From an uncultured Fibrobacteria bacterium (lineage in GTDB: Bacteria > Fibrobacterota > Fibrobacteria > UBA11236), in NCBI GenBank assembly GCA_963716395.1, contig OY970309.1:2624001-2688000 (forward strand): a DNA stretch of 64,000 bases, given 5' to 3'. Position numbers and translations under genes: made by a program. Positions 1-64,000 of the stretch are shown piece by piece. The notes under the pieces were generated by a model. That model had not been told where the DNA came from. It ran no database searches and saw nothing but the letters and a program-made list of their open reading frames with translations. The stretch's first letter is position 1; each line of letters starts with the position of its first letter.

Positions 1-373
1 CAACGTACCCTTCGCGGCCGGCGATTATCTCTTCCGCACCGACGGGCCGGCCGATGAATTCTACCTGCTGCGGCATGGCCGCGTGGCGCTCGAAGTGGTG
101 GCGCCGGGTCGCTCGGCCATCACCATCGAAACCGTGGGCCCGGGGGAAATCGTCGGGGTTTCCTGGCTGGTTCCGCCTTACCGCTGGCACCTCGCGGCCC
201 GCGCTCTGGAACTGGTGCGCGCCATCGGCATGGACGCCCGGTGTTTACGGAATAAATGCGACGAAAATCACGATGTGGGCTACGCGCTGATGCAGCGCTT
301 CGTGCCCCTGCTGGTCGACCGGCTCCAGGCCATGCGGCTGCAACTCCTCGACGTGTATGGACCGCCCGCTTGA
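1..373 (+). CDS. Cyclic nucleotide-binding domain protein (Crp-like cNMP domain, no HTH), 5'-truncated by the window edge
   Basis: Frame is open from base 2: NVPFAAGDYLFRTDGPADEFYLLRHGRVALEV...GPGEIVGVSWLVPPYRW. This is the cNMP protein typically embedded in group 3b hydrogenase operons. Confidence 0.85.
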   Translation, partial: NVPFAAGDYLFRTDGPADEFYLLRHGRVALEVVAPGRSAITIETVGPGEIVGVSWLVPPYRWHLAARALELVRAIGMDARCLRNKCDENHDVGYALMQRFVPLLVDRLQAMRLQLLDVYGPPA

Positions 374-1211
374 AAGGCGGGCGCCGCCCGCCGCCGATCC
401 CATGGTTCCGGTTCCGGCGCGCGTGCGGCGCGTGCGCCGCGAATTGGCCGACGTGTGGACGCTGGTGCTCGAACCGGAGGCCCCGGGTTTTTCCTTCGCG
501 CCCGGCCAGTTCAACATGCTCTACGCCTTCGGGGTGGGCGAGGCCGCGATTTCCATCAGCGGCGATCCCGACGCTCCGGAAACCCTGGTGCATACCGTGC
601 GGGCCGTGGGCCGGGTATCGCAGGCGTTGACGCGGCTGCGGGCCGGCGATTGGGTGGGCCTGCGCGGGCCCTTCGGGCGGGGATGGCCGGTGGACGAAGC
701 CGCCGGGTCCGATGTGATTTTGGTCGCGGGAGGCTTGGGCTTGGCGCCGCTGCGTCCGGCCTTTTACCGCCTGCGGGCGCAGCGCGCGCGTTACGGCCGT
801 ATTCTGCTGTTGTGCGGAGCGCGCAGCCCGGCCGACATTCTCTTCCGCCGCGAACTGGAACAATGGCGCCGCCGCTTCGACCTCGACATCGAGGTCACGG
901 TCGATCATGCGGCGCACGAATGGAGCGGCCACGTGGGCGTGGTCACGACCTTGATCGCCCGCGCCGCTTTCGACCGCCGGCACACCGTCGCCTTCGTCTG
1001 CGGGCCGGAAATCATGATGCGCTTCGCGGCCGCCGAGTTGGAAAAGGCCGGGGTCGCCGCGCCGTCCATCCACCTTTCCCTGGAGCGCAACATGAAATGC
1101 GCCGTGGGCCTGTGTGGCCATTGCCAGTTCGGGTCCGATTTCATCTGCCAAGACGGTCCGGTGCTGCCCTACGCCCGGTTGCGCGATCGCCTGGCGTGTG
1201 CGGAGCTCTGA
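357..1211 (+). CDS. Sulfhydrogenase/group 3b hydrogenase gamma subunit (FAD/NAD(P)-binding, 2Fe-2S)
   Basis: Motifs [30 protein letters not shown] and [14 protein letters not shown]. Confidence 0.92.
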
Positions 1212-1212
1212 C

Positions 1213-1989
1213 ATGGCGGCCCGCAAACCCAAACTCGCGGTGTGGAAATTCTCCTCCTGCGACGGCTGCCAGCTTTCGCTGCTCGATTGCGAAGACGAAC
1301 TCTTGGCCGTGGCCGGCGCCATCGAGATCGCTTATTTTCCCGAAGCCACCCGTGGCGTGATCAAAGGCCCCTATGACGTGTCGCTGGTCGAAGGCTCGAT
1401 CACCACGCCGCATGACGCGGAGCGCATTCTGGCCGTGCGGCGGCAGTCGAAAACCCTGATCACCATCGGCGCCTGCGCCACGGCCGGCGGCATCCAGGCG
1501 CTGCGCAATTTCGCCGACGTGGCCGCCTTCACCGCGCTCGTCTATGCCCGGCCCGACTACATCTCGACCCTGGCCACGTCCACGCCCATCGCCGCGCATA
1601 TTCCCGTCGACTTCGAACTGCGCGGCTGCCCCATCGACAAACGCCAGCTCGTCGAAGTGCTGGCGGCTTTTCTGGCCCGGCGCAAACCCACGACGCCGGC
1701 GCACAGCACCTGTCTGGAATGCAAGCTCCAGGGTAACGTCTGCGTGATGGTCGCGCGGGGAACGCCCTGCCTGGGTCCGGTGACCCATGCCGGCTGCGGC
1801 GCCTTGTGCCCGGGCTATGCCCGCGGCTGCTACGGCTGCTTCGGGCCCATGGAAACCCCGAATACGAAAAGTCTCAGCGCCCGCCTGGCCGGCTTGGGCA
1901 TGTCAGAGCGCGACCTGCACCGCGTGTACCGCACCTTCAACGCCGCGTCCAAACCGTTTCAAGACGAGGCCCAACGCCATGGCGCGTAA
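1213..1989 (+). CDS. Group 3b [NiFe]-hydrogenase small (delta) subunit
   Basis: SSCDGCQ, VEGSIT, IGACA, GCP and a C-terminal Cys cluster (CLEC..CLGP..GCGALCP..CYGC). ATG at 1213 lies just after the gamma subunit stop. Confidence 0.93.
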
Positions 1990-3268
1990 AACCATCAAGG
2001 TCGATTACCTGGCCCGCGTCGAAGGCGAAGGCGCACTGACCGTGCACATCCGTAACGGCAAGGTGACGGGCGCCGAATTGCGGATTTTCGAGCCGCCGCG
2101 CTTTTTCGAGGCTTTTTTGCGCGGCCGCGCCTGCGGCGAAGCGCCTGACATCACCGCCCGCATTTGCGGCATCTGCCCGGTGGCCTATCAGATGAGCGCG
2201 GTGCATGCCATGGAAGACGCGCTGCACGTCAAAATTCCGCAGCCGATCCGCGACCTGCGCCGCTTGTTGTATTGCGGCGAATGGATCGAGAGCCACACCT
2301 TGCACATCTACATGTTGCATGCCCCGGATTTTCTCGGGTATGCGGGCGCGGTCGAAATGGCGCGCGATCACGCCGACCTCGTGCGGCGCGGTTTGGAATT
2401 GAAGAAAACCGGCAACGAGATTCTGCGCGTGGTGGGCGGCCGTGAAGTCCATCCCATCAACGTGCGCCTGGGCGGTTTTTACCGGACGCCGACGCGGCGC
2501 GAGTTGGCCGCCTTGCGCGATCCCCTGCAGCGGGCGCGCGAGCTGGCGCTGGAAACCGTGCGCTGGGTGGCCGGCTTCGACTTTCCCGCTTGCCGGCGCG
2601 ACTACGAATGGGTGGCGCTGCATCATCCCGACGAATACGCGCTCAATGAAGGCCGCATCGTGTCGAACCGGGGATTGGACATTGCCGCCTCGGAATACGA
2701 CGCCCACTTCGCCGAAACCCACGTGGCGCATTCCCACGCTTTGCAATCGCGCACGCGCGCCGGCAACGCCTACATGGTGGGGCCGCTGGCGCGCTTCGCC
2801 CTGAACTTCGACCAGCTCTCGCCGTTGGCCCGCGAGGCGGCCCGGCAGGCCGGGCTCGACGGGCCTTGCGCCAATCCCTATCAAAGTATCGTGGTGCGCG
2901 CCGTCGAAGTGCTGTACGCCTGCGACGAGGCGTTGCGTCTGCTCGCGGACTATGTCGAGCCCGAGCAGCCTGCCGCAACGGTGGAAATCGGGGCGGGCAC
3001 CGGCTTCGCGGCCACCGAAGCGCCGCGCGGATTGCTGTACCACCGCTACCGTCTGGATGCCACCGGCGCCATTCTCGACGCGCAAATCGTGCCGCCCACT
3101 GCGCAGAACCAGGCCGCGGTCGAAGAAGACCTGGCGGTTTTCATCAACGCTTGGATCGATATGCCCGACGAGGCGCTAAAGCAGCGCTGCGAGCAGACGG
3201 TGCGGAATTACGATCCCTGCATTTCCTGCGCCACGCATTTTCTCGATTTGCGGGTGGATCGCGGCTGA
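1979..3268 (+). CDS. Group 3b [NiFe]-hydrogenase large (alpha) subunit
   Basis: ARVEGEG, L1 motif RICGIC, L2 motif DPCISCATH followed by a short cleavable C-terminal extension. Confidence 0.95.
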
Positions 3269-3271
3269 AGC

Positions 3272-3751
3272 ATGGAAACGGCCGAGCTACGTATCCCGCT
3301 GGTGATCGGTGTCGGCAACCCCGATCGCGGCGACGATGCGGCCGGCCGCGCCGTGGCGGCCCGGGTAAAAGCCCTCGGCCGCGGAAACTTCCGGGTGATC
3401 GAAAGCGACGGCGAGGCCGCGTCTTTGCTCGCCTTGTTCGCGCGATCCGACACCGTGATTCTCGTCGATGCGGCCGTGTCCGACGGCCTGCCCGGAAGCA
3501 TCGCGCGTTTCGACGTGCACGCCGCGCCGCTGCCGGCGGACTGCTTCGGCGTTTCGACTCACGGATTCGGTTTGGCGCAAGCCGTCGAACTGGCCCGTGC
3601 CTTGTATCTCCTGCCCCGCCGCTGCGAGGTCTTCACCATCGAAGCGCAAGCCTGCGAAATCGGCGCGGGGCTTTCCACCGCCGTGGCCCGCGCGGTCGAC
3701 GAAGTGGCGTTACGCATTCTCGCCGCGGCGCCGGAGAGCCGGCATGCATGA
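3272..3751 (+). CDS. Hydrogenase maturation protease
   Basis: IGVGNPDRGDDAAG, VDA and STHG motifs. Confidence 0.92.
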   Translation: METAELRIPLVIGVGNPDRGDDAAGRAVAARVKALGRGNFRVIESDGEAASLLALFARSDTVILVDAAVSDGLPGSIARFDVHAAPLPADCFGVSTHGFGLAQAVELARALYLLPRRCEVFTIEAQACEIGAGLSTAVARAVDEVALRILAAAPESRHA

Positions 3752-4007
3752 ACAGAGCCTGATGCAAAACCTGCTGCGCCGGATCGCGCAGGCCGCCGGC
3801 GCGGAACGCGCCGCGCGCGTGCAGGCGGTGTCGGTTCGGCTCGGCGCTTTGAGCCACATGTCTCCGGAGCATTTTCGCGAGCATTTTCTCCGCGCCTCGG
3901 CCGGAACCCTCGCCGAGGGAGCGCGCCTCGATATCACCGCCTCGGATGTGCTCGACGACCCCGCCGCGGCCGACGTGCTCTTGACCGGCATCGAAGTGGA
4001 GACGTGA
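3744..4007 (+). CDS. hypA: Short HypA nickel metallochaperone (87 aa, no Cys)
   Basis: MHE N-terminus, VRLGALS, AEGARL and C-terminal IEVE. Overlaps both neighbouring genes. Confidence 0.8.
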   Translation: MHEQSLMQNLLRRIAQAAGAERAARVQAVSVRLGALSHMSPEHFREHFLRASAGTLAEGARLDITASDVLDDPAAADVLLTGIEVET

Positions 4008-6415
4008 TGGGGCAGGAAACCTTCGCACTCCCGATCTTGGTCGAGCCGCCGGCGCGCTTGCGCTTTCAGGTTCGCGGCGCCGTGCAAGGCGTGGGATTCC
4101 GTCCCTTCCTGTACCGCGAAGCCCGGGCGCTGGGCCTCACCGGCTTCGCGGTGAATACGCCCGAAGGCGTATCCCTCGAAGTCGAAGGCGCGCCCGCCGC
4201 CATCGAGCGGTTGCGCCAGCGCATCTTGTACGCTCCGCCGCCGCATGCGCATATCACCGCGTTGGATCAGGAAAGCCTCTTGCCCGGCGGCGATTCCGAT
4301 TTCGAAATTCGGCCCAGCCAATACCAATGTGAAGGCGAAGGCGCGGCGCAGGCTACGGTGTTGCCCGATCTCGCCATGTGCCGGGAATGTCGCGAAGAGA
4401 TTTACTCTCCGGGCAATCGGCGCTATCGCTATCCTTTCACCAATTGCACGCAATGCGGGCCGCGTTTTTCCATTCTCCTGGATTTGCCCTATGATCGCGC
4501 GCGCACCAGTATGCGCGGGTTTGTGATGTGCGCGGCCTGCGCGGCGGAATACCACGATCCGGGGAACCGCCGCTTTCACGCCGAACCCAATGCGTGTCCG
4601 ATCTGCGGCCCCCGGCTGCAATTATGGGATGGTGCGGGGGCGCGACGGGCCGAAGGCCAAGGGGTACTGGCCGAAGGTGAAGCGGCGCTGGGACAAGTAA
4701 CCCAAGCGTTACGCCGCGGCGAGATCGTGGCGGTCAAGGGCTTGGGAGGTTTTCACCTCCTGGTCGATGCGCGCGACCCCGCAGCGGTGCGACGCCTGCG
4801 GACGCGCAAGCTGCGCGCGGAAAAACCCTTCGCGGTCATGTTTCCGTCCCTGGCGGCGGTGCACAAGGTTTGCCGGGTCAGCCCGGTGGAAGCGGCGCTC
4901 TTGACCGGCCCGCAAGCACCCATCGTTTTGTTGAAACGGTTGCCACGGCTGCATTGGGGGCGGCGCGAAAATGAGGACTTGGCGGCCGAGGTGGCGCCCC
5001 GTAATCCGCGCCTGGGGGTTTTGCTGCCGTATACGCCGCTGCACCAACTCCTCTTGGCCGACTTGGATTTTCCGCTCGTGGCCACCAGCGGCAATGGTGC
5101 CGAAGAGCCCATCGCCATCGACGAACACGAGGCGCGCCAACGCCTGGGCGGCATCGCCGACCTGTTCCTGGTGCATAACCGGCCCATTCTCCGGCCGCTC
5201 GACGATTCCCTGGTTCAGGTGGTCGCCGGGCGGCCGCAAATTCTGCGCCGGGCGCGGGGCTATGCGCCGCTGCCGTTGGAGTCGGATGCGGCGCCCGGAA
5301 TACTCGCGCTGGGCGGCCATCTGAAATCTTCTCTTGCTCTTGGCACCGCCGCGGGAATCGTGGCCGGGCCGCATCTCGGCGATCTCGACACCGCCGCAGC
5401 GCGCGACGGGTACGCCCGCTCCGCCTCGGAGCTGACGCGGCTGTATCGCCTGCGGCCACGGCTGGCGGTGCGCGATCTCCATCCCGATTATTACTCGTCA
5501 CGCTTTGCCGAAACCTTGGCTGAAACCTTGGGGTTACCCGTGCGGGCCGTGCAACACCATGTCGCGCATGTTTGGTCCTGCATGGCCGAGCATGCCGTGG
5601 AGCCGCCCGTTCTCGGCGTGGCCTTCGACGGTTCAGGATACGGGGCCGACGGAACCTTGTGGGGCGGCGAATTCCTGCGCATCACCCCCACGGGTTGGCG
5701 CCGCGTCGCGCATCTGCGGTCTTTCCGGCTGCCGGGGGGAACGGCGGCCCTGCGCGAACCGCGCCGCGCGGCCTTGGGATTGCTCGCCGCGGCCTTCGGA
5801 CCGGAAAGCCTGGAGTGGACGGATTTGCCGCCGGTGGCGGCGTTCACCCCGGCCGAGCGCAAACTCTTGGCCGCCATGCTGGCGCGCGGGGTTAACGCAC
5901 CGGTTACGACCGCCGCCGGGCGTTTGTTTGACGCGGTCGCGGCCTTGATCGGGTTGCGGCAATGCTGCGGGTATGAAGGCCAAGCCGCCACGGAATTGGA
6001 AGCCGCCGCGAATGCAGACGGCGACACCGAACCCGATGCCGCTTACGACTTTGCCTGCCGGCCCGGAACCAGGCCGGAAGATCCGCGGGTGGTGGATTGG
6101 GAGCCGGCGCTGCGCGCCTTGCTGCGGGATTTTCGCGGTGGGGCCACGTCGGCCGCCATGGCGCGGCGTTTTCATGCCGGCCTGGCCGCGGCCATCGGCG
6201 TGGTGGCGGTTCGGATCGGCGAACCCAAGGTGGCCCTTTCCGGCGGCTGCTTTCAGAACGTGCGCCTGACCGAACTCACGCTGCAAGCCTTGCGCGCCGC
6301 GGGCTTTACGCCCTATTGGCATCAATGTGTGCCGCCCAACGACGGCGGCCTGGCTGTGGGCCAGGCGGCCTGGGCCGCACACCGGGAAACATCGGGGGAA
6401 ACGCCATGTGTCTAG
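4004..6415 (+). CDS. hypF: Carbamoyltransferase HypF
   Basis: GAVQGVGFRPF acylphosphatase domain, zinc fingers CxxC...NCTQCGPR, KGLGGFH, DLHPDY, QHHVAH, SGGCFQN, PPNDGG. Confidence 0.97.
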   Translation: MMGQETFALPILVEPPARLRFQVRGAVQGVGFRPFLYREARALGLTGFAVNTPEGVSLEVEGAPAAIERLRQRILYAPPPHAHITALDQESLLPGGDSDFEIRPSQYQCEGEGAAQATVLPDLAMCRECREEIYSPGNRRYRYPFTNCTQCGPRFSILLDLPYDRARTSMRGFVMCAACAAEYHDPGNRRFHAEPNACPICGPRLQLWDGAGARRAEGQGVLAEGEAALGQVTQALRRGEIVAVKGLGGFHLLVDARDPAAVRRLRTRKLRAEKPFAVMFPSLAAVHKVCRVSPVEAALLTGPQAPIVLLKRLPRLHWGRRENEDLAAEVAPRNPRLGVLLPYTPLHQLLLADLDFPLVATSGNGAEEPIAIDEHEARQRLGGIADLFLVHNRPILRPLDDSLVQVVAGRPQILRRARGYAPLPLESDAAPGILALGGHLKSSLALGTAAGIVAGPHLGDLDTAAARDGYARSASELTRLYRLRPRLAVRDLHPDYYSSRFAETLAETLGLPVRAVQHHVAHVWSCMAEHAVEPPVLGVAFDGSGYGADGTLWGGEFLRITPTGWRRVAHLRSFRLPGGTAALREPRRAALGLLAAAFGPESLEWTDLPPVAAFTPAERKLLAAMLARGVNAPVTTAAGRLFDAVAALIGLRQCCGYEGQAATELEAAANADGDTEPDAAYDFACRPGTRPEDPRVVDWEPALRALLRDFRGGATSAAMARRFHAGLAAAIGVVAVRIGEPKVALSGGCFQNVRLTELTLQALRAAGFTPYWHQCVPPNDGGLAVGQAAWAAHRETSGETPCV

Positions 6416-6774
6416 CCGTTCCCGGCCGCATCCTCGCCACCACCGGCGCCGATCCGTTGCAGCGCATGGGTCGGGTCGATTTCGGCGGCGTGATCAAAGA
6501 AATCAATCTCGCCTTTACGCCCGAAGCCCGGGTCGATGATTATGTGCTGGTGCATGTCGGCTTCGCCATTTCCTGCCTGGATGCGGGAGAAGCGGCCAAG
6601 GTATACGAACATCTGCAGGTGCTGGGCGAAATGGAAGTGCCCTCCGGGGCCGACGATGAGGACGGTGACGGCGATGATGATGATGATGATGACGATGATA
6701 ATGAGGACGACGATGGGAACAAAGATGAAGACGGGGATAAAGACGGGGAAGAAGAAAAAGCCGGAGCGACATGA
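6406..6774 (+). CDS. hypC: HypC/HybG chaperone with a poly-acidic C-terminal tail
   Basis: MCLAVPG N-terminus and [10 protein letters not shown], followed by a D/E-rich extension of about 40 aa. Confidence 0.93.
6673..6690 (+). repeat. (GAT)6 trinucleotide repeat within the hypC acidic tail
   Basis: gatgatgatgatgatgat inside a longer GAY/GAR-rich tract (about 6652-6760). Confidence 0.9.
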
Positions 6775-7871
6775 AATTTCGTGACGAATATCGCGACCCG
6801 GCGGAAGCGCAACGATTGGCCGCGGCCATCGCCGGTCTGGTCACCCGCCCCTGGAACATCATGGAAGTCTGCGGCGGGCAGACGCATGCCATCGTCCGTT
6901 ACGGTCTCGACCAGCTTTTGCCGCCCGGGATCAACTTGATCCACGGCCCCGGCTGTCCGGTGTGCGTGACGCCGGTCGATTACGTCGACAAGGCCATCGC
7001 CATCGCCGCCCAACCCGGAACCATGCTTTGCTCTTTCGGCGACATGTTGCGCGTGCCGGGCAGCGGCGGCGATTTGCTGGCCGCCAAAGCGCGCGGCGCC
7101 GACGTGCGCATCGTGTATTCACCCCTCGACGCCGTGGCCCTGGCGCGCCGCCACCCCAATCGCGAAGTGGTGTTTTTCGCGGTCGGCTTCGAGACCACGG
7201 CCCCGGCCAATGCCATGGCGGCCTACCAGGCCAAGCGGGAAGGACTGCGCAATTTTTCCCTGCTGGCTTCGCACGTGCTCGTGCCGCCCGCCATGCGCGC
7301 CATTCTCGACGCGCCCGTGAACCGCGTGCAGGGTTTTCTGGCCGCAGGCCACGTGTGCACCATCATGGGCTTCGAGGAATACGAACCGATCGTGGCGCGT
7401 TATAAGGTGCCCATCGTGGTCACCGGCTTCGAACCGCTCGACATTCTCGCCGGTGTGTACCTGTGCGTGCGCCAGCTCGAAAGCGGCCGCGCCGAAATCG
7501 AAAACCAATATGCGCGCGCGGTGCAGCGGGCGGGCAATCTATCGGCGCAAGCCATTCTGCGCGAAGTGTTCTGCGTGGTGCGGCGGCGCTGGCGCGGCAT
7601 CGGAGAAATCGAAGAAAGCGGCCTGGCCTTGTCCGAAGCGTATCGCGCTTATGACGCCGAGCAGCGGTTCGGTCCCGTCGGTTCGCAGGCCGAAGTCGCC
7701 GGCGAATGCCTGGCGGGCCTGGTGTTGTGCGGCGAAAAAAAACCGATCGACTGCCCGGCTTTCGGCACGCGCTGCACGCCCGAACATCCGCTGGGCGTCA
7801 CCATGGTGTCTTCCGAAGGCGCCTGCGCCGCGTATTACCGCTATCGCCGCGAGCCGGCGGCGGTGAAGTAG
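6771..7871 (+). CDS. hypD: Hydrogenase formation protein HypD
   Basis: [21 protein letters not shown] and [12 protein letters not shown]. Confidence 0.97.
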
Positions 7872-7876
7872 GCGCC

Positions 7877-8926
7877 ATGGGTACGGGAGAATTCGCCTGG
7901 TCTTGTCCGGCGCCGACGCCCGGCGCAGAGGTCGTGCAACTCGCGCATGGCGGCGGCGGGCGCATGACCGAGCGCCTGCTCGACCGCATTTTCCGGCCGG
8001 CCTTTGCCGACGCGCAGTTGGACCGGCGCCATGACGGCGCGCGCCTGCCGGCCGGCGGCCCGCTGGCTTTCACCACCGATTCCTATGTCGTGCAGCCGCT
8101 GGAATTTCCGGGCGGCGATATCGGCGCGCTGGCCGTCAACGGCACGGTCAACGATTTGGCCATGTGCGGCGCCCGGCCCGACTTCCTGAGCGCGGGATTC
8201 ATTCTCGAAGAAGGGCTCGACCTCGCTTTGCTGACGCGCCTGGTCGCTTCGATGCGGCGGGCCGCGCAGGCGGCCGGCATTCGCGTCGTCACCGGCGATC
8301 TCAAGGTCGTCGATCGCGGCAAGGCCGACGGAGTGTTCATCAATACCAGCGGTGTCGGCACGATCGTCGCTCCGCAGGCGATCGAACCGCAAAGCGTGCG
8401 GCCGGGCGACGCCGTGATCCTTTCCGGCGATGTGGGCCGGCACGGCATCGCGGTGCTGGCGGCGCGCGCCGAACTCGGCTTCGAATCCGAAATCCAAAGC
8501 GATTGTGCCCCGCTGGCGGCACCCGTGTTGGCTTTATTCGCCGCGGGTCTGGCAGTGCATTGTCTGCGCGATCTCACGCGCGGCGGCCTGGCCGGCGGAC
8601 TGGTGGAAATCGCCGAAACCGCCGGGCTGGCCATGGAAATCGACGAGCAAGCCGTGCGCGTGCGGCCCGACGTCGCTTCGGCCTGCGAAGTGCTCGGCCT
8701 GGATCCCTTTCACATTGCCAACGAAGGGCGCTTCGCCGCCTTTGTCCCGGACGATCAGGCGACGCGCGTCGTGCAGGAACTGCGCCGGCATGCGGTGTCG
8801 TCGGGCGCTGGCATCATCGGCCGCGTGCAGGCAGGGCCGGCGGGCCGCGTCACCTGCGCCGGTCCGCTGGGAGGGATGCGCGTGCTCGACATGTTGTCGG
8901 GCGAACAATTGCCACGCATCTGTTAG
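7877..8926 (+). CDS. hypE: Hydrogenase expression protein HypE
   Basis: [26 protein letters not shown] and C-terminal LPRIC. Confidence 0.97.
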
Positions 8927-9023
8927 TAATCGATTAGAACCCTGTAAGAGCCCTTTCAATCGGCGAAGGCTGGCGCATGCGCCGAGTAACCGGTATGTTA
9001 ACTGAGGCCGGGGGCCCTTAGCA

Positions 9024-10022
9024 TCAGGGGGAAAGTGACTCACCCTGCGGTCGGTGAGCCTGTCGAACCGACCGAGGGGCGCGGTTGCGCGGATGAAAAC
9101 TTTGATGCACTTCTTTCAGGTATTCCTGATCCAGATGGGTGTAAATCTGGGTGGTGCCGATGTCGGCGTGACCCAGGAGTTCCTGCACCGCGCGCAAGTC
9201 GGCTCCGGCTTCGATGAGATGGGTGGCGAAGCTGTGACGAAAGGTATGCGGGGAGATGCCGTCCGCGGGCAGGCCGGCCAGCAGACAGGATTTGCGCACG
9301 CTGTTCCAGGCGCCCATGCGCGACAAGGGCTTTCCCCGATTGTTGGTGATGAGCGTGTCGCAGTGCGGAACCGCGATACGCGCGCGTTCGCCGTCGCGAT
9401 AAGCCCGCAGCGAAGCCACCACCTTGGATCCCAGCGGCACCAGGCGCTGCTTGCCGCCCTTGCCCTGCACCAAGGCCAGGCCTTCGGAAAAATGCAGCGC
9501 GTCCAGCGTCAGGTTCACGGCTTCGGAGATGCGCAAGCCCAGGCCGTACAAGAGTTCCACCAGGGCCAGGTCGCGCTGGGCATGGGGTTCGTCCGTGGCC
9601 GCGCGTGCTTCCAGGGTGGCATATAAGGTTTCGATTTCGGAGCGGCTGAGGCTGCGGGGACGGTAACGTTGCTGTTTCGGCACCCGCACGCCGTGGCAGA
9701 CATCGTCGGCCAAGAGACCCGCGTCGAACAGGTAGCCGGTATAGCTGCGCAATGACGCCAGGTAACGCGCCAGGCTGGTGGCGCCGAATCCCGCTTCGGC
9801 CAGGGCCGAAAACAATTCCTGGATGTTCACGCGCGTGAGCCCCGCGGCGGGTCGGACCGCCTCCAGCCCGGGCAATTGCCGCAGGCAGAGACGCAGATCG
9901 CTGAGGTACGCCTCCACCGTATTGGGGCTGAGGCGTTTTTCCAGCAACAGATGGGCGCGGTAGGCGTCGGCTGCGGGAATGTGTACGCCGATGGGAGGCG
10001 TGGCGTCGGTTGGGGAAGCCAT
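9024..10022 (-). CDS. xerD: Site-specific tyrosine recombinase XerD
   Basis: GLRISE, GKGGKQRLVP and PHTFRHSFATHL..GADLRAVQELLGHADIGTTQIYTH. Start codon uncertain. Confidence 0.88.
   Translation of the reverse strand: MASPTDATPPIGVHIPAADAYRAHLLLEKRLSPNTVEAYLSDLRLCLRQLPGLEAVRPAAGLTRVNIQELFSALAEAGFGATSLARYLASLRSYTGYLFDAGLLADDVCHGVRVPKQQRYRPRSLSRSEIETLYATLEARAATDEPHAQRDLALVELLYGLGLRISEAVNLTLDALHFSEGLALVQGKGGKQRLVPLGSKVVASLRAYRDGERARIAVPHCDTLITNNRGKPLSRMGAWNSVRKSCLLAGLPADGISPHTFRHSFATHLIEAGADLRAVQELLGHADIGTTQIYTHLDQEYLKEVHQSFHPRNRAPRSVRQAHRPQGESLSP
9043..9078. repeat. Palindromic REP-like element in the xerD 3' end
   Basis: Stem-loop CCCT(G)CGGTCGGT-GAGCCTGTCGA-ACCGACCG-AGGG. Confidence 0.5.
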
Positions 10023-10229
10023 GGTTGCAGAAAACATAATCGGCGGTATGCACCCGCCGGCGCGGCTTCTCTGGCGGGGGCGATTAAGACAAAGCGACCC
10101 CGGCAAACATGGAGATTTTCGCGGCTAACATTTTAAAATCATCATAGCAGCTTTTTACCGCTTCGATATGCCCCCCGATGGGCCCCGTCCGCCGCTTTAA
10201 GAAAGAACCGCGGCGGAGCCTTCGGTAGG

Positions 10230-10440
10230 TTACAGACGCACTTCCACCCGCAGCGCTTGCAGGCTTTCGGGATTCATCATCACCTCGATGCCGACGATTT
10301 TTTCCTCGCGAAGGGCAAAGGCAAAGACCGAACGCACTTGGCCGTTTTGCACCCACACCGCTCCCGGAGCACCGTCGATGCGGCCGGGTTGGGCGCCGCG
10401 GGCCCGCCCCTTGAACATTTCGGCCACAGCTTGCGCGCCC
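10230..10440 (-). pseudogene. C-terminal remnant of an ECF41/SigJ-type sigma factor (SnoaL-like extension)
   Basis: GAQAVAEMFKGRARGAQPGRIDGAPGAVW...VFAF..EEKIVGIEVMMNPESL resembles the ECF41 C-terminus. The sigma2/sigma4 part is absent. Confidence 0.7.
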
Positions 10441-10596
10441 CAGGTCAAGCCGGGCACGTATCTGGCCGAGGGTCTGGGCGGATACGCCGTTTTCGAAGCG
10501 GAAAATATCGAGGCGGCCATCGCGCTGGCGGCCCGCATTCCCGCCGCCCGGCTGGGCGGCGCCGTCGAGGTGCGCCCGGCCGAGAAATACTGGTAG
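10441..10596 (+). pseudogene. C-terminal remnant of a YCII-related protein
   Basis: YLAEGLGGYAVFEAENIEAAIALAARIPAARLGGAVEVRP matches the YCII/DGPF-type C-terminal half. There is no plausible N-terminus. Confidence 0.7.
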
Positions 10597-10686
10597 GGGA
10601 GAGGGCACTGCGCTATCGTCGCCGTGCGCTGCGGGCCGGATGCGTATGGGAATCCGTCGTGGCGGCGATTATATTTTCCGCCCTCC

Positions 10687-10759
<73 letters not shown>

Positions 10760-10959
10760 TAACTTTTACCGGGGGCGCGGTTTGAATCGGCCTCCGAAAA
10801 TTCCCAGCTACGTTCCGTGGTTCGCTTTACCGCCCGCGCTCAGGTATCCAGTCCGGCTCCGTTTTTCTTAAGGATACCTCTGGAAAAAGTCTTTTAGATT
10901 CGGCATGGACATGGGTAGCTAAGATGTGACCTATGTTCGAGTTCGAAATAGCCCGACGC

Positions 10960-11090
10960 GCGGGGTGCAACCCGATTCAGGTTGGTCGATCCGCTACCCG
11001 TCCGGTTTCGGCGAACACCTACCGCCCGCAGCCCTTCACCGCCCGTCGCCCTGGTCATCCACCCAAATACAGGCTCCACTTGCGACCAAG
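10960..11090 (-). mobile_element. Degraded IS5-family transposase C-terminal fragment
   Basis: SQVEPVFGWMTRATGGEGLRAVGVRR..TNL resembles the IS5 C-terminal pattern R.xVEHVFG.M...GG..R.IG..R...NL. Confidence 0.45.
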
Positions 11091-11344
11091 TCTTGGCCAC
11101 TAGGCCACTATCGGGTTCCACTATTTCCGCTCGCCCCGCGTTGATTCGATTCCGGCTTGGGACCGTAGTTCGCGAAACACCCGAACGGTTTTCTCATCGG
11201 GAATCCCATGCTCCAATCCCAGCCCCAGAAATCGCTAAAGGTAAAGAAGCGTTAGACGCATCATTCTAGGAACTCGGGTGATATAATCCATTTCAGGAGC
11301 CTACCCTGAAACCCTTTTGGAAATTATTTGGAAAGGCAATCAGC

Positions 11345-12814
11345 ATGTCGACTCAAATCCAATCGAGCACGGGAATTTTCGCCGCAACGGTTTTACTCCA
11401 CCTATGGCTCGCAACTCCCGCCACAGCGCAAGCAAGCGCGACCCTTTTGCAAAAATCGAATTTGGTTTATCAAGGCGCCTTCCGCGTTCCGGAAACCGAT
11501 TTCAGCTTTGGAGGCACGGCCATTGCCTATGATTCCGCCGACAACTCCCTATGGGTAACCAGCCACGATCAATTGACGGCGGAAATCAGCATTCCGACCC
11601 TCGTCAACAGCAGCGACATGAATCAACTGAAGACCGCAACCTTCCTCCAGAATTTCACGGATATCACCGAAGGGGGATTGCCAAACATCAATCCCGGCGA
11701 TCCAAACGCGAAAGACATCGGCGGGTATTTGCCGTACAACGGAAAGATCATCGTCACCGGATGGACATATTATGATGCGAATGCAACCCAAGTCCTGTCG
11801 CATTTCGTGTCCTCCCCCAACTTGGCGCTGACGGGGGATATTACCGGTCCCTATCAACTGGGAACCATGGGGGCGGGATTCGTATCGGGTTATATGACCT
11901 TGGTGCCCCCGGCCTGGCGCGACTCGCTGGGCGGTCCGGCCATCACGGGCCAATGCTGCATTCCCATCATATCCCGTACTTCATGGGGACCGGCCGCCTT
12001 CACCTTCGACCCGGTGGATCTGGGGGTGAAAAATCCCGTCCCCGTCAATCCCTTGGTGTACTACAGCACGGCCCACCCCACCTTGGGTGTCTTTGGGACC
12101 GCGGGAATAGACACTTTGTTCAACGGATGCAGCCAAGTCAACGGCGTGGTTTTTCCCAATGGATCCCGGACGATTTTATTTATCGGCAGCAATGGCGTCG
12201 GGGATTTTTGTTATGGAATCGGGGGAGTGGATTGCAATGATCCGGCCGACGCTTCCAAAGGGGATCATGCCTACCCTTATGTGTACCAAATATGGGCCTA
12301 TGACGCCATGGATTTCACCCGAGTGCATGAGGGAAAAATGCAGCCGTGGGAAATTACCCCTAATGCGGTGTGGACCTTCGACTTGCCGTTTGAAAGCGAT
12401 GACAAGCACCTAATCGGTGGGGCCGCTTATGACCCTGCCACGCAACGGATTTTCATCTCGCAAATGAAAGCGGATCCCGGGACGGGATATTTTGACGGTC
12501 CCATCTTTCACGTATTCAAGGTGAATTTGAACACCGCCTCGATCGGGAAGGACTCTCCGTCTTCCCAAATTGGTCCGCTGAGGATGCGAATGGATCAAAT
12601 GGACAAGGTGGTGCGCTTTTCCCCGGGGGCGGGCCGGGAATTTCCAACACGCTTGACCATCCGCAGTATTTCCGGAACCCGGATTGCGGAACTGACGCCG
12701 GGGGCACAGGGTATCTTCACGTGGAATGTTTCAGGAAACGCTCCAGGTATGTACCTCGTACGGGCGAATTATTCCGACCGAATCCAAACGCAAGTCGTGA
12801 CCTTGATGAAGTGA
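11345..12814 (+). CDS. Secreted protein of unknown function (probable beta-propeller) with a T9SS/FlgD-like C-terminal domain
   Basis: Signal peptide (..ATPATAQA), GGTAIAYD/GGAAYD repeats, and C-terminus ISGTRIAEL..FTWN...PGMYLVR...VVTLMK. Confidence 0.7.
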   Translation: MSTQIQSSTGIFAATVLLHLWLATPATAQASATLLQKSNLVYQGAFRVPETDFSFGGTAIAYDSADNSLWVTSHDQLTAEISIPTLVNSSDMNQLKTATFLQNFTDITEGGLPNINPGDPNAKDIGGYLPYNGKIIVTGWTYYDANATQVLSHFVSSPNLALTGDITGPYQLGTMGAGFVSGYMTLVPPAWRDSLGGPAITGQCCIPIISRTSWGPAAFTFDPVDLGVKNPVPVNPLVYYSTAHPTLGVFGTAGIDTLFNGCSQVNGVVFPNGSRTILFIGSNGVGDFCYGIGGVDCNDPADASKGDHAYPYVYQIWAYDAMDFTRVHEGKMQPWEITPNAVWTFDLPFESDDKHLIGGAAYDPATQRIFISQMKADPGTGYFDGPIFHVFKVNLNTASIGKDSPSSQIGPLRMRMDQMDKVVRFSPGAGREFPTRLTIRSISGTRIAELTPGAQGIFTWNVSGNAPGMYLVRANYSDRIQTQVVTLMK

Positions 12815-13086
12815 TGGAGGGTCGGGACTTCGCTATGTCCACTTGGGCTGCGCGAAGGAGAGTAAAGGCATCGCTGCCAACAGAATCAGAAGCAAGCTTT
12901 GTTTTGCAATTTTCAGGTTGAGTTTACCGGGAGACGCGGAAAGGTTTCGCGATTCTCTGGCCGGCTCCATTTGATTTGACATGAAAAAGTATCGAGAGTT
13001 GATCCAATTTCGAAAATATTGAACCCATGCACCGGACGAAATAATCCGGAACCGCGAGGAGGTTTTTCGGCGCGTTCTGTTCTCGG

Positions 13087-16000
13087 CTAGACTTCGGACT
13101 TTTCTTTCAACGCCTCATAGAGCCGAGCGGGCCCGAGCAAAATCTCCTTTAATCCGCTCCGCACCTTTTCCGACCCAAGCGCCTGAGTGCTCATCGTGGT
13201 ATGCGCGTCAAGGCATCCATGATGGCGTTCATCAATTCATTCGTTAGGTCGGGGGAATTGGCGAATTGCTCCTTGGTGTTGTTGGACGCCTGCTGCCCAG
13301 GATTTCCGATTCCAGCAGCTTGCCCTTGATCACGTTGTTGACGTAAACCAGCTTGTCCTGGTCCGTCAGTTCGCCTTCAAACAGGTCGTTGACCTTCTGG
13401 CGATGATCTCGTCCAGACAGGCCTTTTCCTTTTCCTGCACGCGCTGCCGCCCGCTTCGGTGATCGGTTCCAGCTTCGGGTGTCTCGCCGTCGTCAAGGGC
13501 AGATCGCTGCTGCCCTGGTCCTTCAGGTTGTGATGCGTCAGGACCACTTGGACAGGTCGATGCCTTCGCGTTCGCGGCCGAATTCGAGCAGGGGCAGCAC
13601 GTGCTTGAAGAAGATCGATCGCTTTTCGATAGCGGTGTTGCCGTAGTCGAAGATCTGGGACAGGAACGTGTAGAGCCGATGAAATGCTCCCATGTCGGGC
13701 TGGAACAGCAGCAGCGCGTCCAGCTCGTCCTGGGCCGCCTCGGCGGCGGCTTTGTCCTTCTTTTCCTTGGCGAGCTTCAAGGCCTCCTGCGCCGCCTTGT
13801 AAGCGCTTCAGAAGCCGATCGACCACGGGCTCCACCGCCGCCACCAGCTCGCTTTGCTTGGCGTTCGGCTTCAGCTCGACGGCCACCACGCGATCGACCT
13901 CGAAATCGTCGTAATGACCGGCGGCGTCCAGTTTGGCGCGCAGGTTGTAGACCAGATTCGGATCGGTCACGTCTGCCAGTTCCGCCGTGGTGTAATATGT
14001 CTTGAAGGCCGCGAGCACGTCCGCGGTGTCGTTCACGAAATCCAGCACGTAGGTCGTGTCCTTGCCGGGATAGGCACGATTCAGCCGCGAAAGGGTTTGC
14101 ACGGCCTGAATGCCCGCCAACCGCTTATCCACGTACATCCCGCAAAGCAAGGGCTGATCAAAGCCGGTCTGGAACTTGTTCGCCACCAGCAGAATCTGAA
14201 ATTCGTCGGTGTTGAAGGCTTCGCGGATGTCGCGGCCTTCAGGTTGGGATTCAGCGTTTGCTGTTTTCGGTGAAATGGATCGGGGCCGGATTCCTTGTCG
14301 TTCACTTCTCCCGAAAACGCCACCAGCGTGCCGATTTCGTAGCCGCGATCCGTGATGTATTTGTCGATGGCGATTTGCCAGCGCACAGCCTCCTGTCGGC
14401 TGGCCACCACCACCATCGCCTTGGCCTGGCCGTTCAGCAAAGGCGCGACGTATTGGTGGAAATGCTCGACCACGACCTGCACCTTTTGCGCGATGTTATA
14501 GGGATGCAGCCGCACCCAGCCCATGATGCCCTTCATGGCCGCGCTGCGTTCGACCTCTTTTTCGTCTATCTCCTTGCCATTGTGGGCCAGCTTGAAGGCC
14601 AATTTGTAAGGGCGTGTAATTCTTGAGCACGTCGAGAATGAAGCCCTCTTCAATGGCTTGGCGCATGGAATAAACGTGGAAGGCCGTCGGCATATTTTCG
14701 GAACTGACGGGTGGCTTGGGATCGGGGCGACGGCCGAATAGTTCGAGAGTTTTGGCCTTGGGCGTGGCCGTGAAAGCGACGTAGGTAATGCCGCGATCGC
14801 TCGGCCCTGGCCGCCATTTGCGCCGCCAAAATATCTTCGGTGCCGACTTCGCCGCCGTCTTCCAACTCTTTCAATTCTTCGGCGGAAAGCACCGCTTTGA
14901 GTTTGGAGGCCGCTTCGCCGGTCTGCGAGGAATGGGCTTCATCGGCGATCACCGCGAAACGTTTTCCCTGTGTCGCCGCCAGTTCTTGCACGGCCTTCAG
15001 GGCAAAGGGAAAGGTCTGAATGGTGCAAACGACGATTTTCTTGCCGCCGGACAATGCCTTGGCCAGTTCGCTGCTTTTGCTGGCGCTTTCGCCGTTGATG
15101 GTGGCCACCACGCCGATCGGTACGCTCGAAGTCGAAAATGCGCTTCCTGCAATGGCTGTCGAGCACGTTGCGATCCGAAACCACCAGCACGGAGTCAAAA
15201 ACCTTTCTTGTTTTTCATCGTGCAGGTCGGCCAGAAAATGCGCCGTCCAGGCGATGGAGTTGGTCTTGCCCGATCCGGCCGAATGCTGAATCAAGTATTT
15301 GCCGCCCAGCCCTTCGGAACGCACGGCGGCCAGTAGTTTGCGGGTTACGTCGAGTTGGTGATAGCGTGGGAAAATAAAAGATTCGAGATTGTTTCTTTTT
15401 GTCTTTCTTGGCCACCATGTATCGACCAAGGATTTCCAGCCAACTATCGCGTTCCCAAACTTCTTCCCACAAATACGCCGTGCGATGCCCTTTTTCGGTT
15501 CGGCGGATTGCCCGCCGCGCCGTCGTTGCCTTTGTTGAAGGGCAGAAATTTGTGCCCGGCCCGGCCAACCTGGTGGTCATTTGCACTTCGGAATTGCTGA
15601 CGGCGAAATGCACCAGCGCCCCGGTGGGGAAGGAAAGCAAAGGTTCGACGGCGTTTTGCCCCTTGGGCCTGGGATGGCGGTCGAAGCGGTATTGATCAAC
15701 GGCGTCTTGCACCGATTGGGTGAAGTCGGTTTTCAATTCCACCGTGGCCACGGGTAGGCCGTTCAGGAAAAGCGCCAAGTCAATGGAATTTTCGTTGTGC
15801 TGGGAATAATGCACTTGGCGCACCACGCGCAAGCGATTGGCGGCGTAGCTTGGCCATGATTTCGGGATTCATGGCCAAGGCCGGTTTAAATTGCGCCAAT
15901 GCCAAGGGTTCGCGCAAGAAAATCATTTCGATGCCATGCCGCAAAACTTCCAGCGTGCCGTTTTTGTTCAACAACTCCCGCACGCGATTGAGCAAGGTTT

Positions 16001-16205
16001 CGCCCGCCTGCGCGCCGTGGTTCTTGGTCAATGCCTCCCAGGCTTTGGGCTGAGTCTCTTGCACCCAGGCCAGCAAGTCGGCGGGGAATAAGGCCCTCGC
16101 GCGATCATAGTTTTGCGCATCGCCTTCGGCATAAAGCCAGCCGTGGCCCGCGAGGTATTCGCAAACCTCGGTTTCAAAATTCATTTCTTTATGCAAGCTG
16201 CTCAT
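13087..16205 (-). pseudogene. hsdR: Type I restriction endonuclease subunit R, split by more than 10 frameshifts (pseudogene or sequencing errors)
   Basis: Successive frames give E..FE.E, IDLALFLNGLPVATVELK, QHSAGSGKT, DEAH, YSMRQAIEEGFILDVL, ANKFQTGFDQP and QTLSRLNR, ending ...LYEALKEKSEV* at 13087. Confidence 0.9.
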
Positions 16206-16216
16206 AAAAGAATCTT

Positions 16217-17083
16217 TCAGGCTTCCCGCACGTTTTTCTTAATCCAAGTCCATTGTTCAATCAAAACACTTTGTATTTGAGAACTGAGACTTTCTATTTC
16301 AATTTTGAATTCGGATTTTTTGTTTTTCAAAAAGGACATCTTAGCTTCGTGGGTGCCGGGAAGCTCATTAGCTTTATGGGCTTCATTTAGAAGGTTTTTT
16401 ATGTCCTTAATCTTTTCAAGAATACGCTTGCCTTCTTCATCTACTTTGAACAGTAGCCCCATTTTTAATTCTGTTGCTCGAAACTCCGCTTGCGCCGCTT
16501 CAACCTCAGCCCCCATTTGCGCTAACGTGAATTCTCTATTTTTAATTAGGGCAAGTCTTTCTAAAGCGCCCTGCTCCTCAATATTCTTTTTTGGGCCGGG
16601 CATATTCCAATTGGTAAATTCATTTGCATCCAAATAGTGCGCCCTTAGATTTATCCATTTATTTGCGCTTACGATAAAACCTGCCGTTGCGTCGCGAAGG
16701 TAATTCATCCATCGTTCACGAAATCGCCCCTCTTCTGAAAGTGCTGAGGATTTGATTTGTCGTCCTAACATAAAGCCGGAAATGCTTATGCCCCCAAGGC
16801 CGATAATTGCGATAGCAACCTGAACCCAAAAGCCTCAATCGAAATCCGGTTTTATAGGTGTTGTGTCATTGCAGCAAGCCTCATTCGATATTGTGATAAT
16901 GTTTTGATTTGAAGATGCCTTTATTGAATCTGAAGCTTTCGAGGCGTTGGATACGGTTTTGTGTAAGGGAATGTGTGAGTGTATGGGCAATGATAAGGTG
17001 GTGCAACAGGCTGACAGGTATCCGGGTTCGCAAATATGGTGACAGCAAAAAGAGATAATCCGACGAAAAAAGTTTTCACCCAA
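16217..17083 (-). CDS. Low-GC hypothetical membrane-anchored coiled-coil protein interrupted by one in-frame TGA (16835-16837)
   Basis: ORFs 16835-17083 and 16217-16771 share a frame. The segment between them reads GFWVQVAIAIIGLGGISISGF, a likely TM helix. Confidence 0.6.
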
Positions 17084-17094
17084 GTTCCCCTAGA

Positions 17095-18419
17095 TTAATT
17101 GTTAATGCTCTCACGGGCTAATTCACGCACATCGTATTTTCCCCGTGACGGCGGCGGAGATCAAAGCGGTGCGGCGTTCTTGAAGCAAGTTAGTGGCGTG
17201 TTGTGCTTCGGCGATCAGGTTGTCGATCTTAGCGGTTTCGCGGTCGAGGAAGGCGGCGATGGATTGTTGTTCACTCAAAGGTGGAAAAGCGATGGCAAAG
17301 TTTCGCACGAAATCGTCTGGTACACGCTTTTGCCCGCCCGCGCCATACATGAATGACACGCCTTGTTTACGAAATGGTGAGGAAATAAAAATCCAATGCA
17401 GATATGGGCCAATTACCTCTTCTGTTTTTGGACGAGCGACGATCAATTCCGTTATTCCAAATCCAATACCATTTCGTAAACCCAGCATCATAGCGCCTTT
17501 TCCGTTTTCAAAACATGGGGTAATCTTTGCAATGGTTACATCACCATCCCGTGAAAATATAGGTGTAGCCGGTTTCAACTTCTCGGATCGGTTTTTCTTG
17601 CTCTAAGTTCAGAGTACCATCATCCCCAATTGCTTCCATTGGAAGAAACGAAACCAGATATTCCCTATCTAGTTCGCTTGTTTCTGATTTGGATGGATTC
17701 AATTTTGTAACGAACCGGAGCCTTTTTTCCTCCCAATGTTCCGGCACCTCGCCCAGCCATTCAATCCCCGAATCCTTCATCTTCGCCTTCGGGTTCAAGC
17801 CCTTGGTAACCGCATGCGAAATCACGGCCTGACGTTTTTCCGTCAGCAGTGCGATCAGTTTTTCTTTTTCGGCGATCAGGGTGTCGATCTTGGCGGTTTC
17901 GCGGTCGAGGAAGGCCGCGATGGCAAGTTGTTCCTGTGGTGGCGGGCATAAACACCTGGCGTTCCCGACTTGCTCAATGGATACAGCTTCGTAAGTGCTA
18001 CCAGTCGCGACAGAAAAAAGTTCTTCTTTGATTATTTGAAGAGCATGCAATAAATATCGTTGTGAGTTTTTGGCTTTAGGAGATAAGGCACATAATCCTC
18101 TGCCAATCCCATACGCTTGGTCTGCAACGTTGATCGCACCAACAGGTGCCCGTACAGAAAACAAAATATCGTGCGTCTGTGCGAACTTATTTGCTACCGA
18201 GCAGAAATATCTTGGTGAAGGACAAACATTCCCAAAGTCAGCATTTCCTTGAAGAAAGGGAATGCCTTCGCCTTCTTGGTTACAATCTTCCGAGTTGGGC
18301 GATTGGCCCATTTTTATTGATGCAAAAATTTTAAGACGTAATGTCTCCCAATGCTCCGGCACCTCACCCAGCCATTCAACGCCGCTATTCTTGTATTTCG
18401 GGTATCGCGGAAAACTCAT
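17095..18419 (-). CDS. hsdS: Type I R-M specificity subunit S (frameshifts near 17555 and 17135)
   Basis: [36 protein letters not shown] twice, [16 protein letters not shown] and [11 protein letters not shown](DV). Confidence 0.92.
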
Positions 18420-18826
18420 GCGGGAACAAACGGATTGAGAATAGTCAATCCTTCTTCAAGTTTTTGGCCATGCTGCATATCCTCGCTGTAAAAAAAGCGG
18501 CAGCGATGTTCGATGGCCGAAGCCAGATGCAGGGAGTCGAAGTAGGAATAGCGGTAGCGTTGGCCGAGGTCCAGGGCTTGCCGTACCGTGTATTGCGAAA
18601 GCGGGAGGATGGGAAATTTCTCGGCGATGAGATCCACGGCCGCTCGAACACCGGCATGCGGATATTTTCTTTTCTTGAGAAGGTACGAACAGAATTCGTG
18701 CATGACTTGCAAACTCAAGCAGGTTCCGTCTTCTCCGGCGGCTTGGACGGCGCGGGACTTTTTCTCGGGATCTTCGCTGAAAAGGTAGGCGACGATATTA
18801 GTGTCCAGAAAAATTCTATTCGGCAT
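18416..18826 (-). CDS. PIN-domain (VapC-like) toxin
   Basis: [26 protein letters not shown] and YSEDMQHG. Its stop overlaps the hsdS start (ATGA). Confidence 0.9.
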
Positions 18827-19022
18827 AGGCTTCGTCGCGTCGGAAGGGCAAGTCTTCGCGCGCAATCACCAAGGCGTCAAATCGCTTTGGCCACGAAAAT
18901 TTGGCGGCTTCTTGGACGCGCAGTTTCCGGCAAACCATTTCCATGCTTCCCAGGTTGCGGGCCAGATGCCGCCGGGCCGGTTTGGTATTGAAATTTTGGG
19001 ATGGCGCGGTTGCAGTTTTCAT
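18816..19022 (-). CDS. Putative antitoxin for the PIN toxin
   Basis: 68-aa ORF overlapping the PIN start and ending F-RRDEAYAE, like many PIN-associated antitoxins. Confidence 0.6.
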   Translation of the reverse strand: MKTATAPSQNFNTKPARRHLARNLGSMEMVCRKLRVQEAAKFSWPKRFDALVIAREDLPFRRDEAYAE

Positions 19023-19025
19023 TGG

Positions 19026-19361
19026 CTATTCTCCCGCGGCGGATTTCGCCCGGCTTTTTAGTCGGGATAGCTCCGCTTCCTTTTCATCCAAGGCCTGTTC
19101 CAGAAGGGCGAATTCCTTTTTCATTTTTTCATGGGCGAGTTGAAGCTGGCGCAAAGCGGTTTTGAATTTTTCTTTTTCCAAGAATACATGCGCCAATTCC
19201 CTTTTCGAGTCGTCGAGGCGGCCTTTCATTTCCGCGCGATCCCAGGCCTGAATGGCGTTGCCGAACATGCTGGCGGCGGACAAAATTCCTTTCCAATCCA
19301 CATCCTCGGAAGTTGAACGCTTTTTTGTTGCCACGACGCGTTTTCCCCTAGCTTGATTCAT
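19026..19361 (-). CDS. Hypothetical coiled-coil protein
   Basis: GAAGGAG RBS, K/E/L-rich heptads, co-oriented within the hsd operon. Confidence 0.65.
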   Translation of the reverse strand: MNQARGKRVVATKKRSTSEDVDWKGILSAASMFGNAIQAWDRAEMKGRLDDSKRELAHVFLEKEKFKTALRQLQLAHEKMKKEFALLEQALDEKEAELSRLKSRAKSAAGE

Positions 19362-19445
19362 GGTGCTCCTTCCGGTTTTCCGGCCCATTGAAAATAAGAA
19401 GCGGCGGCTTTTTGGGGAGACCTGTTAACATGGCGTTTTGGCCTC

Positions 19446-21281
19446 TCAGGCCGACAATTCCCCGATCAAAGTGAGAATGCGGTCGGTGACGCCCTTTAGT
19501 TCGGCGTCGATTTCGGCTAATGGACGCGACGGCTCGAAAACGTAGAAGTAGCGGTTGAACGGGATTTCATAGCCCACCTTGGTTTTCTCTTCGTCAATCC
19601 AGGCATCGGGTGCATGCGTCAGCACTTCGCGTTGGAAATAGGCTTGAATGTCTTCGCGAAGCGGTACGTTTTCGGTATCGCGCAGGTTACTATCGGCCAA
19701 AGGCTTGTCTTTGAGTTTACCCCTTTCACCCAGAACGATTTTTCCGGTTTGATCGCGCAACGGCCGTTCCACCGTGATGGTGCGATACCCGAATTCCTCA
19801 TTGCGGAATATGCGCGAAAGCGGCGCCATCTTGAGCTTGCCGCCCTTGGGTGCCGTGGGCGCGACCTTGCTCTTGGTTAGAATTTGCCGGGAAATCTCCT
19901 TGCCTTCGGCGTCCTGCACGATGGTCAATTGCGCTTCCGCGCCTTGCTTGAAAAGGTGGACGATGTCGGCGATATGGTCTTCGGATAATTCCTTGCGCTT
20001 GCTGCCCAGGCTTTTGCGCATCTTCTGCCAAAAATCCGAAGCGTCGATGAGTTGCACCTTTCCCTTGCGGGATTTCGGTTTGTCGTTGGTAAGAATCCAG
20101 ACATAGGTTGAAATGCCCGTGTTGTAGAACATGTCGGTGGGCAGGGCGATGATGGCTTCGAGCAAATCGTTTTCCAGCACATAGCGGCGGATTTCACTTT
20201 CGCCCGAACCGGCGCCGCCGGTGAAAAGCGGAGAGCCGTTCAAGACGATGCCGAAGCGGCTGCCGCCGTCTTTGGACGGCCGCATCTTGTGGATCAGGTG
20301 CAGCAAAAACAAAAGCGAGCCGTCGGAAACCCGAGGCAAGCCGGGACCGAAGCGCCCGTTGAAGCCTTGCTCTTCATGTTCCTTTCTGATTTCCTTTTCG
20401 ACTTTTTTCCATTCCACGCCGAAGGGCGGATTGGAAAGCATGTAATCGAATTTGCGACTCGGATGCCCGTCGTCCGCAAGCGTGTTTCCAGCTACGATGT
20501 TGGCCACGTCCTGGCCCTTGATCAGCATATCGGCTTTGCAAATGGCATAGGATTCGTCGTTCAATTCCTGCCCGAACATGGTCAGCCGTGCCTTGGGATT
20601 GCGTTCTTCCAGATATTCATCGGCCACCGAAAGCATGCCGCCCGTTCCCGCCGCCGGGTCATAGATGGTGCGCACGATGCCGGGCAAAGTCAAATCCTTT
20701 TCATCTTCAACGAACAGCAATTTGACCATGAGGCGGATCACTTCGCGCGGCGTGAAATGTTCTCCGGCGGTTTCATTGGAGATTTCCGCGAACTTGCGGA
20801 TCAATTCTTCAAAGGCCAAACCCATTTGGGAATTGTTCACGGATTCGGGGGAAAGGTTAATGCCCGCGAAGCGCTCGGTGACTTGGTACAGCAGCTTGGA
20901 TTTGGCCAGCCGGTCGATTTGGGAGTAGAAATCGAAGCGTTCAAATATGTCCCGGGCCGAAGCCGAAAAGGCTTGGGTGTAGGAGTAAAGGTTTTCCTTA
21001 ATATGGTCTTGATCACCCATGAGTTTTTTCATGTCCAAAAGGGAGGTATTGAAAAATCCCACCTTGGTTTTGCGCAACAAAAAAGGTTCCCAAGCGATTT
21101 TGGCTTTTTTCTTTTCGGTGTATTCCTTGAGCACGGCCGCCTTGGTCGGTTCTAAGACACAATCCAAGCGGCGCAACACCGTGAAAGGCAAAACCACCTT
21201 GCCGTATTCGGATTGCTTGTAATCGCCGCGCAGAAGTTCGGCGATAGACCAAATGAATGAAGACAGGGCTTGTTGATTCAT
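19446..21281 (-). CDS. hsdM: Type I R-M N6-adenine methyltransferase subunit M (intact)
   Basis: [19 protein letters not shown] (motif I), SNPPFG (motif IV) and [11 protein letters not shown]. Confidence 0.96.
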
Positions 21282-21417
21282 GGGAATCTGTCTCGATGAA
21301 AGGGAGAGATCGGTTTACAAGGTAGTTTGGGGGTAAATCCAAGCCTTGGATACATCAAAAATCGCTTAGAGTAGTCATTTTCCATCGAAAATCGGCAATT
21401 CCCGCCCACTCGCATAC

Positions 21418-21439
21418 TGCACAAAAGAGCAGTTATAAT
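21418..21439 (+). promoter_or_regulatory. LexA (SOS) box of Fibrobacter type plus a -10 element upstream of umuD
   Basis: TGCAC-AAAA-GAGCA, whose reverse complement TGCTC-N4-GTGCA fits the Fibrobacter LexA consensus TGCNC-N4-GTGCA. TATAAT follows at 21434-21439. Confidence 0.7.
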
Positions 21440-21445
21440 TCCATC

Positions 21446-21868
21446 ATGCTTCCGAGACCCCAAGCCGGCGCTAAGGGTTTTTCCCCATCCGTTTTTCATC
21501 GCCCCATCGCGGCGGATTTTCCCGCGTCCGCCCCGGACGACGCGAACGCGGCCCTCGACTGGCAGCACCTGCTGGCGCCGCATCCCGCGGCGACATTCAC
21601 TTTGCGGGCCGGGGGAAATTCCATGGCGCCGAGTATTCAAGACGGCGATTATTTGCTGGTGGATCGATCCCTGGCGGCGCAGCACGATGATATTGTGATC
21701 GCCGTACGCGATGGCGCGTTTACGGTGAAACGCCTGTTCCAACGCGAAGACGTGATCTCTTTGCTTCCCGACAATTCCGACTATTCTCCCCTTGACCTGA
21801 CCCTCGGGTCGGATTTCCAGATTTGGGGCGTGGTGATCCGGGTGGTGCGCGTGACGTGTAGGCGGTGA
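21446..21868 (+). CDS. umuD: UmuD-like S24 peptidase (orphan, no adjacent umuC)
   Basis: FP.SA..D, HPAATF.LRA.GNSM, DGDYLLVDRS, FTVKRL and IWGVV. Confidence 0.8.
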   Translation: MLPRPQAGAKGFSPSVFHRPIAADFPASAPDDANAALDWQHLLAPHPAATFTLRAGGNSMAPSIQDGDYLLVDRSLAAQHDDIVIAVRDGAFTVKRLFQREDVISLLPDNSDYSPLDLTLGSDFQIWGVVIRVVRVTCRR

Positions 21869-21930
21869 GGGAACGGATTACCGCAGGAGCGTTGGACACC
21901 TTGGCGCAATGACGCCGTCGCCGTGACCGA

Positions 21931-24480
21931 TCACTTCACGCCATCGACCACCATCGCGGCGCCGCCGCAATGGGCCACGTACAGACCGCGCGGCAGGCCG
22001 GAAAGGTCGAGGCGCGCGATGCCGCCGAGTTTTTCCGAAGTGCGGATCAGCCGCCCGCGCAGATCGACCAGACGGATGGTGTTTGCACCCTGGCTGAAAA
22101 GCATTTCTCCGTATCGGTACAGCGAAGGCAGGGCATGCCCGGCCGCTCGCGGCGCAATCGCATTGGTGCCCACCGGCTCTCCGTACACGATGCCGCGTCC
22201 GGCGGTGCTCATATACACCCGGCCATACACGTTCATGTCGCCCAACACGAAGTTGCCGTTGGCCGGGCCGCCGTACTGGTGCTGATCGTCGTTGACGCGC
22301 ATCCAGGTCTGGCCCTTGTCGATGGAGCGGTAGATTCCCAGCGGGCCGCCGTTGGCTTTGCCCCACATGTACAGCGCATAGTAAGCCGCCCCTGGGGCGG
22401 CCTTGCCCAAGCCGATCGACAGACAGGCATCCATGCTGGAGTCGCGCGACCAGGTTTTGCCGCCGTCGACGGAATGCGCCAGGCCGTTGGCGCTATAGCC
22501 CGAAGGCGACCAGCTTTGCACCGCATCCAACGGCACCCACAAATCGCCTGCGGCTCCCGGAGCTGCGCGCAGCAAACCCGAGCTCGCCGAAGTGAGCCCG
22601 TGGGTGTTATCGATCAACGAACCCACCTTCGCGAACGAGACGCCGCCGTTGGTGCTGCCCAGGACGTCGCCCTGGTACCCGTCGGGAATGATGTAGAAGT
22701 CGGCGGGATTGACGGGATCGGCCACCATGCGCCCGGTCTGGGTATTGAGGCCCGTCACCGCCGTCCAGGTATTGCCGCTGTCGGCGGAGCGGTAATACGT
22801 CGAGGGGCTGGCGTTCACACCGTTATGGGTGTTGGAGGGGCGCAACAGCATCACCTTGCCGTCGGCCGACAAAGCCAAATCTCCGCCCGAACCGGGCAGC
22901 GTGGCGGTATCGGTCATGGCCCAAGTTTCGCCTTGGTCCTGCGAGCGATACAGCACGTCGTAGGTGCGCGACGGGTTCACCGAATAATCGGTGACGCGGC
23001 CGCCGCGGATGAACCAGCCCGCCTGGGCCGCGTAGCCGAGCACATTATCGCTGCCGATGGTGGGCGTATGCTGGGGCGCGCTTTGCAGAATATTGGTGTA
23101 GGTCGATCCGTCGTAATCCATGAGAGCGGTGACCAGCGGCCCGCCCGGCACGCTCACCAAATCCATGGGCACGGTTTCTTCGAGGCCGTGCGCCTGGAAT
23201 TTCCACACCGGCACCACGGGGGTGATGTCATCGGTGCGGAACACCCCGTTGCCCGATCCCACCCAAGCCACCTGGGTGTTGAAGGGATCGAATTCCAACG
23301 AACCCGCCCAATGGATGGCGTTGCCGTCAATCCAGTTATTGCCGTTGGCATCAAGGTTGGGCGTGGTCGCCGATTTCGGGTTGAGGTTTTTCCAGGTGGC
23401 GCCGCCGTCTTCGGTCAGAAAAATGACGTCGCCGGCGTTGGCTTTGCCGTCGGGCCACAAATCGTTGCCGCCATAGAAGCTTTCCGTGCTCAGGATCAGC
23501 CGTAGGGGATTCTGCGGGTCGGCGGAAATCCCGCCGAAGGAATACCCATAGCCTTCGTGGCCGGTGCCGTACACGAAACCGCTGTCATCCTTGGGCGAGA
23601 TGTTGGTCCAGGCGCCGGTGGCCGTGTTCATCTTCCACACGCTGCCGCCGCTTTGGTTGAACGGCCCGGGCCCGTCGGAGTAGGTGCCGTACAAGTAACC
23701 CCCGCTGAGCGTGGCCCGCAACGCCATCTGCGCCGGGGCTCCCGCAATGGGGTTGAAGGTGGCGCCGCCGTCGTTGCTGACGTACAGGCTGGCAGCATCG
23801 TTGGCCACTCCCAGATAAATCGTTTTCGTGCCGCCGCCGGCGGTGGTGCCGCTGGAGGAATCGAACAGCACATAGGTGATGCCGTCTTGATTGACGATGT
23901 CGGTGCCCGACAGCGACACCGTGCCCGCAACCAGGCTCCAGGTTTTGCCGGTATCGGCGCTGTGGAACAGGCCCTTGGTGCGGGTGCCGCAAAAGAGTAT
24001 GGCGCTGTTATGCGGATCGACGGCCAGCTTTTCGCCCGACTGCCGTCCCATGCCATTGCCGTGCGCGAGGATTTGCGCGGTGACGTTGACGGTGTCGAAG
24101 GTGGCGCCGTAGTCGTCGGAGCGCAGAATCATGGAGAGACCGTTGCTGAAATAGGAGGTTCCGCACAGGATGTACAGGCGCTTGGAATCCCGGGGATCGA
24201 GGGCCACGGATTCGGTGCCGTACAAACCGAGGTCGGGTTGGGAAACCCAATCCATGAGCGCAATCCATTGGCCGCCGGTGGAATCCCAGCGGTAGGCGCC
24301 GCCCACGTCGGTGCGGGCATACACCAATCCCGGTTGGGTGTGGCTGGGGACGATGCCGTCTACGAAGCCGCCGCCTTCGAAAACCACATTGCCCCAGTCA
24401 TAGGATTCGGCCCGGGCCTGCTCGCATCCCCATACAAGACCCAATCCCAAGGCCGGCGCGATCCAACTCTTTAAACTCAT
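21931..24480 (-). CDS. GH74 xyloglucanase/endoglucanase with a T9SS-like C-terminal domain
   Basis: Signal peptide, GGGFVDG, YARTDVGGAYRWD, GNGMGRQSGEKLAVDP, multiple SxDxGxTW Asp-boxes, RVNDDQHQYG; C-terminus DLRGRL...LPRGLY. Confidence 0.9.
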   Translation of the reverse strand: MSLKSWIAPALGLGLVWGCEQARAESYDWGNVVFEGGGFVDGIVPSHTQPGLVYARTDVGGAYRWDSTGGQWIALMDWVSQPDLGLYGTESVALDPRDSKRLYILCGTSYFSNGLSMILRSDDYGATFDTVNVTAQILAHGNGMGRQSGEKLAVDPHNSAILFCGTRTKGLFHSADTGKTWSLVAGTVSLSGTDIVNQDGITYVLFDSSSGTTAGGGTKTIYLGVANDAASLYVSNDGGATFNPIAGAPAQMALRATLSGGYLYGTYSDGPGPFNQSGGSVWKMNTATGAWTNISPKDDSGFVYGTGHEGYGYSFGGISADPQNPLRLILSTESFYGGNDLWPDGKANAGDVIFLTEDGGATWKNLNPKSATTPNLDANGNNWIDGNAIHWAGSLEFDPFNTQVAWVGSGNGVFRTDDITPVVPVWKFQAHGLEETVPMDLVSVPGGPLVTALMDYDGSTYTNILQSAPQHTPTIGSDNVLGYAAQAGWFIRGGRVTDYSVNPSRTYDVLYRSQDQGETWAMTDTATLPGSGGDLALSADGKVMLLRPSNTHNGVNASPSTYYRSADSGNTWTAVTGLNTQTGRMVADPVNPADFYIIPDGYQGDVLGSTNGGVSFAKVGSLIDNTHGLTSASSGLLRAAPGAAGDLWVPLDAVQSWSPSGYSANGLAHSVDGGKTWSRDSSMDACLSIGLGKAAPGAAYYALYMWGKANGGPLGIYRSIDKGQTWMRVNDDQHQYGGPANGNFVLGDMNVYGRVYMSTAGRGIVYGEPVGTNAIAPRAAGHALPSLYRYGEMLFSQGANTIRLVDLRGRLIRTSEKLGGIARLDLSGLPRGLYVAHCGGAAMVVDGVK

Positions 24481-24685
24481 CCGGGTTCCTCTCCTCTGTT
24501 CACGTCGGTCTGGTGTTTGAGTTAGTGGCAAGGCGCCGGGCCGAGGTTGAAGTGAGGCGCCGGGTAAAAGTAGTCGGAGTGCGATTTTTTTTCTCAGCAG
24601 GAAAGTTGAGTCACGGATCAAGACCTTCATCCCCGTCCGGTGGCTGCGGCGGAGCGAAATTAATTCAGCCCCGGTCTGATACTCC

Positions 24686-24736
24686 GTCCGCCAAAGGCGG
24701 ACCGCCGAATAGGGGCCACGTCCGCCTGCGGCGGAC
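24686..24736. repeat. Two copies of the palindrome GTCCGCC-N3-GGCGGAC
   Basis: gtccgccaaaggcggac at 24686-24702 and gtccgcctgcggcggac at 24720-24736, downstream of the cytochrome b gene. Confidence 0.75.
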
Positions 24737-24747
24737 TGCGAGGTAGT

Positions 24748-26151
24748 TCATTTTTTCCGCGATTGCAGAAAGGCGACCAGTGCGTCCATTTCGGTGGGCG
24801 TGAGGTTTCCGGCAAAGGCCGGCATGTTCACACCGCCGTTGGAAATTCTCGCGATCAGTTGATCCTTCGACAACCGGTCTCCGACCTCGGTGAGATCCGG
24901 ACCGCGCCGTCCGCCGTCGCCGGAAATCAGGTGGCATTTCAGGCAGCCTTTGGAGGCGAACAATTGCGCCCCCATGAAGACCGGGCCGGCGCTGGCGCCG
25001 ACCACGGCGGGCGACAAGGGCGGCGCGTCGAAATTGGGCGACCACTTGGATTGCGCGCCCGCCACCCACAAGGTCGCAATCGTCACGACGACCAGCAAGA
25101 CCACGGCGATGGCCCAGGGCCGGCGGCGCGGGCTGCGTTCGCCGCGGTTGGAAACAAAGGGGAGTGCGATCAAAATCACCCCCGCCAGCATCGGGCCGAA
25201 GACCATGAAATATTTTTCGGTTCCGTGCGGCAAGAGCGCGAGCACGGCGAAATACCACAGCAGATACCAGTCCGGGCGCGGACTGGCTTCGATGATACTG
25301 GGATCGGGCGGCTTGCCCAAATGCGGCGCGCCGAAAAAAAACGCCAGCGCGGCAATGACGCCGATCAATCCCACGCACGCCACCACGTCGCGCCACGCCG
25401 CATCGGGCCAGAACGGGCGTCCGGTTTTTTCCATCAATCCTGCATACTCCCGGCGGTAGGTTTTGGGATTCACCGGTTTGCCGGGTTGCGGCGGTTCGGA
25501 AATGCCGTGGCGGAGAACCAGCCAAACATGCAGCCCGACAAAGGCGAAGATACAGGCGGGCATGATGAACACGTGCATCACGAAAAACCGCGTCAAGGTC
25601 GCGCCGCCGACGGTGTCGCCGCCCAAGGTGAAATGCGCCAGCCACCGGCCGATGAAAGGCGCGCGGCCGGCTTGCTCGGCCGCAATCACCACCGACCAGA
25701 CGGCGGTTTGATCCCAGCGCAAAAGTTGCCCGGTAAACCCCATGACCAGGGTGAACCCCAGCAGTAACACGCCGGTTTCCCAATTCAATTCGCGGGGAAA
25801 CTTGTACGACCCGAACAGATAAACCTGCGCCAGGTGCAGGCCGACCATCAGGACCATGGCCGAGGCGCCGTAATAATGCAGGCCGCGCAGAAAATGTCCG
25901 AAGGGCGCCTCGTCGTTGATGAAGTGGAGTGTCGAATACGCTTCGCCGGCCGAGGGAATGTACGAGAAGGCCAAGGCGATGCCGCTGATCACCTGCACCA
26001 TGAAAGCGCACAGGGTGGCGCTGCCGAAGACATACCACCATTTGGCATCGGGCGGCACGAGATGCTCCGCCATTTTGCCCAGGGCTGCGGGAATGCCGGT
26101 GCGGTCGTCGATCCACGCGAGCAGGCTTTTATACAAGCGGGACGGCTGCAT
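24748..26151 (-). CDS. Cytochrome b (bc complex) fused to a C-terminal cytochrome c
   Basis: LRGLHYYGAS..LHL, FTGQLLRWDQ, TLTRFF..H...H, PDWY motif and C-terminal CLKCH...MP. Confidence 0.93.
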   Translation of the reverse strand: MQPSRLYKSLLAWIDDRTGIPAALGKMAEHLVPPDAKWWYVFGSATLCAFMVQVISGIALAFSYIPSAGEAYSTLHFINDEAPFGHFLRGLHYYGASAMVLMVGLHLAQVYLFGSYKFPRELNWETGVLLLGFTLVMGFTGQLLRWDQTAVWSVVIAAEQAGRAPFIGRWLAHFTLGGDTVGGATLTRFFVMHVFIMPACIFAFVGLHVWLVLRHGISEPPQPGKPVNPKTYRREYAGLMEKTGRPFWPDAAWRDVVACVGLIGVIAALAFFFGAPHLGKPPDPSIIEASPRPDWYLLWYFAVLALLPHGTEKYFMVFGPMLAGVILIALPFVSNRGERSPRRRPWAIAVVLLVVVTIATLWVAGAQSKWSPNFDAPPLSPAVVGASAGPVFMGAQLFASKGCLKCHLISGDGGRRGPDLTEVGDRLSKDQLIARISNGGVNMPAFAGNLTPTEMDALVAFLQSRKK

Positions 26152-26153
26152 TT

Positions 26154-26903
26154 TTAGGCGATGCGAATGGGCGAGGTTTGAATCTGCACGTCCCCATGCA
26201 GGAGGCGCACGGGATAGCGCCGCAACGGCTGCGGCGGCGGACCGGCGGCTACCGTGCCGTCGGCATAATACACGCCGCCATGACAGGGACACATGAACAG
26301 ATCGGCTTCGGCCAGCCAACGCACCGGGCAACCCAGGTGGGTGCAATTGATGGAAAAGGCGACGAAGGTGTCGTCATCGACCCGGCGCAGCCAGGCCGCA
26401 TTGTGCGCGGTCACGCCCGCCCAGGGCAACGGCGACGCATCTTCGAATTTCACCTCCGTCGTGGTTCCGATGGGAAAGGCCGCGGCTTTTCCGACCGAGC
26501 GCCAGACTTCCCGCCGGCGTTCAAAGAAGGGAGCGAATATGAAACCGACCGTCGGCACCGCCAGGATCGCGGCGCCGATTCCGCCGACCGCCAGGCTGAA
26601 CTGTTCCAGAAATTTTCGCCGCGAAATTTCCGCCGTCGTCGGCGGGCAACAACCCGCGGGCTGTGCGCGGGTCGGCTTGCCTTCCCGGCGGAGATCCCGA
26701 ATCCATCCCGCCAGGGCCACGGCCATCATCACGCCGCCGACGCCGGTGATGATCGGCGAGGTGATCCATCCCCACACCAAAAAAACGATTCCCAACGCCA
26801 ACGCCGCCGGCCAAACGCCCGGTCGCGGCGGTTTTTCCTCCGGCGGCACGGTCCACCCCGAAGGCAGTTCCGGGGGCGGCGGAGAAGTGGGATCAGCGGA
26901 CAT
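26154..26903 (-). CDS. Rieske Fe-S protein with an extra N-terminal two-TM hairpin
   Basis: CTHLGC and CPCHGG, internal SRRKFL twin-arginine motif; N-terminal WPAALALG...LAGWI hairpin. Confidence 0.9.
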   Translation of the reverse strand: MSADPTSPPPPELPSGWTVPPEEKPPRPGVWPAALALGIVFLVWGWITSPIITGVGGVMMAVALAGWIRDLRREGKPTRAQPAGCCPPTTAEISRRKFLEQFSLAVGGIGAAILAVPTVGFIFAPFFERRREVWRSVGKAAAFPIGTTTEVKFEDASPLPWAGVTAHNAAWLRRVDDDTFVAFSINCTHLGCPVRWLAEADLFMCPCHGGVYYADGTVAAGPPPQPLRRYPVRLLHGDVQIQTSPIRIA

Positions 26904-27732
26904 GGGGAATTTCCATAGGCGGGTGGTGGGATGGCGGTTCGGGAAAGGGGGCCGCGTCGCGGCCGTACCAACGCGCGAGCAGGCCGAAGATGCCCGTGAG
27001 ATAAATCAGGCAGGCGGGAACCCACATCAGCAGTCCGCCCAATTGCTGATCTTTGGCCGGCGTCAATCCCCATTGATTCCGAATCAAGGGCAAGATACCG
27101 AGTCGATCCTGCGGATGCATGTAGATCGAGCAGACCGTAACGGGCGCGAAGGTGATGATGATTCCCAGCACGGTGCAGCCGAGGCAAGCGCTGAACAGAT
27201 ACAGAATTCCCGCCGGCGGGGGCAACCGTTGTTTCTGCCACGGGCCGAGAATCGGCCACCAAAATGCGATGCCCATGGCCAGCAAGGAGATGTATTGCAA
27301 ACGGTGAATCCACGAATTCGACACCGCCGCATTGCACAGCGCCGGAATATGCCAAAACCACATGCCGCCGACGCCGGAAAGCCAGGTCGCCAAAGGATGG
27401 CGTAAAATCCAGTAAACCCCTTTCCAGCGGCCGGCTTGCATGCCGTCGGGCACCGGCGTCGGCGGCAGGCCCAGCAACAGCAACGCCGGTACGATCAACA
27501 ACAGCAGCAGATGTTGCAGCATGTGCGCGCTGAACAGATACCCGTCGGCCAGGGCATCGATGGGCGAGGCCAGGGTGAGAAAGAGGAGAAGGGTTCCCGC
27601 CAACATCCAGCCGGCTCTCCGGTGAAAGCGGAAGCGGGTGTGCAGGCCATATGCCGCCAGGATGGCGGCGCAGGAGGCGAGAACCCAGGGGTTCCAACTC
27701 CAGGCGGAACTGAAAAATTGTTGCGTCGTCAT
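26893..27732 (-). CDS. ctaG: Cytochrome c oxidase assembly protein (Caa3_CtaG family)
   Basis: SPID..A..LFSAHMLQH, WFWHIPAL and DQQLGGLLMWVP. Confidence 0.88.
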   Translation of the reverse strand: MTTQQFFSSAWSWNPWVLASCAAILAAYGLHTRFRFHRRAGWMLAGTLLLFLTLASPIDALADGYLFSAHMLQHLLLLLIVPALLLLGLPPTPVPDGMQAGRWKGVYWILRHPLATWLSGVGGMWFWHIPALCNAAVSNSWIHRLQYISLLAMGIAFWWPILGPWQKQRLPPPAGILYLFSACLGCTVLGIIITFAPVTVCSIYMHPQDRLGILPLIRNQWGLTPAKDQQLGGLLMWVPACLIYLTGIFGLLARWYGRDAAPFPEPPSHHPPMEIPHVR

Positions 27733-29972
27733 AGCAGCAACCTTAGGTAAATCACGGAAAAAACCGCCACCCATACGGCATCCACGAAGTGCCAGTACAG
27801 CCCGATGGCTTTCACCGCCTCCATCCGCCCTTGTTTGAAATCACCGGCCAGGGCCAAACCCAGCAGGATGGTCAGGGCGATGATGCCGAGACTGACATGC
27901 AGGCCGTGAAAGCCGGTCAGGGTGAAAAAGGTAGTGGCGAACAAATTGGAATCGACCCGCATCCCCGCGTGGAATACGCGCCAATATTCCCGGCCTTGGC
28001 CGAACAGAAAAACGGCTCCCAGCGCGATGGTCAGCGCCAGCCAGAGGCGAAAGGCGGCCTGCCGGCGGGCCCGCAATTTTTCCTCCGCCCGCCAAATCGT
28101 GAAGCTGCTCGCCAGCAGGCACAGCGTGTAGATGCCGGTTCTCACCGCATCCAAGCTTCCGGCGGGGGTCGGCCCGGCCATGCCGCGGCTGTTGTAAAAC
28201 AGATAGGCCATGATCAGCATGAGAAAGAAAAAACCTTCGGAAATCAGAAAGCTGATCATGCCGATCTGGTATCGGTCCGGAAGACGCCCCTCGGGGGCGG
28301 AGGGCCCGCCCACGGGCGGATCGGGGTTTTCCGGATGGGCCAAATCCCACAACGGCCGCCGGCTGCGGATGGGCGGCAGGCGATCAAAATTATGCGCGGG
28401 GGGCGGCGAGGTGGTCGCCCATTCCAGCGTCCAGGCTTGCCACGGATTATCCCCGGCCGGTCGTCCCCGCCGCAGGCTCACGGCGATGTTCCACAGCAGC
28501 ACCAACACCGAAGCGCCCAGCAGAAAGGCGCCGAGGGTGGAAATGAGATTGAGCAAGCCCCAGCCCGGCAAATCGGGATAGGTGTAAATTCGCCGGGTCA
28601 TTCCCATCAAGCCCAGAAAGTGCTGCACGAAGAACGCGGTGTTGAAGCCAATCACCGCCGTCCAGAAGTTGACCTTGCCGATGCGTTCGGACAGCATCCG
28701 CCCCGTCATTTTGGGAAACCAATAATACAGTCCCGCGAAAACCGCGAAGAAGGTGCCGCCGAACAGCACATAATGGAAATGCGCCACCAGGTAATACGTG
28801 TCGGTCACCTGCCAGTCGATGGGCACCACGGCGAACGTCACGCCGCTCAAACCGCCAATCGTGAACTGGATCAAAAACGCGACGGCGAAGAGCAGGGCGG
28901 TGGTGAGCCGGATCGAGCCGCCCCACAGCGTCGCGCTCCAGGCGAAAATCTTGATGCCGGTGGGAACGGCGATCAACATGCTCGACGCGGCGAAAAACAA
29001 ATCCACCGGATGCCCCAGGCCCACGGCGAACATGTGGTGGGCCCAGACCCCGAAGCTGAGCAAGGCGATGGCCACGGTGGAGCCCGCCACGAATTCATAC
29101 CCGAAGATCGGTTTGCGCGCGAACACCGGCACCACTTCGGACAGAATGCCGAAGGCCGGCAAGGCCAGGATATAGACCTCGGGATGGCCGAAAGTCCAGA
29201 AAAAATGCTGCCACAGCAGGGCCGAACCGCCGTGGGCGGGCACGAAAAAATGGGTGCCCAGGTGGCGGTCGATGAAGAGCATGAGGATGGCCGCGTTCAG
29301 CGCGGGCATGGCCAGAATGATGAGAAACGAGTTGACGAAAATCATCCACACGAACAACGGCAGGCGCCGGAAGGTCAGACCCGGCGCGCGCAGGGTCGCG
29401 ATGGTGGCGATGAGATTGATGGAGGCGGCCACCGATCCGATGCCGAGGACCAACAGCGACAATACCCAGTAATCCACGCCCGGCGTCGAGGCGTAGGGCG
29501 CTTCGCTGAGCGGCGCATAGCTGAACCAGCCGACGGCGGGGGCGCCGCCCGCCAACAGGCTGAAATGCAGGAGCAGGCCGCCGAAGGGGAACAGCCAATA
29601 GCTGAAGGCGTTGAGGCGGGGAAAGGCCATATCGCGCGCCCCGATCATCAACGGCACCAGATAATTCGCCAGGCCGATCAGCGTCGGCATCACCACCAGG
29701 AAAATCATGGTGGTGCCGTGCAAGGTGAAAATCTGATCGTACACGTTGGGCGAAAGAAAATGATTGTCGGGTCGGGCGAGTTGCAGGCGCAGGAGCAGCG
29801 CCTCGACTCCGCCCGCCAGAAAGAAGACCAGCGCCGTCAGCAGATAGAGAATTCCGATGCGTTTGTGATCCACCGTCGCGACCCAACCGAAACGCCCGTG
29901 CCGGGCGGATTCCGTGTCCGGCGCCGCTTCGGCGGAAACATCGGCGGGAACGGTCCCGGCGGGCCCGCTCAT
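27729..29972 (-). CDS. ctaD: Cytochrome c oxidase subunit I fused to subunit III (A1-type)
   Basis: DHKRIG, HGTTM, GHPEVY, WAHHM, VAHFHY and C-terminal subunit III motifs TGFHGLHV and YWHFVDAVW. Confidence 0.95.
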   Translation of the reverse strand: MSGPAGTVPADVSAEAAPDTESARHGRFGWVATVDHKRIGILYLLTALVFFLAGGVEALLLRLQLARPDNHFLSPNVYDQIFTLHGTTMIFLVVMPTLIGLANYLVPLMIGARDMAFPRLNAFSYWLFPFGGLLLHFSLLAGGAPAVGWFSYAPLSEAPYASTPGVDYWVLSLLVLGIGSVAASINLIATIATLRAPGLTFRRLPLFVWMIFVNSFLIILAMPALNAAILMLFIDRHLGTHFFVPAHGGSALLWQHFFWTFGHPEVYILALPAFGILSEVVPVFARKPIFGYEFVAGSTVAIALLSFGVWAHHMFAVGLGHPVDLFFAASSMLIAVPTGIKIFAWSATLWGGSIRLTTALLFAVAFLIQFTIGGLSGVTFAVVPIDWQVTDTYYLVAHFHYVLFGGTFFAVFAGLYYWFPKMTGRMLSERIGKVNFWTAVIGFNTAFFVQHFLGLMGMTRRIYTYPDLPGWGLLNLISTLGAFLLGASVLVLLWNIAVSLRRGRPAGDNPWQAWTLEWATTSPPPAHNFDRLPPIRSRRPLWDLAHPENPDPPVGGPSAPEGRLPDRYQIGMISFLISEGFFFLMLIMAYLFYNSRGMAGPTPAGSLDAVRTGIYTLCLLASSFTIWRAEEKLRARRQAAFRLWLALTIALGAVFLFGQGREYWRVFHAGMRVDSNLFATTFFTLTGFHGLHVSLGIIALTILLGLALAGDFKQGRMEAVKAIGLYWHFVDAVWVAVFSVIYLRLLL

Positions 29973-30904
29973 TTGAGGGTCTCCAAATAACTTGCCAGCG
30001 CCTGCGCTTGCGCATTCGTCAGTTTCAGGTTGGGCATGAAGCAATCCGGCTTGAGGGCCTGCGGATTTTTCAGCCAACGGTACAGATCCGCTTCGGTGTT
30101 GGTCAACACCCCCGCGCCCAGAAGCGCGCGGCTCGCCAGATGCGTGAGGTCGGGCGCGGCGTCGCCCGCCACGGAAATTCCGCGCAGCGCGTGGCAGTTG
30201 GTGCAGGTCATACTCTGAAAAATTTTCAGGCCACTCCGGCCCGCCTCCGTGACCGGCAGGGCCGCGGGCTTTTCCTGTTCATGCAGCCAGGCCGTGAAGG
30301 CCTCCGGCGCTTGCGCCACGACCGTGAAGCGCATCCAGGCATGCTCCGCGCCGCAATACTCCGCGCAGATCCCGGCATAGGTCCCCGGCCGATCGGCTTG
30401 GAGCCAGATGTGATTCGGATGCCCGGGCACTACGTCCATCTTGCGCGCCAAAGCCGGCACCCAGAAATCATGAATGACATCGGCCGACTGCAAGCGCACC
30501 AGCCATTTTTTGCCGACGGGGAGGTGAATTTCATTGGCCGTGACCACCCCGTTTTGCGGGTAGCGCACTTCCCACCACCATTGATGGGCAATCACCAAAA
30601 GATCCGGCTCCCGGTCCGCGGCGGGATCGGAGCGTTGCATTCCGCGCGCCGTAAGCACCAGGAGTCCCACTACGATCAACGCCGGAACGACGGTCCACAG
30701 AATCTCCAGTCGCCGGTTTCCGAAATATTGCGGGGGCTCTTCCGCGCCCGGTCGCCGCCGGTAGCGGATCAATCCCACGCCCACGAGGGCGACGACGAAG
30801 AAGAAGATGATCCCGCATACGATCAGTACGGTGAGGAACAGCCCGGAAATCGCAGCGGCTTGCGGAGAGGCGGGAGCGAAAATGGGACTGAAGCGCGCCG
30901 GCAT
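29969..30904 (-). CDS. ctaC: Cytochrome c oxidase subunit II with a C-terminal cytochrome c (caa3 type)
   Basis: HQWWW, DVIHDFWVP, CuA motif CAEYCGAEHAWM and CTNCH. Confidence 0.95.
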   Translation of the reverse strand: MPARFSPIFAPASPQAAAISGLFLTVLIVCGIIFFFVVALVGVGLIRYRRRPGAEEPPQYFGNRRLEILWTVVPALIVVGLLVLTARGMQRSDPAADREPDLLVIAHQWWWEVRYPQNGVVTANEIHLPVGKKWLVRLQSADVIHDFWVPALARKMDVVPGHPNHIWLQADRPGTYAGICAEYCGAEHAWMRFTVVAQAPEAFTAWLHEQEKPAALPVTEAGRSGLKIFQSMTCTNCHALRGISVAGDAAPDLTHLASRALLGAGVLTNTEADLYRWLKNPQALKPDCFMPNLKLTNAQAQALASYLETLK

Positions 30905-30937
30905 GGGAGGTTCGGAAAAGCGGGGGAGAAATAACCT

Positions 30938-31717
30938 TCATCCGATGGAGTGGGGCCTCTGCCGATCTGGATGGGTGGAGCGGGACGGCTTTCGCCGCCG
31001 TTCGGAATTCCACCGCGATTCCCACAACCAAAAGCCACCGAGCATGCCGTCTTGATTGGAAACAATTTTGATTCCGGGTTCGAGCTTGAAGGTGATCAGC
31101 CTCGCATTGCCGCCGCCGAGATAGGTTTTGTCGGCGTGCATCAAATCGTGCAGGATCTCCAGCACGCGCAGCACGCGGCCATTCCACTTTTTGCGGCCGA
31201 TTTTTTTCAGCGCGTGTTTGCCGAGATATCCGTTGTAGTCCAGTTTGTCATGTACCGGATGGTGCGCCAATTCGAGATGGGGCATGAGTTCGCCGTCGCG
31301 GAACAGCGCCGTCCCCACGCCGGTGCCCAGCGTCACCACCAATTCGAGGCCTCGGCCCGCAATCGCGGCCAGTCCCTGCATGTCGGCGTCGTTGAGCAGG
31401 CGAACCGGTTTGCCGAACTTCGTCCCCAGCGCATGGGCCAGATTGAAGTCGTGCCAACTCTCGTTGCCGAAATGGGGCGCGGTGATGATTTTGTCGCCGC
31501 GGACATAGCCGGGGAATCCCACCGCGACCCGATCATAGGCCGGCAGCGGCTTCGCCAGTTCCACCAAGGTTTTGACCAGAACCTTGGGCGGACACGGGTA
31601 GGGCGTAGCGACGGCCGCGCGCTCGGTCAGCATTGCTCCCCGGGCATCCAGCACCGAGCATTTTAGGCGGGTACCGCCTACGTCGATGGCCAGCGTGCGG
31701 GCGCCGCGGGAAGTCAT
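30938..31717 (-). CDS. ROK-family kinase (polyphosphate glucokinase-like)
   Basis: IDVGGT, GFPG, LNDADMQG, TLGTGVG, ELAH and YLGGGN. Confidence 0.85.
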   Translation of the reverse strand: MTSRGARTLAIDVGGTRLKCSVLDARGAMLTERAAVATPYPCPPKVLVKTLVELAKPLPAYDRVAVGFPGYVRGDKIITAPHFGNESWHDFNLAHALGTKFGKPVRLLNDADMQGLAAIAGRGLELVVTLGTGVGTALFRDGELMPHLELAHHPVHDKLDYNGYLGKHALKKIGRKKWNGRVLRVLEILHDLMHADKTYLGGGNARLITFKLEPGIKIVSNQDGMLGGFWLWESRWNSERRRKPSRSTHPDRQRPHSIG

Positions 31718-31774
31718 GCCGGCATCCGCACGGTATTTTTTCTCCCGGCTTTTTGGTGATTCGCGTCGGAAGGT

Positions 31775-32287
31775 TTACGCATGGTGTTCCAAGCTTTCCG
31801 GGTGGGTGCGCGCCAGGATTTCCTTGGCCTGCGCGGCTTCTGCTTCGCTGCCGTGGATAATCAAAACAAACTTGTCGGCTTTGAGGGCGGTGTGATACCG
31901 GAGGATACTGTCCTTGGGAATTCCGATGCTGTATAAGGCCGCTCCCAACGCATTCAGCCCGGCTACGAGGATGGCGCCTTCCAACCCGCCGACAATCCAG
32001 CCCGCCAAAGGCCCGGCCACCAAAATCGGACCCAAACCGGGCATCAAAAAGAAAGCGGAGCCGAACAAGAGTCCCCAGAGACCGCCCCAGAAGGCGCCGA
32101 TTTTTCCCCAGGCTTTCATGCGGTCGCCGGTGTTGTAATAGCCGACGACATGTTCTTCCGGATGGTAATCGCGACCGACAATCGACAATTTCTTCATGTC
32201 GAAACCGGAAAGCTGCAGTTCTTTGACGGCCTCTTCCGCGGCGGTATGCGTCGGATAAACCGCTACGATGGAATTATTCGGAGTCAT
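31775..32287 (-). CDS. General-stress/DUF1269-like membrane protein
   Basis: A.Y.TH.AAEEAV..L, GAFWGGLWGLL glycine-zipper and GAALYSIGIPKD. Confidence 0.8.
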   Translation of the reverse strand: MTPNNSIVAVYPTHTAAEEAVKELQLSGFDMKKLSIVGRDYHPEEHVVGYYNTGDRMKAWGKIGAFWGGLWGLLFGSAFFLMPGLGPILVAGPLAGWIVGGLEGAILVAGLNALGAALYSIGIPKDSILRYHTALKADKFVLIIHGSEAEAAQAKEILARTHPESLEHHA

Positions 32288-32615
32288 GGTTTTTCGCTTT
32301 CGGTGTTGGGTTGGGAATTCAAAGTCCAGCGCGCAATTCCTGCCGCCATGTTCGACTGAAACGGGATATCTCCGCCGGGCGTTTCCGAACGGTATGGGGA
32401 CTCGAAGGGGTGAATGAAACGAACGGCGCATTCGAACATGGAGAAACCTTTGGGATTCTCGCGGGTTGCTTTTCGAAATATTCCAGGTTTGTAAGCTATA
32501 AAACGTTGATTCGCGGCGGAGATCAAAGCGATTTAATTCCGATTAAACCCGAATGCATTCTTCCGTCCGGGGCCGGCGCAACGGCGCCCTGAAGCGCGCC
32601 GACGGAGGTCTTAGG

Positions 32616-33566
32616 CTAGGAAATGGGGGGAACCTTTTCGCCCAGCAAATCCAACACGCCGGATAATTTTCCGTCGTACCAGAACAGGGCGTCCCAATCG
32701 TCGGGGTTGAGCCGGGAAAGTTTTTCCTGGTACTCCGGTTTGATTTTTCCATCCGGGCCGGTAAGGGCTTTCTGTTCGTTCTCCACCAGCATGTTCAAAA
32801 CCGCATTCCAATTCCCGGCGGCGATCGAATCAAAGAACGCGTTGGCGGCCGCTTCCAGTTCGGGCGGAGGTTGCGGGATGATCAGCGAGACCCCGACCAA
32901 TTTTCCGCGGCGCAGCGTCAGACTGTTCCACGCCGTCGTATCGATGGCCGCGAGCCGATGGCGTGCGCTGGCTTTGATGTGTCCATTCGAGCTGAGGAAG
33001 ATGAGGCGGGTGCTGGGATACATGTCCTCCAAAACGGCTTGCCATTTTCCCGCCCGGATATCGGTGAAAAAATCCTCGGCCGCGGCATGCAATTTTTGTT
33101 CCCGGAGGCTGTCTTCGGTGGGCGTCTTCGTGGCTTCGGACTCGGTGGCGAAATTGCTGTCGATGGGCAGCGATTTACCCAACTGTTCCACCGGCAGCGA
33201 AGCGTAGATTCCCGTCAGCTTGCCGTTGACCAGCCGAACATTGGGATCATGGATCAAGTCTTTTAAGGGCACTCCGAACAGGCGTTCCCGCATGGCTTCC
33301 GGAACATGCCCTTTGGCATTCAGAATTTTGGCCTGATCGGCCGGCACGAGGTGATGCACCGCGGCTTGAAAGTTGCCGGCGGCCACGAATTCCTTGAAGG
33401 CGATCAGGCTGTCTTCTTTTACGGCTTGGGCGGATTCGGGGCCGGGGAATTGGTGCGTGGAGGCGCAGCCGGCCAGCAGCACCAGGGTTCCGAAAAGAAA
33501 TCGGGGAGGGATGGGAAAAAAGTTTGGAAGCAGACTCGCTTTCTTCAGTTTGCGGGCAGAATTCAT
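32616..33566 (-). CDS. Hypothetical lipoprotein with three tandem repeats of about 65 aa
   Basis: Lipobox LAGC and three F...I.AG.W.A....L...G......RL...GKL.G[IV] units. Confidence 0.7.
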   Translation of the reverse strand: MNSARKLKKASLLPNFFPIPPRFLFGTLVLLAGCASTHQFPGPESAQAVKEDSLIAFKEFVAAGNFQAAVHHLVPADQAKILNAKGHVPEAMRERLFGVPLKDLIHDPNVRLVNGKLTGIYASLPVEQLGKSLPIDSNFATESEATKTPTEDSLREQKLHAAAEDFFTDIRAGKWQAVLEDMYPSTRLIFLSSNGHIKASARHRLAAIDTTAWNSLTLRRGKLVGVSLIIPQPPPELEAAANAFFDSIAAGNWNAVLNMLVENEQKALTGPDGKIKPEYQEKLSRLNPDDWDALFWYDGKLSGVLDLLGEKVPPIS

Positions 33567-33821
33567 GTTTTCCCCCTGGATGAAGTTGGGAGCAAATTAG
33601 GTTTATCCCAGGCCGGAAAGTACTTCTTAAATACACCAAATACCGTGGTTGCTAGTATTAAAAAATTTTAATCATTCCTGTCGCTGCGGTGCTTCTCTTC
33701 GAGCAAAATTCGCCCGGGAAGGGGACAGGTTCATTCCGGAAAGAAATGGACACAACGCGTGGCTGGGGCCTGCCGGGAAAGCCCCGTAGCCTGCGGCCAT
33801 CCAGGCGCAACACCTTACAGC

Positions 33822-35048
33822 CTAGTGTTGTGCGCCCGTATATTGCAGAATGTACACAGCCGACGCTGCGTGGTCGAAAGCGCGCGCGGTTTCGCTATTC
33901 ACCCTTTGGCCGAAAAGATTAAAGCCGGCCGAGGGCATGCCCAGCGGATTGCCCAGCGAATTACCGGCGGAACCGGAGAGAAACAAACGAAACGCCGTTC
34001 CCGCATGGGCGGAGGCAAAACCCGGGGCGGCCTGCAAATTGATTCCCTCCGCGGTGATTCCCGGATGCACTCTTCCCGCTACGTTTAATTGCACCTTGAA
34101 GGCGCCGCTGTCGCCGGTGATGTAAAGCGTATGCGGGTTGGGTCCGCCGCCGAACATCGAATTGCCGAACACGCAATTGACCGTCGAGGAAGAATTCGAT
34201 TGGGTCATTTTGATGGAACCGAGAACCGTGCCCGAAGAGTCGAGCACCACCACGGAATTCGGATACTGGCCTTGGCCGCTGTTATTGCAGACGTAAACGT
34301 TATAGTTCGAATCCACCGTGATTCCGTCCGGCCCATAAATGGCGGGTCCGAACTGTTTCATGGTGCTGGTATCCATCACATGCGTCGTGGGATCCACCTG
34401 AAAGGTGACCACCCGGTTTTCCCCGTATTGGCAGACATAGATGAACCCTTTTTCCTCGATGTATTCGATTCCGTTCCATTCGCAGGTGCCGTACGTGTTG
34501 GAAAAATTCCAATCCTTTTTCACCGTGCCGTCCTGGGAACGAAAATAAATGTGCTGGTTCCAGGTGGTGAAGTACATATCGCCATTCGTGGTGAACGAAA
34601 GGTCGTTTGCGCCACCGGAACCGCCGGCCGTCCACGCATTGGAGGTATCGGTGGCGAGCACTTTGAGCACAGCGCCGGTGGTGGTATCGCGTTCGGTGAT
34701 TTGGGACTTTTCGCACACCACCAATTTCCGGTCGAGGGGGTGGAAATCCAGGCCATTGCTGTAATTGCCGATATTGATCAGCTTGGTCATGATCCCGGCC
34801 GGGGAGACTTTCCAGATATTGCCCGCCACCTGCTCGGAAAAAAACAAGGTGCCGTTCGAGGCCATCGCCGGACCTTCACCCCAAAGTGTCAACGTGGGAG
34901 TCGATATCGCGGCCCTTTGGATCTGCACTCCGGCATCGCAGAGTGCGGCGGGAAGGTTAATTGTGCCGTAGGTCTGGGCAAGGGCCGCTTGCCATCCCAG
35001 CACGGATGCCAGCAGGCAATATTTTTTCAAACCGTCGGTTATACGCAT
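33822..35048 (-). CDS. Secreted SMP-30/gluconolactonase-family beta-propeller
   Basis: EGP, SNGL, ANDL, NGI, PDGITVD and NCVFG motifs, signal peptide, C-terminal FNLFGQRV. Confidence 0.85.
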   Translation of the reverse strand: MRITDGLKKYCLLASVLGWQAALAQTYGTINLPAALCDAGVQIQRAAISTPTLTLWGEGPAMASNGTLFFSEQVAGNIWKVSPAGIMTKLINIGNYSNGLDFHPLDRKLVVCEKSQITERDTTTGAVLKVLATDTSNAWTAGGSGGANDLSFTTNGDMYFTTWNQHIYFRSQDGTVKKDWNFSNTYGTCEWNGIEYIEEKGFIYVCQYGENRVVTFQVDPTTHVMDTSTMKQFGPAIYGPDGITVDSNYNVYVCNNSGQGQYPNSVVVLDSSGTVLGSIKMTQSNSSSTVNCVFGNSMFGGGPNPHTLYITGDSGAFKVQLNVAGRVHPGITAEGINLQAAPGFASAHAGTAFRLFLSGSAGNSLGNPLGMPSAGFNLFGQRVNSETARAFDHAASAVYILQYTGAQH

Positions 35049-35444
35049 TTGTCCTCCCGCCCCAACGATCTTTGCTTCACGCAATCTAACGCGGGGGCCT
35101 GCTCTTGGCAGGAGGTTCCCTCGGTTCGCAGCCGTAGGTACGGCTTCGGCGCCGCCGGAATATTTGTGAAATTCATCGCCGGCCGGTTGGTTTGTGCGCA
35201 CATTCTGAATTGCGTTCGGTAACGCGCCGGTACTTTTTTGTAACACCGGCGTTCTCGGCATTCCCGCGGTAACCTTGCCGCAGGAGATTTCACGGCGCCG
35301 GATGGCGGAAACCGCCTTAAATCGCCTTTCCTGTTACAACACTTTTCGGGCTTACGCGTGCTGCGTTGCGAGCTTGGTTCGTCGCCTGCAATCTCTGCTG
35401 GTTCATCGCAGGCCCGCTTGATATTATTCTAAGCGGAGCCAAGG

Positions 35445-36110
35445 ATGAAAACGCCAACCCTGATCAAGTCGAACCACCAGCGTGGACAAATGCGGTTATC
35501 CCTGCTGCGCCTCCTGGCCGTCGGAATGATGGGTTTGCTGGCGGTGCAAAACACCGAGGCCCATTCGGCCAATACCGACGCCCGCAGGGGCGGGGGACAC
35601 CGATCGCGAGGTTTCTCTGCCTACGGTTATCGCGGCGGCCATGCTTACGGGCGTTCTAATTTCGGGCATCGCGGATATGCCACCCGCGGGTTTTACGGAA
35701 GGCCTTATTTCGTGTCGCCGCATCTCGGTTTGTTCGTTCCCTTTCTACCCCTGGATGCCGTCGCGTTGTATGCCGGAGCCCTGGGCTTTTACTATGCCGA
35801 TGGGTATTACTACCAGGCCGTCTCCGACGGATACGAGGTGGTTCCCCCGCCCGACACGGTGTATGTGCAGGACGGCTCCACGGTCGTCAACGAAAACGTC
35901 GCGGCCGATACCGAGATCACAGACGCAGCCCCGGCGCCCGCACCCGCGCCGGAACCGATCAAAACCAAAACCGTCGCGGTCCATAACAGCAATGGATCGC
36001 ATACGCCGGTTTTGCTGCAATACCTCAACGGCCATTGGACCGGGCCGCGGGGAGAAGAGTACGACGCCTTTCCGACCAACAAGCAATTGCGTGCCGCCTA
36101 CGGTTTTTAG
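35445..36110 (+). CDS. Secreted Gly/Tyr-rich protein (DUF6515-like)
   Basis: Signal-like region, RGG/YG-rich stretch, YYADGYYY...GYEVVPPP, and a C-terminal NSNGS..PV...GPRGEEY domain. Confidence 0.6.
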   Translation: MKTPTLIKSNHQRGQMRLSLLRLLAVGMMGLLAVQNTEAHSANTDARRGGGHRSRGFSAYGYRGGHAYGRSNFGHRGYATRGFYGRPYFVSPHLGLFVPFLPLDAVALYAGALGFYYADGYYYQAVSDGYEVVPPPDTVYVQDGSTVVNENVAADTEITDAAPAPAPAPEPIKTKTVAVHNSNGSHTPVLLQYLNGHWTGPRGEEYDAFPTNKQLRAAYGF

Positions 36111-36323
36111 GTAATCCCATTCTTCCCATCGGCGCGGCCATGCGCCGACTCCGTTTGCGATTTTGGTTATCTTCCGGCTCTCGGCTGGTCGGGCTTCATC
36201 CCCCGCGGGACGGGCCGCCGGCAGTTTTGGCTTTCGGAGCGCTCCTCGATCTCCTGCTTCCCGGCGCGAAACCAACGGCATCCCCAGGTTGCGGATGCGT
36301 AGAAGGTTCGGGAAAGGGAAATC

Positions 36324-37523
36324 ATGGTTGGCAATTTATTCGTGATCGTGCCGGTAATCCTTTTATCGGTTTTTCTCTTTCATCGCCGGCTGCTCGCGTC
36401 GCCGATTTGGCGGGCCATGGTCACGCCCTTGGCCTCGATTATCGGCAGCGGCTTTCTGGTGCTGGCCCCGATTCTCGTCCGCCATTTCGGATCGGCCGCC
36501 GTGCTGGTCATGGCGGGCCTGTGCTTCGTGGCCTACGCCATCGGCGGGGCCATCCGCTGGAATATCGCGGCGATTGGCGGCGAACACGGACTCATGCCTT
36601 TCGCCGGATTCGAAATCGGTTTGGAAAAGCTGTCGCTGTGGACGCTCGCCTTTGCCTACATCATTTCGGTTTGTTATTACCTGAATCTTTTCGGGGCTTT
36701 CTGCACCAGTCTCACCGCCTACAATGCCCCGGTCTACGGCCGTTTGGTCACTACCGTTGTGCTTGGCGTCATCGGATTTCTGGGATGGACGCGCGGGTTG
36801 TACGGGTTGGAAAAAGCCGAGCAATGGTCGGTGGGCATCAAGCTGGCGGTGATCGGCGGCTTGCTGGCCGGAATGTTCTACCATGCCGGCGTCTTGACCC
36901 GCCATGGGCTGCTTCCGCATAACCACGCGACCTTCCACTGGAGTTCCCTGCGCGTGGCCAGCGGACTTCTGATTACGGTGCAAGGATTTGAAACCTCGCG
37001 CTACCTGAAAGAAGGGCACAATGCCGTGACCCGGATCGCCACCATGCGCTATGCGCAGTGGTTCTCCACCCTCATCTATCTGGTGTTCATCGGACTCGCC
37101 AGCATTTCGTTCTTGCCCGGCGCGATCGGGGCGCGGGAGACGGCGATTATCCAAATGACGGAGAAGGTGGCGCCGGTTCTGCCCGTGTTGCTGGTGCTGG
37201 CGGCGCTGGCGGCCCAGTTCAGCGCCGCCGTCGCCGACACCGGCGGCTGCGGCGGCTTGACCTATGAAATGAGTGGCGAGCGGCTGCATCCCCGCTTGGG
37301 ATACGTGGTCATCATGGCGGCGGCCGCCGCGCTGACCTGGATGGCCGATATCTACCAGATCATCAGTTACGCGTCTCGGGCTTTTGCGGTGTATTACGGC
37401 TTGCAATGCGCGGTGGCGGCGCTGCTCGCCCGGCGCGCGCACAAACAGGCCCGCAGCGCCTGGTTCGCCCTGCTGACCGTGACCTGCTTTTCCATCGCGA
37501 TCTTCGGCGTACCCGCGGAGTAA
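36324..37523 (+). CDS. APC-superfamily membrane transporter
   Basis: TPLASIIGSGFL, VQGFETSRY, SRAFA.YY and about 12 TM segments. Confidence 0.75.
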   Translation: MVGNLFVIVPVILLSVFLFHRRLLASPIWRAMVTPLASIIGSGFLVLAPILVRHFGSAAVLVMAGLCFVAYAIGGAIRWNIAAIGGEHGLMPFAGFEIGLEKLSLWTLAFAYIISVCYYLNLFGAFCTSLTAYNAPVYGRLVTTVVLGVIGFLGWTRGLYGLEKAEQWSVGIKLAVIGGLLAGMFYHAGVLTRHGLLPHNHATFHWSSLRVASGLLITVQGFETSRYLKEGHNAVTRIATMRYAQWFSTLIYLVFIGLASISFLPGAIGARETAIIQMTEKVAPVLPVLLVLAALAAQFSAAVADTGGCGGLTYEMSGERLHPRLGYVVIMAAAAALTWMADIYQIISYASRAFAVYYGLQCAVAALLARRAHKQARSAWFALLTVTCFSIAIFGVPAE

Positions 37524-37529
37524 CAATCT

Positions 37530-38411
37530 TTATCCTGCGTTTGCGTCCCCGGGACCTTTCGGCGGTTCGCGGTCGAAATGCACGTCCATTTGGGGAAAGG
37601 GGATTTCGATGCCTTCGCTGCGAAAGCGCTGGAAGATGGCGTAATAGAGCTGCGACTTCAAGCGCGCGGGGCGATCGGTATAAACCGTGGTCCACACCCA
37701 CAGGTCGAAGTTCAGAGAACTGTCGCCGAAGGCGTCGAACCACACTTCGGGAGTCGGATGGCTTTCGACGCCGTCGACCGCTTGCGCCACCTCCAGCAAG
37801 ACGTCGCGCACCCGTTCGGGATTTTCACGGTAAGAGACTCCCACGGGAATGCGAAAGCGCCGTGTCGCGTCGCCGTGGGTCCAGTTCACGACCTTGCCCG
37901 TGATGAAATCGCCATTGGGCACGATGATGGTGACATTATCGTTGGTTTGAATGGTGGTGGCGCGCGCCCCGATGGCGGCCACCCGCCCGTGCACGTCGCC
38001 GACCTCGATCTGATCGCCGACTTTAATGGGCCGTTCCAGGAGGATCACCAGACCCGCGGCCAGGTTGGTGACCACGTTTTGCAGGCCGAAGCCCACGCCG
38101 ATTCCCAAACTGCCGGCCAGAAGAGCCAACCCGGAAAGGTTGACGCCCGAGGTCGACATGATGGTGACCAGGCCGATCACCACGATGGCATAGCGCGTGA
38201 GGGTCTGCACCGATTCGATCACGCCCGGCTGCAGGCGCCGGCGCGACAGGGTGCGACGCACCAACCATTTGCCGAGGCGTCCCGATTGCGAGAACAGCAA
38301 AGCCAGCAAGGCGGAGAAATAGAAGAGGCGCCAGACGGTGACGTCGTTGCCGCCCAAAGTGAACAGGTTGAAATTCAGAATCAACCGCGCGTGATCGATG
38401 AATGCCCGCAT
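37530..38411 (-). CDS. Small-conductance mechanosensitive channel (MscS family)
   Basis: GIGVGFGLQ, ERPIKVGD, IVPN, VGVSY and IEIPFPQ. Confidence 0.92.
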   Translation of the reverse strand: MRAFIDHARLILNFNLFTLGGNDVTVWRLFYFSALLALLFSQSGRLGKWLVRRTLSRRRLQPGVIESVQTLTRYAIVVIGLVTIMSTSGVNLSGLALLAGSLGIGVGFGLQNVVTNLAAGLVILLERPIKVGDQIEVGDVHGRVAAIGARATTIQTNDNVTIIVPNGDFITGKVVNWTHGDATRRFRIPVGVSYRENPERVRDVLLEVAQAVDGVESHPTPEVWFDAFGDSSLNFDLWVWTTVYTDRPARLKSQLYYAIFQRFRSEGIEIPFPQMDVHFDREPPKGPGDANAG

Positions 38412-38946
38412 GCCGCCCCTTGTGTAGTAGTTGACCCCCGCGCTCCCACGGGAATCCCGTTACCAACAGTAGGTCGGCGCGGCGGGGAATCACAGCGTGG
38501 ATCGAGCGCCGCAAATCCGTTTCGGTCCGCTTGGCCTTGAATCCGGTCGGGCGAACCGGAGGGAAGCCCCGAAAACCCGCAGCCGGGTGCCGAACCCCGC
38601 GGGCCGCGCATCCAAAAGAGTGCAACCGCGCGGCGCCTTCTTATATTTCCCCGGGGGTCAGACTGAAATTTTCCGGGCCGCAGCCCATTTTTTTTGCCGC
38701 AACACTCCGGCCTCAGGGTCGGCCTTTGTCTTCCCCCGGCCTAAACACAAGCGTTACCGGTATCTTTAAGGTTACTCTCGGTCGCTACGACGTCCCCGGA
38801 TCGGGGCCGTGAAAAAAAAATCCGTCGAAAACTTGATTTTCAAAATCGGGCTATATAATTTATCCCCGTTTTTCAGGCTTACGTTTCTTTACAAACCATG
38901 ATGGCCTTAAATATCCTAAAGCTTCAGATCCGGAAAGGCGCAGACC

Positions 38947-39876
38947 ATGATAGAAGTTGAAGGTCTGACCAAGCGCTACGGCGCCACCCTGGCGGTCGAC
39001 AACGTTTCCTTTCACATTCGCCAGGGCGAAGTGGTGGGTTTGCTCGGGCCGAACGGCGCCGGCAAAACCACCACGATGAAAATTCTGACCTGTTTCATCT
39101 CGGCCACGGCGGGCCGGGCGAGTGTGAACGGCTTCGACACCTTCGACCAACCCTTGCGCGTGCGCGAACAGATCGGCTATCTGCCGGAGAACTGTCCGCT
39201 GTATCTGGACATGGATGTGACCGGATACCTCAATTTCTGCGCCCGCATTCGCAACATCGAACCGGGCAAGCGCGCCGGTGCCGTGAACAAGGTGCTGGAA
39301 GAATGCGACTTGCGTCATGTCACCGGTAAGCTGATCGGCCATCTCTCCAAAGGCTACCGGCAGCGCGTGGGGCTGGCCCAGGCTCTGCTGCACAATCCGC
39401 CCGTGCTGATCCTCGACGAGCCCACCTCGGGCCTCGACCCCAACCAGATCCGCGAGATTCTGAAGCTCATCTCCAACCTCGGGCAGGAAAAAACCGTCAT
39501 CCATTCGACGCATATCCTGTCCGAAGTCGAGGCCACCAGCGATCGGGTGCTTATCATCAACAACGGCGGCATCGTGGCGCAGGGCACCCCGCGCGAACTG
39601 ATGTCCAAAGCCTCGGGCACCACGGTGTACTTGACGGTCAAGGGCGACGGCGCGCCGGCGGAGATCGCGGCGGCGCCCTTCGTGGGCAAGTCGGAAAAAA
39701 TGGGCGATGCCCGCGACGGCTTCGTGCGCCTGGCGGTGCATGGCAAAGCCGAAGAAGACATCGCGATCGAGTTGTACAAGCTGGCGGTGGCCAAACATTG
39801 GTTGGTCTCCGAATTGCGGACCGAAGCGGCCAATCTCGAAGATGTTTTCGCGCAACTCACCAAGGGGCGAACATGA
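38947..39876 (+). CDS. ABC transporter ATP-binding protein (GldA-like)
   Basis: GPNGAGKTT, LSKGYRQRVG and LDEPT. Confidence 0.92.
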   Translation: MIEVEGLTKRYGATLAVDNVSFHIRQGEVVGLLGPNGAGKTTTMKILTCFISATAGRASVNGFDTFDQPLRVREQIGYLPENCPLYLDMDVTGYLNFCARIRNIEPGKRAGAVNKVLEECDLRHVTGKLIGHLSKGYRQRVGLAQALLHNPPVLILDEPTSGLDPNQIREILKLISNLGQEKTVIHSTHILSEVEATSDRVLIINNGGIVAQGTPRELMSKASGTTVYLTVKGDGAPAEIAAAPFVGKSEKMGDARDGFVRLAVHGKAEEDIAIELYKLAVAKHWLVSELRTEAANLEDVFAQLTKGRT

Positions 39877-40601
39877 AGGTCAACAACGTATGGACCATAT
39901 TCCGGAAGGAATTGCGGAGCTATTTCGCATCGCCCATCGGCTACGTGTTCATCATCTTCTACCTGCTGGTTTCCAACGGCCTTTTCTTTTTCGTCGAAGA
40001 TTTCTTCCGGCAGGGCGAGGCTTCGATGCGCGCCTACTTCGGCGCCATGCCCTGGGTCTTTTTGTTTTTCGTGCCCGCCATCACCATGCGCCTGTGGGCT
40101 GAGGAGAAAAAAGTCGGCACCCTGGAAATTCTGCTCACCATGCCGCTGCGTGAAAGCGAAGTGGTGCTCGGCAAATTCCTGGCCAGCTTCGCCTTTCTGG
40201 CCATCGCGCTGGCCTGCACCATAACCCTGCCCATTTCCATCGAGTTTCTCGGCCGCCCCGACATCGGCGTCATCATCGGCTCCTATTGCGGCGCCCTGTT
40301 TCTGGGCGCGGCCTATTTGGCCGTGGGCCTGCTCATCAGTTCGTTGAACGAAAATCAGGTGGTGGCCTTCATCATCTCGGTGGCCGTCCTCTTCGCCATG
40401 CTGGTGGTCGGGATCATTCCGGTGTATCTCAACAGCCTGGGATCCTTCGTCCACGTGTGCGAATACCTCAGTCTGTTGAGCCATTTCAACAACGTGACCC
40501 GGGGCGTCCTCGACTCCCGCGACGTCGTGTATTACCTCTCCGTGGTCGGATTGTTCCTGTATCTCAACGTGAAAAACATCGAAGCCCGGAAGTGGAGATA
40601 G
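39873..40601 (+). CDS. ABC-2 permease (GldF-like)
   Basis: KELRSYFASPIGY, PAITMRLWAEEKK.GTLE and RGVLDSRDVVY. Confidence 0.9.
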   Translation: MKVNNVWTIFRKELRSYFASPIGYVFIIFYLLVSNGLFFFVEDFFRQGEASMRAYFGAMPWVFLFFVPAITMRLWAEEKKVGTLEILLTMPLRESEVVLGKFLASFAFLAIALACTITLPISIEFLGRPDIGVIIGSYCGALFLGAAYLAVGLLISSLNENQVVAFIISVAVLFAMLVVGIIPVYLNSLGSFVHVCEYLSLLSHFNNVTRGVLDSRDVVYYLSVVGLFLYLNVKNIEARKWR

Positions 40602-40604
40602 AAC

Positions 40605-42239
40605 ATGCCGTCGAAAAAGCTGAGCTCCCGCACCAATGCTTATCTCAGCGCGCTGACGCTGATCGTGATTTTGACGGCTGTCGGCGTCGTCAGCGAAATT
40701 TTCTACCACAAACGGCTCGACCTCACCCGCGACAAAGAGTTCACCCTGAGCTCGGCCGCGGTGAAAACCCTGAATAATCTGCCCGATATGGTGACCATCA
40801 AGGTGGTCATGTCCAAGGATTTGCCCACCCAGTTCCTGCAAATCCGCACCTATGTCATCGATCTGTTGGATGAATTCCAGGCCCGTTCGCACGGCAAGCT
40901 CAACTTGGTGTTCGAGGATCCCGGTGACGACGCGAAGAAGCGACAAGAGGTGACCTCGCTCGGCATTCAGGAAGTGCAATTGCAGGAGCAGAGCAGCGAA
41001 GGCATGCAAATCAAAAAGGGATTTTTCGGACTGGCCATGACCTACGGCGACAAGAAAGAGGTCATTCCGGTGCTGGAAAACCTGCAAACCTTCGAATACG
41101 ATCTCATCGTCAAATTGAAGAAGCTGACCGGCGCGGTCAAAACCGTGGGGGTGATCGAGGGAAGCGGCGGGGAAAAATTTTCCTTCACCCTGCCGGGGTC
41201 GCCGCCTAAAACCACCACCGGTTTCGACGAGAACTACACCACGCTGAAACAGGAAATGGACAAGTTGTACAAGGTCAAAAACATCGACGTGAGCCATGGC
41301 CCGGTTCCCGATGATGTCGATTTGGTGCTGGTGGCGGCGCCCAACCACCTGAACGAATACGAGAAATTTTATCTCGATCAATTCATCATGAAAGGCAAGG
41401 CGGCGATTTTTTTCACGCCGGGCGTCACGGTGAATCTGAGTTCGGGCATCAACGGCACGGCCACCGACAACGGGTACGAAGACCTGCTGTCGCATTACGG
41501 CCTCGGGGTCGAGAAAAACGTGATTCTGGAGGCGCGCAACTGGGAACTGGTGCGTTTCGGCAATTCATTTTTTCCGACGCCCTATCCTTATTGGATCGTG
41601 GTGGGATATAACACGCTGGATGCGGACAATCCCATCACCTCGAAATTGCAGAGCCTCAGTTTTCCCTGGACCTCCTCCCTCGATATCGATACCACATCCA
41701 AGGATTCTTTGACCCATACCGTGGTGCTGGCCCGCACCAGCGACCAGGCCTGGGAAGAAAAGAACAGCTTCTACCTGTTGCCTCGCGATCTCAAGGAATA
41801 CCTGCCGATCAAGCAGCATGCCTTTCCCTTGATCGCGCTCAAAACCGGCAAGTTCACCTCGTTCTACGCTTCGCATCCGATCCCCAAGTCGGACAGCACG
41901 GTGAAAATCGATTCCAGCAAGCTGGTCCGTTCTTCGCAGGGCCAAAGCGCCGTCATGGTCATTCCCAACGCGCTGTTTGCCACCGACTTTTACGTGGGCT
42001 ACACCAATGCGACGGGCAATTTGAACCTGGTCCTGAATGCCATGGATCAGTTGGTGCTCGACCCCGATCTCATCAATGTGCGCAGTCGCAACCTCGAAAC
42101 CACGCCCATTGCCAAAGCCAAAATCGACGCCGATCGAATGCCGATCACTCTCATCAACATGATTCTGGCTCCCGCCCTGCTCCTGGCCATGGGAGTCTTC
42201 ATCGGCATGCGCCGGCGCAGAATGGAGGCCAAGGCATGA
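40605..42239 (+). CDS. GldG-family ABC auxiliary protein
   Basis: RLDLTRDKEFTLS, FEYDL, LDQFIMKG and a C-terminal TM segment. Confidence 0.88.
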   Translation: MPSKKLSSRTNAYLSALTLIVILTAVGVVSEIFYHKRLDLTRDKEFTLSSAAVKTLNNLPDMVTIKVVMSKDLPTQFLQIRTYVIDLLDEFQARSHGKLNLVFEDPGDDAKKRQEVTSLGIQEVQLQEQSSEGMQIKKGFFGLAMTYGDKKEVIPVLENLQTFEYDLIVKLKKLTGAVKTVGVIEGSGGEKFSFTLPGSPPKTTTGFDENYTTLKQEMDKLYKVKNIDVSHGPVPDDVDLVLVAAPNHLNEYEKFYLDQFIMKGKAAIFFTPGVTVNLSSGINGTATDNGYEDLLSHYGLGVEKNVILEARNWELVRFGNSFFPTPYPYWIVVGYNTLDADNPITSKLQSLSFPWTSSLDIDTTSKDSLTHTVVLARTSDQAWEEKNSFYLLPRDLKEYLPIKQHAFPLIALKTGKFTSFYASHPIPKSDSTVKIDSSKLVRSSQGQSAVMVIPNALFATDFYVGYTNATGNLNLVLNAMDQLVLDPDLINVRSRNLETTPIAKAKIDADRMPITLINMILAPALLLAMGVFIGMRRRRMEAKA

Positions 42240-43333
42240 AACGGACCTTGATCGTGCTGGTGTGCGCCCTGCTGGTGCTCGCCGGGTTGCTGTGGAAAAA
42301 GCACAGTGAATTCCAGTCGGAAGAGGCCAACGCTTTCGTATTCGACACCGCGCAGAAGGCCGGTGTGACCTCGCTCAAGGTCATCGAGAAGAAAGACACG
42401 GCCGAGTTGCTCAAAGTCGGGAATCAATGGGTGACGGCCCGCGACAGCTTTCCCGTCGACACTTCCAAGATCGATAAGAGCTTGACCGCGCTGCTGCAGC
42501 TGCAGGACAAGATCCGGGTTTCGACAAACCCTGCGCGCCTCAAGGAATACGGCCTGGATTCGTCGCAGGCCAAATACGTCGCATGGCACGGCCCGGGCGG
42601 CAAAACGGCTCAGGTGATCTTGGGCAAGACCGCCTCCACCGATTACAGTTCGACCTATTGGAAATGGGTCGGCAAACCCGACGTCTTCGAAACCCCGGGT
42701 AATTTCACCTGGCAAATTTCGGCGCGCGACCTCGACTGGAAGGATCGTTCACCCTTCCACGTGGGCGAGAAGGATATCCAAAACGTGCAGGTGGAATGGC
42801 GTGACAGCACCGGCACCCCTTACTCCTACAAAATCGATGTGGTCAACGACACGACCTACCGCATGGTGGAGCCCGAATCCTCATTGGTGACCCGCAACAA
42901 GGCTCAGGGAATCCTGAGCGAAATCGGTTCGCTGAGCATCGACGATTTCGTGGCCAAGGGTGACACCAATCTTTCCAAGATTCGGCTGGATACCCCCATG
43001 ATTTCCATCCACTTTATGACCAAAACCGGCAAGAGTTACTCGCTCGCCGGCAGCCAAGCCATCAACAATTACGTCTATGTCCGTTATTCCACGCGCAAAG
43101 ACACGGTGAAAATGGGCGGTTGGCGCTTCAACAACATGAAGAAGAAGCCGTTCGAGTTGGTGCCCCAGAAAATGCCGCCGGCCCCGGCGGCCGAATCCCC
43201 GGCGAAAGAAAAGCCGGGCAAGGCCAAGGAAACCAAGGTTAAAAATCCGGGGAGCAAGGCGATGATCAAGCCCGAATTCAAAGCGCCGGGCCAAAAACCC
43301 CCGGCGAAAAAGCCGGCCGCCAAATCCGGTTAG
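42236..43333 (+). CDS. DUF4340-family protein
   Basis: N-terminal anchor, EYGLD, ILGK and W.DR motifs; standard fourth gene of GldAFG-like operons; Lys/Pro-rich tail. Confidence 0.75.
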   Translation: MKRTLIVLVCALLVLAGLLWKKHSEFQSEEANAFVFDTAQKAGVTSLKVIEKKDTAELLKVGNQWVTARDSFPVDTSKIDKSLTALLQLQDKIRVSTNPARLKEYGLDSSQAKYVAWHGPGGKTAQVILGKTASTDYSSTYWKWVGKPDVFETPGNFTWQISARDLDWKDRSPFHVGEKDIQNVQVEWRDSTGTPYSYKIDVVNDTTYRMVEPESSLVTRNKAQGILSEIGSLSIDDFVAKGDTNLSKIRLDTPMISIHFMTKTGKSYSLAGSQAINNYVYVRYSTRKDTVKMGGWRFNNMKKKPFELVPQKMPPAPAAESPAKEKPGKAKETKVKNPGSKAMIKPEFKAPGQKPPAKKPAAKSG

Positions 43334-43379
43334 TACCTTACAAGTTACGGCCGCGGTGCCGCCCAGGAGTTAAAAGGGT

Positions 43380-44039
43380 TTAAACCGCGTCCGGCCAATC
43401 CAGTTCCGGGAGGAGCGCCATGCGGTCCTCCAATTTTTTTTGTAGAACGCCGGCGCGCAGGTGCGCCCCCTCCGGAAGGTCGCGGAGATTGCAGGCGAAG
43501 TCGCGGTGGGCGCGGCCCTGCCGATAATCGGGTTCGCGGCTGGGCGACCGCAAATGACGCTCCCACAGCGAAAGCGGCGCCTCGATCAGCAGCGAGGCCA
43601 GATACAGGGCGCAGTCGCGCGGCATATATAGCGAAGCACCCGACACCTTGCGTTGGTTCCAGGCCAAATCCGAGAGGCCGCGCGCTTCAGTCGCGAGGTT
43701 GAATTCGCGCTTCAGGGTGTCGCGGATCAAGCCGTTGCCCAGCGCGAAAAAGGCCGCCGGACCGAGGTCGGTCCGGCGGCGCAGGCGCAAGGCCACGCAC
43801 AGGCAGCCGGCCGAAAGCAGCACGGCGCCGCCTCCGCCCCGGCGCCGGTAAACCGGAATGCCGTCGGCCTCGGCCGCGGTCAGATGCAATTCGAGGGCGG
43901 GATTTTGCGACGCCCCGATCACCAACAAGGGGCGCTCGGGCATCCATACGCGGAAAGGGGCGACGGCGCGATCGAGCAGATCTTCGCCGGTGGGGAAGGG
44001 GTGGATATGCCCGGCTTCGGGGTAACGGAGAAGTTGCAT
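43380..44039 (-). CDS. Lipoate-protein ligase A family protein
   Basis: RRRGGGGAV, DL...RKVSG and PDYRQGRAHRDF; lies next to the PDH operon. Confidence 0.8.
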   Translation of the reverse strand: MQLLRYPEAGHIHPFPTGEDLLDRAVAPFRVWMPERPLLVIGASQNPALELHLTAAEADGIPVYRRRGGGGAVLLSAGCLCVALRLRRRTDLGPAAFFALGNGLIRDTLKREFNLATEARGLSDLAWNQRKVSGASLYMPRDCALYLASLLIEAPLSLWERHLRSPSREPDYRQGRAHRDFACNLRDLPEGAHLRAGVLQKKLEDRMALLPELDWPDAV

Positions 44040-44061
44040 ACCGCCGGAGAAGGCCGGAGGG

Positions 44062-45462
44062 TCAGAGGTTCGGCGACAAGCCGTGGCTGTCGGCGGCGGC
44101 TTCCATCACGGCTTCGGACAGGGTCGGATGCGCGTGCACGGTTTCCATGATCTCTTCGTAAGTGGCTTCGAGCTTCATAGCCAGGCCCAACTCGGCCAAT
44201 AGCTCGGTGGCCTCGGATCCCAGGATGTGTGCGCCCAGCAGTTCGCCGTATTGCGATCCGAAAATGAGTTTGACCAGGCCTTCGGTGTGGCCGATGGCGC
44301 GCGCCTTGCCGCTGGCCGCAAAGGGAAAGCGGCCGATTTTCACCTCGAGTTTGCGCTCGCGGCAGGCCTTTTCAGTGAGACCGATCGAGGCCACCTGGGG
44401 CTGGCAATAGGTGCAGCCGGGGATCTGTCCGTAATCCAATCCGTGTCCGGGTTTGCCCAGCCAATGCGCCACCGCGGTTTCGGCTTCGGCCGACGCTTTG
44501 TGCGCCAGCAGTTGCCGGCCGGCCACGTCCCCGATGGCGTAAACGCCGGGCACTGAAGTTTCCAGGTGGGCATTGACCTGGATGAAGCCGCGCCCGTCGG
44601 TTTTGACTCCGGCGGCTTCGAGTCCGAGATCCTGGGAGTTGGGAACCATGCCCACGGCCACCAACACTTGATCCACGGCGAGGGAACTCGTCTGTTTCTG
44701 CGCGTCGGCGATTTTGACCTGCGCTTCCAAGGCCTTGGTCCGCTGCACCTCGACCGTGGCGCCGGGATAGCAATGGATGCCCTGCTTTTTAAAAGCGGCC
44801 AGCAGACCCTGGGAGATTTCCTCATCTTCCACCGGCAGCAATTGGGGCAGCATTTCCACCAGATGCACTTCGGTGCCGAGCGCGTTGTAGAAATAGGCGA
44901 ATTCGACGCCGATGGCGCCGGCCCCGATAATCAGCAGTTTCTTGGGCTGCTCGCGCCGCGCCAGGGCATGGCGGTAGGTGATGAAGGTTTCGCCGTCGAT
45001 GGGGTATTGGGGAAATTGGCGCGGCGCAGCGCCGGTGGCGAGAATCACCGCACCCGCTTTCACGCTTTGCCGGGCGCCTTCGGCCGGGGTAACTTCCACG
45101 AGACCCTTGGCCAGCAGCTTGCCCTGGCCGCGCAGCACCTCCACCTTGTATTTCCGCATCAGAAATTGCACGCCGTTGCTGTTCTGTTTGGCCACCTCGC
45201 GCGAGCGATCCACGATTTTGGCGAAGTCGGCGCTGACCGTTCCGGTGTGGATGCCGTAGTCGGCGGCGCGCTGGGTCTCGCGAAAAAGTTCGGCCGATTT
45301 GAGCAGGGCCTTGGTGGGGATGCATCCCCAGTTCAGGCAAATGCCGCCCAGTTCCGCCTTTTCCACCACGGCGACTTTCTTGCCGCCTTGCGCGGCTTTG
45401 ACGGCGGCGATGTAGCCGCCGGGCCCGCTGCCGATCACCACCAAATCATATGCGCTTTCCAA
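44062..45462 (-). CDS. lpdA: Dihydrolipoyl dehydrogenase (E3)
   Basis: GSGPGG, GGICLNWGCIPTK, GAGAIG and HAHPTLSE; TTG start with RBS. Confidence 0.96.
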   Translation of the reverse strand: MESAYDLVVIGSGPGGYIAAVKAAQGGKKVAVVEKAELGGICLNWGCIPTKALLKSAELFRETQRAADYGIHTGTVSADFAKIVDRSREVAKQNSNGVQFLMRKYKVEVLRGQGKLLAKGLVEVTPAEGARQSVKAGAVILATGAAPRQFPQYPIDGETFITYRHALARREQPKKLLIIGAGAIGVEFAYFYNALGTEVHLVEMLPQLLPVEDEEISQGLLAAFKKQGIHCYPGATVEVQRTKALEAQVKIADAQKQTSSLAVDQVLVAVGMVPNSQDLGLEAAGVKTDGRGFIQVNAHLETSVPGVYAIGDVAGRQLLAHKASAEAETAVAHWLGKPGHGLDYGQIPGCTYCQPQVASIGLTEKACRERKLEVKIGRFPFAASGKARAIGHTEGLVKLIFGSQYGELLGAHILGSEATELLAELGLAMKLEATYEEIMETVHAHPTLSEAVMEAAADSHGLSPNL

Positions 45463-45508
45463 AATATCTCCTTCGCAAAACGCGGCTTAGCAACGATTCA
45501 CCCACGGC

Positions 45509-46804
45509 TCACAAGAGCAGCCAGGTGGGGTTTTCCAACGCCGATTTCAAGGTGCCCAGGAATTGCGCCGCCAGGGCGCCGTCGATGGCACGGTGATCCG
45601 CGGTGAGGGTCACCTTCAGGATTTGCCGCTGCCGCAGCGCGCCCCCGTCGTCGAGGTAAACTTCGGGCTGGATTCCGCCCACGGCCAGAATGGCCGCTTG
45701 CGGCGGGTTGATGATGGCGGTGAAGTCATCGACGCCGTACATGCCCAGGTTGGAAATGGTGAAAGTGCCGCCCTGGTATTCTTCGGGAGCCAATTTTCCG
45801 GCGCGGGCCTTGGCCACCAGGGCTTTGATTTCCTGCGACAACACCCACAGCGGTTTTTGATCCGCGCTTTTCACGATGGGCGTAATGAGCCCGCCGTCCA
45901 GCGAGACGGCCACGCCCATGTCGATGTTGCCGTGCTGGCGGATGAAGTCGCCGTAAAAAGAGCTGTTCACCCCCGGATGCCGCCGCAGCGCAAAGGCCGC
46001 GGCCTTGACCACGATGTCGTTGACCGACACCTTGTAGCCGGGCCCGCGGTGCAATTCGCTGCGCAGCCGCGCCAGCGCGTCGACCTCGATACGCTGGGTC
46101 ACGAAGAACACCGGCGTGCTTTGCGCCGATTCCAACAGGCGCCGGCCGATGGTCTTGCGCATCATGGAAAGGGGAATGTCCTGGGTTACGGCCGGTGGCA
46201 ATTGCGATCCGAACAGGGGCCGGGGCTCTCCGCCTTCGGCGGCTTTGGGTGCAGCCTGATAGGCTTCGACGTCGCGGCGGATGACGCGGCCCGACGGGCC
46301 GCTGCCGTGCACCGACTCCAGGGGAATGCCGGAGGCTGCGGCCAACTTGCGCGCCAGAGGCGATACCTTGAGTCGGCCATTGCCCGCTCCCGCGGGCGCA
46401 GCCGGCGCCGCGGCTGTATACACCGGAGCGGGGATCGCGGAAGGCGTGACCGGCGGCGGGGGCGCCGAAGATGGAGCCGCTGCCGCAGGCGCGGCGGGTT
46501 TTGCAGCCGCTTGCTTCCGGCTTTTTTCCAGGGCTTTGTGCAGATATTCGTCAATGGCTTCTTCCTGGGTGTCGGCGAGCACGGCGATGAGTTCGTTCAC
46601 CCGGGCGGCGGCGCCTTCGGCCAGCAGGATTTTGCGTACGAAGCCTTCGTCCATCGATTCGTAATCCACCGTGGTCTTGTCGGTTTCGACGCTGCACAGC
46701 ATGGTGCCCGGCTTCACGAAATCACCCTCTTTCACCAACCATTTGGCCAGAACGCCTTCTTCCATGGTGGGGCTTAAACTCGGCATCAAAATGCTGGTGG
46801 GCAT
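45509..46804 (-). CDS. pdhC: Pyruvate dehydrogenase E2 acetyltransferase (one lipoyl domain)
   Basis: MPSLSPTMEEG, ETDK, SPLARKLA, GSGPSGR, TFTISNLG and DHRAIDG. Confidence 0.95.
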   Translation of the reverse strand: MPTSILMPSLSPTMEEGVLAKWLVKEGDFVKPGTMLCSVETDKTTVDYESMDEGFVRKILLAEGAAARVNELIAVLADTQEEAIDEYLHKALEKSRKQAAAKPAAPAAAAPSSAPPPPVTPSAIPAPVYTAAAPAAPAGAGNGRLKVSPLARKLAAASGIPLESVHGSGPSGRVIRRDVEAYQAAPKAAEGGEPRPLFGSQLPPAVTQDIPLSMMRKTIGRRLLESAQSTPVFFVTQRIEVDALARLRSELHRGPGYKVSVNDIVVKAAAFALRRHPGVNSSFYGDFIRQHGNIDMGVAVSLDGGLITPIVKSADQKPLWVLSQEIKALVAKARAGKLAPEEYQGGTFTISNLGMYGVDDFTAIINPPQAAILAVGGIQPEVYLDDGGALRQRQILKVTLTADHRAIDGALAAQFLGTLKSALENPTWLLL

Positions 46805-46861
46805 GCCTCTTCCTTTCGGAAATTTTCGGCGCCGGGTGGGGCCCGGAGCCTGCATTCCAAA

Positions 46862-47842
46862 TTAATTCCGGTAGGTCACCTGGCGGACCGCCGCGATGAT
46901 TTTGGCCACCGACGGCATGGTGGCCGCTTCGAGATTGGCCGCGTAGGGCATGGGGTTTTCGCTTTGGGCCACGCGCACGACGGGCGCATCGAGATCGTCG
47001 AACAGATCGGTGTAAATGCTGTCGGCGATTTGCGCGCCCACGCCCGCGAAGAAGTGGCCTTCTTCGACGATGACCACGCGGTTGGTTTTCTTGACCGACG
47101 CCGCGATGAGCGCCATGTCGAGCGGTTTGAGCGTGCGCGGATCGAGCAATTCGGCGTCGACGCCGGCTTTCGCCATTTCCTCGGCGGCCTGCTTGGCCAC
47201 CGTCATCATGCGCGACCAGGCGATGACGGTCACGTCTTTTCCCGGGCGTTTGATGTCGCCCTTTCCGATGGGCACCAGGTATTCTTCGTCGGGCACTTCT
47301 TCCTTGAGGCTGTAACTCAATTCGTTTTCCAGAAAGATCACCGGATCGTCGCAACGGATGGCGGCTTTGAGCATTCCCTTGGCGTCTTTGGGGCAGGAAG
47401 GGGTCATCACGTGCAGGCCGGGAAAATGCGCGAACACCGACTCCATGCTATGCGAATGCTGCGAGCTGACGCGCGGGCCCGACCCGTTGGGGCCGCGCAG
47501 CACCATGGGCAGGTTGTACACTCCGCCCGACATGTACATCATGTTGGCGGCATTGGAAATAATTTGATCCATGGCCACCAGGGAGAAGTTGAAGCTCATG
47601 TATTCGACCACGGGCCGCAAGCCCATCATGGCCGCGCCGATGGCCAAACCCGTGAAGCCCGATTCGGAAATCGGGGTGTCGACCACCCGCTTGGAGCCGA
47701 AATGGTCTAGCAACCCTTTGGTGACCTTGTAGGCGCCGTTGTATTCGGCCACTTCTTCGCCCAGAATGAAAACCTTCTCGTCCCGGGTCATCTCTTCTTT
47801 CAAGGCCAGATTCAGGGCCTCGCGCATTTCCAGGACGGCCAT
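46862..47842 (-). CDS. pdhB: Pyruvate dehydrogenase E1 beta subunit
   Basis: GEEVAEYNGAYKVT, DTPISE and QHS. Confidence 0.95.
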   Translation of the reverse strand: MAVLEMREALNLALKEEMTRDEKVFILGEEVAEYNGAYKVTKGLLDHFGSKRVVDTPISESGFTGLAIGAAMMGLRPVVEYMSFNFSLVAMDQIISNAANMMYMSGGVYNLPMVLRGPNGSGPRVSSQHSHSMESVFAHFPGLHVMTPSCPKDAKGMLKAAIRCDDPVIFLENELSYSLKEEVPDEEYLVPIGKGDIKRPGKDVTVIAWSRMMTVAKQAAEEMAKAGVDAELLDPRTLKPLDMALIAASVKKTNRVVIVEEGHFFAGVGAQIADSIYTDLFDDLDAPVVRVAQSENPMPYAANLEAATMPSVAKIIAAVRQVTYRN

Positions 47843-48855
47843 CAGACACCCTCCGCATCGCGGTAAACGTGCTGGGTCAATTCTTCGACCGGAGGCTCGG
47901 GGCTTTCGTCGGCGAAGTCGACCGCCTCCTGGATGTGCGCCCGGATTTTTTTCTGCAGCGCCTTGAAAGCGTCTTCGGTCAGCCACTGGTTTTCGATCAT
48001 TTCCTGGCTGACGGCTTGGATGGGATCGCGCTGCCGGTAGGTGTCGACCTCTTCCTTGGTGCGGTATAAGCCGGCGTCGGAAACCGAGTGGCCGAAATAG
48101 CGATAGGTTTTCATATGCACCAGGGCCGGCCGGCGCGTGGCGCGCGTTTCATGCACCACGTGGCGCATGGTGTCGTACACCTCATGCAGGTCCATGCCGT
48201 TGATGGTATAGCCCTTGACACCATAGGCTTCGGCCTTGGTCGCAACGTCGGTGTTGGCGATGGCCCGGGTATTGGCCGTGCCCATGCCGTATTGGTTGTC
48301 TTCGCAGATGAAAATCGCGGGGAGATCCCACAGGGCGGCCAGATTCATGGATTCGTGGAACGAACCCTGGGCCAGGGCGCCGTCGCCGAAGAAGATGAAG
48401 CTGACCGCGTTGTCCTCGTCGTAATTGGATTTGAAAGCCGCCCCGATTCCCGCTCCGAATTGGCCGCCCACAATGCCGTGTCCGCCCAGGAAATGATGGG
48501 GCTGGGAGAAGAAATGCATAGAACCGCCTTTGCCGCGGGCGCAACCGGTGACCTTGCCGAAAAGCTCGGCCATACCTTCACGCGGGCTGCCACCCAGAGC
48601 CAGGTAAATGCCGTGGCAACGGTAGCTTGTGACCACGGCATCCTGGGGCAGTTTATGCTCCAGTGTTCCGACGCCCACGGCTTCTTGGCCGATATAGGTG
48701 TGTAGAAAGCCGGCGATTTTCTTTTGTTGATAGGCCTTGATGCTGGCCTCTTCAAACAGGCGTATGACCAGCATTTTTTCCAGCAGCAGAGCCAGTTTTT
48801 CGCTGGGAATTTTCTGGGTTTGTTCTTTCGTTTGTTCTTTCTTAACGGTTGCCAT
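47842..48855 (-). CDS. pdhA: Pyruvate dehydrogenase E1 alpha subunit
   Basis: GQEA, YRCH, GKGGSMH, GDGA..QG...N and TYRYFGHS. Confidence 0.95.
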   Translation of the reverse strand: MATVKKEQTKEQTQKIPSEKLALLLEKMLVIRLFEEASIKAYQQKKIAGFLHTYIGQEAVGVGTLEHKLPQDAVVTSYRCHGIYLALGGSPREGMAELFGKVTGCARGKGGSMHFFSQPHHFLGGHGIVGGQFGAGIGAAFKSNYDEDNAVSFIFFGDGALAQGSFHESMNLAALWDLPAIFICEDNQYGMGTANTRAIANTDVATKAEAYGVKGYTINGMDLHEVYDTMRHVVHETRATRRPALVHMKTYRYFGHSVSDAGLYRTKEEVDTYRQRDPIQAVSQEMIENQWLTEDAFKALQKKIRAHIQEAVDFADESPEPPVEELTQHVYRDAEGV

Positions 48856-49069
48856 GGTCCTCCGATGACATTGGGGATTCGTTTTTTTGGGTTCCCCCCG
48901 GCGCCCTCCTGCTGGCCCCACCCGCCGCGGAAATCATTGAACTCCGAAATTCTACGTGAATTTAGCAAAAAACACCCAGGTGAGTTTTTGATCTTTGCCT
49001 TGCATCCGACGGCGGATAAGCCATTTTGAGGTAAAGTTTGGCAAAAATGATTTCATCGTCGAGGACAAA

Positions 49070-49537
49070 ATGGCCGATCCCGTGCCCGTAGGCAAGATTC
49101 CGTCGGGACTCTTTATCGTAACCGTGGCCCATACCGGCCAACAGGAAAGTTTTTTGGCCTCTTGGATTCAGCAAGCGTCTTTTTCGCCGCTCATGATTTC
49201 CATGGCCGTGCAACCCGATCGATCCGTTTTACCGCGCCTGCGCGCGGCGGGCCGCTTTTGCATCAACATCGTGGGTCATCAAAACAACGGCCTGCTCAAA
49301 CCCTTTTGGGGCGGCTCCCAGCCCGGAGCCGATCCGCTCGAGGCAGTGGAAACCTACACCTCGGCGCGCGGCAACATTCTATTGCGCGACGCCATGGCGG
49401 CGCTGGAATGCGAATGGCGCAGCGATGTCCAACCCGGCGATCACGTGCTGGTTTTCGCCGAAGTCGTTGAAACCCTGTTGCTCAAGCCCGATGACAAACC
49501 CATGACCCATGTGCGCAAAAGCGGGGGCTCTTACTGA
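49070..49537 (+). CDS. Flavin reductase-like protein
   Basis: IPSGLFIVT, ASWIQQASFSP, GDH and HVRKSG. Confidence 0.85.
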   Translation: MADPVPVGKIPSGLFIVTVAHTGQQESFLASWIQQASFSPLMISMAVQPDRSVLPRLRAAGRFCINIVGHQNNGLLKPFWGGSQPGADPLEAVETYTSARGNILLRDAMAALECEWRSDVQPGDHVLVFAEVVETLLLKPDDKPMTHVRKSGGSY

Positions 49538-49844
49538 AATCGAAGTACCCTCGAATTCGATACCCGGGGCGTGATATGGAATTTTTCGCTGCCGCTCTTG
49601 CCCGGATGTTTGCATGCCCAACCGGTCGGAGCGCGCCTTTGGGGTTGCGGGCGTGAATTTCGCGGAATAATTTTTTCTTCGAATGGATGCAGTTGGTTGC
49701 CCGGAATTGATAAAATGAAACCCGTCGGCATTTTGCCGGCTCTGTTCCCGCTGTTTTCGGCGTAACCTCCGCCAGAGGTGAACCCAGCGGGAAAAGTTCA
49801 TAAGGTTTCCGGCGAGCGGATTTTTACAACGAAAGGGATTGGCT

Positions 49845-50867
49845 ATGAAGAAGCTGCCTTGGCTCTTCATTCTGGTTTGGCTCGGCGCCCATATTCCCGC
49901 CGCGGCGCGGGATCGCGACGGTGATGGCATTCCCGACAAATACGATCTGTGCCCCACCGAACCGGAAGACATGGACGGCTTTCAGGATCAGGATGGTTGC
50001 CCCGACCCCGACAACGACAGCGATCAAATCTGTGATCCCTGGGTGGCCGCCACCGGCCAAAGCGCCAAATACGCCAGCGTTTGCCACGGTTCGGACAAAT
50101 GCCCGAATGTCGCCGAGGATAAGGACGGTTTTCAAGATGAAGACGGTTGTCCCGACCCCGACAACGACAAAGACGGCATTCCCGACATTCACGACAAATG
50201 TCCGAACGACCCCGAAGACTTCGACGGGTTTCAAGACGCCGACGGGTGCCCCGATCCCGACAACGACAAAGACGGTCTCTGCGATCCCTGGGTGGCGCAA
50301 AAAGGCCTGAGTGCGAAGTACGCCAGCGTCTGCCACGGCTCCGATCAATGCCCGGACGCCGCCGAGGACTTGGATGGCTTTCAGGATGAAGACGGCTGCC
50401 CCGACCCCGATAACGACAAAGACGGCATTCTCGACATTTACGACAAATGCCCGAATCAACCCGAAACCTTTAACGGCGTGCAGGATCAAGACGGCTGCCC
50501 CGACAAGGATCAACCGCCGCTGTCGCCGGTACAGACTTTTCCCATGGTGCAATTCCGCAGCGCCACGGCCGAGTTGACCATGGAAGCCACCGACGCGTTG
50601 GACGGGTTCGCCAAGCAATTGGTGGAATACCCCGATACCGTGATCGAAATACGGCTTTATACCTGGTACAAGGGGAGATCGAAAGACGAATACCTGCAAT
50701 TGCTGCGCGACCGTTCCAAAGCCGTGGTGAACTATCTGATCAGCAAAGGCGTGAAGCCCGAGCAGTTGAAAGAGGCCGATTACACGTTGGAAAACATGGA
50801 AGCGTTTAAAGGTACCGACGACGACTTCAATCAGGAAAAGCCCATGGAGGCCCGCCTAATACATTAA
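49845..50867 (+). CDS. Secreted thrombospondin type-3 repeat protein with a degenerate OmpA-like C-terminal domain
   Basis: D.DGDGIPD..D.CP..PED.DGFQD.DGCPD repeats; C-terminal F...TA.L...LD...RSKAVVNYL..KGV. Confidence 0.8.
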   Translation: MKKLPWLFILVWLGAHIPAAARDRDGDGIPDKYDLCPTEPEDMDGFQDQDGCPDPDNDSDQICDPWVAATGQSAKYASVCHGSDKCPNVAEDKDGFQDEDGCPDPDNDKDGIPDIHDKCPNDPEDFDGFQDADGCPDPDNDKDGLCDPWVAQKGLSAKYASVCHGSDQCPDAAEDLDGFQDEDGCPDPDNDKDGILDIYDKCPNQPETFNGVQDQDGCPDKDQPPLSPVQTFPMVQFRSATAELTMEATDALDGFAKQLVEYPDTVIEIRLYTWYKGRSKDEYLQLLRDRSKAVVNYLISKGVKPEQLKEADYTLENMEAFKGTDDDFNQEKPMEARLIH

Positions 50868-50914
50868 TTAGCTCGGCCGGTCACGGCCGAACTTGCGGTG
50901 GGGGCTTAACTGAC

Positions 50915-51751
50915 ATGGCACGATGGCGCGGGAATTTCCGTTTGTCCTGGCGGCTCGGGTTGCTGGCGGGGTTGGGGCTGGCTTTGGCCGTGCGACTCCC
51001 GGCGGCCGAACTTCCCAAAGCCTGGCTGGGCGTGGCTTTCGAAGATGTTCCGCCGGCACAGGTGCCGCGCGCGCTCGATCCGGTGACAGCCGAAGGGCCG
51101 GTGCGCGTGGTGCGGGTCTTCAAGGGATCCTCGGCCGATCAAGCCGGCTTGCAGTCCGGCGATTTGCTGCTGGGTATCAACGGCCAACTCTTGCACGGCC
51201 GCAAAACCTTGCTCGATTCGGTGCAGAGCAAGGGCATCGGCGACGTAGTCACCTTGCGGCTGGGCCGCGCAGGCAAAATCCTCACCCAAAAACTGGCGCT
51301 GTCGCCGCGGCCCCAAGACTTGAGCGCTTTGACCCAATCGCTGGTGGGCAGCGCCGCCCCACCGCTGCGCGGCCGCTACTACCACTTGCCGGCCGGCACC
51401 ATGGCGCAGTTGCGGGGCAAGGTGGTGCTGATCGATTTCTGGGCCACGTGGTGCGGCCCCTGCCGCATGACCCTGCCGGCTTTGCAGGATTTGTACCGGC
51501 GTTACCGCGATCGCGGTTTGGTGGTGATCGGCGTCAGCTCCGAGGATTCGGCCACCTTGGCTTCGTTTCAAAAAGAGTCGGGACAGGATTACCCCTTGTT
51601 GGAAGATCCGGGCGCCCTGACCACGCGCGACTATGCGGCCTTCGCCTATCCCACCGCGGTCTTCGTGGATCGCAAGGGCGTGGTGCAACGCGTCGAGGTG
51701 GGCGCGCATGACGAGGCCGATTTGGATCGCTGGGTGCGTGAACTGCTGTAA
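50915..51751 (+). CDS. PDZ-domain TlpA/thioredoxin-like protein
   Basis: WLGV..GSSADQAGLQSGD PDZ domain and DFWATWCGPC. Confidence 0.85.
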   Translation: MARWRGNFRLSWRLGLLAGLGLALAVRLPAAELPKAWLGVAFEDVPPAQVPRALDPVTAEGPVRVVRVFKGSSADQAGLQSGDLLLGINGQLLHGRKTLLDSVQSKGIGDVVTLRLGRAGKILTQKLALSPRPQDLSALTQSLVGSAAPPLRGRYYHLPAGTMAQLRGKVVLIDFWATWCGPCRMTLPALQDLYRRYRDRGLVVIGVSSEDSATLASFQKESGQDYPLLEDPGALTTRDYAAFAYPTAVFVDRKGVVQRVEVGAHDEADLDRWVRELL

Positions 51752-51768
51752 TCGTTAGGTTTAGCGTC

Positions 51769-52476
51769 TCAAAGCCGGCGCCCGTCGAAATATTGGGGAA
51801 ACCCGTCTCGCAGTGAAACCAGGGCTTCGTCGGTCACGATCAAGTGATCGAGCAGGGGAATGCCGAGAATTTTTCCGGCTTCGGCCAGCCGGCGGGTGGC
51901 CAGCAAATCGTCGATCGATGCCTCGGTGGAGCCGCTGGGATGGTTGTGCGCCACCACGATGCCCACGGCTCGATCTTCCAAGGCGCAGGCGAAGGTTTCG
52001 CGCGGATGCACCTGGCTTTGGTTGGCCAGCCCCACGGTGATTTCATGCCGCCGGATCACGCCGTGGCCCGCGTCCAGGGTAATGACGACGAAGCATTCCT
52101 GCCTCCGCCCCCGCAGGTGGGCCAGCAGGGGCAGGGCGTCATGCGGCGCACGGATGCGTAGGCGCTGGGTGCGGGTGAGAAAACGCCGCGACAATTCCAG
52201 CGCCGCCAGGATTTGGCAGGCTTTGCCGGCGCCGACGCCCCGGATGCGGCACAAATCCGTGAAAGCGGGCGCTTCGGAAAGCGTGGAGAGGCCGTCTACC
52301 ACTTCTTCGGCCAAAGCCAGCGCGTCTTTACCGCGCATGCCCCGGCCGAAGAGCACGGCCAGCAATTCGGGATTCGACAAACCGGCCGCGCCGGCGCGGA
52401 TCAACTTTTCGCGCGGCCGATCAGCGGCGGGTCGGGTGAGTAAACCTGAGGGTCGGATACCACCGATGTCGAGCAT
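51769..52476 (-). CDS. radC: RadC (JAB domain) protein
   Basis: RPREKL, ELLAVL, VHPRE, AHNHPSG and LLDHLI. Confidence 0.93.
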   Translation of the reverse strand: MLDIGGIRPSGLLTRPAADRPREKLIRAGAAGLSNPELLAVLFGRGMRGKDALALAEEVVDGLSTLSEAPAFTDLCRIRGVGAGKACQILAALELSRRFLTRTQRLRIRAPHDALPLLAHLRGRRQECFVVITLDAGHGVIRRHEITVGLANQSQVHPRETFACALEDRAVGIVVAHNHPSGSTEASIDDLLATRRLAEAGKILGIPLLDHLIVTDEALVSLRDGFPQYFDGRRL

Positions 52477-52660
52477 GCGGAAGAAAGTAGACCCGGCCGG
52501 CGTGAAAATCGGCGTGCGTGGTCACGCCTGCCCCCATCCGATCGTGATCACGCGCACAAACCCGTCGGGCCGATCCTTGATATCTTTGCCGGGGACGGGA
52601 TGCATCGGCGTTCCCGGATTTGTGTCCTTCTCAATCGTTTCTCAACCAGGCAGGTGACCG

Positions 52661-54817
52661 ATGGCGACCCTTAAGTTCGAACTGGAAGTGCAGGGCCAGC
52701 CGGCCGATCTCTTTACCGTGCTGGACTTCAACCTGGAGGAGGAATTGAGCCATTGTTTTCGCGCCACCGTGAATGCCACCAGCGAAAACGGCGACCTGGC
52801 CTACGACGATTTGGTGGGCAAGCCGGTCACGCTTACGGTGCAGGGCGAGGATTTTTCCGTGGAGCATTACGGCATGGTGAGCGGTTTCGTATTGCACCCC
52901 GATCACAGCCGGGAATTCGGCCGCGAGAGTTACCTCTACGTCCTCGAATTCGCCCCCCGCTTCAAACTGTTGGAATTCGCCGGGCAAAACCGCATTTTCC
53001 AGAAGCAGAAGGTCGAAGACATCGTGCAGGCCGTGCTTAAGGATCACGGTTTGCAGGGCGACGATTTTCGCTTCGACCTGCGCCAGCCCACGCGCGAACG
53101 CGAGTATACGGTGCAATACAACGAAACCGATCTGAATTTCGTATCGCGGCTTTTGGAATGCGAAGGCATCTACTATTTCTTCGACCACGAGAACAAAAAA
53201 GACACGGTGGTATTCGCCGACCATACCGACGCCGTGCGCCCCATTCCGCATACGCCCACCTTGGGGTACGAACCCGAAGTCGGCCTCAACCATCTGGCCA
53301 AGGACCATATCACCAGCATGCGCCGCGAACAGCAACTGGTGACCCAAAACGCGCGGGTGAAGGATTACAACGACCGCACGCCGGGCACTTCGATTATGGG
53401 GGTGTCGCAAGGCGCGCAAGGCCGCGGCGAACGCTACGACTTCGCCCCGGGCGTTCCCGACGCCGGCGCCGCCCATCGTTGGGCCGGCGTCGCCGCCGAC
53501 ACCTACCAGGCGCTCAAAATCACGCTCAAAGGCCACGGCGTGGCGCGGGCGTTACGGCCGGGTTACCGCTTTGAACTGGAAGACGGCGAGCATACCTCCT
53601 TTGCGGGCAAATACACGGTGGTACAGGTGACGCATCACGGCGATCAAAGCGAGGGCTTTCAGCGCGATCAGAGCCGGCTCAACTACTTGTGCGAATTCAT
53701 CTGCATTCCGGCGGCCACGGTCTTCCGGCCTTTGCGCGTGACCCACGCTCCCAAAATTTCCGGCATTCTCCTGGCCCGGGTCGACGGGCAAGACGGCGAT
53801 TACGCGTCGCTCGACGAAGAAGGGCGCTACCATGCCAAGCTGCCTTTCGATCTCACCGATGCCACCAACGGGCAGGCCACTTTGCCCATTCGCCTCAGCC
53901 AGCCCTATGCCGGGCCGGGCTACGGCACGCATTTTCCTCTGCATAACGGCAACGATTTGGTGCTGGCTTTTCTCAACGGCGACGCCGACCGGCCCATCGC
54001 CTTGGGCGCCATTCCCAATCCCTCCAACGCGTCGCCCGTCACCAGCCGCAACAAATCCGAAAGCGTGATTAAAACCGCTGCGGGCCACGAATTGCGCTTC
54101 GACGATCTCAAGGATAAAACCGCGGTGGATCTCACCACCGCGGGCAAACACGTTTTGTCATTCAAGGATGACAAGGATCATCAGGAGATCCGGGTCACTA
54201 CCACGGGCAAGCATGAGATGGTGTTCGACGACAAAAACAAAAACGTCCGCATCCTCACCGCCGATGGCGGCCACCAGGTGCTGCTCGACAACGACAAGCA
54301 GGCGCTGACGCTGCAAACCAAATACGGCCACCTGATCACGCTCGACGACGAGAAAAAAGCCCTGTCGATCCAAACCCATGAAGGGCACATCTTCAAGATC
54401 AGCGACGACGACAAGATGATTTCCCTGCAAGACAAAGACGGCAAGCACGTGCTGCAATTCGATCTCGGCGGCAGCAAGGTGTCGCTGACCACCGAAGGCG
54501 ATTTGTCCTTGACGGCCAAGGGCTCGCTTAACATCGAGGCCAAGGAGATCACCCTGGAAGCCAAACAGGGCGCGTTCAGCGCCAAAGCCATGAAAGATTT
54601 GACCTTGCAGGGCATGAACGTCAGCGCCAAGGCGCAGCAAAACCTCACGCTCGAAGGTACGGTGGCCGCGAACCTGAAGGGGCTCAACACCAAGGTTGAG
54701 GCCCAGGTCAATCTCGACCTCAAGGGCGGCGTGCAGACCAAGGTCAGCGGCACCATGGCCAATCTCGAAGGCAGCGCCATGGCCCAGGTCAAGGGCGCCG
54801 TGGTCATGATCAACTGA
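52661..54817 (+). CDS. vgrG: VgrG spike protein (orphan; no core T6SS genes in the window)
   Basis: RIFQ, REYTVQYNETDLNFVSRLLECEGIYYFF, DEEGRY, HFPL..G and F.NGDADRP, followed by C-terminal beta-repeats ending KGAVVMIN. Confidence 0.92.
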   Translation: MATLKFELEVQGQPADLFTVLDFNLEEELSHCFRATVNATSENGDLAYDDLVGKPVTLTVQGEDFSVEHYGMVSGFVLHPDHSREFGRESYLYVLEFAPRFKLLEFAGQNRIFQKQKVEDIVQAVLKDHGLQGDDFRFDLRQPTREREYTVQYNETDLNFVSRLLECEGIYYFFDHENKKDTVVFADHTDAVRPIPHTPTLGYEPEVGLNHLAKDHITSMRREQQLVTQNARVKDYNDRTPGTSIMGVSQGAQGRGERYDFAPGVPDAGAAHRWAGVAADTYQALKITLKGHGVARALRPGYRFELEDGEHTSFAGKYTVVQVTHHGDQSEGFQRDQSRLNYLCEFICIPAATVFRPLRVTHAPKISGILLARVDGQDGDYASLDEEGRYHAKLPFDLTDATNGQATLPIRLSQPYAGPGYGTHFPLHNGNDLVLAFLNGDADRPIALGAIPNPSNASPVTSRNKSESVIKTAAGHELRFDDLKDKTAVDLTTAGKHVLSFKDDKDHQEIRVTTTGKHEMVFDDKNKNVRILTADGGHQVLLDNDKQALTLQTKYGHLITLDDEKKALSIQTHEGHIFKISDDDKMISLQDKDGKHVLQFDLGGSKVSLTTEGDLSLTAKGSLNIEAKEITLEAKQGAFSAKAMKDLTLQGMNVSAKAQQNLTLEGTVAANLKGLNTKVEAQVNLDLKGGVQTKVSGTMANLEGSAMAQVKGAVVMIN

Positions 54818-54833
54818 GAACCGGAAGCGCGCG

Positions 54834-55931
54834 ATGGAATGGTTGAGCCGCGTGGTTCCCGGTTATGGTCCGGACGGCAGCCCGATTTTGTCGGTGCTGG
54901 CCAAACGCACCTATCGCTTTGCCAACGGCAAGCCCGCGGCCATCGACGCCGAGGAGCAGATCCCCTTTCTCGAAGCCGACGAATACTGGGGCCAGGGCCA
55001 GCCCGAACACGATCCCGTACGGCTGGAATCGGATGTGGTGGCCTACAAACCCATGACCGACGTGATTTTCATCGGCAAGGCGCATGCACCCAAGGGCAAG
55101 CAGGCCTATTACCTCGACGTCGGCATCCAGGTCGGAACGGCGCGCCAACTGGTGCGCGTAATTGGCGACCGCAAAGCCTACGTGACGGGTTCGGGGCTGG
55201 CCTTCACCGAACCCGAACCCTTTGCCGAAATGCCGCTGGATGCCGGGCGCGCCTATGGCGGCAAAGACGAAAAATCCGACGAGGGCATCGTGTACGTTTA
55301 CCCCAAAAATCCGGTGGGCAAAGGGTTCACGGTCAAGAACCACCCCAAAGCCGTGCAGGATTTGGCGCTGCCCAATCTCGAAGATCCGCGCAAGTTGCTG
55401 ACGCCGCAGAACCTGGCCCTGGGCCGTTTCGACCGCTGGAAGGAATGGCCCGATCCCGTGGGGCTCGGCTGCCGCGGCAAACAAAGCTATCCGCGCTATA
55501 CTTTGTCGGGACTGCCGCCGGAGCAATGGCCCGAAGCCGATACTGCCGCGCGCCGCGCCGTGAAACAAGCTCCCGAAATGGGAACCAGGCCGTCGGCGCA
55601 AAGCGCCGGGCCGCCGCGGCTCAATCCCGCGTTTTACAACGCCGCCGTTCCGGGCTTGTGTTTTCCACCGCTGCGCGGCGACGAAGCGGTGAAACTGGCC
55701 TACCTCGATCCCGAGGCTCCGCAATTTTCTTTCGCGCTTCCCGGCGAGCGGCCGCGCGCCTGGCTCGACGTGGGCGAAGGCCCCGAAGATATGCACATGG
55801 CCTTGCACACCGCCGTGATTTACAAAGAGACCAACCAGCTCACGATGGTGTGGCGCGGGTTCACGCGGTATCAGGGTCTCGAAGCCATGAAGGATTTCAC
55901 CCTGTTCGAGTTCGGGATCCACGAGGCTTGA
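54834..55931 (+). CDS. DUF2169 T6SS adaptor/chaperone
   Basis: ESD...YKP.TDV..GKAHAP, V.GDR, RAYGG, NPVGKGF, PNLE, FYNAA, LRGDE and VWRG; directly downstream of vgrG. Confidence 0.88.
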   Translation: MEWLSRVVPGYGPDGSPILSVLAKRTYRFANGKPAAIDAEEQIPFLEADEYWGQGQPEHDPVRLESDVVAYKPMTDVIFIGKAHAPKGKQAYYLDVGIQVGTARQLVRVIGDRKAYVTGSGLAFTEPEPFAEMPLDAGRAYGGKDEKSDEGIVYVYPKNPVGKGFTVKNHPKAVQDLALPNLEDPRKLLTPQNLALGRFDRWKEWPDPVGLGCRGKQSYPRYTLSGLPPEQWPEADTAARRAVKQAPEMGTRPSAQSAGPPRLNPAFYNAAVPGLCFPPLRGDEAVKLAYLDPEAPQFSFALPGERPRAWLDVGEGPEDMHMALHTAVIYKETNQLTMVWRGFTRYQGLEAMKDFTLFEFGIHEA

Positions 55932-57645
55932 ATGGCGGGCGGCGGTGCGCGAACCGGCAATAAGGCCCGCTATAGTCAGGCGGCGGTGCACGTGGTGTTT
56001 CAGACGCGGCCGGGTCCGGGCGACGATAAAATCATCCAAGGCGGGAATGCCACGCTGACCTTGAAATCCGGTCCGGTGTCGAACGTTGCGCCGCAAGATG
56101 GGGTTTACCACTTCGACATACCGTCCGGCGACGAGGGCTATTTGACAGATATTCGGAATCGATTACTTCGTGCAAATGTTGGGGTCCGGAGGCGTGGACG
56201 CGAACGCCGGCGCCATCACCCATTGGAAAGAGCCCTGGCTGCAGATTTCATCCTTGAAGGGCGTGCAACAGCGGCTGCAAATCCTGGGCTATTACACCGG
56301 AAAAGTCGACGGTTTGATGGGGGAGAAATCCGAGCGTGCTATCCTGGAATTCCAGGCCGATGAAGGCACTTTGCTCATCGACGGCGTGGCGGGACCCAAG
56401 ACCCAGAAAGCCCTGGACGCATTTTTCCAAAAGCATGGGAAGGATGCTTCGGGTAAGAACTGTTTGATCCGCCGCTATCTCTTGCGGTTCGAACGGGCGC
56501 GCACCGGAGACACTTCGGCCGATTGTCCCCATCCCGATTACCGGGCCGGCGATCTCACCGTGGTTCCCTACGGCTTCAAAAAAAGTTCGCCCGCCGATCG
56601 CGATCGCAATGTGGGCGACGCCTTCAACCTGGGTCTCGACGCCGACGCGTTCATGCCCGGCACCGATTTGATCTTGGTTCCCAAGTTCAAAAACAAATCC
56701 GACTTCGCTTTCGTGAGTTTACAAACTCCCGATGCTTCGTATCAGGCCGCCAATCGCTACGACAAGCCTTATTTGCGCATGATCCCGCGCGTTCAGGACG
56801 GCGAAGATGTTTTGAACCTGCACCTCGACCGCGAGAACGGGCCGGTGGTGGGTGCGGTACGCGTGAAGATCGGCGGCATGAAACAGGTCAAGACCACGGT
56901 GCATTTGGTCACCATTGCCGACGCCAAGGGCAAAACCGTTCCGCCTTGGACTCAGAAAGAGGCTTTGGATCTGTTGGGGATGATCAACGCGGTGTGGATG
57001 CCGATGGGGGTGGAATTTCAAGTTGCCCGAGTGCAATCGAACAACTTCACCGGGCTTACGGCCGGAACGGTTACGCAAGATTATAGTGGGAAAAAAGGGG
57101 GGCGGATCGAATATTTGGATCTCTGGTCCAAGTTTAATGTCGCCAACTCCATCAACATTTATTTTTGCGAACGGCTGATCGATTTGAATCTCGAAAATGG
57201 AAAGGTCGGGGAGGATTCGAATACTCTTGGGTTTGCGCTCCCAAGGAAGGCGTGGAAGAGTACAGTGAATCCAAATGGTCCCATCGGTTGTTGTGTCAGA
57301 AGGGATGCGGATTTTTTTAACCTCGCCTTGACTGTCGCCCATGAGCTGGGGCATGTGCTGAACCTTACTTGCCATAAGGACGCGCATTCAGATGACGACG
57401 GAACTCCTACTCCTTTTCGCCACGACATTTGGTCGCGTACCAGATTGATGTCGAAATATTCAGGATATTTTTTGGATGACCCGCCACGAGGATGGCAGAA
57501 GTCTACTTATGGAACGACTTCTGATAATGCTTTGCAACATGGCGCTTGGCTCACCGTGAAGCGACTTAAAAACGACGGCACCGACGATGAAATGGAGATT
57601 TCAAGAAAGGTGGCGAGTAACACGCGTGCAAATCCGCTTTACTGA
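55932..57645 (+). CDS. Putative secreted effector: PG_binding_1 domain plus metzincin-like Zn metalloprotease (about 570 aa, one +1 frameshift near 56145)
   Basis: VQQRLQILGY..GKVDG..G..SERAILEFQ...L.IDGVAGPKT (PGBD), TVAHELGHVLNLTCH and a later RLM (candidate Met-turn). Removing one base at about 56145 joins ORF 55932 to ORF 56170. Confidence 0.75.
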
Positions 57646-58552
57646 ATGCTGGGCCTGCGGCCTCTTGCTTTTTATCGGAGTGGGTTTAAGTGAAACCACG
57701 CCTCCGTCACACCACCAAATTCCTTCTTTAGGAACCGAGGAGAAACGTATGACACCGGAAGAAGTCGAAAGCCTGATTCGGGTCGATTCGGATAATGTTT
57801 CAAATGAAACATACGGTTCCATCGAAAAAAAAGATTACCCGTTTTTGAAAAAATATTTGCATGACCCTTCGGAAGGTGTACGTGAAAGGCTAACCTTGCT
57901 GCTTCAAGATTTCAGCCAACCTTTTTGTTTCAATTATTATCTGGAACTTCTTAAAGATACCAGCGCTTCGATTCGCAATCTGGCTTGCGAGGGTATCGGT
58001 ATGATGGGAAGCGCCGTGGATGGAAAGGCGCTTTTAGCTGAGATCAAAAGGCTGAATTCTATACATTCAGATGGCCGGGAATATGGCGTCATTGATCTGA
58101 TTCTTGCGATCGGCAACACGCGGAATCCGAAAATGTTGGAACCTCTTTTATTTTTGTACCAACACGAAAAAGATCCCGACATCCGCCCCGCCTATCAAAA
58201 AGCCACCGCGAAGCTTGGTTACAAGAAAACCATGCACGAAATAGAATTGGAGTTGATTGGATCTGATGAGTTCGGGAAAAGCAGTGCTCTTGCCAAAGTG
58301 AATTATATCGATTCTCCAGAGTGGGTGGAAAAGGTGAAGCCTCTTCTTCTCGACGAACGAGTCGGCTGGTCGGCACCCATGGGGCCAAAAAGAATCACCC
58401 TCCGGGTTTGCGATCTGGCCGTCAATACCATGCGCAAAATCGACCCGGAAAAACGAATTGCCTTCCCTGAAAAACCTCTCGGCATGCATTATTCCGAGGA
58501 GGAGATGACAGCGATACGTAAAGCTTACGGAGTGGACGGAAAAAACAAATAA
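57587..58552 (+). CDS. HEAT-repeat immunity-like protein 1 (signal peptide; start at 57587 or GTG 57626)
   Basis: LKD....IR.LA..G HEAT units and RVCDLAV; paralogous to the next two ORFs; directly after the effector. Confidence 0.7.
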   Translation: MKWRFQERWRVTRVQIRFTECWACGLLLFIGVGLSETTPPSHHQIPSLGTEEKRMTPEEVESLIRVDSDNVSNETYGSIEKKDYPFLKKYLHDPSEGVRERLTLLLQDFSQPFCFNYYLELLKDTSASIRNLACEGIGMMGSAVDGKALLAEIKRLNSIHSDGREYGVIDLILAIGNTRNPKMLEPLLFLYQHEKDPDIRPAYQKATAKLGYKKTMHEIELELIGSDEFGKSSALAKVNYIDSPEWVEKVKPLLLDERVGWSAPMGPKRITLRVCDLAVNTMRKIDPEKRIAFPEKPLGMHYSEEEMTAIRKAYGVDGKNK

Positions 58553-58560
58553 AGAGGCCT

Positions 58561-58686
58561 CCTTTTCGAAGCGATATTCGGTCGCGCAGCCGTCTGACGG
58601 CGAAACGACTCAAAAACGATGGCACCGACGATGAAATGGATATTTCCAGAGATGCAGTAGATGGCAAACCGAACCCTCTTTATTAA
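58561..58686 (+). pseudogene. Orphan, internally deleted copy of the effector C-terminus
   Basis: Translates as PFRSDIRSRSRL-TAKRLKNDGTDDEMDISRDAVDGKPNPLY*, against the effector PFRHDIWSRTRL-[35 aa]-TVKRLKNDGTDDEMEISRKVASNTRANPLY*. Confidence 0.85.
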
Positions 58687-58724
58687 ATGGAGCTTCGGGG
58701 CGACGGCCGGGAACCCGTACTAAT

Positions 58725-59630
58725 ATGGGCAGAAGGGCTGCGGGAGTTTTTTGCTGTGCTGTCCTCTATGTGTTCCAAATCCACGCAGCGGCCCTTAAGG
58801 CTGCGGATTCAAAGGAAAAGTTTATGACCGAAGAAGAGCTTAAGAAGGCCATTGAGGATCCGCGGAATCCCATCTATACCCAAGCGGGACTGGCGACTAT
58901 CGAGAAAAAGGAATATCCTTTTTTCAAAAACTATGTCAATCCGGCCACGACCTCTGAAGAGGTGCGTGAAGATTTGCTGGTGATTTTAAATACAATTAAT
59001 CAGTCTTGGTGCTATAAATACTATTTGCAATTTTTAAAAGATCCCAGTTCTTCCGTTCGCATATCGGCCGCGAGCGGAATGGCCAGATTGGATTCCGGGG
59101 TTCATGCCGACGAATTAATGGCGGAAATATCCCGACAAAATTCGTTGCATCAGGAAGATCGCACGAGTGTGGTGGGAAATTTGATTTTGGCGGTAGGAAA
59201 TAGTCGGGATCCGAAATATCTGGAGCCGGTTCTTGCCCTGCGGGAAAATGAGTCGGATCCGGATATTCGTTACGCTTATTACAAAGCCGCGGCGAAGCTG
59301 GGGTATCAAAAATTTTTGCGCGAAATTGAACGAAATCTGAAATTCGACGATGGGCAAGGGAAGGACTCTGCCTTGGGCATCGTTTTTTACCTGAAGGATC
59401 CCGTCTGGATCGATAAGATAAAACCGTTGCTGTTGGACGAAGACTCTTCTCTGAGTTATCCCCTAGGGCGAAAAACAATTCTATTCAGAGTATGCGATGC
59501 GACGGTAAACGTATTGCATGAAATCGATCCCGAAAAGAAAATCCCGTTCGAGCCAAGATCCCGACATTACTTGCCGGATGAATTAAAAGAGATCAGGAAA
59601 ATTTACGGAGTGCTGGAGAATCCGAAATAG
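58725..59630 (+). CDS. HEAT-repeat immunity-like protein 2 (signal peptide)
   Basis: Paralog motifs IEKKEYPF, LILAVGN.RDPK, AKLGY, KPLLLD, RVCD and IDPEK. Confidence 0.75.
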   Translation: MGRRAAGVFCCAVLYVFQIHAAALKAADSKEKFMTEEELKKAIEDPRNPIYTQAGLATIEKKEYPFFKNYVNPATTSEEVREDLLVILNTINQSWCYKYYLQFLKDPSSSVRISAASGMARLDSGVHADELMAEISRQNSLHQEDRTSVVGNLILAVGNSRDPKYLEPVLALRENESDPDIRYAYYKAAAKLGYQKFLREIERNLKFDDGQGKDSALGIVFYLKDPVWIDKIKPLLLDEDSSLSYPLGRKTILFRVCDATVNVLHEIDPEKKIPFEPRSRHYLPDELKEIRKIYGVLENPK

Positions 59631-59639
59631 CGGAACCGG

Positions 59640-60566
59640 ATGCGGCACGTTATTACCGATACGGCTTCGCGGGCCGTTTTATTCATGGTTATGGCGATAA
59701 TGGTTGTGGTTGATCCGGTGCGCTCCGAAGCAGCTTTGGCGGTCCCAAAGGGAAAATTTATGACATCGGAAGAACTGAAGCAGGCTATCGAAGATCCCCA
59801 CAGCCCGGTTTTCAGCAATGAGGGTATGGCCGTCATCGAGAAAAAGGAATACCCGTTTCTCAAAGACTATGTGAATCCGAAAACCACGACGGAGGATGTG
59901 CGCGAGAATTTGCTTACGGTTTTGCAGTACATCAACCAACCCTGGTGCTACCAATATTATTTGGAACTGCTGAAAGATCCGCTGTATCAAATCCGTATTC
60001 CGGCGTCGGAAGGCATGGCGGATTTGAAATTCGGAGTCAATGCTGCGGAGTTGACGGCGGAAATTTCCCGCCAGAACTCAGTAGGCCAAGAAGATCGCAA
60101 AGAGGTGGTTTCGAACCTGGTGCTGGCCGTCGGAAATACACGCGATCCCAAAGCCTTGGAACCGCTGCTCGTGCTATACAAATCCGAGAAGGATTCCGAG
60201 GTCCGCGCCGCCTACCAGGAGGCCAGCGCGAAGCTTGGTTATAAGAAAACCATTCGGGAAATAGAATTGGAATTAATCGGATCTGACGGGTTCGGGAAAG
60301 TCCGTGCCCTGGTAAAGGTGAATTATATCGACACACAGGATTGGATCGAGAAGGTGAAGCCTTTGCTTCTCGATGCCCAAACAGGTTGGACCGCTCCCAT
60401 GGGTCCGGCTACGCTCACTCTACGCGTCTGTGACCTCGCGGTAAATACACTACGCAAAATCGATCCGGAGAAGAAAATCACCTTTCCCGAAAAGTCACGC
60501 GGCGTGCATTACTCCGAAGCGGAAATGCAGGAAGCGCGTAAGGCCTACGCGGTCGCTAACAAATAA
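59640..60566 (+). CDS. HEAT-repeat immunity-like protein 3 (signal peptide; apparent mosaic of 2 and 1)
   Basis: Same family motifs; the N-half resembles paralog 2 and the C-half resembles paralog 1. Confidence 0.75.
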   Translation: MRHVITDTASRAVLFMVMAIMVVVDPVRSEAALAVPKGKFMTSEELKQAIEDPHSPVFSNEGMAVIEKKEYPFLKDYVNPKTTTEDVRENLLTVLQYINQPWCYQYYLELLKDPLYQIRIPASEGMADLKFGVNAAELTAEISRQNSVGQEDRKEVVSNLVLAVGNTRDPKALEPLLVLYKSEKDSEVRAAYQEASAKLGYKKTIREIELELIGSDGFGKVRALVKVNYIDTQDWIEKVKPLLLDAQTGWTAPMGPATLTLRVCDLAVNTLRKIDPEKKITFPEKSRGVHYSEAEMQEARKAYAVANK

Positions 60567-60581
60567 CAATAATTATAAATA

Positions 60582-61385
60582 TCACATCCGCTTCGCCAGC
60601 CAATCCACGGTCTCGCGTTCGATGCGGTCGCGATCGTAGTCGAGCGTGATCACGTGCCGGCTGCGTTCGACCTCGATCAGCCGCTTGTCCTTGGAACCCA
60701 ATTCCCGTAGCAGGCGGCGGCTGCCGGCGATGGCGCTGGTGTGATCCTTGGGGGCGTGAAAAATCAATGCGGGATTCACGACGCCGGGAAGGAAAGGCCA
60801 GGCGTTGCGCGCCGCGTGGAACACGCTGAGAATGCCGCGCAAAGGCATCGACGAGTAGGCGACGTGATCGCGCACCGCTTCGGGATCGAACATCGGCCCA
60901 CCGCCCGTTTTGGGGATCAGCCGATCCGAAGGCGGCAGCAGGCGCAGCACCCAGCGGTTGGGAAGGCCGAAGGTGCGCCCCGCCGGAACCAGAAAAGGCG
61001 CGCACAACACGAGGTTGGCGACGGGACGGCGCGCAGCCAAATACAAAGCCAGCAATCCTCCCAGACTCAGTCCGCATACCGAAACCTGCGCATGTTCGGC
61101 CTGCAACGCGTCGAAGCCCTGTTGGGCGGCATCGAGGTAGTCTTCGAAGCGCGTGTCGGCTAAATCGGCGACGGTGCGACCATGCCCGGGGAGCAAAATG
61201 CCGCGGCAAAAGCAGCCTGCGGCCGCCACCTTCTGCGCCAGAAAGCGCAGTTCGCGCGGCGAGGAACTCCAGCCATGCAAAAACAGGACGGCATGCCGGC
61301 CATGCCCGAACTCGAAGGGCTCAGCCCCGAGAATGAGGCCCGTGTCCGGATCGCGGGGAAAGGCGTCTTCGGCCGCGCGTTTCAT
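60582..61385 (-). CDS. Alpha/beta hydrolase (carboxylesterase)
   Basis: LHGW, LPGHG, GLSLGG nucleophile elbow, and D..H catalytic residues. Confidence 0.88.
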   Translation of the reverse strand: MKRAAEDAFPRDPDTGLILGAEPFEFGHGRHAVLFLHGWSSSPRELRFLAQKVAAAGCFCRGILLPGHGRTVADLADTRFEDYLDAAQQGFDALQAEHAQVSVCGLSLGGLLALYLAARRPVANLVLCAPFLVPAGRTFGLPNRWVLRLLPPSDRLIPKTGGGPMFDPEAVRDHVAYSSMPLRGILSVFHAARNAWPFLPGVVNPALIFHAPKDHTSAIAGSRRLLRELGSKDKRLIEVERSRHVITLDYDRDRIERETVDWLAKRM

Positions 61386-61396
61386 GCCGGTGCCGC

Positions 61397-62209
61397 TTAT
61401 TCAAAATGATGAAGATGAAATTTGCGGATTCTCACCAGGTTTTTGGTGAGATACGCGAAGGCCTCGTCCACCGTATCGCAGATCCGGAACAGCTTCAGAT
61501 CCGACGCGCTGATCATGCCGGTTTCTACCAGATGATCGAAATTGATGAGCTTGTTCCAAAAGGATTTGCCGTAAAGCACCACGCACATTTTTTTGGTAAT
61601 ACGTTCGGTCTGCACCAAGGTCAGCACTTCCATCATTTCATCCAAGGTGCCGAAACCGCCGGGAAACATGATGATGGCCTTGGCCATGTATACGAACCAG
61701 AATTTGCGCACGAAGAAATAGTGGAAATCGAAATTGAGCGCCGGCGTGATGTAAGGGTTGGGCTTTTGTTCGAACGGCAGTTGGATGTTGAGACCGATGG
61801 ATTTTGCGCCGCCCGCCTGGGCGCCGCGGTTGGCCGCCTCCATGATCCCCGGCCCGCCGCCCGAACAGATGGCGTAGTGGAATTCATGCTGCTCGCTCCA
61901 TTGGGCCAAGCGCAGGCTGAGTTGAAAGCAATCTTCGTAATACTGCGCTTGCAGCAAAGTGCGGTGAGCCGCCTTGGCTTCGGCCGAAGCGGCCCCGTAT
62001 TTTTTTTTGGCCGCTTTCAGGCTCGCCGTCGCCGCGGTGTGCGAGAGCACGCGCGCGGAACCGAAGAAGACGAGGGTGTCGTGGATGCCGAAGCGCCGGA
62101 AGCGGTATTCGGGTTCCAAAAATTCCGCCAGTACGCGTACGGAACGGCCGTCGCGGCCTTGCAGAAACTCATGGTTCATGGTGGCGGCGGAGAATCCGTT
62201 TTTTTTCAT
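61397..62209 (-). CDS. LOG-family (TIGR00730-like) protein
   Basis: FFGSAR, GGGPGIMEAANRGA, LPFEQ, FHYFFVRK and PGGFGTLDE. Confidence 0.92.
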   Translation of the reverse strand: MKKNGFSAATMNHEFLQGRDGRSVRVLAEFLEPEYRFRRFGIHDTLVFFGSARVLSHTAATASLKAAKKKYGAASAEAKAAHRTLLQAQYYEDCFQLSLRLAQWSEQHEFHYAICSGGGPGIMEAANRGAQAGGAKSIGLNIQLPFEQKPNPYITPALNFDFHYFFVRKFWFVYMAKAIIMFPGGFGTLDEMMEVLTLVQTERITKKMCVVLYGKSFWNKLINFDHLVETGMISASDLKLFRICDTVDEAFAYLTKNLVRIRKFHLHHFE

Positions 62210-62418
62210 GCCGGGTATTTTGGTTGCAGGGTGTGGGCGAGAGTGAAGATCGGGGGCGAAGAACGGCGCATCCGCATGGGATCATAACATAATCGCGTTC
62301 GGACTCGAAGAAACCCCGCGGGGAGGATCTCTTTTTGCCGGAAGAAAAAGGCGGCGCGCGAACTGCATCCGCCACACCTCGGCGGCAGCCGCCGTTCCGG
62401 CCATATTACAATACCCCC

Positions 62419-63408
62419 ATGTTCCGACTCCGCGCCCGGCTGCGTTGGTTCCTGCGCCGGCGGTTGCGCCGCCTCGTCCACCGCCCGCCGGTTTCCCCGG
62501 AGCGTTGGCGCAGCGTGCTGTTTCTGTTCGCCGGCACCCACGGCGATGCCGTGCAAATTCTCCGGCCGTTGCACCTTCTGTCCGCCGCCGCGCCGCAGGC
62601 GAAAATTTATTTGCAGGCGCCCGCTCCCGTGTTCGCTGCCTTCCGCGCCTTTTGGCCGGAGATGGTGGAACGCGTAGGTTACCTCGGCGCCTGGCGCCGG
62701 CGCGCTGCGGATTTGTTGTGTACCAATGCGGTGGGTGTTTACCGCGTGCGCTTCGACCTGCTGGCGGCCTGCGGGGGATCGCTGGCTCTGGGTTTTCGCC
62801 ATGTTGGAGAAGCGCGACGCCCGGCCTATTCCGCCACGCTGCCTTTGACGCCCGCGGTGCGCAACTTCGAATCGGCCAACCTGGCCTTGTTGCGCCTAGC
62901 GGGCCTCCGCATCGCGGCCGAATCGCCGCCGCCACCGTCCCCGGAAGGGGAGACGGTGCTCCTGCATGTGGGTAGCGTAGGATTCCGCCGCCGGGTGGGA
63001 GAAGAGGGCTACCGGCTATTGCTGCAGGGCATACTGGAGGTGCTGGGAAATTCGGTGCGGATCATCGCGTATGGGCCGGGCGACGAAGAGGTGGTCGAAA
63101 GTCTCAAGCGCTCCCCGAACTCAACAGCCGCGGAGTTCCGCCACGATCCCTTGCCCGCTTTGGCGCAACAGGTGCGCGCGCACCCGGGCCGCATCGTTTG
63201 CGTCGATAGTTTCTTCGCCCACTTCTGCCGCTATCTCGGCAGGGCCGCTTGGGTATTCCATATCGAGGGCGTTCCCGATGGCTACGACTGCGATCCACCG
63301 CATCGGCAAATCGTTTTGCCGGCCGCTGTGTTCGCAAAACCCGCCGCCCTGCGCGCGATTTTACGCGAAGTTTTGTGGCCCGCCGTCGTGCCGGGCATCC
63401 CGAAATAA
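62419..63408 (+). CDS. Glycosyltransferase family 9 (heptosyltransferase)-like protein
   Basis: HGDAV..LRPL..L near the N-terminus, LHVGS, GPGDE and DS..AH; divergent. Confidence 0.5.
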   Translation: MFRLRARLRWFLRRRLRRLVHRPPVSPERWRSVLFLFAGTHGDAVQILRPLHLLSAAAPQAKIYLQAPAPVFAAFRAFWPEMVERVGYLGAWRRRAADLLCTNAVGVYRVRFDLLAACGGSLALGFRHVGEARRPAYSATLPLTPAVRNFESANLALLRLAGLRIAAESPPPPSPEGETVLLHVGSVGFRRRVGEEGYRLLLQGILEVLGNSVRIIAYGPGDEEVVESLKRSPNSTAAEFRHDPLPALAQQVRAHPGRIVCVDSFFAHFCRYLGRAAWVFHIEGVPDGYDCDPPHRQIVLPAAVFAKPAALRAILREVLWPAVVPGIPK

Positions 63409-63506
63409 AGGCAGGCTTTTCCATTGCGCCGGGGTAAAAAGTTCCGGGAACAAAACTGAATGCGGGTGAAATTCCCCGGAATTTAAAGAAAACCTCGATT
63501 TTATTC

Positions 63507-63521
63507 TGGCACTTCACTTGC
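63507..63521 (+). promoter_or_regulatory. Sigma54 (-24/-12) promoter for flgB
   Basis: TGGCAC-TTCAC-TTGC, a perfect consensus ending 27 nt upstream of the flgB ATG. Confidence 0.85.
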
Positions 63522-63548
63522 TGCCGTTACTTGGGACGAGCCAGCATC

Positions 63549-63965
63549 ATGTTCATTAACCAAGCCGTTTTCAGTTCCACCGCCATTCCGGCCCTGGCCA
63601 AAAGCCTGGACGCGGCCACCTTGCGCGGCAAAGCGATTGCCGCCAACCTGGCCAACATCACCACGCCCGGGTACCAGCGTATCGACGTGCAATTCGAGTC
63701 GACGCTGCAACAAAAGCTGGCCGAGATTCAAAGCGACGGACAAAAGCCCGTCGATCCGGCGGCGATCCGGGCGGTGTTCCAAAACACCGAACCCGTGGCC
63801 TACCGGCCCGACGATCCCACCCGACCGGGAGAGATCAACAATGTCGACATCGACGCCGAGGCCGCCCAACTGGCCAAAACCCAGATTCAATTCGACTTCG
63901 GCGCCAAACTCATGCAGACAGAGCGCGGCATGATCGAATCGGCCGTGCAAGAGCCCAAAGGCTGA
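63549..63965 (+). CDS. flgB: Flagellar basal-body rod protein FlgB
   Basis: LDAA.LR..AIAANLANITTPGY and NNVDID.E. Confidence 0.92.
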   Translation: MFINQAVFSSTAIPALAKSLDAATLRGKAIAANLANITTPGYQRIDVQFESTLQQKLAEIQSDGQKPVDPAAIRAVFQNTEPVAYRPDDPTRPGEINNVDIDAEAAQLAKTQIQFDFGAKLMQTERGMIESAVQEPKG

Positions 63966-63979
63966 AGCGGAGGCGACGC

Positions 63980-64000
63980 ATGGGAATGATGGGAATGTTC
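63980..64000 (+). CDS. Start of the next flagellar gene (probably flgC), truncated by the window edge
   Basis: GGAGG RBS then ATG (MGMMGMF); the identity rests only on its position after flgB. Confidence 0.45.

Follow-up and report, generated by a model that had tools for sequence, protein, structure and literature searches.

Whether a vgrG gene, a DUF2169 gene, a candidate protease gene and a run of HEAT-repeat genes together constitute a toxin–immunity system, and how such a toxin would leave the cell, is the question raised by this locus. In the window, by which we mean the whole 64-kb stretch of DNA analysed, from an uncultured member of the Fibrobacterota, these genes all lie on the + strand, separated by 16 nt (vgrG to DUF2169) and 0 nt (DUF2169 to effector). 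The co-oriented cluster of the original prediction, with three HEAT paralogs and an orphan effector tip, was recovered in full at the positions it gave:

52661–54817, + strand: vgrG (tssI), 718 aa (Phage_GPD, E = 1.4e-72; Phage_base_V, 4.1e-6)
54834–55931, + strand: DUF2169 (TvpA-type) spike chaperone, 365 aa (PF09937, E = 4.9e-63, 213.7 bits)
55932–56144, + strand: effector N-terminal fragment, ~71 codons, small beta domain; the ORF runs on out of frame to 56363
56142–56148, + strand: frame-change site (frame 0 to +1), read from sequence and translations; homologues are colinear through it
56176–57645, + strand: effector main ORF, 489 aa from ATG 56176 (GTG 56170 possible)
~56263–56415, + strand: PG_binding_1 domain within the main ORF (E = 5.8e-12)
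within the main ORF, + strand: Ig-like beta domain beside the PG_binding_1 and peptidase domains, mapped from the L032 model
~56900–57645, + strand: predicted metzincin-fold peptidase domain, HELGH at 57340–57354
57587–58552, + strand: HEAT paralog 1, candidate cognate immunity gene, overlapping the effector end (HEAT_2, 7.5e-8, 33.0 bits)
58561–58686, + strand: orphan effector 3' tip, what remains of the C-terminus of another effector allele, internally deleted and closed by a stop codon
58725–59630, + strand: HEAT paralog 2, 301 aa (HEAT_2, 4.7e-7, 30.4 bits)
59640–60566, + strand: HEAT paralog 3, 308 aa (HEAT_2, 1.9e-6, 28.5 bits)

We consider it probable that the locus represents an auxiliary vgrG island belonging to a canonical type VI secretion system (T6SS), carrying a metzincin cargo toxin and exported HEAT immunity proteins. 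The effector/HEAT pair is an undescribed putative effector/immunity family within this known kind of system.

The spike genes tie the island to such a machine. VgrG scores 337 bits against TIGR03361 (cut-off 186) and is the sole VgrG of the 3.75-Mb genome (one Phage_GPD match genome-wide), and the DUF2169 gene, which shares 61–66% identity with its counterparts in related loci, gave a single genome match by tblastn, so that no second copy was found. The original prediction placed the contractile system outside the window, and a complete T6SS-i core (TssK, L, M, A, B, C, Hcp, F and G at C1:3309537–3323283) lies ~640 kb away. The same prediction took a Fibrobacterota host to be unusual, which for a T6SS did not hold up, as 115 of 296 genomes in the phylum, spread over 44 of 70 genera, encode TssC; within the source genus, the system is rare (1 of 11 other genomes). 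The reported lack of a PAAR or DUF4150 gene is correct for the 64-kb window, where neither was found, but it is a local peculiarity. In five related loci the gene immediately after DUF2169 (or VgrG) and immediately before the effector encodes a PAAR_motif protein of 361–389 aa, a PAAR–toxin fusion takes that place in two more, and two orthologous PAAR–toxin genes lie elsewhere in the window's genome (57% identity with the PAAR gene of related locus L032 over ~360 aa), which together explain the missing gene. The tip protein scores 5.6e-19 against PAAR_motif with no DUF4150 match at E ≤ 1, and DUF4150 was found nowhere in the window's genome. We infer that the single VgrG spike would be matured by the DUF2169 chaperone and by PAAR proteins from the two other loci.

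Functionally, the effector has both the peptidoglycan-binding domain and the HExxH motif originally ascribed to it, but its gene is split over two frames, which had been missed. Full-length relatives carry both parts in one frame, as a single ORF of 550–583 aa, and the window's N-terminal fragment is 50–56% identical to residues 1–71 of the full-length effectors in L032–L037. Domain limits were mapped by alignment from a model of the L032 protein (61% identity; pLDDT 86.7, pTM 0.88), in which the N-terminal part forms strands at 25–106. Foldseek returned metzincins as the best matches to this model (probability 1.00; ulilysin, 7.8e-6), VIA fold comparison placed ulilysin at Z 11.7 (rmsd 3.0, 183 aligned residues) and ADAM17 at Z 11.6, and the effector profile matched adamalysins in the PDB (4.9e-6). 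No Pfam model matched the peptidase domain at its cut-off, with M10, M12B and M43 all scoring below theirs. The family alignment shows HELGH without variation, and H389, E390, H393, H404 and M425 are likewise invariant; the zinc motif departs from the metzincin standard (HExxHxxGxxH), its invariant third His coming 11 residues after the second, with the invariant Met 21 residues after this putative third ligand. Judged from the modelled fold, the toxin domain is a metzincin-fold zinc endopeptidase of an undescribed family.

The remaining modules bear on delivery. No Pfam match was found for the N-terminal fragment at E ≤ 1, nor any relative of this domain joined to another toxin domain; the small beta domain may act as a loading handle. 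An N-terminal hydrophobic leader-like 12-mer was seen in 0 of 14 effector-family proteins, and an effector of this kind, lacking a signal peptide, would be injected into the periplasm of nearby Gram-negative cells, and its substrate there would be either a protein of the envelope or something associated with peptidoglycan. For vgrG loci, one proposal is that PG_binding_1 serves in recognition between VgrG and effector and not in targeting (PMC10673891), so its presence is weak evidence for a periplasmic target.

The three HEAT proteins are mutually 43–54% identical (HEAT_2 cut-off, 27.7 bits), and each begins with a hydrophobic 12-mer (mean Kyte–Doolittle 2.4–3.3, strongest in paralog 3 at 3.30). 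Such a segment (mean ≥ 2.0) is present in 11 of 14 HEAT proteins, and a lipobox was flagged by script in two of the 14 (L009 and L038) and by eye in a third (L015), signal peptides having been judged from hydrophobicity and by eye rather than with specialised software. For paralogs 1 and 2, the start chosen by gene callers is an internal Met that leaves out the leader; for paralog 1 the alternative starts are GTG 57626 and ATG 57749, the latter with GGAG 8–11 nt upstream. The paralog 1 model (pLDDT 83.8) shows helical repeats with a beta hairpin at 259–273 and resembles alphaRep/HEAT proteins. When complex modelling was carried out as proposed, paralog 1 was predicted to cover the protease active site, with an ipSAE of 0.61 (runs 0.63, 0.44 and 0.61) against 0.00 for the best of three controls, agreement between runs in at least 55% of contacts and partner pLDDT of at least 85. 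This complex comes from one predictor and shallow alignments (37 + 14 rows); of 80 solved complexes 58 reach the tool's mark, as do 2 of 110 mismatched pairs, counts that hold only roughly here because our own alignments were used. The predicted interface joins effector residues 386, E390 and H393 to HEAT residues 261 and 263–268, with the hairpin laid over the HExxH cleft, and the HEAT solenoids are predicted to clamp the protease with this hairpin (consensus xPxGPx) across its active site.

Between paralogs, identity at the predicted interface versus elsewhere is 8/39 versus 117/221 (1 and 2), 10/39 versus 141/221 (2 and 3) and 22/41 versus 135/221 (1 and 3), a contrast that depends on the complex model. 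The interface of paralog 2 is the most different of the three, and this paralog therefore probably neutralises a different effector allele.

The pairing of the two families extends well beyond the window. The order VgrG–DUF2169–(PAAR)–effector–HEAT recurs in L032, L033, L034, L036 and L037. A profile made from 10 close HEAT proteins was run on 17 loci (1375 ORFs), and in all 10 other assessable loci, two other phyla included, it matched the ORF that immediately follows the effector, bearing out the pairing for which a survey had been suggested. Among these matches are those in an Ignavibacteriaceae MAG (L009, 2.7e-18) and in two metagenome contigs (1.3e-17 and 1.5e-13); its only further matches were two extra HEAT genes nearby and an incomplete ORF where the L034 contig ends (4e-4). 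The two families share the same small set among the 296 genomes surveyed in the phylum: full-length HEAT matches (E < 1e-40) and effector protease-domain matches coincide in G000, G248, G254, G257, G259, G260, G261 and G048, G066 combines a full-length HEAT match with the effector N-terminal piece only, and G262 combines a protease-domain match with a HEAT-family fragment. The first proposal is thus partly supported. Its core, a putative periplasm-acting protease toxin with a dedicated family of HEAT inhibitors and a contractile system elsewhere in the genome, agrees with every computational test made, namely the distant T6SS core, adjacency, co-occurrence and a predicted complex over the active site; the points on PAAR and on the host need correction, and the window's own effector copy is interrupted.

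Composition sets the cassette apart, with GC falling, as originally noted, from ~0.60 to 0.44–0.51 across 57000–60250. GC3 is 0.72–0.78 in vgrG, DUF2169 and effector residues 1–260, steps down where the protease domain begins (0.54 for residues 261–489), and is 0.49, 0.51 and 0.61 in the HEAT genes. The orphan tip, between paralogs 1 and 2, is 59% identical to effector residues 455–491 (58576–58683; tblastn E = 5.5e-7) and is the only second effector match below E = 1 in the 64-kb window; its frame reads on from 58561 with ~35 internal residues missing, and a 57-nt DNA stretch aligns to the effector's own 3' end.

Two other roles for these genes deserve weighing. T6SS-associated cell-wall enzymes exist in other bacteria, and together with the PG_binding_1 domain they make it conceivable that the protease does housekeeping work in the envelope or acts on its own cell, for example by opening the producer's peptidoglycan for T6SS assembly, with the HEAT protein as its regulator and no interbacterial toxin involved. 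We regard this as extremely unlikely, since the leaderless effectors cannot reach their own periplasm by Sec, the position in a vgrG–PAAR operon is typical of cargo, the foreign GC3, orphan tip and immunity paralogs are hallmarks of polymorphic loci, and an effector present in only ~10 of 115 TssC-positive genomes of the phylum is no core part of the machine. It is very unlikely, too, that the HEAT proteins are accessory or loading factors rather than immunity proteins, like the armadillo-like repeats of DUF2169 'synteny type A' clusters, even though helical-repeat accessory proteins are described beside DUF2169 (PMC11883445), HEAT solenoids are generic binding scaffolds, and the called starts of paralogs 1 and 2, with the GGAG before ATG 57749, would leave them leaderless. 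Their genes lie downstream of the effector and not between DUF2169 and PAAR, the leader common in the family would place them outside the cytoplasm, whereas loading happens inside it, the tandem paralogs differ at the predicted interface and accompany an orphan toxin tip, and the model puts them on the catalytic cleft.

A cargo toxin with exported HEAT immunity thus remains our reading of the family, and a separate alternative concerns only the state of the window's copy. ATG 55932 opens the N-terminal frame and TGA 56143–56145 closes the +1 frame upstream of the main ORF, a change known from the assembly sequence at a site outside the coverage of public reads; the shifted copy may therefore make no deliverable toxin, and may be dead or decayed, or mis-assembled. 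We hold the chances to be evenly balanced between a consensus error, in which case the organism makes an intact effector of ~565 aa, and a real, recent inactivation near 56145 that would leave an immunity-only island. An error would suit a genome from an uncultured organism, two effector pieces free of further lesions and an N-terminal fragment of native GC3 (0.73), as similar to its relatives as the rest of the protein. Against it, no homopolymer longer than 3 lies at the site and the long genes checked are intact (TssM, 1306 aa; SMC, 1197 aa; VgrG, 718 aa), while the absence of the relatives' PAAR gene from the island and the rarity of T6SS in the genus fit a system in decay.

Among the closest described systems are the Tpe–Tpi metallopeptidase effector/immunity pairs (the C-terminal domain of P. 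aeruginosa VgrG2b with PA0261, and A. baylyi Tpe1–Tpi1), which, as the window's pair would, combine an HExxH zinc peptidase, T6SS delivery and the prey periplasm, and whose immunity proteins are small and disulfide-bonded rather than HEAT solenoids (PMC6899460). In the window the effector is encoded as a separate cargo protein instead of extending VgrG, and its fold is metzincin-like. No relation in sequence or fold was seen: VgrG2b was absent from the profile matches to the PDB at E ≤ 1 and from the best 50 matches of both Foldseek and VIA. Metzincins themselves (ulilysin/pappalysin M43, adamalysin/ADAM M12B, mirolysin and fragilysin) share HExxH and the invariant Met downstream of the putative third ligand and align over 170–185 residues (VIA Z 10–11.7), and differ in a third His 6 rather than at least 11 residues after the second, in their N-terminal modules (here a beta domain, PG_binding_1 and an Ig-like domain), and in using a pro-domain or TIMP-like inhibitor in place of the predicted dedicated HEAT protein. 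Sel1-repeat Tli5 paralogs of P. aeruginosa form tandem alpha-solenoid periplasmic immunity arrays for phospholipase effectors; as generally described, they resemble the window's putative immunity genes in being exported helical-repeat tandem paralogs beside a periplasm-acting T6SS effector, with Sel1 in place of HEAT repeats and a lipase in place of a protease. The vgrG–DUF2169–tip order of the relatives matches the 'synteny type B' of DUF2169/TvpA systems with DUF4150 'PIPY' tips, and the DUF2169 protein is likewise single-domain; in contrast, the tip here scores as a PAAR_motif protein, the window's genome has no DUF4150, and in the window DUF2169 adjoins the cargo effector itself. DUF2169 is reported to lie rarely beside PAAR genes (PMC11883445, PMC13373197). 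A phage-derived Listeria metzincin beside an exported TIMP-like lipoprotein also pairs a bacterial metzincin with a dedicated protein inhibitor, as predicted here, in a Gram-positive, prophage-linked setting unrelated to T6SS and with a TIMP-like inhibitor fold (PMC8235301).

For the organism and its relatives, the exported HEAT-repeat solenoids would protect producers and their kin. The foreign composition of the protease domain and HEAT genes, together with the orphan tip, indicates that protease–immunity cassettes were exchanged through recombination while older immunity genes were retained.

The effector and HEAT-repeat genes of this island appear to form a new effector/immunity family in a well-known kind of system, a reading that draws on synteny and co-occurrence, on fold, and on a complex model run with controls. 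For the family, the original prediction of a protease toxin paired with dedicated HEAT-repeat inhibitors largely stands; the window's own effector copy is interrupted. All of the predicted components (vgrG, DUF2169, an effector with peptidoglycan-binding and HExxH motifs, three HEAT paralogs and an orphan tip) are present where they had been placed, with seven reading frames, all in the same orientation, filling 52661–60566:

52661–54817, + strand: vgrG (TssI); Phage_GPD 1.4e-72, 245 bits; Phage_base_V 27.5 bits
54834–55931, + strand: DUF2169 gene, 16 nt after vgrG; PF09937 4.9e-63, 213.7 bits (cut-off 25)
55932–56144, + strand: effector, N-terminal fragment
56176–57645, + strand: effector, main reading frame (489 aa; PG_binding_1 and HExxH)
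57587–58552, + strand: HEAT paralog 1; HEAT_2 33.0 bits (cut-off 27.7)
58561–58686, + strand: orphan tip between paralogs 1 and 2; last ~40 effector residues, with ~35 internal residues missing
58725–59630, + strand: HEAT paralog 2; HEAT_2 30.4 bits (cut-off 27.7)
59640–60566, + strand: HEAT paralog 3; HEAT_2 28.5 bits (cut-off 27.7)

The vgrG product scored 337.2 bits against TIGR03361, above the curated VgrG cut-off of 186.35, the ATG at 55932 abuts the end of DUF2169 with zero gap, and the HEAT paralogs share 43–54% identity with one another. The orphan tip, which is 59% identical to effector residues 455–491 (E=5.5e-7), was the only second effector match below E=1 in the window (both by tblastn). 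Compositionally, the fall in GC anticipated from the C-terminal part of the effector was also seen, from about 0.60 down to 0.44–0.51 across 57000–60250. Ordinary genes on the opposite strand flank the island (RadC, an alpha/beta hydrolase and a LOG-family gene), and a mobile-element origin was ruled out by zero tRNA genes in 40000–64000 together with these housekeeping flanks. A 151-nt contig in a public soil-metagenome read run (X1) was identical to 57262–57412, part of the protease domain, which places this allele, or a very similar one, in one or more public soil samples.

Structurally, the catalytic domain of the effector is, as modelled, a metzincin fold. The family profile matched adamalysins in the PDB at 4.9e-6, and the full-length homologue from the closest related locus (L032; 61% identical to the window effector) was modelled from 38 aligned sequences with a pLDDT of 86.7 and a pTM of 0.88, giving a beta domain (25–106), a three-helix PG_binding_1 domain (116–176), an Ig-like part (~190–328) and the catalytic domain (~328–571). 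Foldseek matched this last domain to ulilysin at 7.8e-6 and to ADAMs, snake-venom enzymes and fragilysin with a probability of 1.00, and VIA aligned it with ulilysin (Z 11.7, rmsd 3.0, 183 aligned), ADAM17 (Z 11.6), atrolysin (Z 11.3) and mirolysin (Z 10.8); fold matches of the Ig-like part were just middling (Z about 7). Residues H389, E390, H393, H404, D417 and M425 are invariant in the family alignment. Metzincins carry the extended motif HExxHxxGxxH/D, from which this family departs: HExxH is invariant, the invariant third His follows the second at +11 or more (canonically 6), and the Gly at +3 occurs in distant members only. At the sequence level, a candidate Met-turn is represented by Met425, invariant inside an 'RLM' motif. 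Scores for the window effector (Reprolysin_3, 13.1 bits, cut-off 22.4; M10, 12.2 bits, cut-off 24) and for the L036 homologue (M43, 19.3 bits, cut-off 23) leave M10, M12B and M43 all below their cut-offs and, with the off-canon third His, therefore point to an uncatalogued metzincin-like family.

The N-terminal domain of the effector had no Pfam match at E≤1, residues 1–71 had no match among longer proteins in a word-indexed search (51 candidates, none scored), and the ESM Atlas gave nothing usable for this domain, such blanks being no proof of novelty. A hydrophobic segment resembling a leader is absent from all 14 effectors. An exhaustive representative search placed the protease domain in 44 single-stretch rows of the best 150 matches, counted by eye because the 405 proteins at E≤1e-30 are inflated by multi-PG_binding repeat proteins, so that no fewer than 44 clusters (50% identity) within those best 150 have it. 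When contigs were scanned with the effector alignment, one of the six loci among the matches listed for Genome_contigs was a true relative, as were two of the five among those listed for Metagenome_contigs, the remainder being PG_binding only.

The three paralogs are, by sequence and model, HEAT-repeat alpha-solenoids, with paralog 1 (pLDDT 83.8) predicted to have 13 helices in HEAT-like repeats and one beta hairpin (259–273), and Foldseek returning alphaRep (3.6e-5), CpcE/F and PP2A-A. Their linkage to the effector, which the original prediction had proposed surveying, proved consistent. When 1375 ORFs from 17 loci were searched with a profile made solely from the 10 close HEAT proteins, the ORF directly downstream of the effector matched in every one of the 10 other loci that could be assessed (down to 2.4e-12); apart from these, the profile picked up just two additional HEAT copies close by and an incomplete ORF where the L034 contig ends. 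In the survey of 296 genomes from the phylum, the HEAT family (full-length matches) and the effector fell in the same genomes, the weaker HEAT matches covering just generic repeats within longer proteins. An unpublished genome (G254) supplied one more adjacent pair, on which no conclusion depends by itself. A word-indexed HEAT search returned five proteins, three of them the window's own. The closest related locus holds a second HEAT copy (G257:C424:21765–22655; L032 10751–11659) with an in-frame TAA, and this copy is therefore read as a decaying extra immunity gene.

Leader-like hydrophobic N-termini in 11 of 14 HEAT proteins, flagged by a hydrophobicity script with start codons ambiguous, suggest that these proteins are exported; the script also flagged a lipobox at L009 and L038, and a third, at L015, was noted by eye. 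Within 57587–57760, 58725–58830 and 59640–59765, a Met is kept where the folded part begins in all three paralogs and most relatives, the ATG at 57749 in paralog 1 has GGAG 8–11 nt upstream, and gene callers begin paralogs 1 and 2 at the internal Met, leaving out the leader. The HEAT genes might yield an exported form as well as a cytoplasmic one.

The complex model supports binding of HEAT paralog 1 over the effector active site. With effector residues 95–489 and paralog 1 residues 52–321, the ipSAE was 0.61 (runs 0.63, 0.44 and 0.61) and the best control 0.00, so that the modelling check proposed with the original prediction came out in its favor for this paralog. Among solved complexes 58 of 80 attain the tool's mark, as do 2 of 110 mismatched pairs, figures that hold only roughly here because the author's own alignments were used. 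Contact agreement between runs was at least 55% and partner pLDDT at least 85, and the predicted interface joins effector positions 386, E390 and H393 to the paralog 1 hairpin at 261 and 263–268.

Evolutionarily, the island bears the marks of a polymorphic toxin locus, namely an orphan tip, immunity paralogs in tandem and a break in composition at the toxin domain. GC3 is 0.72–0.78 in vgrG, DUF2169, the N-terminal fragment and effector residues 1–260, then 0.54 in the protease domain and 0.49, 0.51 and 0.61 in the HEAT genes. Effector residues 301–350 are the least conserved against close relatives and overlap predicted interface loops, and the orphan tip lies just upstream of paralog 2. Identity between paralogs was as follows.

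Identical residues between HEAT paralogs at the predicted interface and elsewhere
Paralogs 1 and 2: interface 8/39; elsewhere 117/221
Paralogs 2 and 3: interface 10/39; elsewhere 141/221
Paralogs 1 and 3: interface 22/41; elsewhere 135/221

Together, the GC3 step, interface divergence, residues 301–350 and the orphan tip fit successive replacements of protease-immunity cassettes in which old immunity genes were kept.

The contractile system that had been predicted to lie elsewhere was found about 640 kb from the window, which sits in a complete 3.75-Mb contig (C1): TssB, TssC and Hcp occur with further core genes (TssK, L, M, A, B, C, Hcp, F and G at C1:3309537–3323283, all above Pfam cut-offs). 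This T6SS-i core has the order tssK-L-M-A-B-C-hcp-(gap)-F-G without a vgrG of its own, and is preceded by an SMC gene and followed by one for a solute-binding protein; the window vgrG is the sole Phage_GPD match in the genome. Nor is a Fibrobacterota host unusual, as had been supposed, since 115 of the phylum's 296 genomes, and 44 of its 70 genera, have TssC; in the host genus, though, just 1 of the other 11 genomes does.

The missing PAAR/DUF4150 gene, also originally held to be unusual, is explained by the relatives and by the rest of the genome. A PAAR gene lies immediately upstream of the effector in L032, L036, L037, L038 and an Ignavibacteriaceae MAG (L009), encoding a protein of 361–389 aa (PAAR_motif 5.6e-19; DUF4150 unmatched at E≤1), and L033 and L034 have a longer PAAR-toxin fusion, then small ORFs, then the effector. 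The window island is the exception: it has no PAAR gene, and the PAAR genes of its genome lie elsewhere, at C1:54773–56491 and C1:1180984–1182813 (572 and 609 aa). These two proteins are almost identical over their first ~380 residues and divergent in their C-terminal domains, and share 57% identity with the L032 PAAR protein between DUF2169 and the effector. By eye, the C-terminal domains resemble M23/LytM-type peptidases. Small ORFs with hydrophobic N-termini come after each gene, and an ORF at C1:57859–58602 carries another copy of the scaffold's last stretch and looks like an orphan toxin module. DUF4150 (PF13665) had zero matches across the genome at E≤0.01, and the DUF2169–DUF4150 (PIPY) co-occurrence described in PMC11883445 is accordingly lacking from it. 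Sachar et al. describe DUF2169 as a chaperone of DUF4150/PIPY tips that rarely adjoins PAAR genes (PMC11883445); the host lineage pairs DUF2169 with PAAR-motif proteins. After the HEAT gene, four loci carry a conserved ORF with similar N-termini (L036:9951–10886, L032:11589–12626, L009:7726–8718 and L038:11428–13266), preceded in L009 and L038 by a small ORF that looks DUF1795/Eag-like by eye. The L036 copy had no Pfam or NCBIfam match. This ORF, which the window does not have, could be another cargo effector module.

The domains and position predicted for the window effector stand, but one feature had been overlooked: the gene is split. The frame from ATG 55932 is sensible for ~71 codons only, and the PG_binding_1/HExxH part lies in the +1 frame from 56170/56176, closed upstream by the TGA at 56143–56145. 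The frame change falls in 56142–56148. Both parts form a single chain in eleven homologues (550–583 aa), related loci encode the effector as one ORF of 541–575 codons, and the sole 494-aa database homologue has a 571-codon open frame at that place on its own contig. Programmed frameshifting was ruled out, since 56142–56148 holds no long homopolymer or slippery run and no in-frame stop context. A real lesion and an assembly error are equally probable; X1 reads (0.05 of the words) gave only the 151-nt contig, outside the site. Split forms also occur among the representative-search matches. In two metagenome contigs (L015:9051–11421 and L016:75–2477) the effector is naturally two ORFs, broken just after PG_binding_1 into an N-terminal domain with PG_binding and an Ig-like domain with the protease, and a protein that is LysM-like by eye lies upstream, where other loci have DUF2169/PAAR.

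Functionally, the closest described system is Tpe-Tpi, in which the VgrG2b C-terminal domain and PA0261 are a periplasm-acting HExxH effector and a periplasm-exposed immunity protein (PMC6899460); both systems pair an HExxH effector with an immunity protein, here a putative one. Neither VgrG2b/Tpe1 nor PA0261/Tpi1 was listed by the effector profile against the PDB (E≤1) or in the fold-search rows. In PMC10673891, PG_binding_1 in vgrG loci is proposed as an effector-recognition module, and the domain is thus ambiguous evidence for a cell-wall target. The literature searched held no metzincin-type T6SS effector with HEAT immunity, though supplementary tables (PMC7714669, PMC10673891 and PMC11883445) could list members.

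Tentatively, and judging it somewhat likelier to fail than to hold, we suggest that the HEAT solenoids are an unrecognised class of metzincin inhibitor and that the effector family also stands for a new T6SS cargo-loading route. The HEAT protein would clamp the enzyme with its conserved beta-hairpin inserted into the cleft, and its interface would change in step with effector alleles. Loading would have the N-terminal beta domain, with PG_binding_1, dock the effector onto the tip protein by way of that protein's long C-terminal extension; the tip, with a true PAAR motif, would unusually be DUF2169-dependent.

If confirmed, these would be a metzincin-fold family of antibacterial T6SS effectors, in at least Fibrobacterota, Ignavibacteria-like and Zixibacteria-labelled genomes, and the first case of a HEAT-type protein inhibiting a metzincin, which would bear on protease-inhibitor design and on the evolution of immunity specificity. 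DUF2169 working with genuine PAAR-motif tips would likewise widen a rule drawn from Proteobacteria. The logic of the island is textbook (a vgrG island, cargo toxin, periplasmic immunity and orphan cassettes) and would add no new principle; its value would lie in new protein families and an understudied phylum.
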